Shown: piece by piece, positions 1 to 40,039 of the stretch | Numbering within the stretch: position 1 is the first letter of the stretch | How the letters are laid out: each line of letters begins with the position of its first letter | Virus record (IMG/VR): IMGVR_UViG_3300028175_000008 | Coordinates: 1 to 40,039 of that record | Strand: one strand, 5' to 3' | Origin: a virus | DNA: 40,039 bases | Notes under the pieces: generated by a model | The model's input: the letters and a program-made list of their open reading frames with translations, nothing else | What the model was told of the DNA's origin: nothing | Database searches by the model: none | Program-made: the position numbers and the translations under genes

Positions 1-178
1 GAAGTATCTATCTTACCTAACCCATATACCACACACTTGATAATCGCATTAACTTTGTATATATGTCTTAAACACAAGATAGTACAAAAAATAGAAAGTA
101 GTATTGAGAGTTGGTTATTCGATTGGAAGTCATGATTTACCACATATATGTGAGCGTCTTACAGACGAAACGGAGTAA

Positions 179-406
179 ATGAATATGAATAGTAGAGAGT
201 ACTATATGCTAAAAAAAGAACTTGTGATTTTCCAAAGGAAAATGGATGATATAAAAGATTTATTAAAAGAGGTTATAGAGAAACAAGAGAAAATAGAATT
301 AAGTGGTGAAATTACTTATGGAGAACCACATCACATAGGACGTAAAGAAAAACAAGTTAATATTTCACTACGGAGAAACAAGAATGTTAGTAACGATAAC
401 TTATAG
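179..406 (+). CDS. Hypothetical protein
   Basis: 75-aa ORF, GGAG upstream, stop overlaps next ORF. Confidence 0.55.
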   Translation: MNMNSREYYMLKKELVIFQRKMDDIKDLLKEVIEKQEKIELSGEITYGEPHHIGRKEKQVNISLRRNKNVSNDNL

Positions 407-611
407 TAGTAATTTTCAAAACAACGCCACTTCACTACGAGAAGCTATTAAAACACGTTTTGGACACGATGTTAATTTAATTGGGTTAAATGGCAATGAC
501 AAATATAATGTTCATTTAAATAAAAATAAAATTATATATAGTGATGTAGTAGCAAGTGACAATGATACTATACTTACTATAATAGAAAACAACTCAAGCT
601 CAACAACATGA
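384..611 (+). CDS. Possible Rdx/SelW-like thioredoxin-fold protein without the CxxC/U motif
   Basis: VTITY...ATSLREAIKTRFG.DVNLI...NVHLN...IIYS pattern resembles the Rdx family; no Cys. Confidence 0.35.
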   Translation: MLVTITYSSNFQNNATSLREAIKTRFGHDVNLIGLNGNDKYNVHLNKNKIIYSDVVASDNDTILTIIENNSSSTT

Positions 612-706
612 AAATTTATAAACCAAATATAAACGAATTCATTATGATTATAATATTTCTTATAGTGATGAGCAATGGAGTATGGAATCTATACATTTCA
701 AAATGA
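608..706 (+). CDS. 32-aa single-TM microprotein
   Basis: MKIYKPNINEFIMIIIFLIVMSNGVWNLYISK; ATGA overlaps with both neighbours. Confidence 0.5.
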   Translation: MKIYKPNINEFIMIIIFLIVMSNGVWNLYISK

Positions 707-1005
707 AATATAATTCAAACAAATTGTTTGGTTGTGAATTCCCTAAGTGTAACTACACTACTAACCATAGAAGTCAAGTCAATTATCACCATATTGTACC
801 ATTGGAATTAAATGGAAGTGATAAAGATTATAATAGAATTTGGTTATGTCCTACACATCATACTAAAATATATGTACCCAAGAGTAAAAGTGGTATGCAT
901 ACTATAAAAGGTCAAGATAGTATAGTATTGATTCAATGGTTAAATAGTACTGGTGGAAAAGTATTAGAATACAATGATATAAAAGGAAATAAGTTTTTTA
1001 TATGA
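703..1005 (+). CDS. HNH endonuclease-like protein
   Basis: CEFPKC...YHHIVP..LNGSD...NRIWLCPTHH; start moved to ATG 703 (ATGA coupling). Confidence 0.7.
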   Translation: MKYNSNKLFGCEFPKCNYTTNHRSQVNYHHIVPLELNGSDKDYNRIWLCPTHHTKIYVPKSKSGMHTIKGQDSIVLIQWLNSTGGKVLEYNDIKGNKFFI

Positions 1006-1070
1006 TATACTTCTGTATTATATTATTTATAGTATCGTGTATCATATCACTATATAATAAGGCGTTTTAA
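1002..1070 (+). CDS. 22-aa hydrophobic peptide
   Basis: MIYFCIILFIVSCIISLYNKAF; ATGA overlap with the HNH stop. Confidence 0.35.
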   Translation: MIYFCIILFIVSCIISLYNKAF

Positions 1071-1136
1071 ATGATAACTACTGGATACATATGGAGTGAT
1101 ATAATAATAGTATTGAGTATTTTATTACTGATTGAC
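1071..1136 (+). CDS. 21-aa hydrophobic peptide
   Basis: MITTGYIWSDIIIVLSIFITD; starts immediately after the previous stop. Confidence 0.3.
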
Positions 1137-1182
1137 TTGGTAATTCAAGAGATATTCTGAATCCTCTGAATGAATGATTCTG

Positions 1183-1216
1183 AAACTCTCTACTCATCGG
1201 GGGAAACAACGGCAAT
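1183..1216 (-). repeat. Intergenic repeat, copy A
   Basis: Plus-strand AAACTCTCTACTCATCGGGGGAAACAACGGCAAT; abuts the stop of ORF 1217-1318(-). Confidence 0.8.
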
Positions 1217-1318
1217 CTAACTCCACTTCTTTAAACAAAGTCCTACTACATACAACCCAATGCCTATCAACAATACAACCTTCCAATAACTAATTAAATA
1301 GTCTAATTCAAACATCAT
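1217..1318 (-). CDS. 33-aa TM microprotein
   Basis: MMFELDYLISYWKVVLLIGIGLYVVGLCLKKWS; GGGAG SD upstream; explains the local C-rich plus strand. Confidence 0.6.
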   Translation of the reverse strand: MMFELDYLISYWKVVLLIGIGLYVVGLCLKKWS

Positions 1319-1319
1319 A

Positions 1320-1351
1320 AAACTCCCTACTTCTTGGGGAAGAACGGCAAT
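1320..1351 (-). repeat. Intergenic repeat, copy B
   Basis: Plus-strand AAACTCCCTACTTCTTGGGGAAGAACGGCAAT; abuts the stop of ORF 1352-1519(-). Confidence 0.8.
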
Positions 1352-1519
1352 TTAATTAAATATTCCTAAATATTTCTTAAACCTATTCACTATAATCTTA
1401 GAGATTTGTACTCGTACTTCTGGTTCGGAGAAATGATCCTGTTGTAGGGCTTCCAAATTTTGTACTATGATTTCTTGGAGTTTGTCTAATTTTTCTTGCG
1501 TGAGTATGATTTTTCCCAT
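1352..1519 (-). CDS. 55-aa helical hypothetical protein (below the ORF-track cutoff)
   Basis: MGKIILTQEKLDKLQEIIVQNLEALQQDHFSEPEVRVQISKIIVNRFKKYLGIFN; TATATTTATT motif directly upstream. Confidence 0.65.
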   Translation of the reverse strand: MGKIILTQEKLDKLQEIIVQNLEALQQDHFSEPEVRVQISKIIVNRFKKYLGIFN

Positions 1520-1597
1520 ATGAATAAATATATTCTTTTTACATATATATCCTATTTATATTACAATGATGACTTTCTCTTCACCAAGGAGAATATT

Positions 1598-1699
1598 ATG
1601 TTAGAACGAATTACTGATTTATTAATCTATTACTCACCCACTATCGCAATTATAATTATTTTATATATCTGTGGTAGAATATGGTGGAGAAACACTTAG
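1598..1699 (+). CDS. 33-aa TM microprotein
   Basis: AAGGAG SD; MLERITDLLIYYSPTIAIIIILYICGRIWWRNT. Confidence 0.55.
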   Translation: MLERITDLLIYYSPTIAIIIILYICGRIWWRNT

Positions 1700-1794
1700 T
1701 GGAAACTCAACCATCAGGATGGGAAGGTATCATTCCACTTGTATTAGGTATACTTGTATTCTATATATTTTCTTATATCAGAAAACGGAAGTAA
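1699..1794 (+). CDS. 31-aa TM microprotein resembling the YajC N-terminus
   Basis: GTG start, GGAG SD; METQPSGWEGIIPLVLGILVFYIFSYIRKRK. Confidence 0.55.
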   Translation: METQPSGWEGIIPLVLGILVFYIFSYIRKRK

Positions 1795-1808
1795 AAATAA
1801 TTTACCTA

Positions 1809-1914
1809 TAAGGTTATGTCCTTAAATTTACTATAATTTTTAAGGTTATCTCCTTAAAATTTAAGGAGAATAATTCACTATTCTCCTTATTCAAATGGTT
1901 AGTAATACTAACCA
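1809..1914. repeat. Array of overlapping palindromes
   Basis: TAAGG-N6-CCTTA x2; TCTCCTTAAA-A-TTTAAGGAGA; TAAGGAGAATA-N6-TATTCTCCTTA; TGGTTAGTA-A-TACTAACCA. Confidence 0.85.
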
Positions 1915-2254
1915 CTTCAACTCATTATACCATACCGAACACATTCTCTATATGGTATTACAAATTATACCCTATCAACCATTCTTACCCACAACTACCC
2001 ACTTTACTATATCAAATATACCACAGTTCTTCTACTACACTGTGCGTCTGTCTTTATGTCATATATTTGGCCACGTACCAGGTTTCACACACGCTTCGTA
2101 TCATAGTGTCAAAATGTCACACGAAATCACTAAAAATTATTCTATTAACGGCTGGATTATCAACTTCCCCTTGATATATCTATGCCATATTTCAATTATT
2201 TAGCTCATAAATTCCTTATTGAGACTGGTGGAGTAATTAATTCAAATAAATAGC

Positions 2255-2283
2255 TTGACTTTATCATATATTTGTCGTAAGAT
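2255..2283 (+). promoter_or_regulatory. Sigma70-type promoter
   Basis: TTGACT-N17-TAAGAT. Confidence 0.8.
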
Positions 2284-2380
2284 CAGTATGTTGAGAGGTA
2301 GGCCTATAAGGATTTGAGGGGCGGCACGACGGATAGTCTAAATAATATTATGAAAAACTATTATATTGTGTGAAATACAG

Positions 2381-2420
2381 TGACTAAGACTGACCAAGCA
2401 TGACTAAGACTGACTAAGAA
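2381..2420. repeat. 10-bp tandem repeat x4
   Basis: TGACTAAGAC TGACCAAGCA TGACTAAGAC TGACTAAGAA. Confidence 0.9.
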
Positions 2421-2484
2421 GGAGAATTAGTCTATTCGCACGGCCATGGAGATAGAATTAAATTGAAATAATTAAAGAAATGAC

Positions 2485-2513
2485 TTGACTTTATCAAATA
2501 TTTGTCGTAAGAT
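2485..2513 (+). promoter_or_regulatory. Sigma70-type promoter
   Basis: TTGACT-N17-TAAGAT; spacer differs from 2255 by 1 nt. Confidence 0.85.
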
Positions 2514-2539
2514 CGTTTATCAAATAAAGAGAGAACATA

Positions 2540-2737
2540 ATGAAGAAGTGGAAAACAGCAAAAGCAATAGCAAGTAGTAAGAAAATCGACAAGGGATTGA
2601 AGGCCTTTGGTAAATCGATAGGATTGGATAAACCATTCTTCGCCGCTAAAACCTTTGATGATGTAACAGGTACATGGAAGGTATGTCCGTGTTGTGGTGG
2701 AGATAGTTTAGAAGCTGATATACTAAAATTAATTTAA
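2540..2737 (+). CDS. Early hypothetical protein (basic, CPCC motif)
   Basis: Downstream of promoter 2485 with GAGAG SD. Confidence 0.7.
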   Translation: MKKWKTAKAIASSKKIDKGLKAFGKSIGLDKPFFAAKTFDDVTGTWKVCPCCGGDSLEADILKLI

Positions 2738-2745
2738 AATAACAC

Positions 2746-2774
2746 TTGACATTATCAGAATTTATGTGTATATT
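2746..2774 (+). promoter_or_regulatory. Sigma70-type promoter
   Basis: TTGACA-N17-TATATT; 39 bp (2743-2781) identical to 2921-2959. Confidence 0.85.
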
Positions 2775-2800
2775 CAAGTAACGAAACAAGAGAGAATACG

Positions 2801-2959
2801 ATGAAAGATAAAAGAACTAATAAGAATTACAATCCAACTGTTGAGTTTAACAAAGCAATTAACTCCGATTGGTTCAAGACAATAGTAACTCGCATGGGTT
2901 CAGAAGTTAATATTAAAAAACACTTGACATTATCAGAATTTATGTGTATATTCAAGTAA
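2801..2959 (+). CDS. 52-aa early microprotein, paralog of 9532-9639
   Basis: MKDKRTNKNYNPTVEFNKAINSDWFK...; reads through the next promoter. Confidence 0.6.
   Translation: MKDKRTNKNYNPTVEFNKAINSDWFKTIVTRMGSEVNIKKHLTLSEFMCIFK
2924..2952 (+). promoter_or_regulatory. Sigma70-type promoter
   Basis: TTGACA-N17-TATATT. Confidence 0.85.
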
Positions 2960-2978
2960 TGAATAAAGGGATAATACT

Positions 2979-3179
2979 ATGTTTAAACAAAATACTATAA
3001 CAGAAAAATTAGACAAGCTATTACGACGAATTATATTCACTACTTCTTCGTCTCAAACACCAGTTGAACGAAGTGATATTCTTCGGGTTAAGTCTATGAT
3101 TGGATGTTATCCAACTACACAAATTAGAGAAAGAGATATGATAGAATGTAATAGACTTTGGAAAAAATATTCAAAATAA
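2979..3179 (+). CDS. Early hypothetical protein with CNxLWKKY C-terminal motif
   Basis: Own promoter, AAGGG SD. Confidence 0.75.
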   Translation: MFKQNTITEKLDKLLRRIIFTTSSSQTPVERSDILRVKSMIGCYPTTQIRERDMIECNRLWKKYSK

Positions 3180-3182
3180 CAC

Positions 3183-3211
3183 TTGACTTTCTCACTGATC
3201 TGTCGTAAGAT
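3183..3211 (+). promoter_or_regulatory. Sigma70-type promoter
   Basis: TTGACT-N17-TAAGAT. Confidence 0.85.
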
Positions 3212-3248
3212 CATATACAAACAGAACTAAAACAACAAAGGAATCATA

Positions 3249-3452
3249 ATGATAAAGATAAACAAATACACAAATACCACCAAACCAAAGGTAGTGGTGA
3301 AGAATGGAGTTTCTTATAAAGTATTGGATTTAGGTGGTACTAAATTAAAAGTTAGGGTAAAAAGTCCTAAAGAACTCCTTAAAGATAAAAAAGCGTTTGA
3401 TAAATACTTATCTGGACGTGATGAGGATTCTATATTACCACCTACTAAGTAA
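3249..3452 (+). CDS. Early hypothetical protein (Lys-rich)
   Basis: Own promoter, AAGGA SD. Confidence 0.75.
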   Translation: MIKINKYTNTTKPKVVVKNGVSYKVLDLGGTKLKVRVKSPKELLKDKKAFDKYLSGRDEDSILPPTK

Positions 3453-3567
3453 ATAAATGAAAAAAAGACTTGACTTTGTGGTTTTGTCTTTTCTACTTAT
3501 TTGAAAAGATGGTGGGTTTAAGAGTGACTACCTATTTGGAACTCTTAAAATTTAATTAAAAAAACAC

Positions 3568-3596
3568 TTGACTTTGTGGTAAAAATGTTGTATATT
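3568..3596 (+). promoter_or_regulatory. Sigma70-type promoter
   Basis: TTGACT-N17-TATATT. Confidence 0.85.
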
Positions 3597-3622
3597 CAAG
3601 TAACGAATAAAGAAAGTAAACA

Positions 3623-3814
3623 ATGATTGTAAATATGGTGAACGCCGATACCGGTGAAGTTGAAGTAAGAGAAGTGGATATTAATAATCCAAATTCTGTT
3701 ATGGATTTTGTCATGGAGACTAAAGAATCATTTAACCTATCTGATGAAGAAACGGATAAATTGATTGATAGTATATTTGGAACTCATAATGATAGTATAG
3801 TAGGAGAGGCATAA
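3623..3814 (+). CDS. Early hypothetical protein (acidic)
   Basis: ORF behind promoter 3568. Confidence 0.7.
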   Translation: MIVNMVNADTGEVEVREVDINNPNSVMDFVMETKESFNLSDEETDKLIDSIFGTHNDSIVGEA

Positions 3815-3815
3815 T

Positions 3816-3998
3816 ATGAATGATATAACACAATATGGTGAAAACGAATTGAGTCTTAACGTTTTCAATGATGAGTTTTTGTATAACCAAGCCATGAGAG
3901 GAAGTAGGGATTATTTAATAACTCTAATCGATGAGTCATTCATATATACGGATGAACAGATGGACGTATTAATCCAAGACTTAGATGAGGATGAGTAG
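3816..3998 (+). CDS. Early hypothetical protein (acidic)
   Basis: GGAG/GAGG SD, coupled to the previous ORF. Confidence 0.7.
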   Translation: MNDITQYGENELSLNVFNDEFLYNQAMRGSRDYLITLIDESFIYTDEQMDVLIQDLDEDE

Positions 3999-4019
3999 GA
4001 AAATAAATTAAAATAACAC

Positions 4020-4048
4020 TTGACTTTGTGGTAAAAATGTCGTATATT
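4020..4048 (+). promoter_or_regulatory. Sigma70-type promoter
   Basis: TTGACT-N17-TATATT; spacer differs from 3568 by 1 nt. Confidence 0.85.
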
Positions 4049-4053
4049 CCAGT

Positions 4054-4299
4054 ATGAATAAAACACAAAAAGAGTTATCCACTAACGGATTAAAACCAAA
4101 GATTGTTAAACTGAATGGTGAAGCGTTATATAAACACCTACAACTCTACTTCGGTAAGTCTCCAAAAGAGGCATTAGAATGTATGATAGAGAATAATCAA
4201 GATATATCTTTTACTAATGGAATGGGTAGAGATAAAGAGAATCATGATTTTGATGAAGCAATGAATGGACTATATAAAGATTATGATGGAGATATTTAA
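4054..4299 (+). CDS. Early hypothetical protein, probably leaderless
   Basis: ATG 5 nt after the -10 hexamer, no SD. Confidence 0.7.
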   Translation: MNKTQKELSTNGLKPKIVKLNGEALYKHLQLYFGKSPKEALECMIENNQDISFTNGMGRDKENHDFDEAMNGLYKDYDGDI

Positions 4300-4303
4300 A
4301 ACA

Positions 4304-4510
4304 ATGAACTTAGAACAAACTAACTTACTCTGTAAGACTATTAATCTATTCGGTGACGGACAACATCCAGTTGCTGAAGCCTCTACAATAGGGCAATTTA
4401 ACCATAAGTATAGTATTGAGTGTATAGATAAGGCTCTTACTTTATCTATGTGTGACCCGGGTGATAAGATTATAATGATGTTAAACGAGATTAAAAATAA
4501 ATTAAAATAA
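4304..4510 (+). CDS. Early hypothetical protein
   Basis: In-frame ATG 4304 just after the previous stop. Confidence 0.65.
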   Translation: MNLEQTNLLCKTINLFGDGQHPVAEASTIGQFNHKYSIECIDKALTLSMCDPGDKIIMMLNEIKNKLK

Positions 4511-4513
4511 CAC

Positions 4514-4543
4514 TTGACTTGTATAGGTAAAGTGTTGTATATT
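4514..4543 (+). promoter_or_regulatory. Sigma70-type promoter
   Basis: TTGACT-N18-TATATT. Confidence 0.75.
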
Positions 4544-4571
4544 CCAGTATGGATAGAGAGAGAAAATTAAG

Positions 4572-4628
4572 AGATGAGAACTGGTCCCCACTTAGTGGGA
4601 TAGGGTTAAGAACTACTGAATCTCATCT
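4572..4628 (+). ncRNA. Structured RNA motif, permutation 1 (order X-Y)
   Basis: Closing stem AGATGAGA/TCTCATCT, inner CCCAC-TTA-GTGGG hairpin; segments shared with 5146-5195 in swapped order. Confidence 0.65.
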
Positions 4629-4686
4629 TGATTTAACCCCCGTCAAGCTAAATAATATTTACCTAAACAAATAAAGGAAGTAAACA

Positions 4687-4911
4687 ATGAAGTTTTATAA
4701 ATCAGATGTAATCGAAATACCAAACATTGATACGTTTAAAGGATATATACCAATTGGTTATGATTTAGTCGAATACGAAAAAGGTACGAATCCTGAAATG
4801 GATGGTATGGTACTACATGGTTTTGATGAAATTAATATGGACGAATTTGGTTTTAAAAATCCAGAATATTGTTTTATAAAATACATAATTAATAAAGGAA
4901 CAGAAGGATAA
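4687..4911 (+). CDS. Hypothetical protein
   Basis: AAGGA SD; lies between the two RNA-motif copies. Confidence 0.75.
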   Translation: MKFYKSDVIEIPNIDTFKGYIPIGYDLVEYEKGTNPEMDGMVLHGFDEINMDEFGFKNPEYCFIKYIINKGTEG

Positions 4912-4915
4912 CAAA

Positions 4916-5134
4916 ATGAACAAAACTAAAAAAACACCAATTAAACCCTTCACAGAAGAAGCATTAGCTTTCTTTCAAGAACAAAACGATCAAGAAGAGT
5001 TCATGACAGAACCCACTAATGGTAACTATATAGATTATCTATTAGGAGATATAGGTACTAATGGACATGATGGTACTACTATGGATACTGAGTGGGAAGA
5101 TCTATCTGACGATTCAGATTGGTTTATGGACTAA
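4916..5134 (+). CDS. Hypothetical acidic protein
   Basis: AAGGA SD; followed by RNA-motif copy 2. Confidence 0.7.
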   Translation: MNKTKKTPIKPFTEEALAFFQEQNDQEEFMTEPTNGNYIDYLLGDIGTNGHDGTTMDTEWEDLSDDSDWFMD

Positions 5135-5145
5135 ACAAAATTTAA

Positions 5146-5195
5146 TGGGGTAGGGTTAAGAGCCACTGCATCTCCTGGAGAACTGGACCCCACTT
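5146..5195 (+). ncRNA. Structured RNA motif, permutation 2 (order Y-X)
   Basis: Closing stem TGGGGT/ACCCCA, inner TCTC-CTG-GAGA hairpin. Confidence 0.65.
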
Positions 5196-5211
5196 CTACT
5201 TAACACACCCA

Positions 5212-5252
5212 GAGAGAGAAGGTGGACGAATATTTCGACCACCAACTCTCTC
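5212..5252 (+). other. Strong GC-rich hairpin
   Basis: GAGAGAG/CTCTCTC plus GGTGG/CCACC with an AA/AA internal loop. Confidence 0.7.
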
Positions 5253-5674
5253 AACTCCTTATGCTACACAAACGATAAAAAATAAAGTGCTCATAATAAT
5301 GACAAAATGACAGATAGCTCGGACCCGGCAGAATGACAAACTGATCGGGGGGGTATAGTTTGTCGTGAACGTGAAAAGGTATGACATAACGTCAGAGGCT
5401 CTGATTGGTATGCATATCGGTGTCAATTTTTGAAGCTATAGCTCTTGATACAAATATCCTATCTCTAACGAGATAAATAATAATATACGAGTGTAGGGGA
5501 AAGGAAATAGGTATAATGATTATATGAACTCTTATGAACGACATAAAACTCCCTATATTCGGTTGAATATTATGTGCGAAGTTTTTGTTGTTTTGAGAAT
5601 TATGGATATAGTTATTATTAAGTTGAGTGTTGAATAGCAACATTCTAAGTTATAAACCAAATAAGGAGCTCATC

Positions 5675-5899
5675 ATGAGTAAACCAAAAGAAGCATCATT
5701 TCTTACCTACGAAGAGGCAGCTAAAGTTATCGGAATCGATCCAAAGTCAATTTCAGGATTTGCTAAGAAGCACAATGTATCTCGTGGTTCTTTAGTTATT
5801 GGTGGTAGAAATCGCCGAGTAGTATCGGAAAGTGATTTCATGTCAATAGTAGAGATGAAGAACTACAATCGTGAGAATGATACTGTAGTCTGGGACTAA
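5675..5899 (+). CDS. Excisionase/MerR-like helix-turn-helix DNA-binding protein
   Basis: AAGGAG SD before ATG 5675; FLTYEEAAKVIGIDPKSI pattern. Confidence 0.7.
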   Translation: MSKPKEASFLTYEEAAKVIGIDPKSISGFAKKHNVSRGSLVIGGRNRRVVSESDFMSIVEMKNYNRENDTVVWD

Positions 5900-5911
5900 A
5901 ACCCAACGGGA

Positions 5912-5951
5912 GTGTTGAGTGGGGTTTATCCCCACTTGACACCACTTTTTT
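5912..5951 (+). terminator. Intrinsic terminator
   Basis: 13-bp stem GTGTTGAGTGGGG/CCCCACTTGACAC followed by a T-tract. Confidence 0.75.
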
Positions 5952-6028
5952 GTGTCGTTTCATAAAAAACGTTATACTTATATAAAAGAGAAAGGTTATA
6001 TTAGGCCGTTAGGCCTTTCACCCACACT

Positions 6029-6247
6029 ATGAAAAAACCATTAATGACAATCGGAATAGAAGAAATTTCAGAAGAACAATATAATCACTTCTTCTATAAG
6101 TGGTTATACACTTATGGAGGAACATCGGATGTAAAGACTTTGCAGGAATTTATCAATGAGTATGATTCAGATGTATATGGAGATGTAGATATTTATTCTA
6201 CTTCTGTATGTCCTTGTGTTATGTGTATAGGAGAAGATATAGTATGA
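6029..6247 (+). CDS. Hypothetical protein
   Basis: ORF track; stop overlaps next start. Confidence 0.55.
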   Translation: MKKPLMTIGIEEISEEQYNHFFYKWLYTYGGTSDVKTLQEFINEYDSDVYGDVDIYSTSVCPCVMCIGEDIV

Positions 6248-6474
6248 AGTCACGAATAGAAGTTATTAAAGAGCTTGTTAAGAAGTATCCTAATGACTAT
6301 CAGTTAGGTAGTGCAGTTAGACGATTTTTAACAGAAGATTATTGGAATGATAGCAGTAATACTTTAAGAGTTCTTGAATATCGAGAGCTTGGAGAATTTA
6401 AAACTCTTACATCGTATGGTCAGGATCATAAATTAGCAGAACAAGAATGGTTAAAGAGGTTAAATAAAATATAA
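6244..6474 (+). CDS. Hypothetical protein (KYPNDYQLG motif)
   Basis: GGAG SD, ATG 6244. Confidence 0.7.
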   Translation: MKSRIEVIKELVKKYPNDYQLGSAVRRFLTEDYWNDSSNTLRVLEYRELGEFKTLTSYGQDHKLAEQEWLKRLNKI

Positions 6475-6641
6475 TGGATACATTAGTAAAAAGGTTATCA
6501 TCTATTTTAACGGTCTTGGAAGATGTAGGAAGTATAGTAATTCCGCCAGAAGTTCTCATTGAGTTAAAATCTCTTATACAAGATATCACCGAGAGTAAAT
6601 GTAGTAATGGTGTTTTTTGTCAAATGGAGAAGAAGTGGTAG
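6474..6641 (+). CDS. 55-aa hypothetical protein
   Basis: TAATG coupling; GAGG upstream. Confidence 0.55.
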   Translation: MDTLVKRLSSILTVLEDVGSIVIPPEVLIELKSLIQDITESKCSNGVFCQMEKKW

Positions 6642-6692
6642 AACGTCTCGTCGCAGACGGGACGCGTATAACCGACCATAGGGATTTTTAAA

Positions 6693-7085
6693 ATGGGTAA
6701 GAAACCAGATAATGTTGCTGACACTCCAGGTATATTACCTTATGGTAGTAATATTGGAGCACCTGCTATTACACCAACAGATATTAATAGTTGGAAAGAT
6801 TTAAGAATAGGTTCGGCTAATAAGTATTTTGAAACTCGATATGATGAGATAAAACAAGAATACATTAAGTTGATGCAGGAGTATGAATGGAATAAACTTG
6901 TCTATAATGCCAAGTATAGTTTTCAACCTGTTGTAGGGAATACTTACTATTTATACCAACACGACAGGGGACATTTATGGTTAAGTCTTGTAGAGCCTAA
7001 CCGATGGGAACAGATATTTATAGGTGCATTTAAATTGACTTCTAATGATAAGTGGGAAAGGGTAGAATGGGATACAATAAAATAA
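6693..7085 (+). CDS. DUF2452-like protein
   Basis: KYSFQPVVGNTYYLY...LSLVEPNRW...GAFKL pattern recalled for DUF2452. Confidence 0.6.
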   Translation: MGKKPDNVADTPGILPYGSNIGAPAITPTDINSWKDLRIGSANKYFETRYDEIKQEYIKLMQEYEWNKLVYNAKYSFQPVVGNTYYLYQHDRGHLWLSLVEPNRWEQIFIGAFKLTSNDKWERVEWDTIK

Positions 7086-7088
7086 CAC

Positions 7089-7117
7089 TTGACACTCTCA
7101 TATATTCTTCGTAAGAT
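7089..7117 (+). promoter_or_regulatory. Sigma70-type promoter
   Basis: TTGACA-N17-TAAGAT. Confidence 0.85.
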
Positions 7118-7177
7118 CAAGGTATGAATAAAAAACCACACATCTATAATTGGATACAGGATAAGGAGAAATGATAA

Positions 7178-7702
7178 ATGATTAATTACACCGACAAGCA
7201 ATATGATATGGTTGAAGCACTATTCGATATGGTAAAAACTGTTTCGTTAAAGAATAAGAGTTCAGACTCACGATATGAATATGCTTGGAAAAGACAAATA
7301 TCTAATTTGATATTTGATATTAAAGGTAATGGGTATTCTACTGGACTTGTTTCTAAGTCCGCATTAAAAACAAATAAACCTTACTATGTTAGTGACCATG
7401 TATACTCTCGTGGTACTGTAGCTGAGTATCTTATTAGTAAGTTTAAGAATAAACCATTTACATTAGAGTGGTTACAAAATAATTTTCCTAAGTTAGCTAC
7501 AACTATTTTTGTTACTCAAAAAGAAAATGGTAGACTTTCATTTATAACTAGAAATATGACCTTAACACAATTAATGAAAATGGAACACTATATAGAAGCT
7601 GGTATTAAATTAATTCATGTTCCATCTAAGAGAGTTAAGAAGTTTCCACAGTTAGTTACGGAGCAAATGGAAACACTTGTAGATAGTCATTCAATTAAAT
7701 GA
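7178..7702 (+). CDS. Hypothetical protein, possibly a degenerate His-Me finger
   Basis: AAGGAG SD; DHVYSR...TIFVTQKEN. Confidence 0.65.
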   Translation: MINYTDKQYDMVEALFDMVKTVSLKNKSSDSRYEYAWKRQISNLIFDIKGNGYSTGLVSKSALKTNKPYYVSDHVYSRGTVAEYLISKFKNKPFTLEWLQNNFPKLATTIFVTQKENGRLSFITRNMTLTQLMKMEHYIEAGIKLIHVPSKRVKKFPQLVTEQMETLVDSHSIK

Positions 7703-7899
7703 ATACAGTAGTATTAAAACGACCAATTTTAGATATGGGATTGTTATTAGAATTTGTAAACGCTGGCAATAAAGTTGTAGGCGATAAAAAACGATTTGAA
7801 TTAGATGATGAGTTTTTTGATATGATTGTTACTGAATTACAATACATGGATGAACTTGAAAAACTATTACCTGTTCCATTCCAATTGGCACAGTCATGA
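7699..7899 (+). CDS. Hypothetical protein
   Basis: Overlapping starts and stops on both sides. Confidence 0.65.
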   Translation: MNTVVLKRPILDMGLLLEFVNAGNKVVGDKKRFELDDEFFDMIVTELQYMDELEKLLPVPFQLAQS

Positions 7900-8402
7900 T
7901 ATACTTTACAGCGGATACCCATTTTAATCACATAAATATTATAAAGTTTTGTGATAGACCGTATGAACTAATAGATGAAATGAATGAAGCTCTAATAGAA
8001 AATTGGAATAGTGTAGTTGGTAAGGATGATGAGATATATCATTTAGGTGATTTTGGTTGGGGTGATAATGTAGATAATTTAGATATACTTCGTAGGTTAA
8101 ATGGAACTAAATATCTTGTTAAGGGAAACCACGATTGGAAACTCTTAAAGGATAAAGCAATACGTAGTGAATTTGAATGGATTAAAGATTATAACGAATT
8201 AGAATTGGATGATAATTTTTTTGTTATGTGTCATTATCCATTTAGAACTTGGAATCGAGATCACTATGGAGCAATAAATCTATTTGGTCATTCTCATGGT
8301 AACACGGATCCAATAGGTAATCAATTAGACGTTGGTGTGGACTTACATGAGTATAGACCGATATCGATAAACGAAGTGGTGGAGAGATTTGATGAAAAAT
8401 AA
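7896..8402 (+). CDS. Calcineurin-like metallophosphoesterase
   Basis: DTH, GD, GNHD, H and GHSH motifs all present. Confidence 0.9.
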   Translation: MIYFTADTHFNHINIIKFCDRPYELIDEMNEALIENWNSVVGKDDEIYHLGDFGWGDNVDNLDILRRLNGTKYLVKGNHDWKLLKDKAIRSEFEWIKDYNELELDDNFFVMCHYPFRTWNRDHYGAINLFGHSHGNTDPIGNQLDVGVDLHEYRPISINEVVERFDEK

Positions 8403-8847
8403 ATTTAAAGAATACTACCAGAACAATCCAGACATTGGAATGAAGCACGATAAGATAGCTCGTGATGTATGTAAAAATAATGCCGGTAAGATAAATTCTA
8501 ACATTAAAGAAATTTCAGATCATCCAGATAAATATGACATTGATTTAATAGCTACATTACAGAATGGAGATATACAGTATATAGAAGCAGAATACTCTCT
8601 ATCTTGGAAGTCACACAAGTTTCCGTATGGAATGTTTAATGTACCATCCAGAAAAGAGAAGTTCTTTGTTAAGTATCCTAATTCATTATATGTTATGGTT
8701 AATTATAATAGAACAATGATAGCTATAGTAGAAGGTGATGTTATATTACAACAACCATTAGTGGAGTTCCCCAATAGGTTTAATAAGAGTGGAGAATATT
8801 TTTATAGGATGATACTTGATAACGTGAGATTTGAGGAACTGATATAG
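8389..8847 (+). CDS. Possible PD-(D/E)XK-fold protein
   Basis: DIDLIA...YIEAE motif; otherwise hypothetical. Confidence 0.5.
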   Translation: MMKNKFKEYYQNNPDIGMKHDKIARDVCKNNAGKINSNIKEISDHPDKYDIDLIATLQNGDIQYIEAEYSLSWKSHKFPYGMFNVPSRKEKFFVKYPNSLYVMVNYNRTMIAIVEGDVILQQPLVEFPNRFNKSGEYFYRMILDNVRFEELI

Positions 8848-8877
8848 TAAGTGTTATTAACGAGAACGAGATAGACG

Positions 8878-8904
8878 CGTATTAACGATTATATACGTTT
8901 TTTT
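8878..8904 (+). terminator. Probable intrinsic terminator
   Basis: CGTAT-TAA-CGA-TTA-T-ATACG hairpin followed by T7. Confidence 0.55.
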
Positions 8905-8968
8905 AATGGTGTTTATTTTTTAAAAATAAAAGAACGTTTTCCAAAACTTCATGATATATATTACAGTA

Positions 8969-9085
8969 ATGAGAAATATGAATAACATATCAAAACGATT
9001 TTCACCGGTACTCACCACTGAGATTCCTCGGGCATATAATTGCACAACGGAACATCAGGTTGATGCCGATTATTGGAGAACGTAG
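8969..9085 (+). CDS. 38-aa peptide in a stand-alone unit
   Basis: MRNMNNISKRFSPVLTTEIPRAYNCTTEHQVDADYWRT between a promoter-like motif and a terminator. Confidence 0.45.
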   Translation: MRNMNNISKRFSPVLTTEIPRAYNCTTEHQVDADYWRT

Positions 9086-9127
9086 TCTCATTACTTTTAA
9101 TATATAAAATTACAATAGCATATAAAG

Positions 9128-9161
9128 AAAAGGGTGAGACTCAAAAGGTTTCACCCTTTTT
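9128..9161. terminator. Bidirectional intrinsic terminator
   Basis: AAAAGGGTGAGA...TTTCACCCTTTTT. Confidence 0.85.
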
Positions 9162-9182
9162 GTTTTTATGAAAGAAAAAGAC

Positions 9183-9211
9183 TTGACTTTATGAATTATT
9201 GTTTGTATTAT
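9183..9211 (+). promoter_or_regulatory. Sigma70-type promoter for the tRNA cluster
   Basis: TTGACT-N17-TATTAT; spacer identical to 9472. Confidence 0.8.
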
Positions 9212-9221
9212 TAAAGCATAT

Positions 9222-9292
9222 TCACCCATGATGAAATGGTATCATGTCTGATTGTTAATCAGATCTTCCTGGTTCGAATCCAGGTGGGTGAG
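9222..9292 (+). tRNA. tRNA-Asn(GTT)
   Basis: Full cloverleaf; anticodon stem TCTGA/TCAGA; G73. Confidence 0.92.
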
Positions 9293-9297
9293 CAAAT

Positions 9298-9369
9298 ATC
9301 TCTATGGTGTAATTGGTAGCATTACGGATTCCAAATCCGTTAGTCTGAGTTCGAGTCTTAGTGGAGATG
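9298..9369 (+). tRNA. tRNA-Trp(CCA)
   Basis: Cloverleaf; ACGGA-TTCCAAA-TCCGT. Confidence 0.92.
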
Positions 9370-9377
9370 CAATATAT

Positions 9378-9448
9378 GGGCTTGTGGTGAAATGGTATCA
9401 CATGAGATTTTGAATCTCATATTATCGGTTCAACTCCGATCAGGCCTT
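9378..9448 (+). tRNA. tRNA-Gln(TTG)
   Basis: Cloverleaf; TGAGA-TTTTGAA-TCTCA. Confidence 0.88.
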
Positions 9449-9471
9449 CTAAAAGTTTTTTAAAATAACAC

Positions 9472-9500
9472 TTGACTTTATGAATTATTGTTTGTATATT
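9472..9500 (+). promoter_or_regulatory. Sigma70-type promoter
   Basis: TTGACT-N17-TATATT. Confidence 0.85.
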
Positions 9501-9531
9501 TAGGTGTTAATTGAAATGATGAGATAAGAAA

Positions 9532-9639
9532 ATGAAAGATAAGAGAACTAATAAAAATTACAGCCTAACTAAAGAGTTTAACAAAGCAATTAACTCCAGT
9601 TGGTATAAGAAAATAATGAAACGACTAAAGTTCGTTTGA
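9532..9639 (+). CDS. 35-aa microprotein, paralog of 2801-2959
   Basis: MKDKRTNKNYSLTKEFNKAINSSWYKKIMKRLKFV. Confidence 0.65.
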   Translation: MKDKRTNKNYSLTKEFNKAINSSWYKKIMKRLKFV

Positions 9640-9673
9640 TTAAAAGTTTTTTGACAATTTGTTTACCATAAAT

Positions 9674-9745
9674 GGCCCGGTCGTCTAATGGATAGGACAC
9701 TGGACTTTCACTCCAGGAACCGGAGGTCAGTACTCCGTCGGGCTA
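9674..9745 (+). tRNA. tRNA-Glu(TTC), atypical T-loop
   Basis: Cloverleaf; CTGGA-CTTTCAC-TCCAG; T-loop GTCAGTA. Confidence 0.82.
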
Positions 9746-9832
9746 CAATAAAATATTATGGAGAGTAAAATACTTGAACGAAAAACTCGTTCTCCTTATA
9801 TTTATTATAGAAGATAATATAGGAGAATTGAT

Positions 9833-10408
9833 GTGTATAAATGTAAAGTAAAAAACTGTGGATATGAAACTGAAAGTCATCCACAAATAGCTAATCATTC
9901 TAAATGGGTTCATAAGAAAGATGAGCAATATACGGTATGTTCGTATTGTGATAAAAAATACCAAAAGGCAAATTTGGGGCCACATGAAAAACGATGTATG
10001 TATAATCCAGAAAATTATACTGAATGTAAAGAATGTGATACTCACATAGAAAAACACCTTACATTCTGTAATTCAAGTTGTTCAGCGAAGTATAATAACA
10101 GAGTTGGTAAGACTGGATATAGAAGGATGATAAATGATAATAATGGTATTCATCCTAATAAGATTGGAGTAAACCCACATTATAGGGAAATGTGTTTTGA
10201 GAACTATGAACCTGAATGTGTAATATGTGGATGGGATATTTCGGTTGAAGTTCACCATGTAGATAATAATCATGATAATGATGAACCAAAAAACTTAATA
10301 CCACTGTGTTCTAATCATCACATAATGACACGAATGAATAAGCATAAAGAATTGATAAATGAAAAAATTAATGAAATAGTAAAAGAAAAATATGGGGCTA
10401 TGGTATAA
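9833..10408 (+). CDS. Zn-ribbon plus HNH endonuclease (putative homing endonuclease)
   Basis: CxxC repeats; CVICG...VEVHHVDNNH.NDEPKNLIPLCSNHH; inserted in the tRNA cluster. Confidence 0.85.
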   Translation: MYKCKVKNCGYETESHPQIANHSKWVHKKDEQYTVCSYCDKKYQKANLGPHEKRCMYNPENYTECKECDTHIEKHLTFCNSSCSAKYNNRVGKTGYRRMINDNNGIHPNKIGVNPHYREMCFENYEPECVICGWDISVEVHHVDNNHDNDEPKNLIPLCSNHHIMTRMNKHKELINEKINEIVKEKYGAMV

Positions 10409-10464
10409 AGCGATTACACCGCATTTGCACTGCGGAAATTAGGGTTGGATTCCCTATAGCTCCA
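10394..10464 (+). tRNA. tRNA-Ala(TGC)
   Basis: GGGGCTA/TAGCTCC with G3:U70; T-loop TTGGATT; overlaps the HNH stop. Confidence 0.85.
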
Positions 10465-10472
10465 CACCATAT

Positions 10473-10546
10473 GTACAGGTGGCAGAGTGGTTTAATGCGG
10501 TGGATTGCAAATCCATTATTCATCGGTTCGAATCCGATCCTGTACT
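10473..10546 (+). tRNA. tRNA-Cys(GCA)
   Basis: Cloverleaf; U73. Confidence 0.93.
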
Positions 10547-10551
10547 CAACA

Positions 10552-10622
10552 GGGGAATTAGTTCATCGGTAGAATGATTGGCTTACATCCAATAGAGAAT
10601 GGTTCGATTCCATTATTCCCTA
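10552..10622 (+). tRNA. tRNA-Val(TAC)
   Basis: ATTGG-CTTACAT-CCAAT; T-arm AATGG/CCATT. Confidence 0.9.
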
Positions 10623-10630
10623 CACAAAAT

Positions 10631-10702
10631 GCTCTCATAGCTTATCAGGTAAAGCAACTGGTTTGTAACCAGAAGAGCGGGGTTCGATTCCTCGTGAGAG
10701 CT
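10631..10702 (+). tRNA. tRNA-Thr(TGT)
   Basis: GCTCTCA/TGAGAGC; loop TTTGTAA. Confidence 0.9.
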
Positions 10703-10712
10703 CAAACAATAT

Positions 10713-10784
10713 ACTCTCGTGGTGAAACGGATATCATATTTGGCTACGAACCAAAAGTTGGGGGCTCGATTCCTCCCGAGAGTA
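10713..10784 (+). tRNA. tRNA-Arg(ACG)
   Basis: ACTCTCG/CGAGAGT; loop CTACGAA; T-loop CTCGATT. Confidence 0.88.
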
Positions 10785-10787
10785 CAG

Positions 10788-10867
10788 TATAAATAGAAAC
10801 GGTAGAAGTCCGTTATAAAGACTTTGAGTTAATTCCTCAGACGAAAGATTGACGCTCTCTATTTATA
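10788..10867 (+). ncRNA. Unassigned structured element in the tRNA cluster
   Basis: 10-bp closing stem TATAAATAGA/TCTATTTATA enclosing AACGG/CCGTT and TTTGAG/CTCAGA hairpins. Confidence 0.4.
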
Positions 10868-10876
10868 TCATTTTTT

Positions 10877-10948
10877 ACTCCCGTAGTGTAAAGGAGAACA
10901 CAGTAGTTTCCTAAACTACAAATGATGGCTCGATTCCATCCGGGAGTA
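10877..10948 (+). tRNA. tRNA-Arg(CCT)
   Basis: ACTCCCG/CGGGAGT; loop TTCCTAA; T-loop CTCGATT. Confidence 0.88.
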
Positions 10949-10953
10949 CAATT

Positions 10954-11025
10954 GGACCCATAGGTTAACTGGTAAACCAGATGGCTTTTAACCATCTGTT
11001 CCCGATTCGAGTTCGGGTGGGTCCA
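10954..11025 (+). tRNA. tRNA-Lys(TTT)
   Basis: GGACCCA/TGGGTCC; GATGG-CTTTTAA-CCATC. Confidence 0.92.
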
Positions 11026-11026
11026 C

Positions 11027-11170
11027 ATGAGTATAAAATATGAACCGACCTTTGGTGAGTATGTAGTAATACGGATGAAGGAAGAAAATATATCTTGGAA
11101 AGATTTAGATGAAGATACTATTGACTTTTTTCATACTCAATGGTTGATTGACAGAAAGAGGGTCCCGTAG
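11027..11170 (+). CDS. About 47-aa hypothetical protein between tRNAs
   Basis: ...YEPTFGEYVVIRMKEENISWKDLDEDTIDFFHTQWLIDRKRVP; stop lies inside the Leu tRNA-like gene; start less certain. Confidence 0.5.
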   Translation: MSIKYEPTFGEYVVIRMKEENISWKDLDEDTIDFFHTQWLIDRKRVP

Positions 11171-11235
11171 CCCAATTGGTAGAGGCAATAGACTTAAAAT
11201 CTATACAGGTGTTGGTTCGATTCCAACTACCCGGT
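11161..11235 (+). pseudogene. tRNA-Leu(TAA) with a non-pairing acceptor stem
   Basis: Intact D, anticodon (ATAGA-CTTAAAA-TCTAT) and T arms, but 5' GGTCCCG faces TACCCGG. Confidence 0.75.
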
Positions 11236-11304
11236 CAATAGTTATATTATATCTGTAATAGATAACTAAACATGATATTTATTACGGATAGAATGGAGTT
11301 AGAA

Positions 11305-11646
11305 ATGGAAATTCATGATAAAAGTTGGGGATATGAAAAGTGGATAGTAAATAAGAAAGAATACTGTGGGAAACTTCTATTCTTTAAAAAGGGAAAACAT
11401 TGTTCCTTTCATTACCATAAAATAAAAGATGAGGTATTTTATTTACAGTCTGGTTCGATAATAGTTAGATATTCAAATGAAGATAACTTAGAAGAATCTA
11501 AAAAAATGATTATGGAACCTGGTGATACATTTCACGTTTCTATTGGATTACGTCATCAAATGCTTGCAATAGAAGATAGTGAATTATTTGAATTTTCAAC
11601 ACAACACTTTGAAGATGATAGCTATAGGATAATTAAAGGTGATTAA
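11305..11646 (+). CDS. Cupin-domain protein (sugar isomerase-like)
   Basis: KSWGYEKW, CSFHYHKIKDE, H.M cupin metal ligands; GGAG SD before 11305. Confidence 0.85.
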   Translation: MEIHDKSWGYEKWIVNKKEYCGKLLFFKKGKHCSFHYHKIKDEVFYLQSGSIIVRYSNEDNLEESKKMIMEPGDTFHVSIGLRHQMLAIEDSELFEFSTQHFEDDSYRIIKGD

Positions 11647-12028
11647 AGTTTGGACTAATGGTTGCTTTGATGTTTTACATCGAGGACATATAGAGTTGTT
11701 TAAATATGCTAAATCACTTGGAGATATTCTTATAGTTGGTATAGATACTGATGCAAAGATTAGAACAGATAAGGGTAAAGGTAGACCAATACACACATTG
11801 GAAGATAGAATAGAAATGTTAAATTCTATAAAGTATATTGACGAAGTTTTACAGTTCAATACAACTAACGAATTACGAAATTTAGTTAGAGTTACATTAC
11901 CAGATATAATGGTAGTTGGTTCGGATTGGAAAAACGGTCAAGTGATTGGTAGAGAATTTACAAAGGAATTAAAATTTTTTGATAGGGTGGGTGATTATTC
12001 AACCACTAAAATAATGGAAGCGTGGTAG
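11639..12028 (+). CDS. Cytidylyltransferase-like protein (HldE/RfaE domain II type)
   Basis: NGCFDVLHRGH HIGH motif; GIDTD, VVGSDW, YSTT. Confidence 0.9.
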   Translation: MIKVWTNGCFDVLHRGHIELFKYAKSLGDILIVGIDTDAKIRTDKGKGRPIHTLEDRIEMLNSIKYIDEVLQFNTTNELRNLVRVTLPDIMVVGSDWKNGQVIGREFTKELKFFDRVGDYSTTKIMEAW

Positions 12029-12102
12029 AGTGGTTGATTGTACATCCCCGCTAAGGATGCTTACCTTAATAGGTAACGGAGGTTCGAATCCAACATCTTC
12101 CG
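12016..12102 (+). tRNA. tRNA-Ser(GCT), degenerate or chimeric
   Basis: Perfect anticodon stem and variable arm; T-stem GGAGG/CCAAC 3 of 5 pairs; acceptor 5 of 7; C33. Confidence 0.65.
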
Positions 12103-12110
12103 CAATATAT

Positions 12111-12196
12111 GGAGAGATCCACTGAATGGTCGGCAACTGGGTTTGAACCCCAGGGTGAATGAAAGTTTGGGGGTTCGATTCCTCATCTCTCCTCCA
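12111..12196 (+). tRNA. tRNA-Ser(TGA)
   Basis: GGAGAGA/TCTCTCC, encoded CCA, long variable region, weak D-stem. Confidence 0.78.
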
Positions 12197-12199
12197 ATT

Positions 12200-12275
12200 G
12201 CTCTCGTGGTGAAACAGGATATCACAAATCGTTTCTACCGATTTATTGAGGGTTCGAGTCCTTCCGAGAGTACCA
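12200..12275 (+). tRNA. tRNA-Arg(TCT)
   Basis: Cloverleaf with encoded CCA; AATCG-TTTCTAC-CGATT. Confidence 0.92.
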
Positions 12276-12362
12276 ATTATTACCACTTATTAGTGGTTAT
12301 TAGTATGATAAACTACATCTTTTTTAGGTTCGATTATACTTATTAGTATAGGAGAATATAAA

Positions 12363-13100
12363 ATGAAATGTGAATATTGTAATAAAGAACATAATGGGAG
12401 TTTTGCAACTGGTAGATTTTGTAATAGGAGTTGTTCTAATGGATTTTCTACTAAAGCAAAACGAAAAGAAATAAATGAGAAAGTTAGTAAAACTTTAACA
12501 CAACATAAACAGATTGAAAGAAATTGTTTGGTATGTAATAAAAAGTTCATTACCACTGATTATAACGGTCCAACTCAAACACAACAAAAACTATGTTCAA
12601 GAGAATGTGGAAGCCAGTATTGGCCTGATAGTCGTAGGAAATCACAATCATTGGCTATGGTTAAACGAATATTAAATGGACATGCACCATCATTGAAGTC
12701 TATTAGATGTGAATATTTATATAAAGATAAATTAATAAAGTGTGATTCTAAAGTAGAATATAGTTGTTTAGATTATTTTGAAAATGAATTTAATGTGATG
12801 GATATTGATAGATGTAATTTTAGTTTACCATTTGAATTTGAGAATAGAGAACGGAGATATATTCCAGATTTTAAAATAAAAACTACTAATGGTGAAATTT
12901 ATATTGTAGAATGTAAAACTATTATTTCCAACAATGACTTGCAGAGAAAATGGAAATATTATTACGATACTATAGATATTAAACGAGAAACTTTAATAAA
13001 TTACTGTGATAAGAATGGATACACACCATTTTTTTATAATAAAGAACTCAATAGAAAATTTTACGATAACTGCAATCCCACCGGTATACCCTCGGTCTGA
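12363..13100 (+). CDS. Zn-finger plus TnsA-like PD-(D/E)XK endonuclease (putative homing endonuclease)
   Basis: CEYC, FCNRSC, CLVC, LCSREC; RRYIPDF...YIVECK. Confidence 0.8.
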   Translation: MKCEYCNKEHNGSFATGRFCNRSCSNGFSTKAKRKEINEKVSKTLTQHKQIERNCLVCNKKFITTDYNGPTQTQQKLCSRECGSQYWPDSRRKSQSLAMVKRILNGHAPSLKSIRCEYLYKDKLIKCDSKVEYSCLDYFENEFNVMDIDRCNFSLPFEFENRERRYIPDFKIKTTNGEIYIVECKTIISNNDLQRKWKYYYDTIDIKRETLINYCDKNGYTPFFYNKELNRKFYDNCNPTGIPSV

Positions 13101-13154
13101 TAAACCGTTGAAAGGTTAATTGGTTACACGTTGGTTCGACTCCAACCCGGTGGA
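13078..13154 (+). tRNA. Non-canonical tRNA-Ile(GAT)-like RNA without a D-arm at the normal position
   Basis: Perfect CCACCGG/CCGGTGG acceptor and GTTGG-TTCGACT-CCAAC T-arm; CGGT-CTGATAA-ACCG anticodon hairpin. Confidence 0.7.
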
Positions 13155-13185
13155 CAAATATGTGGGAATGTAAAGTGTGCAGAAA

Positions 13186-13211
13186 TAGTGGTTCAATTCC
13201 ACTTGGGGCTA
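13186..13211 (+). pseudogene. Orphan tRNA 3' half
   Basis: AGTGG-TTCAATT-CCACT then TGGGGCT-A-CA; no matching 5' half. Confidence 0.6.
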
Positions 13212-13230
13212 CAATATAGGAGAATGTAAA

Positions 13231-13701
13231 ATGTGGAAACGATTTACAGGTGAACAAGTAACAGATATAGAAACAACACTACTTACTGATATAGCAAGTA
13301 TTCAAGATGAGCATAATTTATCTTTTTACATTGGTGGTGATAGCATGAAACGATGTGACACTACAACTTACACAGTAGTATTGGTAATGTTGATGGAAGG
13401 TAAAGGTGGTCGTGGTTATTATAAGAATATAAAAATTAAAGATGTTAATATATCTATGCAACAACGATTATTCAAAGAAACATATGAAGCAGTTGAAACT
13501 GCTCTGTTTATAAATCCTATATTAGAAAGTATTGGTTATAATATTAAAGAAATACATACAGATATAAATCCGAAATCGAAATATGCCAGTAGTGAAATGG
13601 TTAAGCAAGTAATTGGGTATTGTATGGGAATGGGATTTGAAGGTGTATTGAAACCAAATAGTTGGGCTGCTATGGAATGTGCTGATAAATTTTCAAAGTA
13701 A
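13231..13701 (+). CDS. YkuK-like RNase H-fold protein (DUF458 type)
   Basis: IGGDS, QRLFKETYEAVE, EIHTDIN, KPNSWAA..CADK. Confidence 0.8.
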   Translation: MWKRFTGEQVTDIETTLLTDIASIQDEHNLSFYIGGDSMKRCDTTTYTVVLVMLMEGKGGRGYYKNIKIKDVNISMQQRLFKETYEAVETALFINPILESIGYNIKEIHTDINPKSKYASSEMVKQVIGYCMGMGFEGVLKPNSWAAMECADKFSK

Positions 13702-13786
13702 TATCTCATATATATTCTATTTATTATAGAAGTAAATAAAGGTTATGACTAAACATTTTCCTTTAACCAACCAGGAGATATTCACT

Positions 13787-14620
13787 ATGAGTAAATCTAA
13801 AGCAGTAAAAAAAGTTGTTACTACTACACAAGTTAAAGTAAATCAAGAATGTAAAAATAAACGACAAGTCCTGTCACAATTAAAACGGATTAAATGGGAT
13901 ATAGAGTTCCAAACTGAAAATCAAGAAATATTCTATAACACTATAGATAAGAATGATATTTCATTTTGTGCAGGTCCTGCTGGATGTGGTAAGACTTATA
14001 TCGCAGTATATTATGCATTACAACAACTTGCTACTTCTAAAAAATATGATGGAATTATTATTACAAAACCATTAGTAGAAGTTGAGGGTGAGAAGCTTGG
14101 ATACTTACCAGGTAACGTAGAAGAAAAGACAGAACCATTTATGATGTCTATCTACTACAATATGGAACAGATTATAGGTAGAGATAGATTGAAGATGTTA
14201 AGAGATACGGGTGTGATTACAGTAGTTCCATTAGCTTATATGCGTGGACTTACTTTAACTAATAGAATGGTATTATTAGATGAAGCACAGAACTCAACTC
14301 CTTTACAGATTAAAACATTTCTAACTCGCATTGGTAAAGGTAGTAAATTTATCATTAGTGGAGATTTACAACAATCAGATGTTAAACATAAAAATGGTAA
14401 TGGGTTAGAAGATGCAATTAGAAGATTAACTGGGTTACCACATTTAGGATTTTCACAATTTACATTAGCAGACATAGTGAGACATCCGGTAGTTGCTGGA
14501 ATATTAGAACGATATAATAAAGAATATGATATTGCGGATTTACCTGCAGAAGCCACATTATCAGCTTGGTTAGAACATCCAAAATATGATTACTCACGAA
14601 TAACAAACAGATGGGGTTAA
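13787..14620 (+). CDS. phoH: PhoH-like ATPase
   Basis: GPAGCGKT, LGYLPG, YMRGLTL, LDEAQN, TRIG..SK, GDLQQSD, DIVRH; CAGGAG SD before 13787. Confidence 0.95.
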   Translation: MSKSKAVKKVVTTTQVKVNQECKNKRQVLSQLKRIKWDIEFQTENQEIFYNTIDKNDISFCAGPAGCGKTYIAVYYALQQLATSKKYDGIIITKPLVEVEGEKLGYLPGNVEEKTEPFMMSIYYNMEQIIGRDRLKMLRDTGVITVVPLAYMRGLTLTNRMVLLDEAQNSTPLQIKTFLTRIGKGSKFIISGDLQQSDVKHKNGNGLEDAIRRLTGLPHLGFSQFTLADIVRHPVVAGILERYNKEYDIADLPAEATLSAWLEHPKYDYSRITNRWG

Positions 14621-14621
14621 A

Positions 14622-14846
14622 ATGATAGAAATACAAAAGAACCAGAAAGAAGTATTTAGAATAGAAGAAAAAGAATTTTCTGGATACAAATTTGTGGACA
14701 TTAGGATTTGGTTTATGGCAGATGATGGTGAGTATAAACCATCTAAAAAGGGTATATCCCTTTCACCAGATAAAGTACATGAAGTAGTTGAGGCAATACT
14801 CCAAACAATGGAAGATTCTAATTGGAAATCATTTGATACTAAATAA
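14622..14846 (+). CDS. PC4/p15-like ssDNA-binding protein
   Basis: EFSGYKFVDIRIWF...KPSKKGISL. Confidence 0.85.
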   Translation: MIEIQKNQKEVFRIEEKEFSGYKFVDIRIWFMADDGEYKPSKKGISLSPDKVHEVVEAILQTMEDSNWKSFDTK

Positions 14847-14881
14847 TTGTATGTTTTCTAAAAAACTTTATATTTATTTTC

Positions 14882-15247
14882 ATGAACATTGATGCAAGAG
14901 ATTTATTAGATAATGAAACTCCAGATATAAATCTGGATGATATCACTATGACCCCATCCGCTATAGGCAGATTAACTACACTTGGATATACAGATGTAGA
15001 ATTTTCCGTTGAGGGTGGTGGTTGTAGTGGTATGAATTATACATTAAAATCTCTTGACAGAAAAATAATAAATAACGATAAAATATATCATTACGACGAT
15101 ATGAAATTGATAGTTCCATTCAGTAGTTTCGTATACTTAATAGGAACAGAAATAGATTTTAGTGATGATTTATTAAACGGAGGTTTTAAGTTTACCAATC
15201 CACAATCAAATAGAACTTGTGGGTGTGGTACATCTTTCTCCGTATAG
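14882..15247 (+). CDS. iscA: IscA/HesB-family Fe-S cluster carrier
   Basis: GGGCSGMNY and NP....CGCGTSF motifs. Confidence 0.9.
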   Translation: MNIDARDLLDNETPDINLDDITMTPSAIGRLTTLGYTDVEFSVEGGGCSGMNYTLKSLDRKIINNDKIYHYDDMKLIVPFSSFVYLIGTEIDFSDDLLNGGFKFTNPQSNRTCGCGTSFSV

Positions 15248-15267
15248 AAAACACATAGGAGTATAAT

Positions 15268-15852
15268 ATGCCAGGAGAAAAGGGTCAGGGAATAAATCCA
15301 TATTTAGGAAAACCCATACCAAAAGAAAAGATAGTTAGAGCTATACAAGAAAGTGAAAGTATGATTAAGGCTGCAGCATCACTTCACACTTCATACAATA
15401 CGTTTAAGAAGTACGCTAAATTATATGATGTATTTAAACCACACCCAAATTCAAGGGGAATTTCCAGAGCACGTAAAGTAACCTGGAGTGGATTAAAACC
15501 ATTAGACGTAGAATTGACTTTACAGAAAAAGTTAATTAGAAAATTCATATTACCACAGAGATGTAGTCAATGTGGGGAGTCGAGATTCCGAAAAACTGAT
15601 ATGCTTTCACCACTTATATTACATTTCATTGATGGAGATATTCACAATAAAGTTCCAGATAATATGAGGTTCTTTTGTTATAACTGTTATTTCCTTGAGA
15701 AGGATCATAATCACAAACGAGTAAATGTAAAAATTGGTAGAACATTTGAAGATCAAAACGGGATAGAACAAAATATACAAGATGATATAACCGGTGATGA
15801 ATTAGCCAAGGAGTTGGGTGCATCACTTGCAGATTTATTTGGTAAAACTTAG
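15268..15852 (+). CDS. HTH plus degenerate HNH-like protein
   Basis: CSQCG...LHFIDGDIHN...NMRFFCYNC. Confidence 0.65.
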   Translation: MPGEKGQGINPYLGKPIPKEKIVRAIQESESMIKAAASLHTSYNTFKKYAKLYDVFKPHPNSRGISRARKVTWSGLKPLDVELTLQKKLIRKFILPQRCSQCGESRFRKTDMLSPLILHFIDGDIHNKVPDNMRFFCYNCYFLEKDHNHKRVNVKIGRTFEDQNGIEQNIQDDITGDELAKELGASLADLFGKT

Positions 15853-16193
15853 TGAATAAATTATTTGTAGCGTTATCATTTAGTGTAATAGGAAATCTAA
15901 TTGCATGGTTTCACATGAATGCACAGTTCAGATGGGAATGGGCAAGAACTCATTGGTGGATTGCATTGGGTGGATTACCGGTAGGATATTTATTTTATTA
16001 TTCAACTCGAATGTTTTATGAATATTTTGGAGAGTATTGGACTGTTAGACCAATTGGATTTGGAATTGCAACAATGACATTTACATTAATGACTGCATTA
16101 GTGTTACATGAAGTTCCAAGTCAACGGATTATAGTATCCTTAATATTAGCCTGTGTTATATTATACATTAATTTATCGGTACATATAAAATGA
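15852..16193 (+). CDS. Small 4-TM membrane protein (DMT/SMR-like)
   Basis: Four hydrophobic segments in 113 aa. Confidence 0.6.
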   Translation: MNKLFVALSFSVIGNLIAWFHMNAQFRWEWARTHWWIALGGLPVGYLFYYSTRMFYEYFGEYWTVRPIGFGIATMTFTLMTALVLHEVPSQRIIVSLILACVILYINLSVHIK

Positions 16194-16432
16194 CAAACAA
16201 CATATCAAAGAAATTAAAAGATGGTAAGTTAGAACCACGTTCAGACTTGCCTGAAGATTTGAAGATTGCAATAAAAACGTTCATTGCACAGGCAGCGATA
16301 GTTGAAGAATATGAAGTTGATCACATACCTTCAGAGTATATCGTAAATCTAATTGATACATTTTCCAAATATCCAGAATATTCTTTGATCACATCTGAAT
16401 TGATGGAATCTCTATTAAAGGGTCAACGGTAA
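16190..16432 (+). CDS. Hypothetical protein
   Basis: Coupled ORF. Confidence 0.65.
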   Translation: MTNNISKKLKDGKLEPRSDLPEDLKIAIKTFIAQAAIVEEYEVDHIPSEYIVNLIDTFSKYPEYSLITSELMESLLKGQR

Positions 16433-16722
16433 TGGCAACCAAAGAAATAAGAAAATTAATATTAGAAAGATTCCCACCTGGTGATTCATGGAAGGACCCA
16501 GAAGATCCATCATCAGGAATATTCCCATCACTCACGGAGGGATTAGAATACGCCTTTCATAAATCAGATGGAACTATTAAAGAGTTTCACCTATCTTCAT
16601 TTGAGGGAAAGATTTATTCCGTTGAGTATGAAGAAGAACCGGATACACCACCACCTAAACCACGATATTCTATGTATGGAGAAGAAACAGATATTCAACC
16701 TGATTTATGGACGAATAAATGA
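16432..16722 (+). CDS. Hypothetical protein
   Basis: Coupled ORF. Confidence 0.7.
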   Translation: MATKEIRKLILERFPPGDSWKDPEDPSSGIFPSLTEGLEYAFHKSDGTIKEFHLSSFEGKIYSVEYEEEPDTPPPKPRYSMYGEETDIQPDLWTNK

Positions 16723-16946
16723 AAGACAATGTAGTATATAATGATCCAGATAATACAGTTATGGTGAGAACTAACGGTGAATACATTTATATTATATACC
16801 ATAAAGAAGATCAAATGACCAATATAGTAACCAGATTTACTACGGATAGTTGTTATTTAGATGGTTATGAAGTTTGTGATGATATGAAATGGATACTCAC
16901 ATTTAAAGTTATAAATGACTTTGAAATAAAACCGGAGTTAAACTAA
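16719..16946 (+). CDS. Hypothetical protein
   Basis: Coupled ORF. Confidence 0.6.
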   Translation: MKDNVVYNDPDNTVMVRTNGEYIYIIYHKEDQMTNIVTRFTTDSCYLDGYEVCDDMKWILTFKVINDFEIKPELN

Positions 16947-17107
16947 TGAAAATATCAAAAGACTATCAATGATACTATAGATGAAAGACGGTTGGGTTAG
17001 TTATATATTAACCCCTTCTCACTTTGTTTGGTAACTATTATCAAGAATACTCTTTTATAATAGATATAAAGAAATAAAAAAAATCATCAAGATAAGTGAA
17101 AAAAGAC

Positions 17108-17136
17108 TTGACTTTCTCATTATTAAGTTATAAGAT
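17108..17136 (+). promoter_or_regulatory. Sigma70-type promoter
   Basis: TTGACT-N17-TAAGAT. Confidence 0.85.
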
Positions 17137-17144
17137 CAACTATA

Positions 17145-17600
17145 ATGAGAAATAAACAATACATAGAAAAAAATAGAACCGAATTCAACCACAGAATAAA
17201 ACAATTAAAACACATTTTAGATGATGTAAATTACTTACACCAAGATTCTACATATAGAGAATTCATTGGTAGTATGTATCACGCAATAAATACTGGTAGA
17301 AAAATCACATCATTAATGGAATCATCAATTACTAAAATAGTTAAGTCATATAAAACATGGCTCAATACAATAAACGACACATCCTATTTAGAAAATAAAA
17401 CAATATTATTAAATAAGATTACTATGGTTCGTACCATGTTAGAACGAGCACCATATACAAGTAATTTCAAATATGAAAAAGAAATATTCATAGATTCACT
17501 TTACAACCAAGCTCGTAATAGAGGTTCATTATCACCCAAACAAAAATCAGCATTAAACAAAATGTATAAACAATATAAAAAGAAAGTTGAAAATATTTGA
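17145..17600 (+). CDS. Early hypothetical protein with LNKMYKQY C-terminal motif
   Basis: ATG 8 nt after the -10, no SD. Confidence 0.75.
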   Translation: MRNKQYIEKNRTEFNHRIKQLKHILDDVNYLHQDSTYREFIGSMYHAINTGRKITSLMESSITKIVKSYKTWLNTINDTSYLENKTILLNKITMVRTMLERAPYTSNFKYEKEIFIDSLYNQARNRGSLSPKQKSALNKMYKQYKKKVENI

Positions 17601-17609
17601 AGAAAGTAC

Positions 17610-17638
17610 TTGACTTTCTCATTATTTTGTCGTAAGAT
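17610..17638 (+). promoter_or_regulatory. Sigma70-type promoter
   Basis: TTGACT-N17-TAAGAT. Confidence 0.85.
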
Positions 17639-17646
17639 CAAGAGTA

Positions 17647-19881
17647 ATGAGAGAGAAAACCCAAATGAAAAAAATGAAATTATTTAATCCAATGGCACTT
17701 CGTGAGAAGTATTCCAGTAAAAATCTAAACAAGACTAACAATTTTAGTTCATTTTGGTTGGATGAAAATTGGGGTGAAACTCATGATGAAGAAAAGAAAA
17801 GTGGAACTGATTTAATAGCTCTCGCTTCATATAGACGAGCTATTGGAAACTTCGTAAATATTGTAACTGGAAAAGATATTCCCGTTACATTTACAGCACA
17901 AGGTGATTCCTTTACTGATGGTAAGAAAGTTACTATTTCGTCAAAGTTGGATGATAAACTTTTTGATTCAACTGTTGGGTTAGCACTTCACGAAGGTTCT
18001 CATATACTATTAAGTGATTTTGACTTCCTAAAACAACTTGAAGTTAATATACCAAAAGAATATTTAGATAGAGCTTTCACTAAAGGTTATAGTGAAATGG
18101 ATTCTAAAATTCATATTAAGAATTTATTAAACTTTGTAGAAGATAGACGAATTGATTATCATATATTCAGTAACTCACCTGGATATAAAGGTTACTATCA
18201 TTCAATGTACGAAAAGTATTTTAGAGCAAAAGTAATTGATAAAGCTTTATTGTCTGATGAAATGACCGATGAAAATTGGGATTCATATATTTTTAGAGTT
18301 ATCAATTTTACTAATTCAAATACTCGTTTAGATTCATTAAATGGATTAAGAGAGATTTGGAATATACTTGATTTGAAAAATATTTCAAGATTGAAATCAA
18401 GTGAAGATTCATTCAATGTGGCACTTGAAATGTATCACGTAATTTTAAATAACATTCTTGATGGAATTAAAAAAACTGATGATGAAACTGGTGAAGTTTC
18501 TTATGAGAAAGCCGATGGTAGTGGTTCTACTGATGGTAATAGTGAAAGTGGTGAAAGTGAATCCCGTGAAATGTCTGATGATGAATTTGAAGATTTGTTA
18601 TCAGCCGTTGAAAATGGTGATGTAGAATTTAGTGAAGAAAAATCCGGAAATTCTGTATCTGTTCCTATGGATAGTGGTGAAGAATCGGATGAAGATGGGG
18701 AAAGTTCTTCTACTGAAAGTAGTGATGAAAGTGGTGAAGAAGATTCTTCTAATAAAAGTGGTGAAGAAATTGAAACTAAAAAAAGTGAAGTAACACTTTC
18801 AGATTCACAAAAGAAATCACTTGAAAACGCAATCAAGAAACAAAAGAAATTTATGGATGGAGATATCCAGAAAAAGAAAGTTTCCAAAAAAGATAAAGCT
18901 TCCATTGACGCTGTTGAAAATAGTGGTATGAGTTATAAAGAAGTTGGTGTAGATTTAACTGATAGGTGGACTGGTAAAAAACTTGGTAAAAAAACCAAAT
19001 GTATTGTAGTTAAGAAATTAACCAAAGAACTTATTGAAAGTGGAACTATCAATATGTTAGGTAGAAGTTATCACAGTGATACTAACGAAGAATCTATTAC
19101 AGAAGGTTTAAGACTTGGAACTATCCTTGGTAGAAAACTTCAAGTTAGAACTGAATCCCGTGAAACAAAATATACCAGAAAAAATACCGGTCGTATTGAT
19201 AAAAGATTAATAGCCGAACTTGGATTTGGAAATGATGGTGTATTTAGTCAAACATTTATTGATTCTTTCCCAGACGCTTTCCTTCATATTTCCATTGACG
19301 CAAGTGGAAGTATGTCTGGAGATAAATGGAGAAAAACCATGAAGTCAGTTACTTCTATGGTAAAGGCAATTGATATGATTGAAGGTGTTGATGTGGTTGT
19401 TTCTTTTCGTTCTACTCAGCATAGTTATGGTAGAAGTACTGAAGATTATCCAATTATATTAATCGCTTATGATTCACGTGTAGATAGTTTAGTTAAAGTT
19501 AAAACACTTTGGAAATCCATAAATGTAGCTGGAACTACTCCAGAAGGATTATGTTATGAAGCTGTTATGGATGAAATGGTCGCTGGTGGAACTGATAAAG
19601 AATCTTATTTCTTAAACTTTTCCGATGGGATGCCAATGTTTAGTAATGGTGTCGTTGATTATTATCATGATACCGCAATCAACCATACTAAATTGATGGT
19701 AAAGAAAATTAGAGAACGTGGAATAAAAGTTCTTTCATATTACATTGGAGATAGTTATGATGGAAATAGATATATGGGAGATTTCAAAAGAATGTATGGT
19801 AAAGATTCTCAGTTTGTTGATGTAACTTCTGTAACAGCCGTATCAAGAACTATGAACAAAAAATTCTTGGAGAAGAACTAA
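17647..19881 (+). CDS. HExxH metallopeptidase-like plus acidic linker plus VWA domain protein (CobT-like)
   Basis: ALHEGSH; EDRRID; Ser/Glu-rich linker; DASGSMS MIDAS, GTTPEG, FSDGMP. Confidence 0.85.
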   Translation: MREKTQMKKMKLFNPMALREKYSSKNLNKTNNFSSFWLDENWGETHDEEKKSGTDLIALASYRRAIGNFVNIVTGKDIPVTFTAQGDSFTDGKKVTISSKLDDKLFDSTVGLALHEGSHILLSDFDFLKQLEVNIPKEYLDRAFTKGYSEMDSKIHIKNLLNFVEDRRIDYHIFSNSPGYKGYYHSMYEKYFRAKVIDKALLSDEMTDENWDSYIFRVINFTNSNTRLDSLNGLREIWNILDLKNISRLKSSEDSFNVALEMYHVILNNILDGIKKTDDETGEVSYEKADGSGSTDGNSESGESESREMSDDEFEDLLSAVENGDVEFSEEKSGNSVSVPMDSGEESDEDGESSSTESSDESGEEDSSNKSGEEIETKKSEVTLSDSQKKSLENAIKKQKKFMDGDIQKKKVSKKDKASIDAVENSGMSYKEVGVDLTDRWTGKKLGKKTKCIVVKKLTKELIESGTINMLGRSYHSDTNEESITEGLRLGTILGRKLQVRTESRETKYTRKNTGRIDKRLIAELGFGNDGVFSQTFIDSFPDAFLHISIDASGSMSGDKWRKTMKSVTSMVKAIDMIEGVDVVVSFRSTQHSYGRSTEDYPIILIAYDSRVDSLVKVKTLWKSINVAGTTPEGLCYEAVMDEMVAGGTDKESYFLNFSDGMPMFSNGVVDYYHDTAINHTKLMVKKIRERGIKVLSYYIGDSYDGNRYMGDFKRMYGKDSQFVDVTSVTAVSRTMNKKFLEKN

Positions 19882-19985
19882 TGGAAAAAGTAAAAAATAT
19901 GTTAATGGGATTAGTATTAGTAGCTATGATGTATATGTTATTAGTTATAGCATTTATACTTGATGGAGCACCGTTTCATCCCTAA
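19881..19985 (+). CDS. 34-aa TM microprotein
   Basis: MEKVKNMLMGLVLVAMMYMLLVIAFILDGAPFHP; coupled on both sides. Confidence 0.55.
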   Translation: MEKVKNMLMGLVLVAMMYMLLVIAFILDGAPFHP

Positions 19986-20170
19986 TGATTAAGTGGATTT
20001 TATCCAAGTGGTATAAACATTCACCAGATTGTATGTGTGGATATAAGATGAAGCCAACAGATAGAAGAAGAACTGAATCAGAAGATAGTTGGAAATGTAT
20101 ATGGAAAAAATGTGGTTGGGAAACCTATCAAACTGATAATGGTAAATTCCATTGGACTAAATCAAAATGA
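19985..20170 (+). CDS. Zn-ribbon hypothetical protein
   Basis: CMCG...WKCIWKKCGW. Confidence 0.65.
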   Translation: MIKWILSKWYKHSPDCMCGYKMKPTDRRRTESEDSWKCIWKKCGWETYQTDNGKFHWTKSK

Positions 20171-20199
20171 AAAAAAGTGAAAAAAACTTAAAAAAAGCC

Positions 20200-20228
20200 T
20201 TGACTTTATCAAATATTATTCGTAAGAT
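20200..20228 (+). promoter_or_regulatory. Sigma70-type promoter
   Basis: TTGACT-N17-TAAGAT. Confidence 0.85.
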
Positions 20229-20276
20229 CAAGTAACAATGAGAGATAATGTAACTAACTTAAAAGGAGTCATTCAA

Positions 20277-21440
20277 ATGACAAATACAGTTGTAAAAATA
20301 GAAATGTCGGGTAACCGATTTAACGCTTGGGATATCGATGGTAATAAACTTACCTCGGAAATCTCAACTTCCACTCGTAGAGGAGCGTTTGAAGCCGGAA
20401 TGGCATTAGAGAAACGTGAAGGTAAAGGTGGGAGAACTTATTGGTGGAAAGTTCCAATGAGTAAATTTGACGAAGCTTCTGTTCCAGTAATGGATATGAG
20501 TTCTGTTGATATTCCAAAAGAACATTCAGAAATGTTGAACTTCATTCATAGTTCTTTTAAACTTAAACCTAATGGTTTGGTGATGAAAGAATTGAAGTGG
20601 AAATATCTTGTCCGTTCCGCAGTCCGTGGAAAAAACATTTTAATGACTGGTTCGTCCGGATGTGGTAAAACTATGGCAGCTAAATCGTTGGTAAACGCTT
20701 TAGACCGTCCTGACTTTTACTTTAATCTTGGAGCGACACAGGATCCTCGTTCAACTTTGATTGGTAATACCCACTTTGATAAAAAGAAGGGAACTTACTT
20801 TTCAGAATCACATTTCGTTTCCGCGATAAAAACTCCAAACGCAGTTATTCTGTTGGATGAATTATCAAGAGCTCACCCAGACGCTTGGAATATTTTAATG
20901 ACAGTTCTTGATGAAGGTCAAAGATATCTTCGGTTGGATGAAGCCGATGGAACTGAAACAGTTTCAGTCGCAGAAGGAGTTACATTCGTCGCGACCGCTA
21001 ACATTGGTAATGAATACACTTCTACTCGTGTTATGGATAAAGCCTTAATGGACAGATTCACCATCGTAGAAATGGATGTATTGAATAATGAAGAAGAATT
21101 GGGATTACTATCCTATATGTTTCCTCATGTAGATAATGGATTACTGAAATCAGTTTCGGAAATTGCACATTCAACTCGTGTTGAATCACGAAATGAAACC
21201 GGTAGAGTTTCAAGTGGAATTTCAACCAGAACTTCTGTTGAAATGGCTGGATTACTCTATGATGGATTTGGATTAGATGAAGCAGCTGAAGTTACTGTCT
21301 ATCCACAATACTCTAATGATGGTGGTATGGAATCAGAACGAACTTACGTGAAACAGTTAATACAGAAGTTTGTTACTGATGGTAGTTCTGATGACTTGTT
21401 TAATGAAAGTGAAATCGAAAACTCAGGAGATATTAGTTAG
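20277..21440 (+). CDS. MoxR/CobS-type AAA+ ATPase
   Basis: GSSGCGKT Walker A, LLDELSR Walker B, ATANIG sensor, ALMDRF Arg finger; AAGGAG SD before 20277. Confidence 0.9.
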   Translation: MTNTVVKIEMSGNRFNAWDIDGNKLTSEISTSTRRGAFEAGMALEKREGKGGRTYWWKVPMSKFDEASVPVMDMSSVDIPKEHSEMLNFIHSSFKLKPNGLVMKELKWKYLVRSAVRGKNILMTGSSGCGKTMAAKSLVNALDRPDFYFNLGATQDPRSTLIGNTHFDKKKGTYFSESHFVSAIKTPNAVILLDELSRAHPDAWNILMTVLDEGQRYLRLDEADGTETVSVAEGVTFVATANIGNEYTSTRVMDKALMDRFTIVEMDVLNNEEELGLLSYMFPHVDNGLLKSVSEIAHSTRVESRNETGRVSSGISTRTSVEMAGLLYDGFGLDEAAEVTVYPQYSNDGGMESERTYVKQLIQKFVTDGSSDDLFNESEIENSGDIS

Positions 21441-21479
21441 AAAATTTCTTTCTAATTAGAAGAAACTAAAAACGAAGTG

Positions 21480-21511
21480 GTGAAGCTATCAAAATATTTT
21501 GATAGTTTCAC
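21480..21511. terminator. 32-bp near-perfect palindrome after the AAA gene
   Basis: GTGAAGCTATCAAAAT/ATTTTGATAGTTTCAC, one mismatch. Confidence 0.7.
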
Positions 21512-21548
21512 TTTCTCGTATAATATTTAATAATAGGAAATAAAAAAT

Positions 21549-21755
21549 ATGAATAATAAATTAAAACGTTCAATGAAACGATTAACAGAAATGGATGCGT
21601 ATATGGATGACAATATAAGAAATGTTTATATTGATAATATCGTATCTAATTTAAAACGTGGTATTTACCCAAAGGGATCCCTTGAAAGAATCCAGAAACT
21701 CATAGAGAGGCATCAAATTATACTAAAGGCAAAGGAAAAATTAGTTAGGGGTTAA
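21549..21755 (+). CDS. Hypothetical protein
   Basis: AGGA SD. Confidence 0.65.
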   Translation: MNNKLKRSMKRLTEMDAYMDDNIRNVYIDNIVSNLKRGIYPKGSLERIQKLIERHQIILKAKEKLVRG

Positions 21756-21765
21756 TCCCACTAAC

Positions 21766-21805
21766 GTGGGGTGGGTATTTTAAATTCCTTTTTATCTCAC
21801 CCCAC
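21766..21805 (+). other. GC-rich hairpin, possible terminator or processing site
   Basis: GTGGGGTGGG/CTCACCCCAC with a long loop. Confidence 0.5.
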
Positions 21806-21824
21806 ACTTTAATAGGAAAATATA

Positions 21825-22121
21825 ATGGATGATTTTTTAATTGACATGAAAAAAAGTTACGATTACCATGAGAGTGCTGGTAATCTGTATAAGGTAAAAA
21901 AACTAAGCACTCAAATTTTTGAATTTATAAAAATTTCTAAAACTGGTTGGTCAAGTGAAAGTAGAAGTGATTTTGCATTTGTAACAAAATTACAAGAACA
22001 ATTAATGGCCGAGGCTAAAATTGGTGGTGGGTTTAAATTAACAAAAAATGAAAAATTAATGTGTAATATTATTTATAAGCGATATAACAACAAGGACCAA
22101 TACAATGAAACAAATAATTAA
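21825..22121 (+). CDS. Hypothetical protein with CNIIYKRY C-terminal motif
   Basis: AGGA SD. Confidence 0.7.
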   Translation: MDDFLIDMKKSYDYHESAGNLYKVKKLSTQIFEFIKISKTGWSSESRSDFAFVTKLQEQLMAEAKIGGGFKLTKNEKLMCNIIYKRYNNKDQYNETNN

Positions 22122-22782
22122 AGATGTGTTAGATGATATGTCGAGTGGTCAGATTAATTTGGCATCATCAGCGGCAAGAGAACTTGTAGCAACTACAATA
22201 TCTATAACACTAAAAGAATATGGTAGTTATACTAAATATAGAATAGACACCGCAGGTAACCCAGTAAAACCAATTAATTCATATCTCACTACTGATATGC
22301 ACAAGTATGATTTAGAATCGGATATACAATCTGAAAAAGATAAGTGGGTGTGTAATATATGTGGAGAAAATACACACGATGTAAATTCAGATTATCTTGG
22401 AACTGAGTTTAATCACCTTGAGTGTGAATTAAAATTAGAAGATTGGGTATGTGATTACTGTGATGAATCTACTCACGATAGAGACTTAGATCCCGTTGTA
22501 TCGAGAACACGACATCTAAAATGTCAGTTAGAATACGAACGTGAAAATGGGGAACGGTATACTGAAGAAACTAATAGACCTGCGGATGAGATAATTGATA
22601 ATTCACTTTCTAATGATGGTAAATATATTTACGAATCACCAGATAGTGGCAAGACAGTTTTTCGTAGACCATTTGGTGATTATACACTAGAACATAAAGA
22701 AGAAATAGATTGGGAAACCAAAGAACCAACTGGTAGATTGTTTACTGATTACAATAATGGAGGGTGGAATGATGAAAGATAA
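22105..22782 (+). CDS. Hypothetical protein with a duplicated CxxC-H-H-C module
   Basis: WVCNICGENTH...HLEC and WVCDYCDESTH...HLKC. Confidence 0.75.
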   Translation: MKQIIKDVLDDMSSGQINLASSAARELVATTISITLKEYGSYTKYRIDTAGNPVKPINSYLTTDMHKYDLESDIQSEKDKWVCNICGENTHDVNSDYLGTEFNHLECELKLEDWVCDYCDESTHDRDLDPVVSRTRHLKCQLEYERENGERYTEETNRPADEIIDNSLSNDGKYIYESPDSGKTVFRRPFGDYTLEHKEEIDWETKEPTGRLFTDYNNGGWNDER

Positions 22783-22939
22783 ATGTGTTAGTTGTGATTG
22801 TGAAACTTTATATGATAAAGATACTCATATAGATAACCGATTAGGATATGTAGAAGGAGCAGGTCAACTTTGTTTGGATTGCTATGATAAAATTTACAGA
22901 ACAAAACAGAATAAGGATAGTAAAAATGAAAATGAATAG
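22757..22939 (+). CDS. Small Zn-finger protein
   Basis: CVSC...YVEGAGQLCLDC; start probably 22769 or 22772. Confidence 0.7.
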   Translation: MEGGMMKDKCVSCDCETLYDKDTHIDNRLGYVEGAGQLCLDCYDKIYRTKQNKDSKNENE

Positions 22940-23237
22940 ATGGTCAGGTTATACTAAGTATATTGTAATGGTGGATGGTGTAGTTGAAGCAATAGCAACT
23001 TATCCCGCATATATGGATTTTAAAAGAGTAAAGCTTGCTCTAACCCAAATATCGAAAGATGATAGTGGTGTATATTTATATGAAGGAGATAGGTATAAAC
23101 AACCTATCACTCAATCACGAGCTTTACAAATCTTAATGAAGATAGAAGAATGTAAATGGGACGATGGTATTAGAACTGTCGCAAAACAAATAAAGGCCAG
23201 TAATATGTTATCACCTCTTAAACGCGGGAGAAATTAG
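22926..23237 (+). CDS. Hypothetical protein
   Basis: AAGGA SD. Confidence 0.65.
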   Translation: MKMNRWSGYTKYIVMVDGVVEAIATYPAYMDFKRVKLALTQISKDDSGVYLYEGDRYKQPITQSRALQILMKIEECKWDDGIRTVAKQIKASNMLSPLKRGRN

Positions 23238-23624
23238 ATGGGTAAACAAGTAAAAAAATATGGTTATTCATGTGAACTTATAAGAGTTGTGGACGGAGAT
23301 ACATGCGACGCTTACATTTCATTAGGATTTGATGTAAGGGTCAAAAAGAGAATAAGATTTTACGGTGTTGATGCTTGGGAAAGTAGAACACGAGATTTAG
23401 AAGAAAAGAAATTGGGTTTAGCCGCGAAGGCATTTGTCAAAGACCTTTTAGAAAATTCTGATGATGGTAAGTTTTCAATTATATCACATGGAACTGGTAA
23501 GTATGGTAGAGTTCTCGGAGAGTTGTTTGTTAAAGGACACGATACTTCAGTAAATGAATTATTAAAAGAACATGGACACGCATACGAATATCATGGTGAA
23601 AAGAAAAAAGTATTTGGAAGTTAA
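23238..23624 (+). CDS. Thermonuclease (SNase) family protein
   Basis: VVDGDT, IRFYGVDAWE, GKYGRVLG. Confidence 0.9.
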   Translation: MGKQVKKYGYSCELIRVVDGDTCDAYISLGFDVRVKKRIRFYGVDAWESRTRDLEEKKLGLAAKAFVKDLLENSDDGKFSIISHGTGKYGRVLGELFVKGHDTSVNELLKEHGHAYEYHGEKKKVFGS

Positions 23625-24797
23625 ATGAAAAAATATAAAGACATATCAGAAATAGAAGAAGGTTGGGGTGACTTTAAAGATGCTGTAAGTGGTGGTCAGA
23701 CTCAAGCAGATTGGGTAGATCCAAACGGTAAATTGTATAAAGTTAAAGACACTCATATGGAGTTTGTAGCGAGACACCCAAAGTTATTTAAAACTGAAAT
23801 TGGAACTTTAAAACGAATCTTTGATAAACATAGTGAGGTATTTCCGAAACAAGAGAATAAAGCTCGCATAGAAATCCTAACCAAGATAGTAAAAAGAGGT
23901 TGGATACGAACCCGATACAGACCAAGAGAAGGTGCGTGGACATTGGAAACTTACAAGTGGGGAACTCGTGAAATTAAAGCAGCTCGTAAGTGGGCAAAGG
24001 TAAAGTCCGGTGGTAATACCCAATTTAGAATAAACTTTGTATCAACATCTAAACAAAAATTGATAGGACATTCATTTAGTATAGATTTGATAAAGAGTAA
24101 AGGTAATGATGTATTTGAAGCATGGATGAAAGAAATAATGGAAATCACAGAAAACGTTAATTTACAAGAAAGTTCTTTAAGTAGAATTTGGAAGCACGCC
24201 CAACTTCACCAAACTGGAACCATAACTGCATTTAGATATGCTCGTGATTGTGGTGAAGGTACGGTGTATACGAAAGGTGAAAATAAAGCAAGAAATAAAA
24301 AGTTGGAATCAAAATTATTAAGTAAGGGGTATGGTATTACTAAAATACAGGGAATTTATATTGAGAATTATAAATCTAATAATGAGATTGAAGTTAAAGA
24401 AGAATCATTTTTTGTGGTGGATTTAAAAGATAATAAAAAACTATTATTGAATTTAAAAAAATTAGGTAGAGAATTTGATCAAGATAGTATTTGCTTTGGA
24501 TTACATGGTGGCAAAAGATATACTGTATTTGGAACTAATGATTGTCCAAATGCATATCCTGGAAAAGGTAAAAATATAAAACTAGGAGATGCTATTTTTG
24601 GAAACAGTGGTAAATTTATGTCGAAAGTAAACGGTAGACCGTTTATATTTAATGGATCAGTTAAAACTAAATTACCAGAAATGATAACCTATGAATCATT
24701 ATCTATACAGTCAAAAGAAGTAGTAGATAAAATATCAAATACTACTTGGGAAAGTTTTTATGTATCCAATAAGGATATTTTAGAAAATGAAAAATAA
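23625..24797 (+). CDS. Two-domain hypothetical phage protein
   Basis: 390-aa ORF; C-terminal ESSLSRIW...ITAFR...EESFFV...FDQDSI. Confidence 0.8.
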   Translation: MKKYKDISEIEEGWGDFKDAVSGGQTQADWVDPNGKLYKVKDTHMEFVARHPKLFKTEIGTLKRIFDKHSEVFPKQENKARIEILTKIVKRGWIRTRYRPREGAWTLETYKWGTREIKAARKWAKVKSGGNTQFRINFVSTSKQKLIGHSFSIDLIKSKGNDVFEAWMKEIMEITENVNLQESSLSRIWKHAQLHQTGTITAFRYARDCGEGTVYTKGENKARNKKLESKLLSKGYGITKIQGIYIENYKSNNEIEVKEESFFVVDLKDNKKLLLNLKKLGREFDQDSICFGLHGGKRYTVFGTNDCPNAYPGKGKNIKLGDAIFGNSGKFMSKVNGRPFIFNGSVKTKLPEMITYESLSIQSKEVVDKISNTTWESFYVSNKDILENEK

Positions 24798-25030
24798 AAA
24801 GAAATCAATAACAAGTAAAATTAAAAAGTATTCATTAGTTAATATAATTGAGAATGATTATAAACAAAATAAACTGAACAAGAGGAAAACTGGTATTAGT
24901 TAGTACAAATCTCTGGGGAAAGAGAACAAGACATAGAAAAGAACAAGACCGTGACTTGGTAGAGGCACAAAATTTGGTTGTAATAAACATTCAAAAAAAC
25001 GTTATAAAAAAGATATAGAGGTCAAAGTAA

Positions 25031-25183
25031 ATGAGACAGCGTGATTGGTATGGTAATGTTAAATCTATTAAACCTAAGACGGATAAAGAAATAGATTCAG
25101 AAACAAAATGGATTATTATAAAGTGTGGATTAGCTTTAATAGTTGCCGGATTATATATGTATTTTATAATCTCGGGAGGATAA
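25031..25183 (+). CDS. 50-aa protein with a C-terminal TM
   Basis: GAGG SD; MRQRDWYGNVK...LALIVAGLYMYFII. Confidence 0.55.
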   Translation: MRQRDWYGNVKSIKPKTDKEIDSETKWIIIKCGLALIVAGLYMYFIISGG

Positions 25184-25188
25184 TATAA

Positions 25189-25365
25189 ATGAATAAGTAT
25201 AAGGTTATAAAAGATTACCCAACATCTAACGGTATTCTATATAAGAATGAGTTAGTTAAAGAAGATGGTAATTCTACTTTGAAAGGCCATCTTCGCGTAA
25301 AAGATACTATGGGTCGAATATGGTTTGTTCCAAAGGATAATTTAAAAATAAAAAATAAAGCTTGA
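25189..25365 (+). CDS. 58-aa protein, possibly SH3-like
   Basis: GGAGG SD; YKVIKDY...RVKDTMGRIWFVPK. Confidence 0.6.
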   Translation: MNKYKVIKDYPTSNGILYKNELVKEDGNSTLKGHLRVKDTMGRIWFVPKDNLKIKNKA

Positions 25366-25414
25366 CTTTTACGATTTTTCGTAGTATATTAAGGCAACAA
25401 ATGAGGAATAAAAA
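25351..25414 (+). promoter_or_regulatory. Promoter plus RBS module, exact 64-bp repeat copy 1
   Basis: TTGACT 25362-N17-TATATT 25385, GAGG SD; identical to 39623-39686. Confidence 0.92.
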
Positions 25415-25417
25415 GTT

Positions 25418-28400
25418 ATGAATGAATTAATAAAAGAACTTACAATTGAAAGTTTTGCAGAATATCCTGATAAAATGGATCCTGTTAAAATAAAGGCCAT
25501 AGAATCTCAATTATTTAAAAGTAGTCAGGTAAGAAAATACCGAGAGAAGAAAATTAAAAAGACTATGAAAAAAGTTATGACGAAATATAATATACCATCA
25601 GTATCGAAAAGAGTACAAAGAAAATTTGTGTTCTTTTGGGAAAATCAAGACGGACATTTTGTTTTTGAGTCTGCGGGTGAATACAAACTTGATTTAAAAA
25701 ATAACAAGAATTTAACAGACGACCAAATTTGCAGAAGGCGACTTAAACAAGGAAATAAGAAAACTTTTGACTGGCAAAATATTACATTGTGGCCAATTGA
25801 AGTAACAGATTGGGTTGAAGATAATTATATTTTATTTGAGAAAAATAAAATTAATAATAAAGGCAAAAAGAGAAGTTCACAAGAATTACATAAAAGTATT
25901 CAAACAACCGTAGAAAATACTATTCTCAGAAAAGTATTAACTACTGGTGGGTATTCTATTAATCGCCCACAGGGTACAGAAGTTCATAAGTTACCTCCAG
26001 GAAAGACTATAAAAGATGCTTTTGAATTGGTAAACGAATATTTATTTGGGATATCGAATCCAAGAATTTTTGAACCAAGAGAGAAAACTACAAAGTTTTT
26101 ACTCAAACATATTAGAAAAATTATAAAAGTTACTAGACCAGTAATATTTCCAATGGCGAAATATTTGTATGGAGTTGCAACAGGAGTGGGAAAAACAGCA
26201 GACTTTCTGTTTGGGTGTCAGTTGTGGATGAAACTTACAAAACACAATGTACATTTGTGTGTTACTTCAATGCCAGATACCAGAAAAGATTTGTGTAGAG
26301 ATGTAAGAGATGGGAAACCTTTTCAAAATATTATTGTGTGGGTTCCAGATAAACACTATAAAGATTTGGTGTATTTGTTGAAAGAACGGGTAAGACCATT
26401 TAGTCAGATTAAAGATATACATAATTTACCAGATAACAATCATGTTATTTCATTGGGTGTTCAAGATGCCAGAGGTGAAGAAGGTGAAAAGTATAAGGAT
26501 ATTCTTGAACAGTTTAAGTATGGTGTGTATGGTAAGGATGAAGTTCATACTAATCAAGGTGAATTTAGTAAGTTTGCTACGAATGTAGAGAAATATCTTA
26601 CATGGGGATTGGCAGTTTATATGACTGGTACTCCTGAACAATTTGTATTAGAGTATTCTGAATTTACAGAAGAAAATAGACATTTGTTTTTGATGAATGA
26701 TGTTTATATAGCTAAAAAAGAAGGTGATCCTGATTTTATAGATGTTCCTTGGAGAAATATTATGATAAATGATTTCGAAGGTGCACAATTAGAAGTTGCT
26801 AGAATCTTAAACTTAGAAGATGATGAATTACATACATTAAAGAAACAATGGAGTTGGGATACAGTAAATAAGTTGTTTACTCACGAAACAGCAGTCAGAG
26901 AATTGATTAAAATTCGTTTTGGGGTTGGTGTTTACGCTGGTAGTTCAAGGTGTTTTTGGGGAACAGGCAGTGGACTTGCAAAGTATTCAAGGAAGGTAGG
27001 TATTGTATGTATAGAGTCAGGTAACATTAAAGAAAAAGGTTTTCATCTCAAGAAAATTATCAAAGAAGAAGTCGGTATTAAAGTTTTTTCAGCACATGAA
27101 TCCAGAACTGCATATGATGATTTTTTGAACTTTTGTAATAATACCGATGAAGATTGTGTGTATATTACACACGATAAAGATATGACTGGTAAAAACAATA
27201 AACATATTAACTGGGGATGGTTTAGTCTTAACATAAATAGTGTAGTTAGAGCTAATCAAGGATGTGGTAGATTTGTTAGAAAATTATTGGGTAAGACAGA
27301 TGTTTATATATTTTTTGATAATCCTAATACCGCATTTGCTATTACAATAGATCCAATTGAAGCAATATCTGATAATCCAGGTACTACTATAGAAACAGCA
27401 CAGAAAGTATCAAAAGTTGCAACTTATTGGTTAGAGGGAAGTGAAAGGTGGGAAAAGGCTGAAGTACCAGACATAGTAAAACATATTAATGATAATGATC
27501 CTATTGGTACCAGAGGATTATTTAGTTACCGACATATAAATCCTAACGCAGAATGTCCTATAGATTTAGTAGGAGTAATAAACGCCGGAAAAGTGTCGAG
27601 AAGTGCTAGTCAAAAACTTTCTAATACAATAGCATCTCAAGGAAAAAATAAAATTGTACGTAAGAAAAAATTAAATAAGAATGAAATAAGTAAATGGAAT
27701 AATGAGTATAGAAAAAGTTTGTCGGAAAGTATAGGAAAATTATCATATGCAGTAATACATACTGATTTATATACATTAGATAGTATACTAAAAAATCCTA
27801 CAATATCTTTTAATGGTATAGATAAGACATTAGAAGAAGTATGTGGTACATCATTATCCTTTTCAGAAATACAAGACGCGATAGATAAAGATTGTGTAAG
27901 TTCTTTTTCTGTAAATAGAAGTTTAGCAAAAGTTAGAACACACTTTCTTGATATATTGGAAACGGGTTTAGTAGAAGATTTATTAGAATCTTTTTGTTAC
28001 ATTCGGGTAGCAGATTCTAGAACAAATTTTGTTGCAGAACCAATTAATTTTGTCAAAACTATTATTGAAAAGTTATTAAATGTAATGGTGGATGATGGAG
28101 TTGATTTTGAGAATACAACATTCGGTGATATATGTGCCGGGCGTGGATCATTTTTAATTGCAATTTTAATTTTAGCTAAAAAATATAATTTTAACATACT
28201 TCCAAAGAATATTTATTATAATGATATAGATCCTACATGGGTAGAATTTTTTAAAAAAATCAATAAAGAATACAAGTTGGGTATTCCAGAAGAAAATATT
28301 TTTAATGAAGATGTATTTAATCCATCTCAAAAATTTAAGGAGATTCTTATGAAAGGATTTGATGTAACACTTGGTAACTGGCCATTTGGAAATAAAAACA

Positions 28401-29197
28401 ACAAAATATGGGATAAATTTGATAGGTTAGTTTTAGATAAAAATAAAATAAATACTAAATATGTTTTAAGAATAGCACCCTCTGGTTGGAGAAATGTAGA
28501 TGGAAATCAGAAAGATATTCAACGAAAGATATTTAAGGAGATGGATTTACTATATCTTGAAATGTATGATGAAAGTGGTGGACTTGATACCTTTGGAAAA
28601 GAGACACGATTTGATTGGGCATTATGGAAAAATAGTAAAACCAAAAATCTTAAAACAGAAATTAAATTTCAAGATGGTAGTGTTGCTCATATTTATACTA
28701 CTAACTTAGAATTTTTACCAAATTATGATTATGAAAAATATAATTCTCAGTTAGCAAGTGGAAATGAAGAACGGGTTGAAGTCTCATATGATCGTTCTAT
28801 GTACGGAACAGATAAACCCCATATGTCGCGAGAAAATGTATCTGAATATCCTTGTAGTTATACGATAAACAATGAAGGTATTCTTACAAATGGTAATGGA
28901 GAGAATAGACCTTGGTATTCGAGTATTAAAAAGGGACATTTTGGAATCCCAAAACTCATTTGGAGTAATGGGCGAATTACTTCAATTGGTAGTTATGTAG
29001 ACGATACTGGTAAATATGGATTAACACAATATTCATATGCTATTGTCGATACACCAGAAAATTTACCACTTATTAAGAAGGCTTTTGATTCAGAAGAGTT
29101 TAGAAGTTTAATGATGTCTTGTGCAGTTACTCAAAATCAGATTAATTATAAAGTTATATCATTATTTAAAAAGGATTTTTGGAGAGAATTTATATAA
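25418..29197 (+). CDS. SF2 helicase-DNA methyltransferase fusion (Type ISP/IIG-like)
   Basis: ATGVGKT, KDEVH, MTGTP, NQGCGRFVR; DICAGRGSF motif I, GNWPF motif IV, C-terminal TRD-like region. Confidence 0.8.
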   Translation: MNELIKELTIESFAEYPDKMDPVKIKAIESQLFKSSQVRKYREKKIKKTMKKVMTKYNIPSVSKRVQRKFVFFWENQDGHFVFESAGEYKLDLKNNKNLTDDQICRRRLKQGNKKTFDWQNITLWPIEVTDWVEDNYILFEKNKINNKGKKRSSQELHKSIQTTVENTILRKVLTTGGYSINRPQGTEVHKLPPGKTIKDAFELVNEYLFGISNPRIFEPREKTTKFLLKHIRKIIKVTRPVIFPMAKYLYGVATGVGKTADFLFGCQLWMKLTKHNVHLCVTSMPDTRKDLCRDVRDGKPFQNIIVWVPDKHYKDLVYLLKERVRPFSQIKDIHNLPDNNHVISLGVQDARGEEGEKYKDILEQFKYGVYGKDEVHTNQGEFSKFATNVEKYLTWGLAVYMTGTPEQFVLEYSEFTEENRHLFLMNDVYIAKKEGDPDFIDVPWRNIMINDFEGAQLEVARILNLEDDELHTLKKQWSWDTVNKLFTHETAVRELIKIRFGVGVYAGSSRCFWGTGSGLAKYSRKVGIVCIESGNIKEKGFHLKKIIKEEVGIKVFSAHESRTAYDDFLNFCNNTDEDCVYITHDKDMTGKNNKHINWGWFSLNINSVVRANQGCGRFVRKLLGKTDVYIFFDNPNTAFAITIDPIEAISDNPGTTIETAQKVSKVATYWLEGSERWEKAEVPDIVKHINDNDPIGTRGLFSYRHINPNAECPIDLVGVINAGKVSRSASQKLSNTIASQGKNKIVRKKKLNKNEISKWNNEYRKSLSESIGKLSYAVIHTDLYTLDSILKNPTISFNGIDKTLEEVCGTSLSFSEIQDAIDKDCVSSFSVNRSLAKVRTHFLDILETGLVEDLLESFCYIRVADSRTNFVAEPINFVKTIIEKLLNVMVDDGVDFENTTFGDICAGRGSFLIAILILAKKYNFNILPKNIYYNDIDPTWVEFFKKINKEYKLGIPEENIFNEDVFNPSQKFKEILMKGFDVTLGNWPFGNKNNKIWDKFDRLVLDKNKINTKYVLRIAPSGWRNVDGNQKDIQRKIFKEMDLLYLEMYDESGGLDTFGKETRFDWALWKNSKTKNLKTEIKFQDGSVAHIYTTNLEFLPNYDYEKYNSQLASGNEERVEVSYDRSMYGTDKPHMSRENVSEYPCSYTINNEGILTNGNGENRPWYSSIKKGHFGIPKLIWSNGRITSIGSYVDDTGKYGLTQYSYAIVDTPENLPLIKKAFDSEEFRSLMMSCAVTQNQINYKVISLFKKDFWREFI

Positions 29198-29694
29198 TGA
29201 TAAAGGAGTTTATTAAACATAGTCGTCATTTTAGTTATATGAGTGGAATTGAACGAGATAAACTTAGAGTTAAAGAAACTTCAGAAGTATTTACACCTAC
29301 TAAAGATATACAAGAAAAATTAGATATACTTGAAAAAGAAGATCCGGAGTTATTTTTAAATTCAAATAAAACATTTTTAGAACCATCTTGTGGAGATGGC
29401 CAATTCCTTTCAGAAGTAGTAATAAGAAAAATGGAAAGAAGTAATTGTACATTAGAACAGGTATTATCCACCACATACGGAGTAGAATTGATGGAAGATA
29501 ATGTTAAGTTATGTAAAGAAAGATTGGCAGGTCCAAATCCTACACAAGAAATATTAGATATATTAGACAAGAATATAGTGTGTGCAGATGCATTAACATA
29601 TCATTATAGATTTGATGACACTCATCCAACTAATAGTTATGCTGAAAATAAGTCCGGTGAATTTTTTGATTTTAAAAATAAAAAGACGTTTTGA
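29197..29694 (+). CDS. Short SAM-dependent DNA methyltransferase-like protein
   Basis: EVFTP, FLEPSCGDGQFL, YGVEL, NIVCADAL; no NPPY-type motif. Confidence 0.8.
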   Translation: MIKEFIKHSRHFSYMSGIERDKLRVKETSEVFTPTKDIQEKLDILEKEDPELFLNSNKTFLEPSCGDGQFLSEVVIRKMERSNCTLEQVLSTTYGVELMEDNVKLCKERLAGPNPTQEILDILDKNIVCADALTYHYRFDDTHPTNSYAENKSGEFFDFKNKKTF

Positions 29695-29729
29695 AAAATT
29701 ACGTGATATATATAGATGAGTATAAAAAT

Positions 29730-29791
29730 TTGTCGCTCAATAGAGGACAATAACATAACCGAATGTCAAGGCTCAAAAGAGATTGATGTTC
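29730..29791 (+). promoter_or_regulatory. Twin-hairpin leader of hsp20
   Basis: Two hairpins capped by GCTC-AA(T/A)A-GAG. Confidence 0.5.
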
Positions 29792-29825
29792 ATAGTTGAC
29801 TAACGTAACTAACAGGAGAAATAAC

Positions 29826-30299
29826 ATGACTAAAGTTGCACTTCACACAGGTATCCCTTTTTTCGATAGAGATACATTCTTAACACCATTTGACGCATTA
29901 TTTGACCAAGTGGTAAACACACAATTTCCAGACATAGCAAAGACGGTTGGGGTGAATCCGTATAAAGGTTCATCGTATCCAAAAATAAATGTTTATGAAT
30001 GGGATGATAAAGTTGGCATCATCGCAGAAATTCCAGGACTTCGTAAGAAGGATTTGAACATTCAAGTTGAAGATGGTATCTTAACTATTTCAGGTAATAA
30101 ACATAATACATTTGACGTTGACGGTGCTAAAGTACTTCGTAGAGAGTTGAAGCAATCTTCATTCAAACGTTCATTTGAATTAGGTGAATTACTTGATGGA
30201 GAAAATATATCAGCTAAATTTGAAGATGGTATATTATCTATAGAACTTCCCAAAATAGAACCAGAAATTCCGATGGTTAATATAGTAAAAATTTCATAA
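29826..30299 (+). CDS. Hsp20/alpha-crystallin small heat-shock protein
   Basis: YPKINV, AEIPG, LTISG, FKRSFELG, AKFEDGILSIELPK; CAGGAG SD. Confidence 0.93.
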   Translation: MTKVALHTGIPFFDRDTFLTPFDALFDQVVNTQFPDIAKTVGVNPYKGSSYPKINVYEWDDKVGIIAEIPGLRKKDLNIQVEDGILTISGNKHNTFDVDGAKVLRRELKQSSFKRSFELGELLDGENISAKFEDGILSIELPKIEPEIPMVNIVKIS

Positions 30300-30327
30300 A
30301 ATAGAAATTATTACTATTATATAATAG

Positions 30328-30392
30328 AGTGGGTTCAACCAATTTTTAGTTTCCATTATAAACAAACTTAAAAACAACCGAGCCCACTTTTA
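30328..30392 (+). terminator. Long imperfect hairpin between hsp20 and groES
   Basis: AGTGGGTTC/GAGCCCACT closing stem followed by TTTT. Confidence 0.5.
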
Positions 30393-30435
30393 TTATATCA
30401 AAATAATATAACTAATAAATACAGGAGAAAGTAAA

Positions 30436-30726
30436 ATGAGTTATAGTATCAATCCGTTATCGGATAGAGTAGTTATAGAAGCCGCAGAAGCTGATGAAGT
30501 TTCCACCGGTGGAATTATTCTTCCCGATACGGCACAAGAAAAACCGCAACGCGGTAAAGTAGTAGCAGTTGGTCCAGGCAGGACAACTGATAGTGGAACA
30601 TTAGTAAGTCCATCCGTTAGTGTAAATGATGAAGTCCTATATGGAAAATATAGTGGAACTGAAATCAATATTGATGGAAGTGATTTATTAATTGTTCGTG
30701 AGAATGACATAATGGCTAAGTTATAG
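30436..30726 (+). CDS. groES: Co-chaperonin GroES
   Basis: PLSDRV, GGIILP mobile loop, VVAVGPG, KYSGTE, RENDIMA. Confidence 0.97.
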
Positions 30727-30735
30727 GAGAATGAA

Positions 30736-32367
30736 ATGGCTAAAGAAATAAAATACAATGCTCAATCCCACTCAGCTTTGATGTCTGGTGTAGACCAACT
30801 TGCAAACGCGGTTAAGGTTACATTAGGTCCAAAGGGTAGGAATGTAGTTATTGAAAAGAAGTTCGGTTCTCCGCTCATAACCAAAGATGGGGTTACAGTA
30901 GCAAAGGAAATTGAACTTGAAGATAAGTTTGAAAGTGTAGGGGCAGAGTTATTGAAAGAAGTTGCGTCAAGAACATCTGATATAGCTGGTGATGGTACAA
31001 CTACCGCCACGGTTCTCGCACAGGCCATCATAAACGAAGGAGTGAAGAATGTTACAGCGGGTGCAAATCCAATGTCCATTAAACGTGGGATTGATTTTGC
31101 ATCAAGTAAAGTTGTAGAGTCCATCCGTAACGCAGCTAAAGACCTTCCAGATTCAAATCAAATTGCTCAAGTAGCTACAATCTCAGCAAATGATGATAGT
31201 GAGATTGGTGGAAAGATTGCTGAGGCAATGGAAAAAGTTGGTAAAGACGGTGTTATTACTGTAGAAGAAAGTAAGACAGCTGAAACATATTTGGATTTCG
31301 TAGAAGGAATGCAATTTGATCGTGGTTATCTTTCACCATACTTCGTAACCGATTCTGATAATATGGAAGCAGTTCTTGAAGATCCATATATCTTATTACA
31401 TGACAAGAAGATTTCCAATGTGAAAGACGTTCTACCTATTTTGGAGAAAGTAGTTCAGACAGGAAAACCAATCGTCATAGTAGCTGAAGATGTAGATGGT
31501 GAAGCACTCGCGGCACTCGTAGTGAATAAACTCCGTGGAACATTCAAAGTTCTTGCAGTGAAGGCACCAGGATTTGGAGACAGACGTAAATCAATGTTAG
31601 AAGATATTGCGACACTCACCGGAGCAACCGTAATTTCTGAAGAAGCTGGTCATAAATTAGAGAACACAACTCTTGATTTTATGGGAACCTGTTCACGTGT
31701 TGTATCCGACAAAGACAATACAACCGTCGTTGGTGGTAGTGGTGATGTAGATACAATTAAATCTCGTATTAATGAAATCAAAGTTCAGATTGAAAAATCC
31801 ACTTCCGATTATGATATTGAGAAGTTACAAGAGCGACTTGCTAAACTAAGTGGTGGAGTTGCAGTACTAAATGTTGGAGCACCAACTGAAGTTGAAATGA
31901 AAGAGAAGAAAGCTCGTGTGGAAGATGCGTTACACGCAACCCGAGCAGCAGTTGAAGAAGGTATCGTCGCTGGTGGTGGTGTTACTCTACTTCGTGCTAT
32001 TTCAGCTCTTGACGATGTATCAGTAGATGATGAACAAATGGTTGGAGTGAATATCATGAGAAAAGCACTTCAAGCACCACTTCGTCAAATCTGTGAAAAT
32101 GCTGGTGAAGAATCTTCCGTCGTAGCACGTGAAGTTCTTAATAGTAAAAATGGAACTGGGTTTGATGCTCGTAGTGGAGAATATGTAGATATGTTCAAGG
32201 CTGGCATTATTGATCCAGCTAAGGTTACACGTGTAGCAGTAGAGAACGCAAGTTCAATCGCTGGTATGTTACTCACAACGGAGGCCGTTATTACGGAAAT
32301 TCCAAGTGACGACACATCACCTATGATGCCACCAGGCGGAATGGGTGGAATGCCAGGCATGATGTAA
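30736..32367 (+). CDS. groEL: Chaperonin GroEL
   Basis: [36 protein letters not shown] tail. Confidence 0.98.
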
Positions 32368-32415
32368 ATCCACATTGGTAGTGGGATCACAATAAGTGGT
32401 CCCACTATTATGGAT
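32368..32415. terminator. Strong hairpin after groEL
   Basis: TAGTGGGATCAC-AATAA-GTGGTCCCACTA; no clear T-tract. Confidence 0.65.
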
Positions 32416-32422
32416 ATTATAA

Positions 32423-32605
32423 ATGGATATAATAAATGTAAAAGATACTTTATATCAAGTATTAGGTAAAATGGATGTAGATAAAACAAATGAAAAGGGA
32501 ACAGATTACTGGAAAGATAAATACGGTGCAGACGCAGTACTTCGCAATGGTAATAAGTTCTATTTCTGTATGACTATAATAGACGCAGAATTTGATGATA
32601 TTTAG
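32423..32605 (+). CDS. Hypothetical protein
   Basis: ORF track. Confidence 0.6.
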   Translation: MDIINVKDTLYQVLGKMDVDKTNEKGTDYWKDKYGADAVLRNGNKFYFCMTIIDAEFDDI

Positions 32606-32643
32606 GTAAAATCTATATTTATTACCAACAGGAGAAGTATATT

Positions 32644-32871
32644 ATGTCCAATAAACAGGAAATGGTCAACTTTAAAATTTTAATACGTAGATTAAAAGAA
32701 CTTGGAATTGATCCAGGAGAAGGTGATGGTAAAAGAGTTTATGGTGACGGTGAAGATAGAATAGATTTAATAGAACTCCCAGTCCAACCAGAAATATTTG
32801 AGTTGTTGAGTAAAGATGAAAAAGAAGCTTTATACATTTGGTTGAATAGATATAATATGCCACAGTCGTAG
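32644..32871 (+). CDS. Hypothetical protein
   Basis: CAGGAG SD. Confidence 0.7.
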   Translation: MSNKQEMVNFKILIRRLKELGIDPGEGDGKRVYGDGEDRIDLIELPVQPEIFELLSKDEKEALYIWLNRYNMPQS

Positions 32872-33455
32872 TGAATGATAAGTTATTAGAATTAAAAAGA
32901 AAAAAGTTACAACATCAAATCCTATATTTAAAAACTGAACTTGAAGAAACTACATTTATTTTTAATGATAGTTTAGTTGAGTTTGAAAAGGAATTTGGTG
33001 AGTATTTTAGAAAGAAAAAAACTTCTAAAGATGCTAAAAGAGTAGCTACGGATCCTATTGAATATGATATTCCAGAAAAGGATGTGAATATAGTATTTAA
33101 AAAGATAGCTCAAAAAACTCATCCTGATAAACTTGAAAACAAAAATATTTCTCAAGTTAGGCATAATAAATTAGTAGATTTATACAAAGAAGCATTAGGA
33201 TCAGTAAAGAATAAAGATTGGTCAAGAGTGATGGAAATAGCAATGGAATTAGGAATTGACATTTCTAAAATTAAAAAAGATGATAGTAAGTATTTAGAAG
33301 AAAGTGTAAAGAAACTTACAGAGAAGATACATGAACTCAAAGGAACTTACGCTTGGCAATGGAAAGATACCCCAGAAGAAAATAAAGAAATAGTGAAAGA
33401 GGGAATGTTAAAATCTCTCGGACTAAACATTAACGAGGAGAAAAACGATGAGTAA
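32871..33455 (+). CDS. J-domain (DnaJ-like) protein
   Basis: FKKIAQKTHPDK HPD motif after an N-terminal coiled coil. Confidence 0.75.
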   Translation: MNDKLLELKRKKLQHQILYLKTELEETTFIFNDSLVEFEKEFGEYFRKKKTSKDAKRVATDPIEYDIPEKDVNIVFKKIAQKTHPDKLENKNISQVRHNKLVDLYKEALGSVKNKDWSRVMEIAMELGIDISKIKKDDSKYLEESVKKLTEKIHELKGTYAWQWKDTPEENKEIVKEGMLKSLGLNINEEKNDE

Positions 33456-33633
33456 ATTAAATGAACTAAACGAACAGATTACTAAACTATACACTGAATT
33501 TTCAGAAAACCATGAAATATATTCTGAAAAGGGTAACAAAGCAGCAGGTGGTAGAGCACGAAAAGCTCTCGGTGAATTGAAGAAATTAGTTACCGGATAT
33601 AGAAAAGCATCAGTAGAAGAATCTAAACAATAG
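33448..33633 (+). CDS. Histone H1-like Hc1-family protein
   Basis: KGNKAAGGRARKAL.ELKKL...YRKAS pattern; GAGGAG SD. Confidence 0.75.
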   Translation: MSKLNELNEQITKLYTEFSENHEIYSEKGNKAAGGRARKALGELKKLVTGYRKASVEESKQ

Positions 33634-33673
33634 TTAATATATATTATATTTATTACTATTAAGGATACATTAA

Positions 33674-33859
33674 ATGTTAAGAAAAAATAGAATATTAGAA
33701 CATATTGAACAGTTACAACTTTCGATGGAGAGATTAAGGTCAAACTTATTCGACGCCGAAGGAAAGGTTATTCCAGTAAAAGAACTCGCTGGTAGATTAG
33801 AAATAATGGAAGATAAAATATCTATTATTTTAAATCTCATCGAGTTAGAAGATGAATAA
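33674..33859 (+). CDS. Hypothetical coiled-coil protein
   Basis: AAGGA SD. Confidence 0.65.
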   Translation: MLRKNRILEHIEQLQLSMERLRSNLFDAEGKVIPVKELAGRLEIMEDKISIILNLIELEDE

Positions 33860-33880
33860 CAAAGTAATTGGAGAGATCAT

Positions 33881-34822
33881 GTGGAGACGCAAAATAGTAA
33901 AACATTTCCATATTTAGTAGGATTAGCAGCACTACTCGTAGCGGGTAGTGCGGCATTCTATTCAGTATATGGATTATCAAAATTATTCGCCGGAGCAGCA
34001 TTAGCAGTAGTGATAATGGCAGGATCATTAGAGTTTGCAAAGTTAGTAACAGCATCATTCTTATATCGGTATTGGACTAAAATAAATGGGTTTATGAAAA
34101 CTTATCTATTGGTTGGAACAATAACTTTAGTTGGAATTACATCAGCAGGTATATTCGGATTCTTATCCAATGCCTATCAAGGGGCCACAGTAGAGTTTGA
34201 GAAACAATCTACAAAACTGATTTACAAAGAAGATAGATTAGAACAGTTAGAAGAAGATAAGGTATATCTAAAAAGTGAATTAGAACAATCTGTAGCATTA
34301 TTACCGGACAACTATATTACAGCCAGACGAAAACTCCGTGAAGATTACAACCCAAAAATTTTAAACCTAAATGAACAAATATTAGATATTAAAGAAGATA
34401 TTGGAGATTTAAAAACAGTATTAATTGAAACCGGTGTTGATGTAGGTCCAGCTATCTATCTTGCCAGAACATTCAAAACCGATATAGATACAGTAGTTAA
34501 GTTTTTTATATTCATCCTCATTTTCGTGTTTGACCCAATGGCTGTCGTATTAGTTATTGCATATAACATAGCAATGGTTCATAGAGCAGAACATCACACT
34601 CCACCAGAAAATACAGAACCAAAGAAACGAAAAAAGTGGTGGAAACTATATGGTGAAGATAAACCATTATTTGAGAAACTTGTTAAAGAAACAATAGAAC
34701 CGGATATTACTGAAAAAAAGTTAGATAAGGTTATAGAAGAAACAAAAGTTATAAAGGAAACTCCAACAGTCCCACAAGATCGTGGAATACACTATCCAGT
34801 CGTAGAAAATAAAAATAAATAA
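33881..34822 (+). CDS. Membrane protein with a coiled coil
   Basis: Three N-terminal TMs, coiled coil, TM with FDPMAV. Confidence 0.8.
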   Translation: METQNSKTFPYLVGLAALLVAGSAAFYSVYGLSKLFAGAALAVVIMAGSLEFAKLVTASFLYRYWTKINGFMKTYLLVGTITLVGITSAGIFGFLSNAYQGATVEFEKQSTKLIYKEDRLEQLEEDKVYLKSELEQSVALLPDNYITARRKLREDYNPKILNLNEQILDIKEDIGDLKTVLIETGVDVGPAIYLARTFKTDIDTVVKFFIFILIFVFDPMAVVLVIAYNIAMVHRAEHHTPPENTEPKKRKKWWKLYGEDKPLFEKLVKETIEPDITEKKLDKVIEETKVIKETPTVPQDRGIHYPVVENKNK

Positions 34823-34835
34823 ACAAAAATAACAC

Positions 34836-34864
34836 TTGACTTGTATTGATCTTTTCCGTATATT
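34836..34864 (+). promoter_or_regulatory. Sigma70-type promoter
   Basis: TTGACT-N17-TATATT. Confidence 0.8.
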
Positions 34865-34878
34865 CTAATAGAAATTAA

Positions 34879-35091
34879 ATGGAGAAACTAATGAACTCGA
34901 CAAATGATACAGAATTAAATTTCATAGATGATAGATATGACGGTCCTGATGTTGGTGAGTTATATGATATTGAATTGGAATATAATGAAGAAATGCCTAT
35001 GAGAGCATATGAAGAAAATGTTGGAATAGAACTTTATGATGATGAAGTATTAAATATGATATCAGAACCAGAATATTTAGGAGATAGATAA
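34879..35091 (+). CDS. Acidic hypothetical protein
   Basis: Behind promoter; the start may be ATG 34891 (GGAG SD). Confidence 0.6.
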   Translation: MEKLMNSTNDTELNFIDDRYDGPDVGELYDIELEYNEEMPMRAYEENVGIELYDDEVLNMISEPEYLGDR

Positions 35092-35328
35092 ATGACTTGG
35101 TTTTTTGATGAAGAGTTTGAGTATTTTGATGAAGATACTAATATTTATTATAATGTATCGTGGAATGTAACGAGTGATGAAGTTCACATAACAAAAATTA
35201 ATGAAATGTCTGGCGATGATTTTTGGAAATTTAATGAAAATCTTGCTGGCGAAATTATGGACTATATAGATATGGAATATGTTAATGATGAAGATTTTTG
35301 GTTTGACAAATCACACCCAGAATTATAA
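35092..35328 (+). CDS. Acidic hypothetical protein
   Basis: AGGAG SD. Confidence 0.7.
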   Translation: MTWFFDEEFEYFDEDTNIYYNVSWNVTSDEVHITKINEMSGDDFWKFNENLAGEIMDYIDMEYVNDEDFWFDKSHPEL

Positions 35329-35338
35329 AAAATAACAC

Positions 35339-35367
35339 TTGACTTTCTCATTTTTTTGTTGTAAGAT
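35339..35367 (+). promoter_or_regulatory. Sigma70-type promoter
   Basis: TTGACT-N17-TAAGAT. Confidence 0.85.
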
Positions 35368-35394
35368 CAAAGGAAACTAAAAGGACAAAATCAT

Positions 35395-35727
35395 ATGGTA
35401 TATAATGAAGTAAAAAAATTAGCAGGTAAATATCGTAAAGAGTTAATTCCGATGTTAAAGAAAATGGGATTTAATGCTTCGATAACTTCTAGCAACACTT
35501 ATTGGAAAAATACAATATCTGTTACTATTAAAACGGTCCCAAAGAATTTTCCAGTTTGGTCAGAAAAATATAGTCGTTGGCAATTAATGGATAAAGCGGA
35601 AAGATTGAAAAAATCCATTGGAAATAGAATGAATGTTTTATTTGAAGATACTGATGTTGAAGGTAATGTTAAATTTGATAATAATATCCCATTTATAGAA
35701 TATAAAGGATCTGAAGATGCATACTAA
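35395..35727 (+). CDS. Early hypothetical protein
   Basis: AAGGA SD. Confidence 0.75.
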   Translation: MVYNEVKKLAGKYRKELIPMLKKMGFNASITSSNTYWKNTISVTIKTVPKNFPVWSEKYSRWQLMDKAERLKKSIGNRMNVLFEDTDVEGNVKFDNNIPFIEYKGSEDAY

Positions 35728-36052
35728 AAGTTGGTTACTTGTAATGTCGGATGATGACATAGGCATAAACTCAAATGACATTAAAACAATATACCACGGT
35801 AAGACAGAAGATGAAATGGTAGAAATGATGGATTTATTTCAAGATATGAATGACCATATGATTTTACATTTGATTGAAGTTGATAAGGACGCTACATATG
35901 AAAATTTAAAAGTAGAGCATGGACAACCAGTATTATTTATGGATAGTAAACATAATTGGAATAGTGGTAAAACATTTGATGACATACTAGATGATGTATT
36001 AGAAGAAAAAATTAATGACGCAATACAAACAGGCGACATTGGTGTCGCATAA
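35717..36052 (+). CDS. Hypothetical protein
   Basis: Overlapping start. Confidence 0.7.
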   Translation: MHTKSWLLVMSDDDIGINSNDIKTIYHGKTEDEMVEMMDLFQDMNDHMILHLIEVDKDATYENLKVEHGQPVLFMDSKHNWNSGKTFDDILDDVLEEKINDAIQTGDIGVA

Positions 36053-36067
36053 ACAAAGGAAAACAAA

Positions 36068-36502
36068 ATGAAACAAAAAGTAAGTAACTCATATGAAGTA
36101 GATGGAATTCGTTATATGGAATGTTCATGTGGACGTGAAGTTAAAAGTGTAGGAGATGAAGCGGTATCCGTAAAGTGTAGTATGTGTGTTAATATGGTTA
36201 TGGCACGAGACTACCCAGTTGAAAAATCAAAATCAGCATATAGTCCAACCGGTCGTCCAGTTGGATGGCATTGGATGTCAGAATTTGTTGATGTGGATGG
36301 TAATGTTTTTCATAAGGGTAAAGAACAACCTAAACTCAAAGGTACATTAAAACCTACGAAAGTTATACCATCCAAGAAGAAAACGAAACGTAGAACTAAA
36401 CAACAGATGTTACTTGCTATGGATAAGGAACGGAAAGTAGCGTTAAAGAAAGCAATCAAAAAACAAAAAGATTTTTTAAATCACAAACTCGGAGAAGAAT
36501 AA
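36068..36502 (+). CDS. Zn-ribbon hypothetical protein
   Basis: CSCG...CSMC; basic tail. Confidence 0.75.
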   Translation: MKQKVSNSYEVDGIRYMECSCGREVKSVGDEAVSVKCSMCVNMVMARDYPVEKSKSAYSPTGRPVGWHWMSEFVDVDGNVFHKGKEQPKLKGTLKPTKVIPSKKKTKRRTKQQMLLAMDKERKVALKKAIKKQKDFLNHKLGEE

Positions 36503-36504
36503 AT

Positions 36505-36729
36505 ATGGAATTAATGAATTGGGTTATAAAACCATTTAATACTGGTACAATGTGGATGAATGAACAGATGTCCAGTACTATGTTTGGATTAAAAATATCA
36601 ACGTGGATGTGGATAGTATCAGCAATGTTATGGTGGAATATAATAGATACTGGTATAGAATCTAAAATAGATAATGCTTATAATATGGGTTTTAATGCAG
36701 GTATTAAATTAACAGAGGCAATAAAATAA
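36505..36729 (+). CDS. Hypothetical membrane protein
   Basis: GGAG SD; one TM. Confidence 0.6.
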   Translation: MELMNWVIKPFNTGTMWMNEQMSSTMFGLKISTWMWIVSAMLWWNIIDTGIESKIDNAYNMGFNAGIKLTEAIK

Positions 36730-36872
36730 TGGCAAGAAAAAAGAAAAAAGATACACCGTTTCATATAGCTCATAATTATAAACAGTATGAGTTAAAGGAT
36801 GGAACTAAATTCTGGGCAAAAGATGATCCTGACGCTGAACTTTACAGAAAAAAGATGGGAGAAATAAAATGA
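36729..36872 (+). CDS. 47-aa basic protein
   Basis: MARKKKKDTPF...; coupled on both sides. Confidence 0.6.
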   Translation: MARKKKKDTPFHIAHNYKQYELKDGTKFWAKDDPDAELYRKKMGEIK

Positions 36873-37117
36873 CATTAAAACCAATGAAGCCAATAACAAA
36901 ACCAGGAGAAGGAACACCACGTCAAAAGTATATGAGTCAGGAAGTATTTCTGGAAGAACGATACCAAATCTCTGCAGGATTAAAAGGTCCTAAGCGATTA
37001 GATAACGAAACCCACGAAGATTTTGTTTTACGTCGTAATGCAGAAAGTGGGTTACTTAAAGAATATCTCCGTGGAGTTTGGGTGATAGATGGTAATTCAA
37101 CGGCATTAGACAAATGA
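36869..37117 (+). CDS. Hypothetical protein
   Basis: GGGAG SD. Confidence 0.7.
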   Translation: MTLKPMKPITKPGEGTPRQKYMSQEVFLEERYQISAGLKGPKRLDNETHEDFVLRRNAESGLLKEYLRGVWVIDGNSTALDK

Positions 37118-37395
37118 TGTCCGAACTTACAATAATGGATAGAAATTATTTTAAGTCCAAAGAGAATCCCGATGCGGAACTATATGCATTTCGAACTAAA
37201 TGTTGTGATGAAAGTGTTGAACAACACACTCTAAATAAGAACGTACCAGAAGAGTGGGAACAAGTTGAAAATCATTGTGAACGTGTATTGAATCAATATA
37301 GTAATTTTGAATCAATCACTCCAATTTTCTGTGATGAATGTGGGAGACTGTTGGAATATCAAGTAGTGTTGTATAATAAGAAAACGTGGGGATGA
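37114..37395 (+). CDS. Hypothetical Zn-binding protein
   Basis: CC...HC...FCDECG. Confidence 0.65.
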   Translation: MMSELTIMDRNYFKSKENPDAELYAFRTKCCDESVEQHTLNKNVPEEWEQVENHCERVLNQYSNFESITPIFCDECGRLLEYQVVLYNKKTWG

Positions 37396-37661
37396 ATACT
37401 GTATTAAAAAAACTTAAACATTTACGGTCAACTATGATTCAATGGGCGGACTACAATAAAAAACGTGTTAATGGTGGTGAGTATAAAATACCACCAGGTA
37501 AGGAATTGAATTGTACAGATAGAGATTGGAGTAGTGATTTTAAATATGTTACTAAACTTGAATATGGTTATATGGATGACGGTTATATAAGTGAGTTAGA
37601 TTTTAAATACTGTAACAGATTATATAAGGTATACAGGATGGTTTATGCGAAAAATAATTAA
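37392..37661 (+). CDS. Hypothetical protein with CNRLYKVY C-terminal motif
   Basis: ATGA overlap. Confidence 0.7.
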   Translation: MNTVLKKLKHLRSTMIQWADYNKKRVNGGEYKIPPGKELNCTDRDWSSDFKYVTKLEYGYMDDGYISELDFKYCNRLYKVYRMVYAKNN

Positions 37662-38283
37662 TTGCAACAAAGAACATAATCCGGTTATAAATAAGAAACT
37701 CAAAAAAGTTTCAGTTGAAGATGGGTTAAAAATAGCAACAGAATTATTCCAGATTTTAAGTAAAAATAAATCGGGAATCGGATTGGCAGCCCCACAGTGC
37801 AATATAGACGCTCAAGTAGCAGTAGTAAATGTTAGAGAACCACTTATACTAATCAACCCAACAGTAATTGAAAAATGGGACGAAATAGATTTTTATGAGG
37901 GATGTCTCTCATATCCAAAGAAAGGTGTACACACCAAACGATATAAGAATATTATAGTACATACAGAACAAGAAGAAAGTAATTGGTATTTTAGTGGAGT
38001 TTCAACAAACAGTGGTAAAGGAATTTGGGAAAAAGAAAATGCAGATGATAAAGATTTACGGTTACTTGAAGCAATCGCTGTACAACATGAAATTTCACAT
38101 CTTAACGGAAAAACAATATTTGATTATGAGAAAAAAATAGTTCCGTTTAAAAATGATAAAATGTACGAAAGAAATGATAAAGTAAAAGTAAAAAATAATA
38201 TAACAGGAGAAATTAAAAATTTAAAATATAAAAAGGTTATGAATGATTTAGGTAATGACAAAAAATGGACAATTTTAAATTAA
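37645..38283 (+). CDS. def: Peptide deformylase
   Basis: GIGLAAPQ, EGCLS, QHEISHLNG. Confidence 0.95.
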   Translation: MRKIINCNKEHNPVINKKLKKVSVEDGLKIATELFQILSKNKSGIGLAAPQCNIDAQVAVVNVREPLILINPTVIEKWDEIDFYEGCLSYPKKGVHTKRYKNIIVHTEQEESNWYFSGVSTNSGKGIWEKENADDKDLRLLEAIAVQHEISHLNGKTIFDYEKKIVPFKNDKMYERNDKVKVKNNITGEIKNLKYKKVMNDLGNDKKWTILN

Positions 38284-38294
38284 ATGATATTTAT

Positions 38295-38386
38295 TATAGG
38301 ACAAGGACAGCGGAGTTGCTACCGTTTCCCGAAACCTTAGTAAGTAAGGATTACTTGTTCTATAACATTAATAATCTACTAAGGAG
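38295..38386 (+). promoter_or_regulatory. Structured leader with an anti-SD alternative
   Basis: 11-bp closing stem, two inner hairpins; CCTTAGTA can instead pair with TACTAAGG over the SD. Confidence 0.6.
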
Positions 38387-38393
38387 AAATAAA

Positions 38394-39329
38394 ATGAAAT
38401 GTCAAATTTGTAATAAAAGTTTTAAAACAATGATGTGGTTATCACGACATCTATCAAAAAATCACCCTAATATATCTCACGAGACTTATTATCAAAATTT
38501 CATGGCAGAAAATGATAATGAAATATTATGTAGTAGAGACGAATGTAGTAATAAAACTCAATTTAAAAATATAGGAACTGGATATAAATATTATTGTTCT
38601 ATTAAGTGTCGTGGTATAGATAATAGAAATTTAGACAAAAGAAAATGGAAACTTCTATCAGGTATTGAAAATATTGATTATATGAAATGTCAAATATGTG
38701 GGAAAAAACTAAGACAAATACATTTTAGACATTTAGATACTCACAATATAACATTTCAAGAATATAAAAATAAATTTCCAAACGCGCCGGTTGTTTGTAG
38801 TGAATATTCACAATTAACTGCTGATGGAAATTCTAATAGAGAAGTAACAGAAGAAACCTGTGAAAAAATTAGCAATGCCAATAAAGGAAGATTTGCAGGA
38901 TATAAAAATCCATCTTGTAGAAAAGATGTTAAAGATAAAATAAGAAAATCATTACTTAAATTTTATCAAACTGACGAAGGTAAATTAAATAGGTTAAATA
39001 AACGAGAAGCTGTTATTGAAAGAATTGGATTAACCGGAAGCATTATTGGTTTTAATAAAGTTGCTTGCGAGTACTTTGATTGGTTAAATAAATATAATGG
39101 ATGGAATGGACAACATGCAATGAATGGCGGAGAGAAAAAGGTAGCTGGATATTTTGTGGATTATTATGAATCGATATATAATATAGTGATAGAATGGGAT
39201 GAAGATAACCATTATTTTAATGGCAAGTTAAAGAAAAAAGATATTGAGCGTATGAATGAAATAAAAGAAGTATTAAATTGTGATTTTTATAGAATTAGAG
39301 AAAGAGATTTGACGTTTGAAAAATATTAA
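38394..39329 (+). CDS. Zn-finger/NUMOD-like plus Vsr/DUF559-like endonuclease (putative homing endonuclease)
   Basis: CQIC..H..H fingers x2; GYFVDYY...VIEWDEDNH; AAGGAG SD before 38394. Confidence 0.8.
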   Translation: MKCQICNKSFKTMMWLSRHLSKNHPNISHETYYQNFMAENDNEILCSRDECSNKTQFKNIGTGYKYYCSIKCRGIDNRNLDKRKWKLLSGIENIDYMKCQICGKKLRQIHFRHLDTHNITFQEYKNKFPNAPVVCSEYSQLTADGNSNREVTEETCEKISNANKGRFAGYKNPSCRKDVKDKIRKSLLKFYQTDEGKLNRLNKREAVIERIGLTGSIIGFNKVACEYFDWLNKYNGWNGQHAMNGGEKKVAGYFVDYYESIYNIVIEWDEDNHYFNGKLKKKDIERMNEIKEVLNCDFYRIRERDLTFEKY

Positions 39330-39359
39330 AAAAGCTAAACCGCTTATAGATAGTGGAAA

Positions 39360-39620
39360 ATGGGAAATTTATACTGGAGGTCCAATCACTTGAAGAAGAA
39401 AATAAAATCACCAATAAAACGAAAATGTCATAATTGTGGAAAGATGGCAACTAATCCATTAGTATACCACGTAGTTCCACCTCTTGGATCATTTGAAGAA
39501 ATGCCAATATATAGAAAGTCTGATATTAAAATAGATAGGTCGGACTTAAAGGGTAAAAGTAAAATACAACTATATAATTATTGTGATGTTGAATGTTGTA
39601 ATAATCACAATAGAATTTAA
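39360..39620 (+). CDS. Hypothetical Zn-binding protein
   Basis: CHNCG...YCDVECC. Confidence 0.6.
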   Translation: MGNLYWRSNHLKKKIKSPIKRKCHNCGKMATNPLVYHVVPPLGSFEEMPIYRKSDIKIDRSDLKGKSKIQLYNYCDVECCNNHNRI

Positions 39621-39622
39621 TT

Positions 39623-39686
39623 AAAAATAAAGCTTGACTTTTACGATTTTTCGTAGTATATTAAGGCAACAAATGAGGAATAAAAA
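39623..39686 (+). promoter_or_regulatory. Promoter plus RBS module, exact 64-bp repeat copy 2
   Basis: Identical to 25351-25414. Confidence 0.92.
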
Positions 39687-40039
39687 ATGAGCACTCGGTC
39701 ATATATAGCAAAGAAACAACCAGACGAAACATTCAAGGCAGTATATTGTCATTTCGACGGGTATCCAGAAGGGGTTGGACAAACATTAGTAGATAGTTTT
39801 ACTGATGAAAATAAAGTAGATAAGTTACTTAAACTCGGATCATTATCATACTTACGAGACGACATTGAAACACAAAATAATTTTAAAACATTCCCAATAA
39901 GAGGAAATGAAATTGAATTGAAAGATGTTACAATGGCATATCATAGAGACAGAGGTGATGATTTAGAAATAAATGAATTTTCTAACTTGGAACCAATGTT
40001 AGATTATTTTGATAAGTCATGGGGGGACTATCTCTATTT
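39687..40039 (+). CDS. Hypothetical phage protein, truncated by the window end
   Basis: MSTRSYI...VYCHFDGYPEGVG..L; open to the end of the window. Confidence 0.8.
   Translation, partial: MSTRSYIAKKQPDETFKAVYCHFDGYPEGVGQTLVDSFTDENKVDKLLKLGSLSYLRDDIETQNNFKTFPIRGNEIELKDVTMAYHRDRGDDLEINEFSNLEPMLDYFDKSWGDYLY

Follow-up and report, generated by a model that had tools for sequence, protein, structure and literature searches.

A circularly permuted three-way-junction RNA family of marine phages, found in two wirings and in arrays

Two segments of a marine phage genome, located at 4571-4629 and 5146-5192 of the window analysed here (the whole stretch of 40,039 nt from IMG/VR record IMGVR_UViG_3300028175_000008), are two circularly permuted copies of one RNA fold, and both belong to an RNA family of marine phages that is absent from RNA catalogues. 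The family occurs naturally in two wirings, one with its ends in helix P1 (copy 1 of the window) and the other with its ends in helix P2 (copy 2), and its members are found singly, in tandem or nested. We propose, tentatively and with a probability of about 0.4, that the conserved junction of this fold is a self-contained, wiring-independent docking site (aptamer) for one conserved partner that is not encoded alongside it. The window derives from a novel, AT-rich marine phage that has many near-consensus early promoters and almost no similarity to GenBank phages; its region 4000-6000 gave no nucleotide match in GenBank phages, and the protein matches were remote only. The features of the locus are as follows.

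4514-4543, plus strand: predicted early sigma-70-type promoter, TTGACT, 18-nt spacer, TATATT (10 of 12 consensus matches)
4571-4629, plus strand: copy 1, type A (P1-closed), from the match of model R1 and sequence reading
4571-4579 with 4621-4629, plus strand: P1 of copy 1
4580 and 4581-4584, plus strand: junction base and CUGG of copy 1
4585-4600, plus strand: P2 hairpin of copy 1, with one bulged C
4601-4603 and 4604-4614, plus strand: U-A-G and P3 hairpin of copy 1
4615, 4616-4618 and 4619-4620, plus strand: A, CUG and two variable bases of copy 1
4630-4667, plus strand: trailing leader, the 38-nt tail of copy 1, which moves with copy 1 as a module in relatives
4687-4911, plus strand: ORF1, 74 aa, without a known family (no PHROG match), a separate shuffling unit
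4916-5134, plus strand: ORF2, 72 aa, acidic with a Trp-rich C-terminus, without a known family (no PHROG match)
5146-5192, plus strand: copy 2, type B (P2-closed), from the match of model R2
5146-5151 with 5187-5192, plus strand: P2 of copy 2
5151-5153 and 5154-5164, plus strand: U-A-G and P3 hairpin of copy 2
5165, 5166-5168 and 5169-5170, plus strand: A, CUG and variable bases of copy 2
5171-5181, 5182 and 5183-5186, plus strand: P1 hairpin, junction base and CUGG of copy 2
5196-5620, plus strand: conserved non-coding region linked to copy 2 in relatives (fold z -4.8)

The first-pass annotation of this DNA had described two segments, X and Y, that recur in exchanged order on either side of two genes. 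Re-reading of the sequence agrees with this description: X is identical at 17 of 18 positions (4576-4593 versus 5178-5195) and Y at 24 of 28 (4597-4624 versus 5147-5174), with copy 1 reading X-AGT-Y and copy 2 reading Y-CTG-X. The 40-kb window contains exactly two occurrences of each segment, compared with 0.01 (X) and 0.00 (Y) expected from dinucleotide shuffles. The exchange of stems that had been noticed also holds, the capped hairpin of one copy being the closing stem of the other (4571-4579/4621-4629 in copy 1 and 5146-5150/5188-5192 in copy 2). Two of the four substitutions in Y are pairing-neutral, as had been stated, and both are located in hairpin P3 (4612/5162, U-A versus U.G; 4614/5164, G.U versus G-C); the third (4600/5150) affects the last base of P2 and the fourth (4619/5169) a variable junction base. 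The positions given relative to the promoter and the genes were likewise correct, with copy 1 lying 28 nt downstream of TTGACT-18-TATATT and copy 2 starting 12 nt past the end of ORF2, the last stop of that unit. The single-sequence folding energies of the copies are unexceptional (z from -1.2 to +0.7); therefore, the case for the motif rests on its relatives and not on thermodynamics.

Covariance models were built from foreign members only (R1 from 15 type A and R2 from 18 type B sequences), with the window sequences excluded from both. R1 gave a full-length match to copy 1 at 4575-4625 (35.6 bits, E 5.6e-11) and R2 a full-length match to copy 2 at 5145-5193 (46 bits, E 3.5e-10), and the next-best matches in the window had E-values of >0.5 (R1) and >1 (R2). 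Model scores in the fetched loci were bimodal, with true members at 45 bits or more and all others at 30 bits or less. A chance rearranged duplication, which had been named as the reading to adopt if cleavage, covariation and further homologs were all lacking, is ruled out by the many homologs, by their strong covariation and by the detection of both copies with these window-free models.

A search of IMG/VR for the 18-nt centre of Y returned 60 viral loci, 55 of which carry the full motif, with the CUGG element and two helices of locus-specific sequence flanking the Y centre in either of two orders. Scanning of metagenomes with the core pattern yielded at least 120 loci, mostly in marine records and many from TARA and other ocean samples; 80 of these provided 48 type A and 37 type B matches. 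Overall, at least 64 distinct type A (P1-closed) and at least 55 distinct type B (P2-closed) sequences, at least 119 in total, were collected from marine viral and metagenome contigs, and the apparent conservation of their core is inflated because most members were found via the exact 18-nt core. A count over 596 Gb of bacterial and archaeal genomes gave eight occurrences of the core, and the four complete motifs among these are all on marine MAG contigs. Segment X used alone as a pattern hit 35 viral loci, none of which has Y nearby, and these were discarded as chance matches.

No Rfam 15 family matched the motif at E-values up to 10, either in 1.3 kb of sequence surrounding the copies or in 7.4 kb from canonical members, and the hits around the copies in this range were only miRNA/snoRNA noise off the motif. 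The only Rfam matches in the window at the gathering threshold are 13 tRNAs. In 11 motif loci, Rfam matches were confined to tRNA, phage tmRNA and manA. Literature searches on sequence strings, ribozymes and permutation, and phage structured RNAs revealed no description of the motif. We therefore treat it as a new RNA family, and the earlier suggestion of a new class of structured RNA is borne out by the two wirings, the lack of an Rfam match and the covariation seen in many homologs. Similarities to other RNAs, namely an 8-mer of 16S rRNA, the D-arm of tRNA, the handles of CRISPR repeats, the L11-binding region and the Ro60 site of Y RNAs, were rejected as short or in conflict with the variable positions.

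The fold is a three-way junction of about 45 nt. In type A, the order of strands is P1, one variable base, CUGG, P2, U-A-R, P3, A-CUG, two variable bases and P1'. CUGG can pair through its first three bases with the 3' CUG (C-G, U.U and G-C), forming a 3-bp CUG/CUG helix with a central U.U mismatch, and in four natural CAGG variants the middle U.U is replaced by A-U. The variable helix P2 is closed by A-U pairing of the base that follows CUGG with the U of U-A-R, and in most cases P3 consists of a 4-bp stem and a 3-nt loop. With the P3 variants considered, the near-invariant set consists of CUGG, U-A-R and A-CUG, i.e. about a dozen bases around a tight junction.

In the model-based alignments, which were fitted to our own models and are thus biased towards the proposed structure, approximately 90% of cells are paired. 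Double-sided changes were found in five of five P1 pairs and three of four P2 pairs in type A, and in four of four P1 pairs and five of seven P2 pairs in type B. The observed covariation score was reached by none of 500 shuffles, and in slid controls pairing fell from approximately 90% to 20-60%, a slide of one column being enough to roughly halve it. The sequence of P3 was fixed by the search pattern in most members but is free to vary in array copies and uvsX-linked members, in which G-C is exchanged for A-U and U-A and in which the whole helix has been replaced four times, with other loops (L133, L139, L476 and L458). Thus, the covariance-model search that had been suggested for this motif detected compensatory changes in P1, P2 and P3 in many homologs. 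Two gapped pattern scans for a third, P3-open permutation, both of which assumed the canonical P3, gave only chance matches and the L037 tandem among the matches listed.

A linkage also exists between the base that precedes CUGG and the second position past the 3' CUG, as A/A (66/68), U/U (40/44) or G/(U or C) (6/6). In alignments of all members, U as the partner goes with C or U as the first base after CUG, and G as the partner goes with A. This linkage is non-Watson-Crick, and we found no structural explanation for it.

These data bear on the reading of the motif as a DNA-level or selfish element, such as a recombination hot spot or cassette boundary, whose RNA fold would be incidental. The known example is PeSL, a promoter with a simple terminator hairpin that is conserved as DNA and for which shuffling of the early-gene cassettes of T4-type phages is documented (PMC2839356, PMC4122927). 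Like PeSL, the motif marks the borders of small cassettes of early genes, comparison of relatives shows these cassettes reshuffled around it, and a tandem pair automatically contains the permuted order (L037), which provides a simple route to the second wiring. Unlike PeSL, however, it has a conserved junction and keeps to one strand, and its stem sequences differ in nearly every copy with pairing kept, so that the compensatory changes in three helices argue for selection on a folded single strand and not on a recombination sequence common to the copies. The bias towards the transcribed strand is strong, with 158 of the 190 ORFs of at least 150 aa within 3 kb (83%) co-oriented with the motif, and P3 contains an invariant U.G pair, in place of which the opposite strand would have C.A. 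On account of this covariation and strand bias, we rank the DNA-level reading last and consider it very improbable.

Comparison with relatives of the window locus further showed how the two copies are deployed. The promoter at 4514-4543 belongs to a promoter family repeated in the window (family D8 copy 4495-4524) and is predicted from its sequence to drive copy 1 together with the downstream ORFs. In L517, positions 4313-4667 of the window, comprising promoter, copy 1 and tail (87% identity), is fused directly to the ORF2 block from 4904, giving the arrangement promoter, copy 1, ORF2, copy 2, in which the pair brackets a single gene. In L534, the two copies are approximately 1 kb apart with other genes between them, and copy 2 shows a compensatory change from G-C to A-U in P2. 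ORF2 and a type B copy 2 are present alone in L426, L501, L526 and L506, and wherever ORF2 occurs in relatives, copy 2 comes after it. Homologs of ORF1 with 96% amino acid identity stand directly behind a promoter, without the motif, in L096 and L097. Close relatives therefore contain either copy 2 alone or both copies around one to approximately four genes, and we conclude from these varied arrangements that the two copies are independent modules and not the ends of a fixed unit. The proposal of the first-pass annotation that the pair might excise or circularise the two-gene transcript is weakened accordingly: copy 2 stands alone in four relatives, the pair brackets one gene in L517 and other genes in L534, and the closest relative of ORF1 carries no motif.

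The locus is also present in assembled contigs of four marine metatranscriptome runs; these contigs bridge copy 1 and, being assembled, cannot show RNA ends. Contigs of two studies end at 5178, within the variable P1 loop of copy 2, and 5206-5459 has no contig cover. Because the same runs contain strain differences, namely a common foreign sequence before 5459 and a 4520-to-5149 joint, the simplest reading of the end at 5178 is an assembly branch point.

The region behind copy 2 (5196-5620) is 83-85% conserved in L426, L501 and L526, with long invariant blocks, which exceeds the conservation of the flanking ORFs, and it has no Rfam match. It begins with a strong 17-bp hairpin (5212-5252), and about six TGACA/TGTCA words are found upstream of an HTH-like ORF (5627-5899). 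This region could be an operator, an origin region or a larger non-coding RNA, and it may lie outside the function of the motif. A long-range pairing between copy 2 and this region, obtained with RNAalifold, was without covariation and was not relied on.

Across phages, many type A copies have their 5' end approximately 17-20 nt past a -10 box and their 3' end 20-31 nt ahead of a start codon (19-31 nt for the many start-proximal copies as a whole), type B copies occupy the gap between gp32-like and uvsX/RecA-like genes in T4-like marine phages, and some copies are located approximately 10 nt after a stop codon (copy 2 of the window and L093). No ORF follows for approximately 400 nt behind copy 2 of the window or the copies in L045, L077 and L061. 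The genes downstream are unrelated to each other; among their products are a UvsX/RecA-like recombinase, a 2OG oxygenase, a DUF932 protein and an HNH/DUF968 protein, and numerous others are orphan ORFs of 70 aa. When the ORFs within 3 kb of 130 distinct loci were clustered, no family was present in >12% of the loci; the top cluster near the motif was an artefact, consisting of reading frames that overlap the motif. The motif is sporadically present or absent among close relatives, the model having matched only 6 of 80 close uvsX loci, and a descriptor search found one additional uvsX-locus variant (L139).

The positions close to start codons, together with a junction that is conserved while the stems vary, would suit a small-molecule aptamer, which might serve as a riboswitch tuning early genes or, alone or arrayed, as an RNA sponge for a metabolite or signalling nucleotide. 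In L043, L071 and L036, the closing helix runs directly into a U-run, so that its folding could complete a terminator, and in the uvsX slot the closing stem of the motif is, in relatives, the stem of a plain terminator-like hairpin. Tandem aptamers are also known in riboswitches. However, the genes served are functionally unrelated, the motif is essentially absent from cellular genomes, and the two wirings place different helices beside any expression platform. The flanks contain no consistent U-tract after the closing helix and no conserved terminator, and the core contains no anti-SD; genes of one pathway and a conserved competing expression platform, by which riboswitches are recognised, were thus not seen. 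This reading therefore appears distinctly unlikely to us. The P3 loop as a mimic of the SD sequence was likewise rejected, because P3 variants lose the SD-like sequence.

The motif also forms arrays. Two or three units follow each other in L037, L458 and L476, and in the nested arrays of L109 and L489 two or three CUGG strands come first, next a hairpin, and finally two or three Y strands; the array units keep their own P3 through compensatory changes. In our model, a nested array would be a rod with a P3 hairpin about every 12 layers. To our knowledge, nested arrays of up to three units have not been reported for another RNA family. Two triple-nested arrays, each behind a promoter, are present at 3700-4450 of L489 (minus strand), the second ending approximately 20 nt before a start codon, and double-nested forms occur in L109, L460, L466 and L474. 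L045 contains two promoter-plus-motif units repeated 111 nt apart. Long, GC-rich and apparently non-coding stretches (250-400 nt) lie behind the motif in L045 (minus strand, after 3570) and L061 (2108-2520); they are possibly further non-coding RNAs, and that of L045 has no Rfam match.

Natural circular permutation of a small RNA has been described for few families (hammerhead, twister, 5S rRNA and group II introns; PMC10085705), and its occurrence in hammerhead and twister is one reason to consider a new class of self-cleaving ribozyme. Such a ribozyme would cleave at a fixed site, e.g. beside the variable base 5' of CUGG or 3' of ACUG, leaving 5'-OH and cyclic-phosphate ends; it would trim 5' leaders and separate cistrons of early transcripts, and in arrangements like that of the window a defined RNA segment could be freed and might then be ligated. 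Like the hammerhead, the motif is built around a small three-way junction in which about a dozen bases are conserved and the stems covary freely; both have natural circular permutations and are frequent in phage DNA, sometimes flanking genes. In addition, it is phage-restricted, sporadic and intergenic, and it alternates with unrelated structured inserts in the gp32-uvsX gap, as ribozyme classes share genomic niches. The core strands of the hammerhead (CUGANGA, GAAA and the cleavage-site H) are, however, absent; those of the motif are N-CUGG-N, U-A-R and A-CUG-NN, and its junction strands are only 1, 2 and 1 nt long and adjoin the CUG/CUG helix. Twister (types P1, P3 and P5) resembles the motif in its length of approximately 50 nt, its natural circular permutations and its phage-associated intergenic positions, whereas the motif has neither the double pseudoknot nor the twister consensus bases, and none of the P1, P3 and P5 models matched. 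The failure to fit the core to the hammerhead and twister consensus sequences, as had been reported for this locus, is thus confirmed, neither family having matched at E-values up to 10.

With no Rfam family matching even at an E-value of 10, catalysis would require a wholly new class. Triple-nested arrays and gene-less copies are of no obvious use to a cleaver, no P3-open permutation was found among the matches listed (in scans that assumed the canonical P3), and in our judgement orphan RNA motifs seldom prove catalytic. We therefore rank the ribozyme second: it is favoured by the permutation and by the hammerhead-like economy of the core and disfavoured by the nested arrays and the rarity of catalysis among orphan motifs, which makes it a possible but rather unlikely explanation. 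Tandem, nested and gene-less copies fit a binding module at least as well as catalysis.

Any proposal has to explain a tiny conserved junction, indifference to wiring and neighbours, restriction to phages, early promoter-proximal expression, arrays and gene-less copies. We rank the docking module first because arrays and gene-less copies are typical of binding RNAs and because a binding site needs only the folded junction. The partner could be a host protein or machine, or a small ligand. If only the folded junction matters, either wiring would serve, copies could be stacked for avidity, and the module could be inserted into any early transcript. Once docked, it would alter the fate of the RNA, i.e. 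its translation, stability or read-through, and where no gene follows it may act as an abundant decoy. In the window, copy 1 would be a plug-in leader between the early promoter and ORF1, and copy 2 a separate module fixed behind ORF2. An ordinary metabolite is argued against as the ligand by the finding of only four complete copies in bacterial and archaeal assemblies, all on marine MAG contigs.

The put RNAs of HK022 show that a phage leader can act through a host machine: they are promoter-proximal, cis-acting antiterminators that bind RNA polymerase and are protein-independent. The motif is similarly a promoter-proximal folded module in phage early transcripts, but put consists of two stem-loops without a junction, is known only from HK022-like phages and is not known to form arrays or permutations, and no resemblance in sequence or structure is evident. 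Another counterpart is int-alpA (RF02996), which is also a small three-way-junction leader near the +1 position of a promoter and heads unrelated small add-on phage genes. RF02996, however, had no match in the window, in the canonical members or, at E-values up to 1, in any of five whole motif-bearing phage contigs, and no loop-to-RBS complementarity was seen in the motif.

Further points weigh against the docking proposal. A set of about 12 bases kept across very different phages demands an unusually universal partner, and the linkage of the bases before CUGG and after ACUG is left without an account. Furthermore, permutation of small RNAs is documented mainly for the self-cleaving hammerhead and twister ribozymes (PMC10085705).

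The motif adds a well-supported family, which is absent from Rfam and has at least 119 covarying members in two wirings, to the few small RNAs with natural circular permutation. It stands at the very start of early transcripts of abundant ocean phages, before unrelated genes, and whatever its role, it is therefore a device used generally in the early gene expression of phages. Catalysis would make it a new ribozyme class; a docking module would point to a host target or ligand exploited by many marine phages; and an aptamer array would be an early phage sponge or decoy for a host factor or signal. Small structured RNA modules of phages are already known as a kind, and the motif would be categorically new if catalysis or an unprecedented partner were shown. 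With a length of approximately 45 nt, it lends itself to direct testing and could be used as a compact, wiring-tolerant RNA part.

At uvsX loci without the motif, the same closing stem holds either a plain terminator-like hairpin or unrelated structured inserts that are absent from Rfam. One of these inserts, 'alpha', is present within this closing stem in the gp32-uvsX gap at 28 of 80 loci (L115:502-596 and 27 more uvsX loci, e.g. L118, L126 and L146). It combines a conserved UUGAAG with a covarying helix, which encloses an A-rich loop with ACCG at its end, and an optional hairpin, and it contains a CCGG element that could form a pseudoknot. No Rfam match was found for 'alpha', which is a second uncatalogued structured RNA of T4-like marine phages. 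Another insert in this slot, 'beta' (L129, L156 and L159; approximately 90-20 nt before uvsX), contains conserved ACAGAUUGAAG and GCCUAAC elements and also has no Rfam match. In other relatives, the uvsX slot contains only a plain hairpin and a U-run. A hairpin module, AAUAGAGG-AACA-CUCCGU, caps both the P1 extension of the motif (L053/L041; L053:8834-8860) and the optional hairpin of 'alpha' (L188, approximately 545-575), a distribution which suggests, from the sequences, that tip modules are exchanged between unrelated RNAs.

Very acidic, Trp-rich small proteins with C-termini of the ExxW/DEW type recur beside the motif, on its upstream side in some cases and on its downstream side in others (window 4916-5134, L093:8040-8198, and ORFs downstream in L434, L043 and L038); the ORF that follows the motif in L434 is homologous to one that precedes it in L093. 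Permuted (alphaproteobacterial-type) tmRNA genes are present in motif-bearing phage contigs, and a manA RNA in one T4-like contig (L086:824-1298, L071:12030-12375 and L053:7028-7221). The window itself contains a cluster of 13 tRNA genes (9222-12275) and also encodes PhoH (13745-14620), a MoxR-like AAA ATPase (20238-21440), a SAM-lyase-like domain (23625-24797) and a GroEL-type chaperonin (30736-32367).

What the first reader, a model, noticed from the sequence alone, without database searches (positions are those of the whole stretch)
13078..13154. tRNA-Ile(GAT)-like RNA with a rearranged cloverleaf
Seen: perfect 7-bp acceptor and canonical T-arm, but after position 9 the chain goes straight into an extended anticodon arm (TACCCT/AGGTTA, 5 of 6 pairs; TTGAA bulge; CGGT-CTGATAA-ACCG). 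A D-loop-like ATTGGTTACAC lies 3' of the anticodon arm, where the variable loop should be. No canonical Ile tRNA is present in this window. Inference: either a functional tRNA with transposed D-loop elements that rebuild the elbow, or a tRNA mimic or decoy against anticodon nucleases or uncharged-tRNA sensors.
Basis: partly seen in the sequence, partly recalled or inferred. Interest (0 to 1): 0.7.

Follow-up and report, generated by a model that had tools for sequence, protein, structure and literature searches.

The report
Phage isoleucine tRNA with rewired D-arm
This 77-base phage gene is most likely a working isoleucine tRNA that keeps every standard tRNA part but joins the D-arm pieces in a different order, a layout shared by hundreds of phage tRNAs, missed by tRNA finders, and absent from every paper I could search.

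Summary
Window 13078-13154 (+) has a perfect 7-bp acceptor stem, a canonical T arm, a GAU anticodon hairpin, and a D-loop-like stretch lying 3' of the anticodon arm.

It is neither chance nor a pseudogene. Pattern scans of viral contigs found 326 copies of this layout (241 distinct sequences). RNAalifold, run on its own, predicts the same fold, and 19 of 20 pairs covary. These include the relocated D-stem and the 15-48 tertiary pair.

Order of parts: 1-9, then 22-43 (D-stem 3' strand plus anticodon arm), a conserved NGAAA bulge, then 10-21 (D-stem 5' strand plus D-loop), then the T arm.

All anticodons are Ile (GAU, UAU, CAU) or Arg. Identity bases follow the anticodon: A73 and U20 with Ile, A20 with Arg. 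Rewired and ordinary copies of the same isoacceptor tend to exclude each other in phage tRNA clusters (p about 1e-7).

Best reading: a working tRNA-Ile(GAU), the only Ile tRNA in this window. Expression, charging and ribosome use were not shown.

ARAGORN misses every copy and public records leave them blank or misname them. Earlier agents of this scan found the same family on other genomes. My searches found no paper describing it.

The parts
13078..13084 (+). Acceptor stem, 5' strand (positions 1-7), CCACCGG
   Evidence: Pairs 7 of 7 with 13147-13153. All 7 pairs covary in 75 relatives.
13085..13086 (+). U8 A9 connector
   Evidence: TA in all 75 aligned Ile members. My collecting filter also required it, so this is not independent evidence.
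13087..13090 (+). D-stem 3' strand placed first (equivalent of 22-25): U22 then ACC
   Evidence: ACC pairs with GGT at 13114-16. The three pairs covary: A-U/C-G/U-A/G-C, C-G/U-A/A-U, and C-G mostly. U22 faces U13.
13091..13091 (+). C26 hinge base
   Evidence: C in all 190 distinct Ile and Arg members tabulated. Most scan patterns fixed this base; the first scans did not.
13092..13108 (+). Anticodon arm: U27-U43 mismatch, 4 Watson-Crick pairs, loop CUGAUAA; anticodon GAU at 13099-13101
   Evidence: All four pairs covary. U33 and A37 are kept. Anticodons across the family are only Ile or Arg.
13109..13113 (+). Conserved 5-nt bulge UGAAA (N-G-A-A-A) joining position 43 to position 10
   Evidence: U/A/C/G followed by GAAA in all members tabulated. 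Pattern scans fixed GAAA, but divergent subtypes found with the model carry other bulges.
13114..13117 (+). D-stem 5' strand placed second (equivalent of 10-13): GGU then U13
   Evidence: Pairs with 13088-13090. G10-C25 is kept in 88 of 91 Ile members.
13118..13126 (+). D-loop AAUUGGUUA (A14, A15, G18 G19, U20, A21)
   Evidence: A14 and G18G19 are kept in all members (A14 and a GG were required by my filter). The base after G19 is U in nearly all Ile members and A in all 99 distinct Arg members.
13127..13129 (+). Linker CA plus position 48 (C here)
   Evidence: The last base covaries with position 15 as a Levitt pair: A-U 37, G-C 24, not paired 11 of 75. The window's own pair is A-C, one of the unpaired minority.
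13130..13146 (+). T arm GUUGG-UUCGACU-CCAAC
   Evidence: Canonical T loop. Four of five pairs covary; G53-C61 is invariant.
13147..13154 (+). Acceptor stem 3' strand CCGGUGG and discriminator A73; C74 follows at 13155 and no CCA is encoded
   Evidence: A73 in 91 of 91 distinct Ile members; A73-C74 in 90 of 91. The window's ordinary tRNAs mostly encode C74 without the full CCA as well.

Best explanation
13078-13154 encodes a working elongator tRNA-Ile(GAU) with a permuted core.

Shown: it is a conserved RNA gene of a large phage family with four covarying helices.
- Acceptor stem, 7 bp.
- T stem, 5 bp.
- Anticodon stem, 4 bp plus a U-U.
- A 3-bp helix plus a U-U, formed by the strand right after A9 and the strand right before the D-loop.

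That last helix is the D-stem with its strands in swapped order. The segment 10-21 (D-stem 5' strand plus D-loop) sits after the anticodon arm instead of before it.

Inferred: the D-stem still stacks on the anticodon stem, now as one continuous hairpin with a conserved NGAAA bulge. U8-A14, 15-48, G18-U55 and G19-C56 still build the elbow, so the molecule keeps the L shape.

Inferred: it is cut out of the tRNA-cluster transcript by RNase P and 3' trimming, completed by a CCA-adding enzyme (only C74 is encoded), charged by host IleRS through G34 A35 U36, A37, A38, A73, C4-G69, U12-A23 and U20, and reads AUU and AUC. It would be the only Ile tRNA in this stretch of the phage.

Why phages keep this wiring for Ile and Arg is unknown. 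The anticodons found are linked by single-base steps (CAU-UAU-GAU, UAU-UCU, UCU-CCU/UCG, UCG-ACG/CCG/GCG), and the synthetases involved read mainly the anticodon. That fits one origin followed by identity switches.
For: **Conservation**
- The same element sits in 77 Streptomyces phages and in a 462-kb uncultured phage.
- Pattern scans of viral contigs gave 326 copies, 241 distinct.

**Fold**
- RNAalifold on 75 Ile members predicts this fold unprompted; 18 of 19 pairs show compensatory changes.
- For my stated structure, 97.7% of cells pair and 19 of 20 pairs change on both sides. The covariation score is 0.85, against 0.21 when shuffled and at most 0.14 when slid.
- The 15-48 tertiary pair covaries.

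**Identity**
- Anticodons are only GAT, TAT and CAT, or ACG, CCT, TCT, TCG, CCG and GCG. A scan for NAV anticodons (Leu, Val, Phe) gave one chance hit.
- A73 occurs in 91 of 91 Ile members, with U after G19. A20 occurs in 99 of 99 Arg members, with G or A at 73. These match the bacterial determinants listed in PMC9976931.

**Substitution**
- An ordinary tRNA-Ile(GAT) is present in 16 of 108 loci that hold the rewired GAT, against 35 of 68 that do not (p = 3.8e-7).
- An ordinary Arg(ACG) is present in 0 of 46 loci with the rewired ACG, against 44 of 130 (p = 2e-7).
- Control anticodons are equally frequent in both sets.
- In the part of Mildred21 that holds all but one of its tRNA matches, the only ACG and TCG Arg tRNAs seen are rewired ones.

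**Setting**
- The element lies on the same strand as the window's tRNA genes and next to that cluster, at GC 0.51 in a genome of GC 0.32. It shares their 'C74 only' 3' style.
Against: - Nothing here shows the RNA is made, trimmed, given CCA, charged or used by a ribosome.
- Loci are fragments of at most 15 kb, so 'no ordinary copy' means none nearby, not none in the genome.
- Mildred21 carries ordinary Ile(gat) and Ile(tat) as well as the rewired Ile(GAT), so the rewired form is not always the sole decoder.
- The window copy has an A15-C48 mismatch and lacks E. coli's C29-G41.
- Folding the single sequence does not favour this structure (z = -1.18, a different minimum-energy fold).
- The L shape is argued from canonical tertiary contacts, not modelled.
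- My stem filter and patterns fixed some bases, so the invariance of TA, C26, GAAA and A14 is partly built in.
- A later check of a sister finding in this scan put the 'working tRNA' reading at about 30 in 100.
Confidence: 0.68

Rival explanations
1. A tRNA look-alike that is not used for decoding. It could be a decoy for tRNA-cleaving defence nucleases or toxins, a sponge or regulator for IleRS/ArgRS or uncharged-tRNA sensors, or a partner of phage RNA-repair proteins.
For: - The fold departs from a shape that the ribosome, EF-Tu and modification enzymes normally demand.
- Some phages carry it beside an ordinary tRNA-Ile(GAU).
- Cluster BE Streptomyces phages also encode a Ro-like protein, an RNA ligase, a polynucleotide kinase and a CCA-adding enzyme.
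- There are no expression or charging data.
Against: - A decoy does not need nine anticodons covering the Ile and Arg boxes.
- It does not need synthetase determinants far from the anticodon (A73, U20/A20) that switch with the anticodon.
- It does not explain why the rewired form and the ordinary isoacceptor avoid each other while control tRNAs do not.
- The 3' end style matches neighbouring real tRNAs.
Confidence: 0.2
2. A precursor that is cut and re-ligated into an ordinary cloverleaf, like the permuted tRNA genes of Cyanidioschyzon merolae.
For: Some carriers encode an RNA ligase and a polynucleotide kinase. Permuted tRNA genes are known in a red alga (PMC3728597, abstract seen).
Against: - The 5' and 3' acceptor strands are already at the two ends.
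- Restoring the canonical order would need an internal 12-nt segment to be excised and reinserted.
- The base just 5' of the T stem covaries with position 15, and the strands flanking the anticodon arm covary in the encoded order.
- No conserved bulge-helix-bulge or other splice motif was seen.
Confidence: 0.03
3. A decayed tRNA pseudogene or a chance resemblance.
For: ARAGORN does not call it. Rfam scores it 30.3 bits against a cut-off of 29.
Against: There are hundreds of conserved copies with compensatory changes in every helix, in unrelated phages of GC 0.3 to 0.6.
Confidence: 0.01

Closest known systems
Canonical bacterial and phage elongator tRNA-Ile(GAU) (Rfam RF00005), e.g. E. coli tRNA-Ile1
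   Same: - 7-bp acceptor stem, A73, a T arm with a TTCRA loop, a 7-nt anticodon loop with U33 and A37.
- GAU anticodon, U8, A14, G18G19, the 15-48 pair and G10-C25.
- E. coli IleRS determinants C4-G69, U12-A23, U20 and A38.
   Different: - There is no D hairpin. The D-stem 3' strand precedes the anticodon arm and the 5' strand plus D-loop follow it.
- A conserved NGAAA bulge joins 43 to 10.
- Position 21 joins the T stem through CA plus one base.
- 27-43 is U-U.
- It scores 30 bits against 45-74 for ordinary tRNAs.
Rewired phage tRNA-Arg and CAU forms of the same layout
   Same: They share the order of parts, the junction bases (C26, U27-U43, NGAAA, U13, A14) and the setting in phage tRNA clusters. 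The Ile-built model scores the Arg forms at about 60-85 bits.
   Different: They differ in anticodon, in A20 instead of U20, and in G or A at 73. CCA is encoded in about 60% of the Arg forms.
D-armless mitochondrial tRNAs (e.g. animal mt-tRNA-Ser(AGY), nematode armless tRNAs; review PMC7609411)
   Same: There is no hairpin between position 9 and the anticodon arm. Standard finders struggle with both.
   Different: Those have lost the D-stem and D-loop and fold loosely. This one keeps both, with G18G19 and a covarying D-stem, only in another order, and it is used with bacterial-type machinery.
Permuted tRNA genes of Cyanidioschyzon merolae (PMC3728597)
   Same: Parts of a tRNA are encoded out of the usual order.
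   Different: There the whole 3' half lies upstream of the 5' half, and processing restores a normal cloverleaf. Here the ends are normal and only the internal segment 10-21 has moved, with no sign of re-joining.
tRNA-like modules of YrlA (bacterial Y RNA) and of tmRNA
   Same: A T arm and an acceptor-like stem with a reduced or odd D region. Some are carried by phages; Mildred21 has a Ro-like gene and a tmRNA.
   Different: There is no Ro-binding stem and no mRNA-like domain. A true anticodon arm with sense anticodons is present. No Rfam family other than tRNA matches.

Membership tests
tRNA (canonical cloverleaf, Rfam RF00005) | 7-bp acceptor stem with a discriminator base | tested here: met
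   7 of 7 pairs in the window. All 7 covary in relatives.
tRNA (canonical cloverleaf, Rfam RF00005) | T arm: 5 bp plus a 7-nt loop T54-U55-C56-R57-A58 | tested here: met
   GTTGG-TTCGACT-CCAAC. The stem covaries.
tRNA (canonical cloverleaf, Rfam RF00005) | Anticodon arm with a 7-nt loop, U33 and a purine at 37 | tested here: met
   Loop CUGAUAA. The stem is 4 Watson-Crick pairs plus a conserved U27-U43.
tRNA (canonical cloverleaf, Rfam RF00005) | D hairpin (10-13 paired with 22-25, closing the D-loop) between position 9 and the anticodon arm | tested here: not met
   Rfam deletes the D arm and inserts 18 nt in the variable region. Covariation places the two D-stem strands on either side of the anticodon arm.
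tRNA (canonical cloverleaf, Rfam RF00005) | Score at or above the Rfam gathering cut-off (29 bits) | tested here: inconclusive
   Missed with default filters on the whole window. It reaches 30.3 bits with lax filters. About half of 20 relatives reach 29-34 bits.
tRNA (canonical cloverleaf, Rfam RF00005) | Core tertiary contacts: U8-A14, R15-Y48, G18G19 with the T loop | tested here: inconclusive
   All the bases are present. The 15-48 pair covaries across the family, but the window copy has A15-C48. The contacts themselves cannot be tested without a structure.
Bacterial tRNA-Ile identity (IleRS substrate) | A73; G34 A35 U36; A37, A38; C4-G69; U12-A23; U20 (PMC9976931 Table 1) | tested here: met
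   All are present in the window copy by sequence. C29-G41 and G16 are not. A73 is in 91 of 91 Ile members.
Bacterial tRNA-Ile identity (IleRS substrate) | Aminoacylation with isoleucine | not testable with these tools
   No charging data.
Rewired-core phage tRNA class (Ile/Arg) | Order 1-9 / 22-43 / bulge / 10-21 / T arm, with a covarying split D-stem | tested here: met
   Family model R1 scores it 95.3 bits, E = 3e-25. It is the first row of alignment A2.
D-armless mitochondrial-type tRNA | Loss of the D-stem and of the G18G19 D-loop | tested here: not met
   A D-stem equivalent and an AAUUGGUUA loop are present and conserved.
Permuted tRNA gene (C. merolae type) | 3' half encoded upstream of the 5' half | tested here: not met
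   The acceptor 5' and 3' strands lie at the two ends of the gene.

The most novel reading that the evidence does not exclude
The rewired core is an adaptation, not a frozen accident. On this reading phages keep Ile and Arg decoders in a fold that ribosomes and synthetases accept, but that a host tRNA-targeting defence, or the phage's own weapon against host tRNAs, cannot recognise. That would make it a natural, translation-competent, non-cloverleaf tRNA that is orthogonal to part of the cell's tRNA-handling machinery.
Probability: 0.15. Interest if true: 0.92.

Novelty: new variant of a known kind. Interest (0 to 1): 0.8.

Why it matters
[quoted passage not shown] A class of tRNAs used in bacterial cells during infection, with the D-arm strands in swapped order, would be a natural exception. 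It would show that tRNA function depends on the three-dimensional parts rather than on how the chain threads through them.
- **Annotation.** These genes are missed or misnamed, so phage tRNA sets and codon-coverage analyses are wrong. In Mildred21 one is labelled tRNA-Phe and two are blank. EGole labels its copy tRNA-Leu.
- **Engineering.** A naturally divergent scaffold that IleRS and ArgRS still accept would interest people designing orthogonal tRNAs.
- **Testability.** The cluster BE Streptomyces phages are cultured, so the question is directly testable.

Tried and rejected
- **Near-identity search.** Megablast of 2 kb around the site against phage records found no match. The phage is novel: its PhoH protein is at most 44% identical to any record.
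- **Single-sequence folding.** It gives another minimum-energy fold with z = -1.18. That fold's CUGAU/AUUGG helix is broken in relatives, so I rejected it.
Rejected by covariation.
- **Hammerhead-like reading of CUGAUAA...GAAA.** Rejected by eye: G8 is wrong and there is no stem II.
- **Y RNA or tmRNA module.** No Rfam match.
- **My error.** Its 14 hits are chance and it says nothing about bacteria.
- **Replacement for that scan.** The corrected pattern was run on 1,203 sampled genomes of three phyla. It gave one hit, which lacks D-stem pairing. So the family was 'not found in those searched', no more than that.
- **Literature.** Five searches, including the motif as a text string, found no description.
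- **No whole genome is held for this window**.

Full report
**What is there**

The stretch 13078-13154 (+) reads: acceptor CCACCGG, UA, UACC, C, UCGGU-CUGAUAA-ACCGU, UGAAA, GGU-U, AAUUGGUUA, CAC, GUUGG-UUCGACU-CCAAC, CCGGUGG, A.

ARAGORN lists 13 tRNAs at 9222-12275 but nothing here and no Ile tRNA. Rfam with default filters misses the site. With lax filters the generic tRNA model reaches 30.3 bits against a cut-off of 29, by deleting the D arm and inserting 18 nt in the variable region. The element has GC 0.51 in a window of GC 0.30-0.34.

**It is conserved**

A sensitive blastn found the same element in 77 Streptomyces phages (Stanwilliamsviridae, about 131 kb) and in a 462-kb uncultured phage. 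It is nearly always unannotated there.

Pattern scans of IMG/VR contigs, with the stems left free, gave over 100 distinct Ile-type sequences. With the anticodon freed, the total rose to 326 copies, 241 distinct, all passing a helix filter. The filter required at least 6 of 7 acceptor pairs, at least 4 of 5 T-stem pairs, 4 of 4 anticodon-stem pairs and 3 of 3 D-stem pairs.

**The fold**

On 75 Ile members (alignment A2, window copy first), RNAalifold unprompted returns four helices: acceptor, a 3-bp helix between columns 11-13 and 37-39, the anticodon stem, and the T stem. Eighteen of 19 pairs show compensatory changes.

Counting my stated structure, which adds the 15-48 pair:
- 97.7% of cells pair.
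- 19 of 20 pairs change on both sides.
- The covariation score is 0.85, against 0.21 when shuffled and at most 0.14 when the partners are slid.

The 3-bp helix takes forms such as ACC/GGT, CTC/GAG, CAC/GTG, TCC/GGA, CGC/GCG and CCA/TGG.

The strand after A9 leads straight into C26 and the anticodon stem, as 22-25 does in a normal tRNA. The strand after the bulge leads straight into A14-R15-..-G18-G19-..-A21, as 10-13 does. So the helix is the D-stem with its strands in swapped order, and G10-C25 is kept in 88 of 91 Ile members.

The base just 5' of the T stem covaries with position 15 (A-U 37, G-C 24 of 75), which makes it the Levitt pair. The order of parts is therefore 1-9, 22-43, NGAAA, 10-21, CA+48, 49-73.

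That the D-stem still stacks on the anticodon stem and that the elbow still forms is inference from canonical tRNA geometry. It was not modelled.

**What it does**

Four lines of evidence point to a decoding tRNA.

- **Anticodons.** They are only Ile-type (GAT 139, TAT 11, CAT 64 copies) or Arg (ACG 60, CCT 20, TCT 18, TCG 11, CCG 2, GCG 1). A scan for NAV anticodons gave one chance hit. Divergent subtypes with other junction sequences, found with model R1, are again Ile or Arg.
- **Synthetase determinants.** Determinants outside the anticodon follow it. Ile forms have A73 in 91 of 91 and mostly U after G19. Arg forms have A20 in 99 of 99 and G or A at 73. These are the bacterial identity sets in PMC9976931. 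The window copy also has C4-G69, U12-A23, A37 and A38.
- **Mutual exclusion.** Among loci with at least 5 ARAGORN tRNAs, an ordinary Ile(GAT) is present in 16 of 108 loci with a rewired GAT, against 35 of 68 without (Fisher p = 3.8e-7). An ordinary Arg(ACG) is present in 0 of 46 loci with a rewired ACG, against 44 of 130 (p = 2e-7). Asn, Cys, Asp, Phe, His and the other control anticodons are equally common in both sets.
- **The CAU form.** Loci with a rewired CAT are poor in ordinary Ile(TAT) (3 of 36 against 48 of 176) but not in ordinary CAT tRNAs. This hints that the CAU form is an AUA-reading Ile2 type.

In Mildred21, within the part of the genome that holds all but one of its tRNA matches, the only ACG and TCG Arg tRNAs seen are rewired.

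The window copy encodes C74 but not CCA, like its ordinary neighbours.

**Limits**

- No expression, processing, charging or ribosome data exist here.
- Loci are fragments.
- Mildred21 also has ordinary Ile(gat) and Ile(tat).
- The window copy has an A15-C48 mismatch.
- Some 'invariant' bases were fixed by my patterns and filter.

I put the fold and conservation at about 0.95 and the 'working tRNA-Ile' reading at about 0.68.

**Detection and annotation**

- ARAGORN overlaps 0 of 326 copies.
- Rfam reaches 29-34 bits for about half of 20 tested, against 45-74 for ordinary tRNAs.
- Public records leave the genes blank, or call them tRNA-Phe(gaa) (Mildred21 91367-91442, really Arg TCG), tRNA-Leu (EGole) or tRNA-OTHER (Rhodococcus phage Trina).
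- The CAU form occurs in crAss-like phages.

**Distribution**

My genome-contig scan was invalid because of a typed spacing error. The corrected pattern found no credible member in 1,203 sampled prokaryote genomes.

**Novelty**

Rfam has no separate family. Five literature searches found no description. A review of non-canonical tRNAs does not mention phages at all, and a 2024 paper states that all known bacterial tRNAs are cloverleaves.

Earlier agents of this scan reported the same family on other genomes, along with a related pseudoknotted Tyr class. I read those notes only after reaching my own reading. They are not independent evidence.

Noticed in passing
window 9674-9745 (+): A tRNA with a UUC (Glu) anticodon loop (CTTTCAC) and an odd T loop (GTCAGTA instead of TTCRANY). 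Rfam scores it 45.6 bits; ARAGORN misses it.
   Followed up: partly
window 11168-11227 (+): A partial tRNA-like stretch (Rfam 38.7 bits, model positions 8-63 only) with a UAA anticodon and a short variable loop. The flanks do not form an acceptor stem. It may be a pseudo-tRNA.
   Followed up: partly
window 13187-13215 (+): A T-arm-like hairpin AGTGG-TTCAATT-CCACT followed by TGGGGCT-A-CAA, like the 3' third of a tRNA. I saw no matching 5' strand. No Rfam or R1 hit.
   Followed up: partly
window 12363-13100 (+): A 245-aa ORF whose last 23 bases overlap the 5' part of the tRNA; its stop codon is the TGA in the anticodon loop. It has only weak matches to TnsA-like/PD-(D/E)xK nucleases. It may be a homing endonuclease, like the HNH-like ORF at 9833-10408 inside the tRNA cluster.
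   Followed up: partly
L148 (Streptomyces phage Mildred21, MF155946.1) 20868-20943 and 24358-24434: A rewired tRNA-Arg(TCG) is annotated as tRNA-Phe(gaa), and a rewired tRNA-Arg(ACG) is unannotated. The only ordinary Arg tRNA annotated in this stretch is CCT. The same phage encodes a Ro-like protein, an RNA ligase, a polynucleotide kinase, a CCA-adding enzyme and a tmRNA.
   Followed up: partly
L276-L341 (viral contigs); phage records PQ006092.1, NC_055901.1 and a Kehishuvirus record: A CAU-anticodon subfamily of the same layout (51 distinct sequences, all with A73), including in crAss-like phages. Its loci are poor in ordinary tRNA-Ile(UAU), which suggests a lysidine-type Ile2 rather than Met.
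   Followed up: partly
L012:5182-5262 and 5269-5347, L050:6204-6282, L173:14212-14288, L179:11437-11515, L066:9943-10019 and 10029-10104, L207:13043-13117: Divergent subtypes with the same strand order but other bulge and linker sequences (R1 scores 32-53 bits). All carry Ile or Arg anticodons.
   Followed up: no
family-wide: The Ile subfamily mostly starts with C1-G72 or U1-A72 rather than G1-C72. The 11-24 pair is purine-pyrimidine, the reverse of usual elongator tRNAs. Neither is explained.
   Followed up: no
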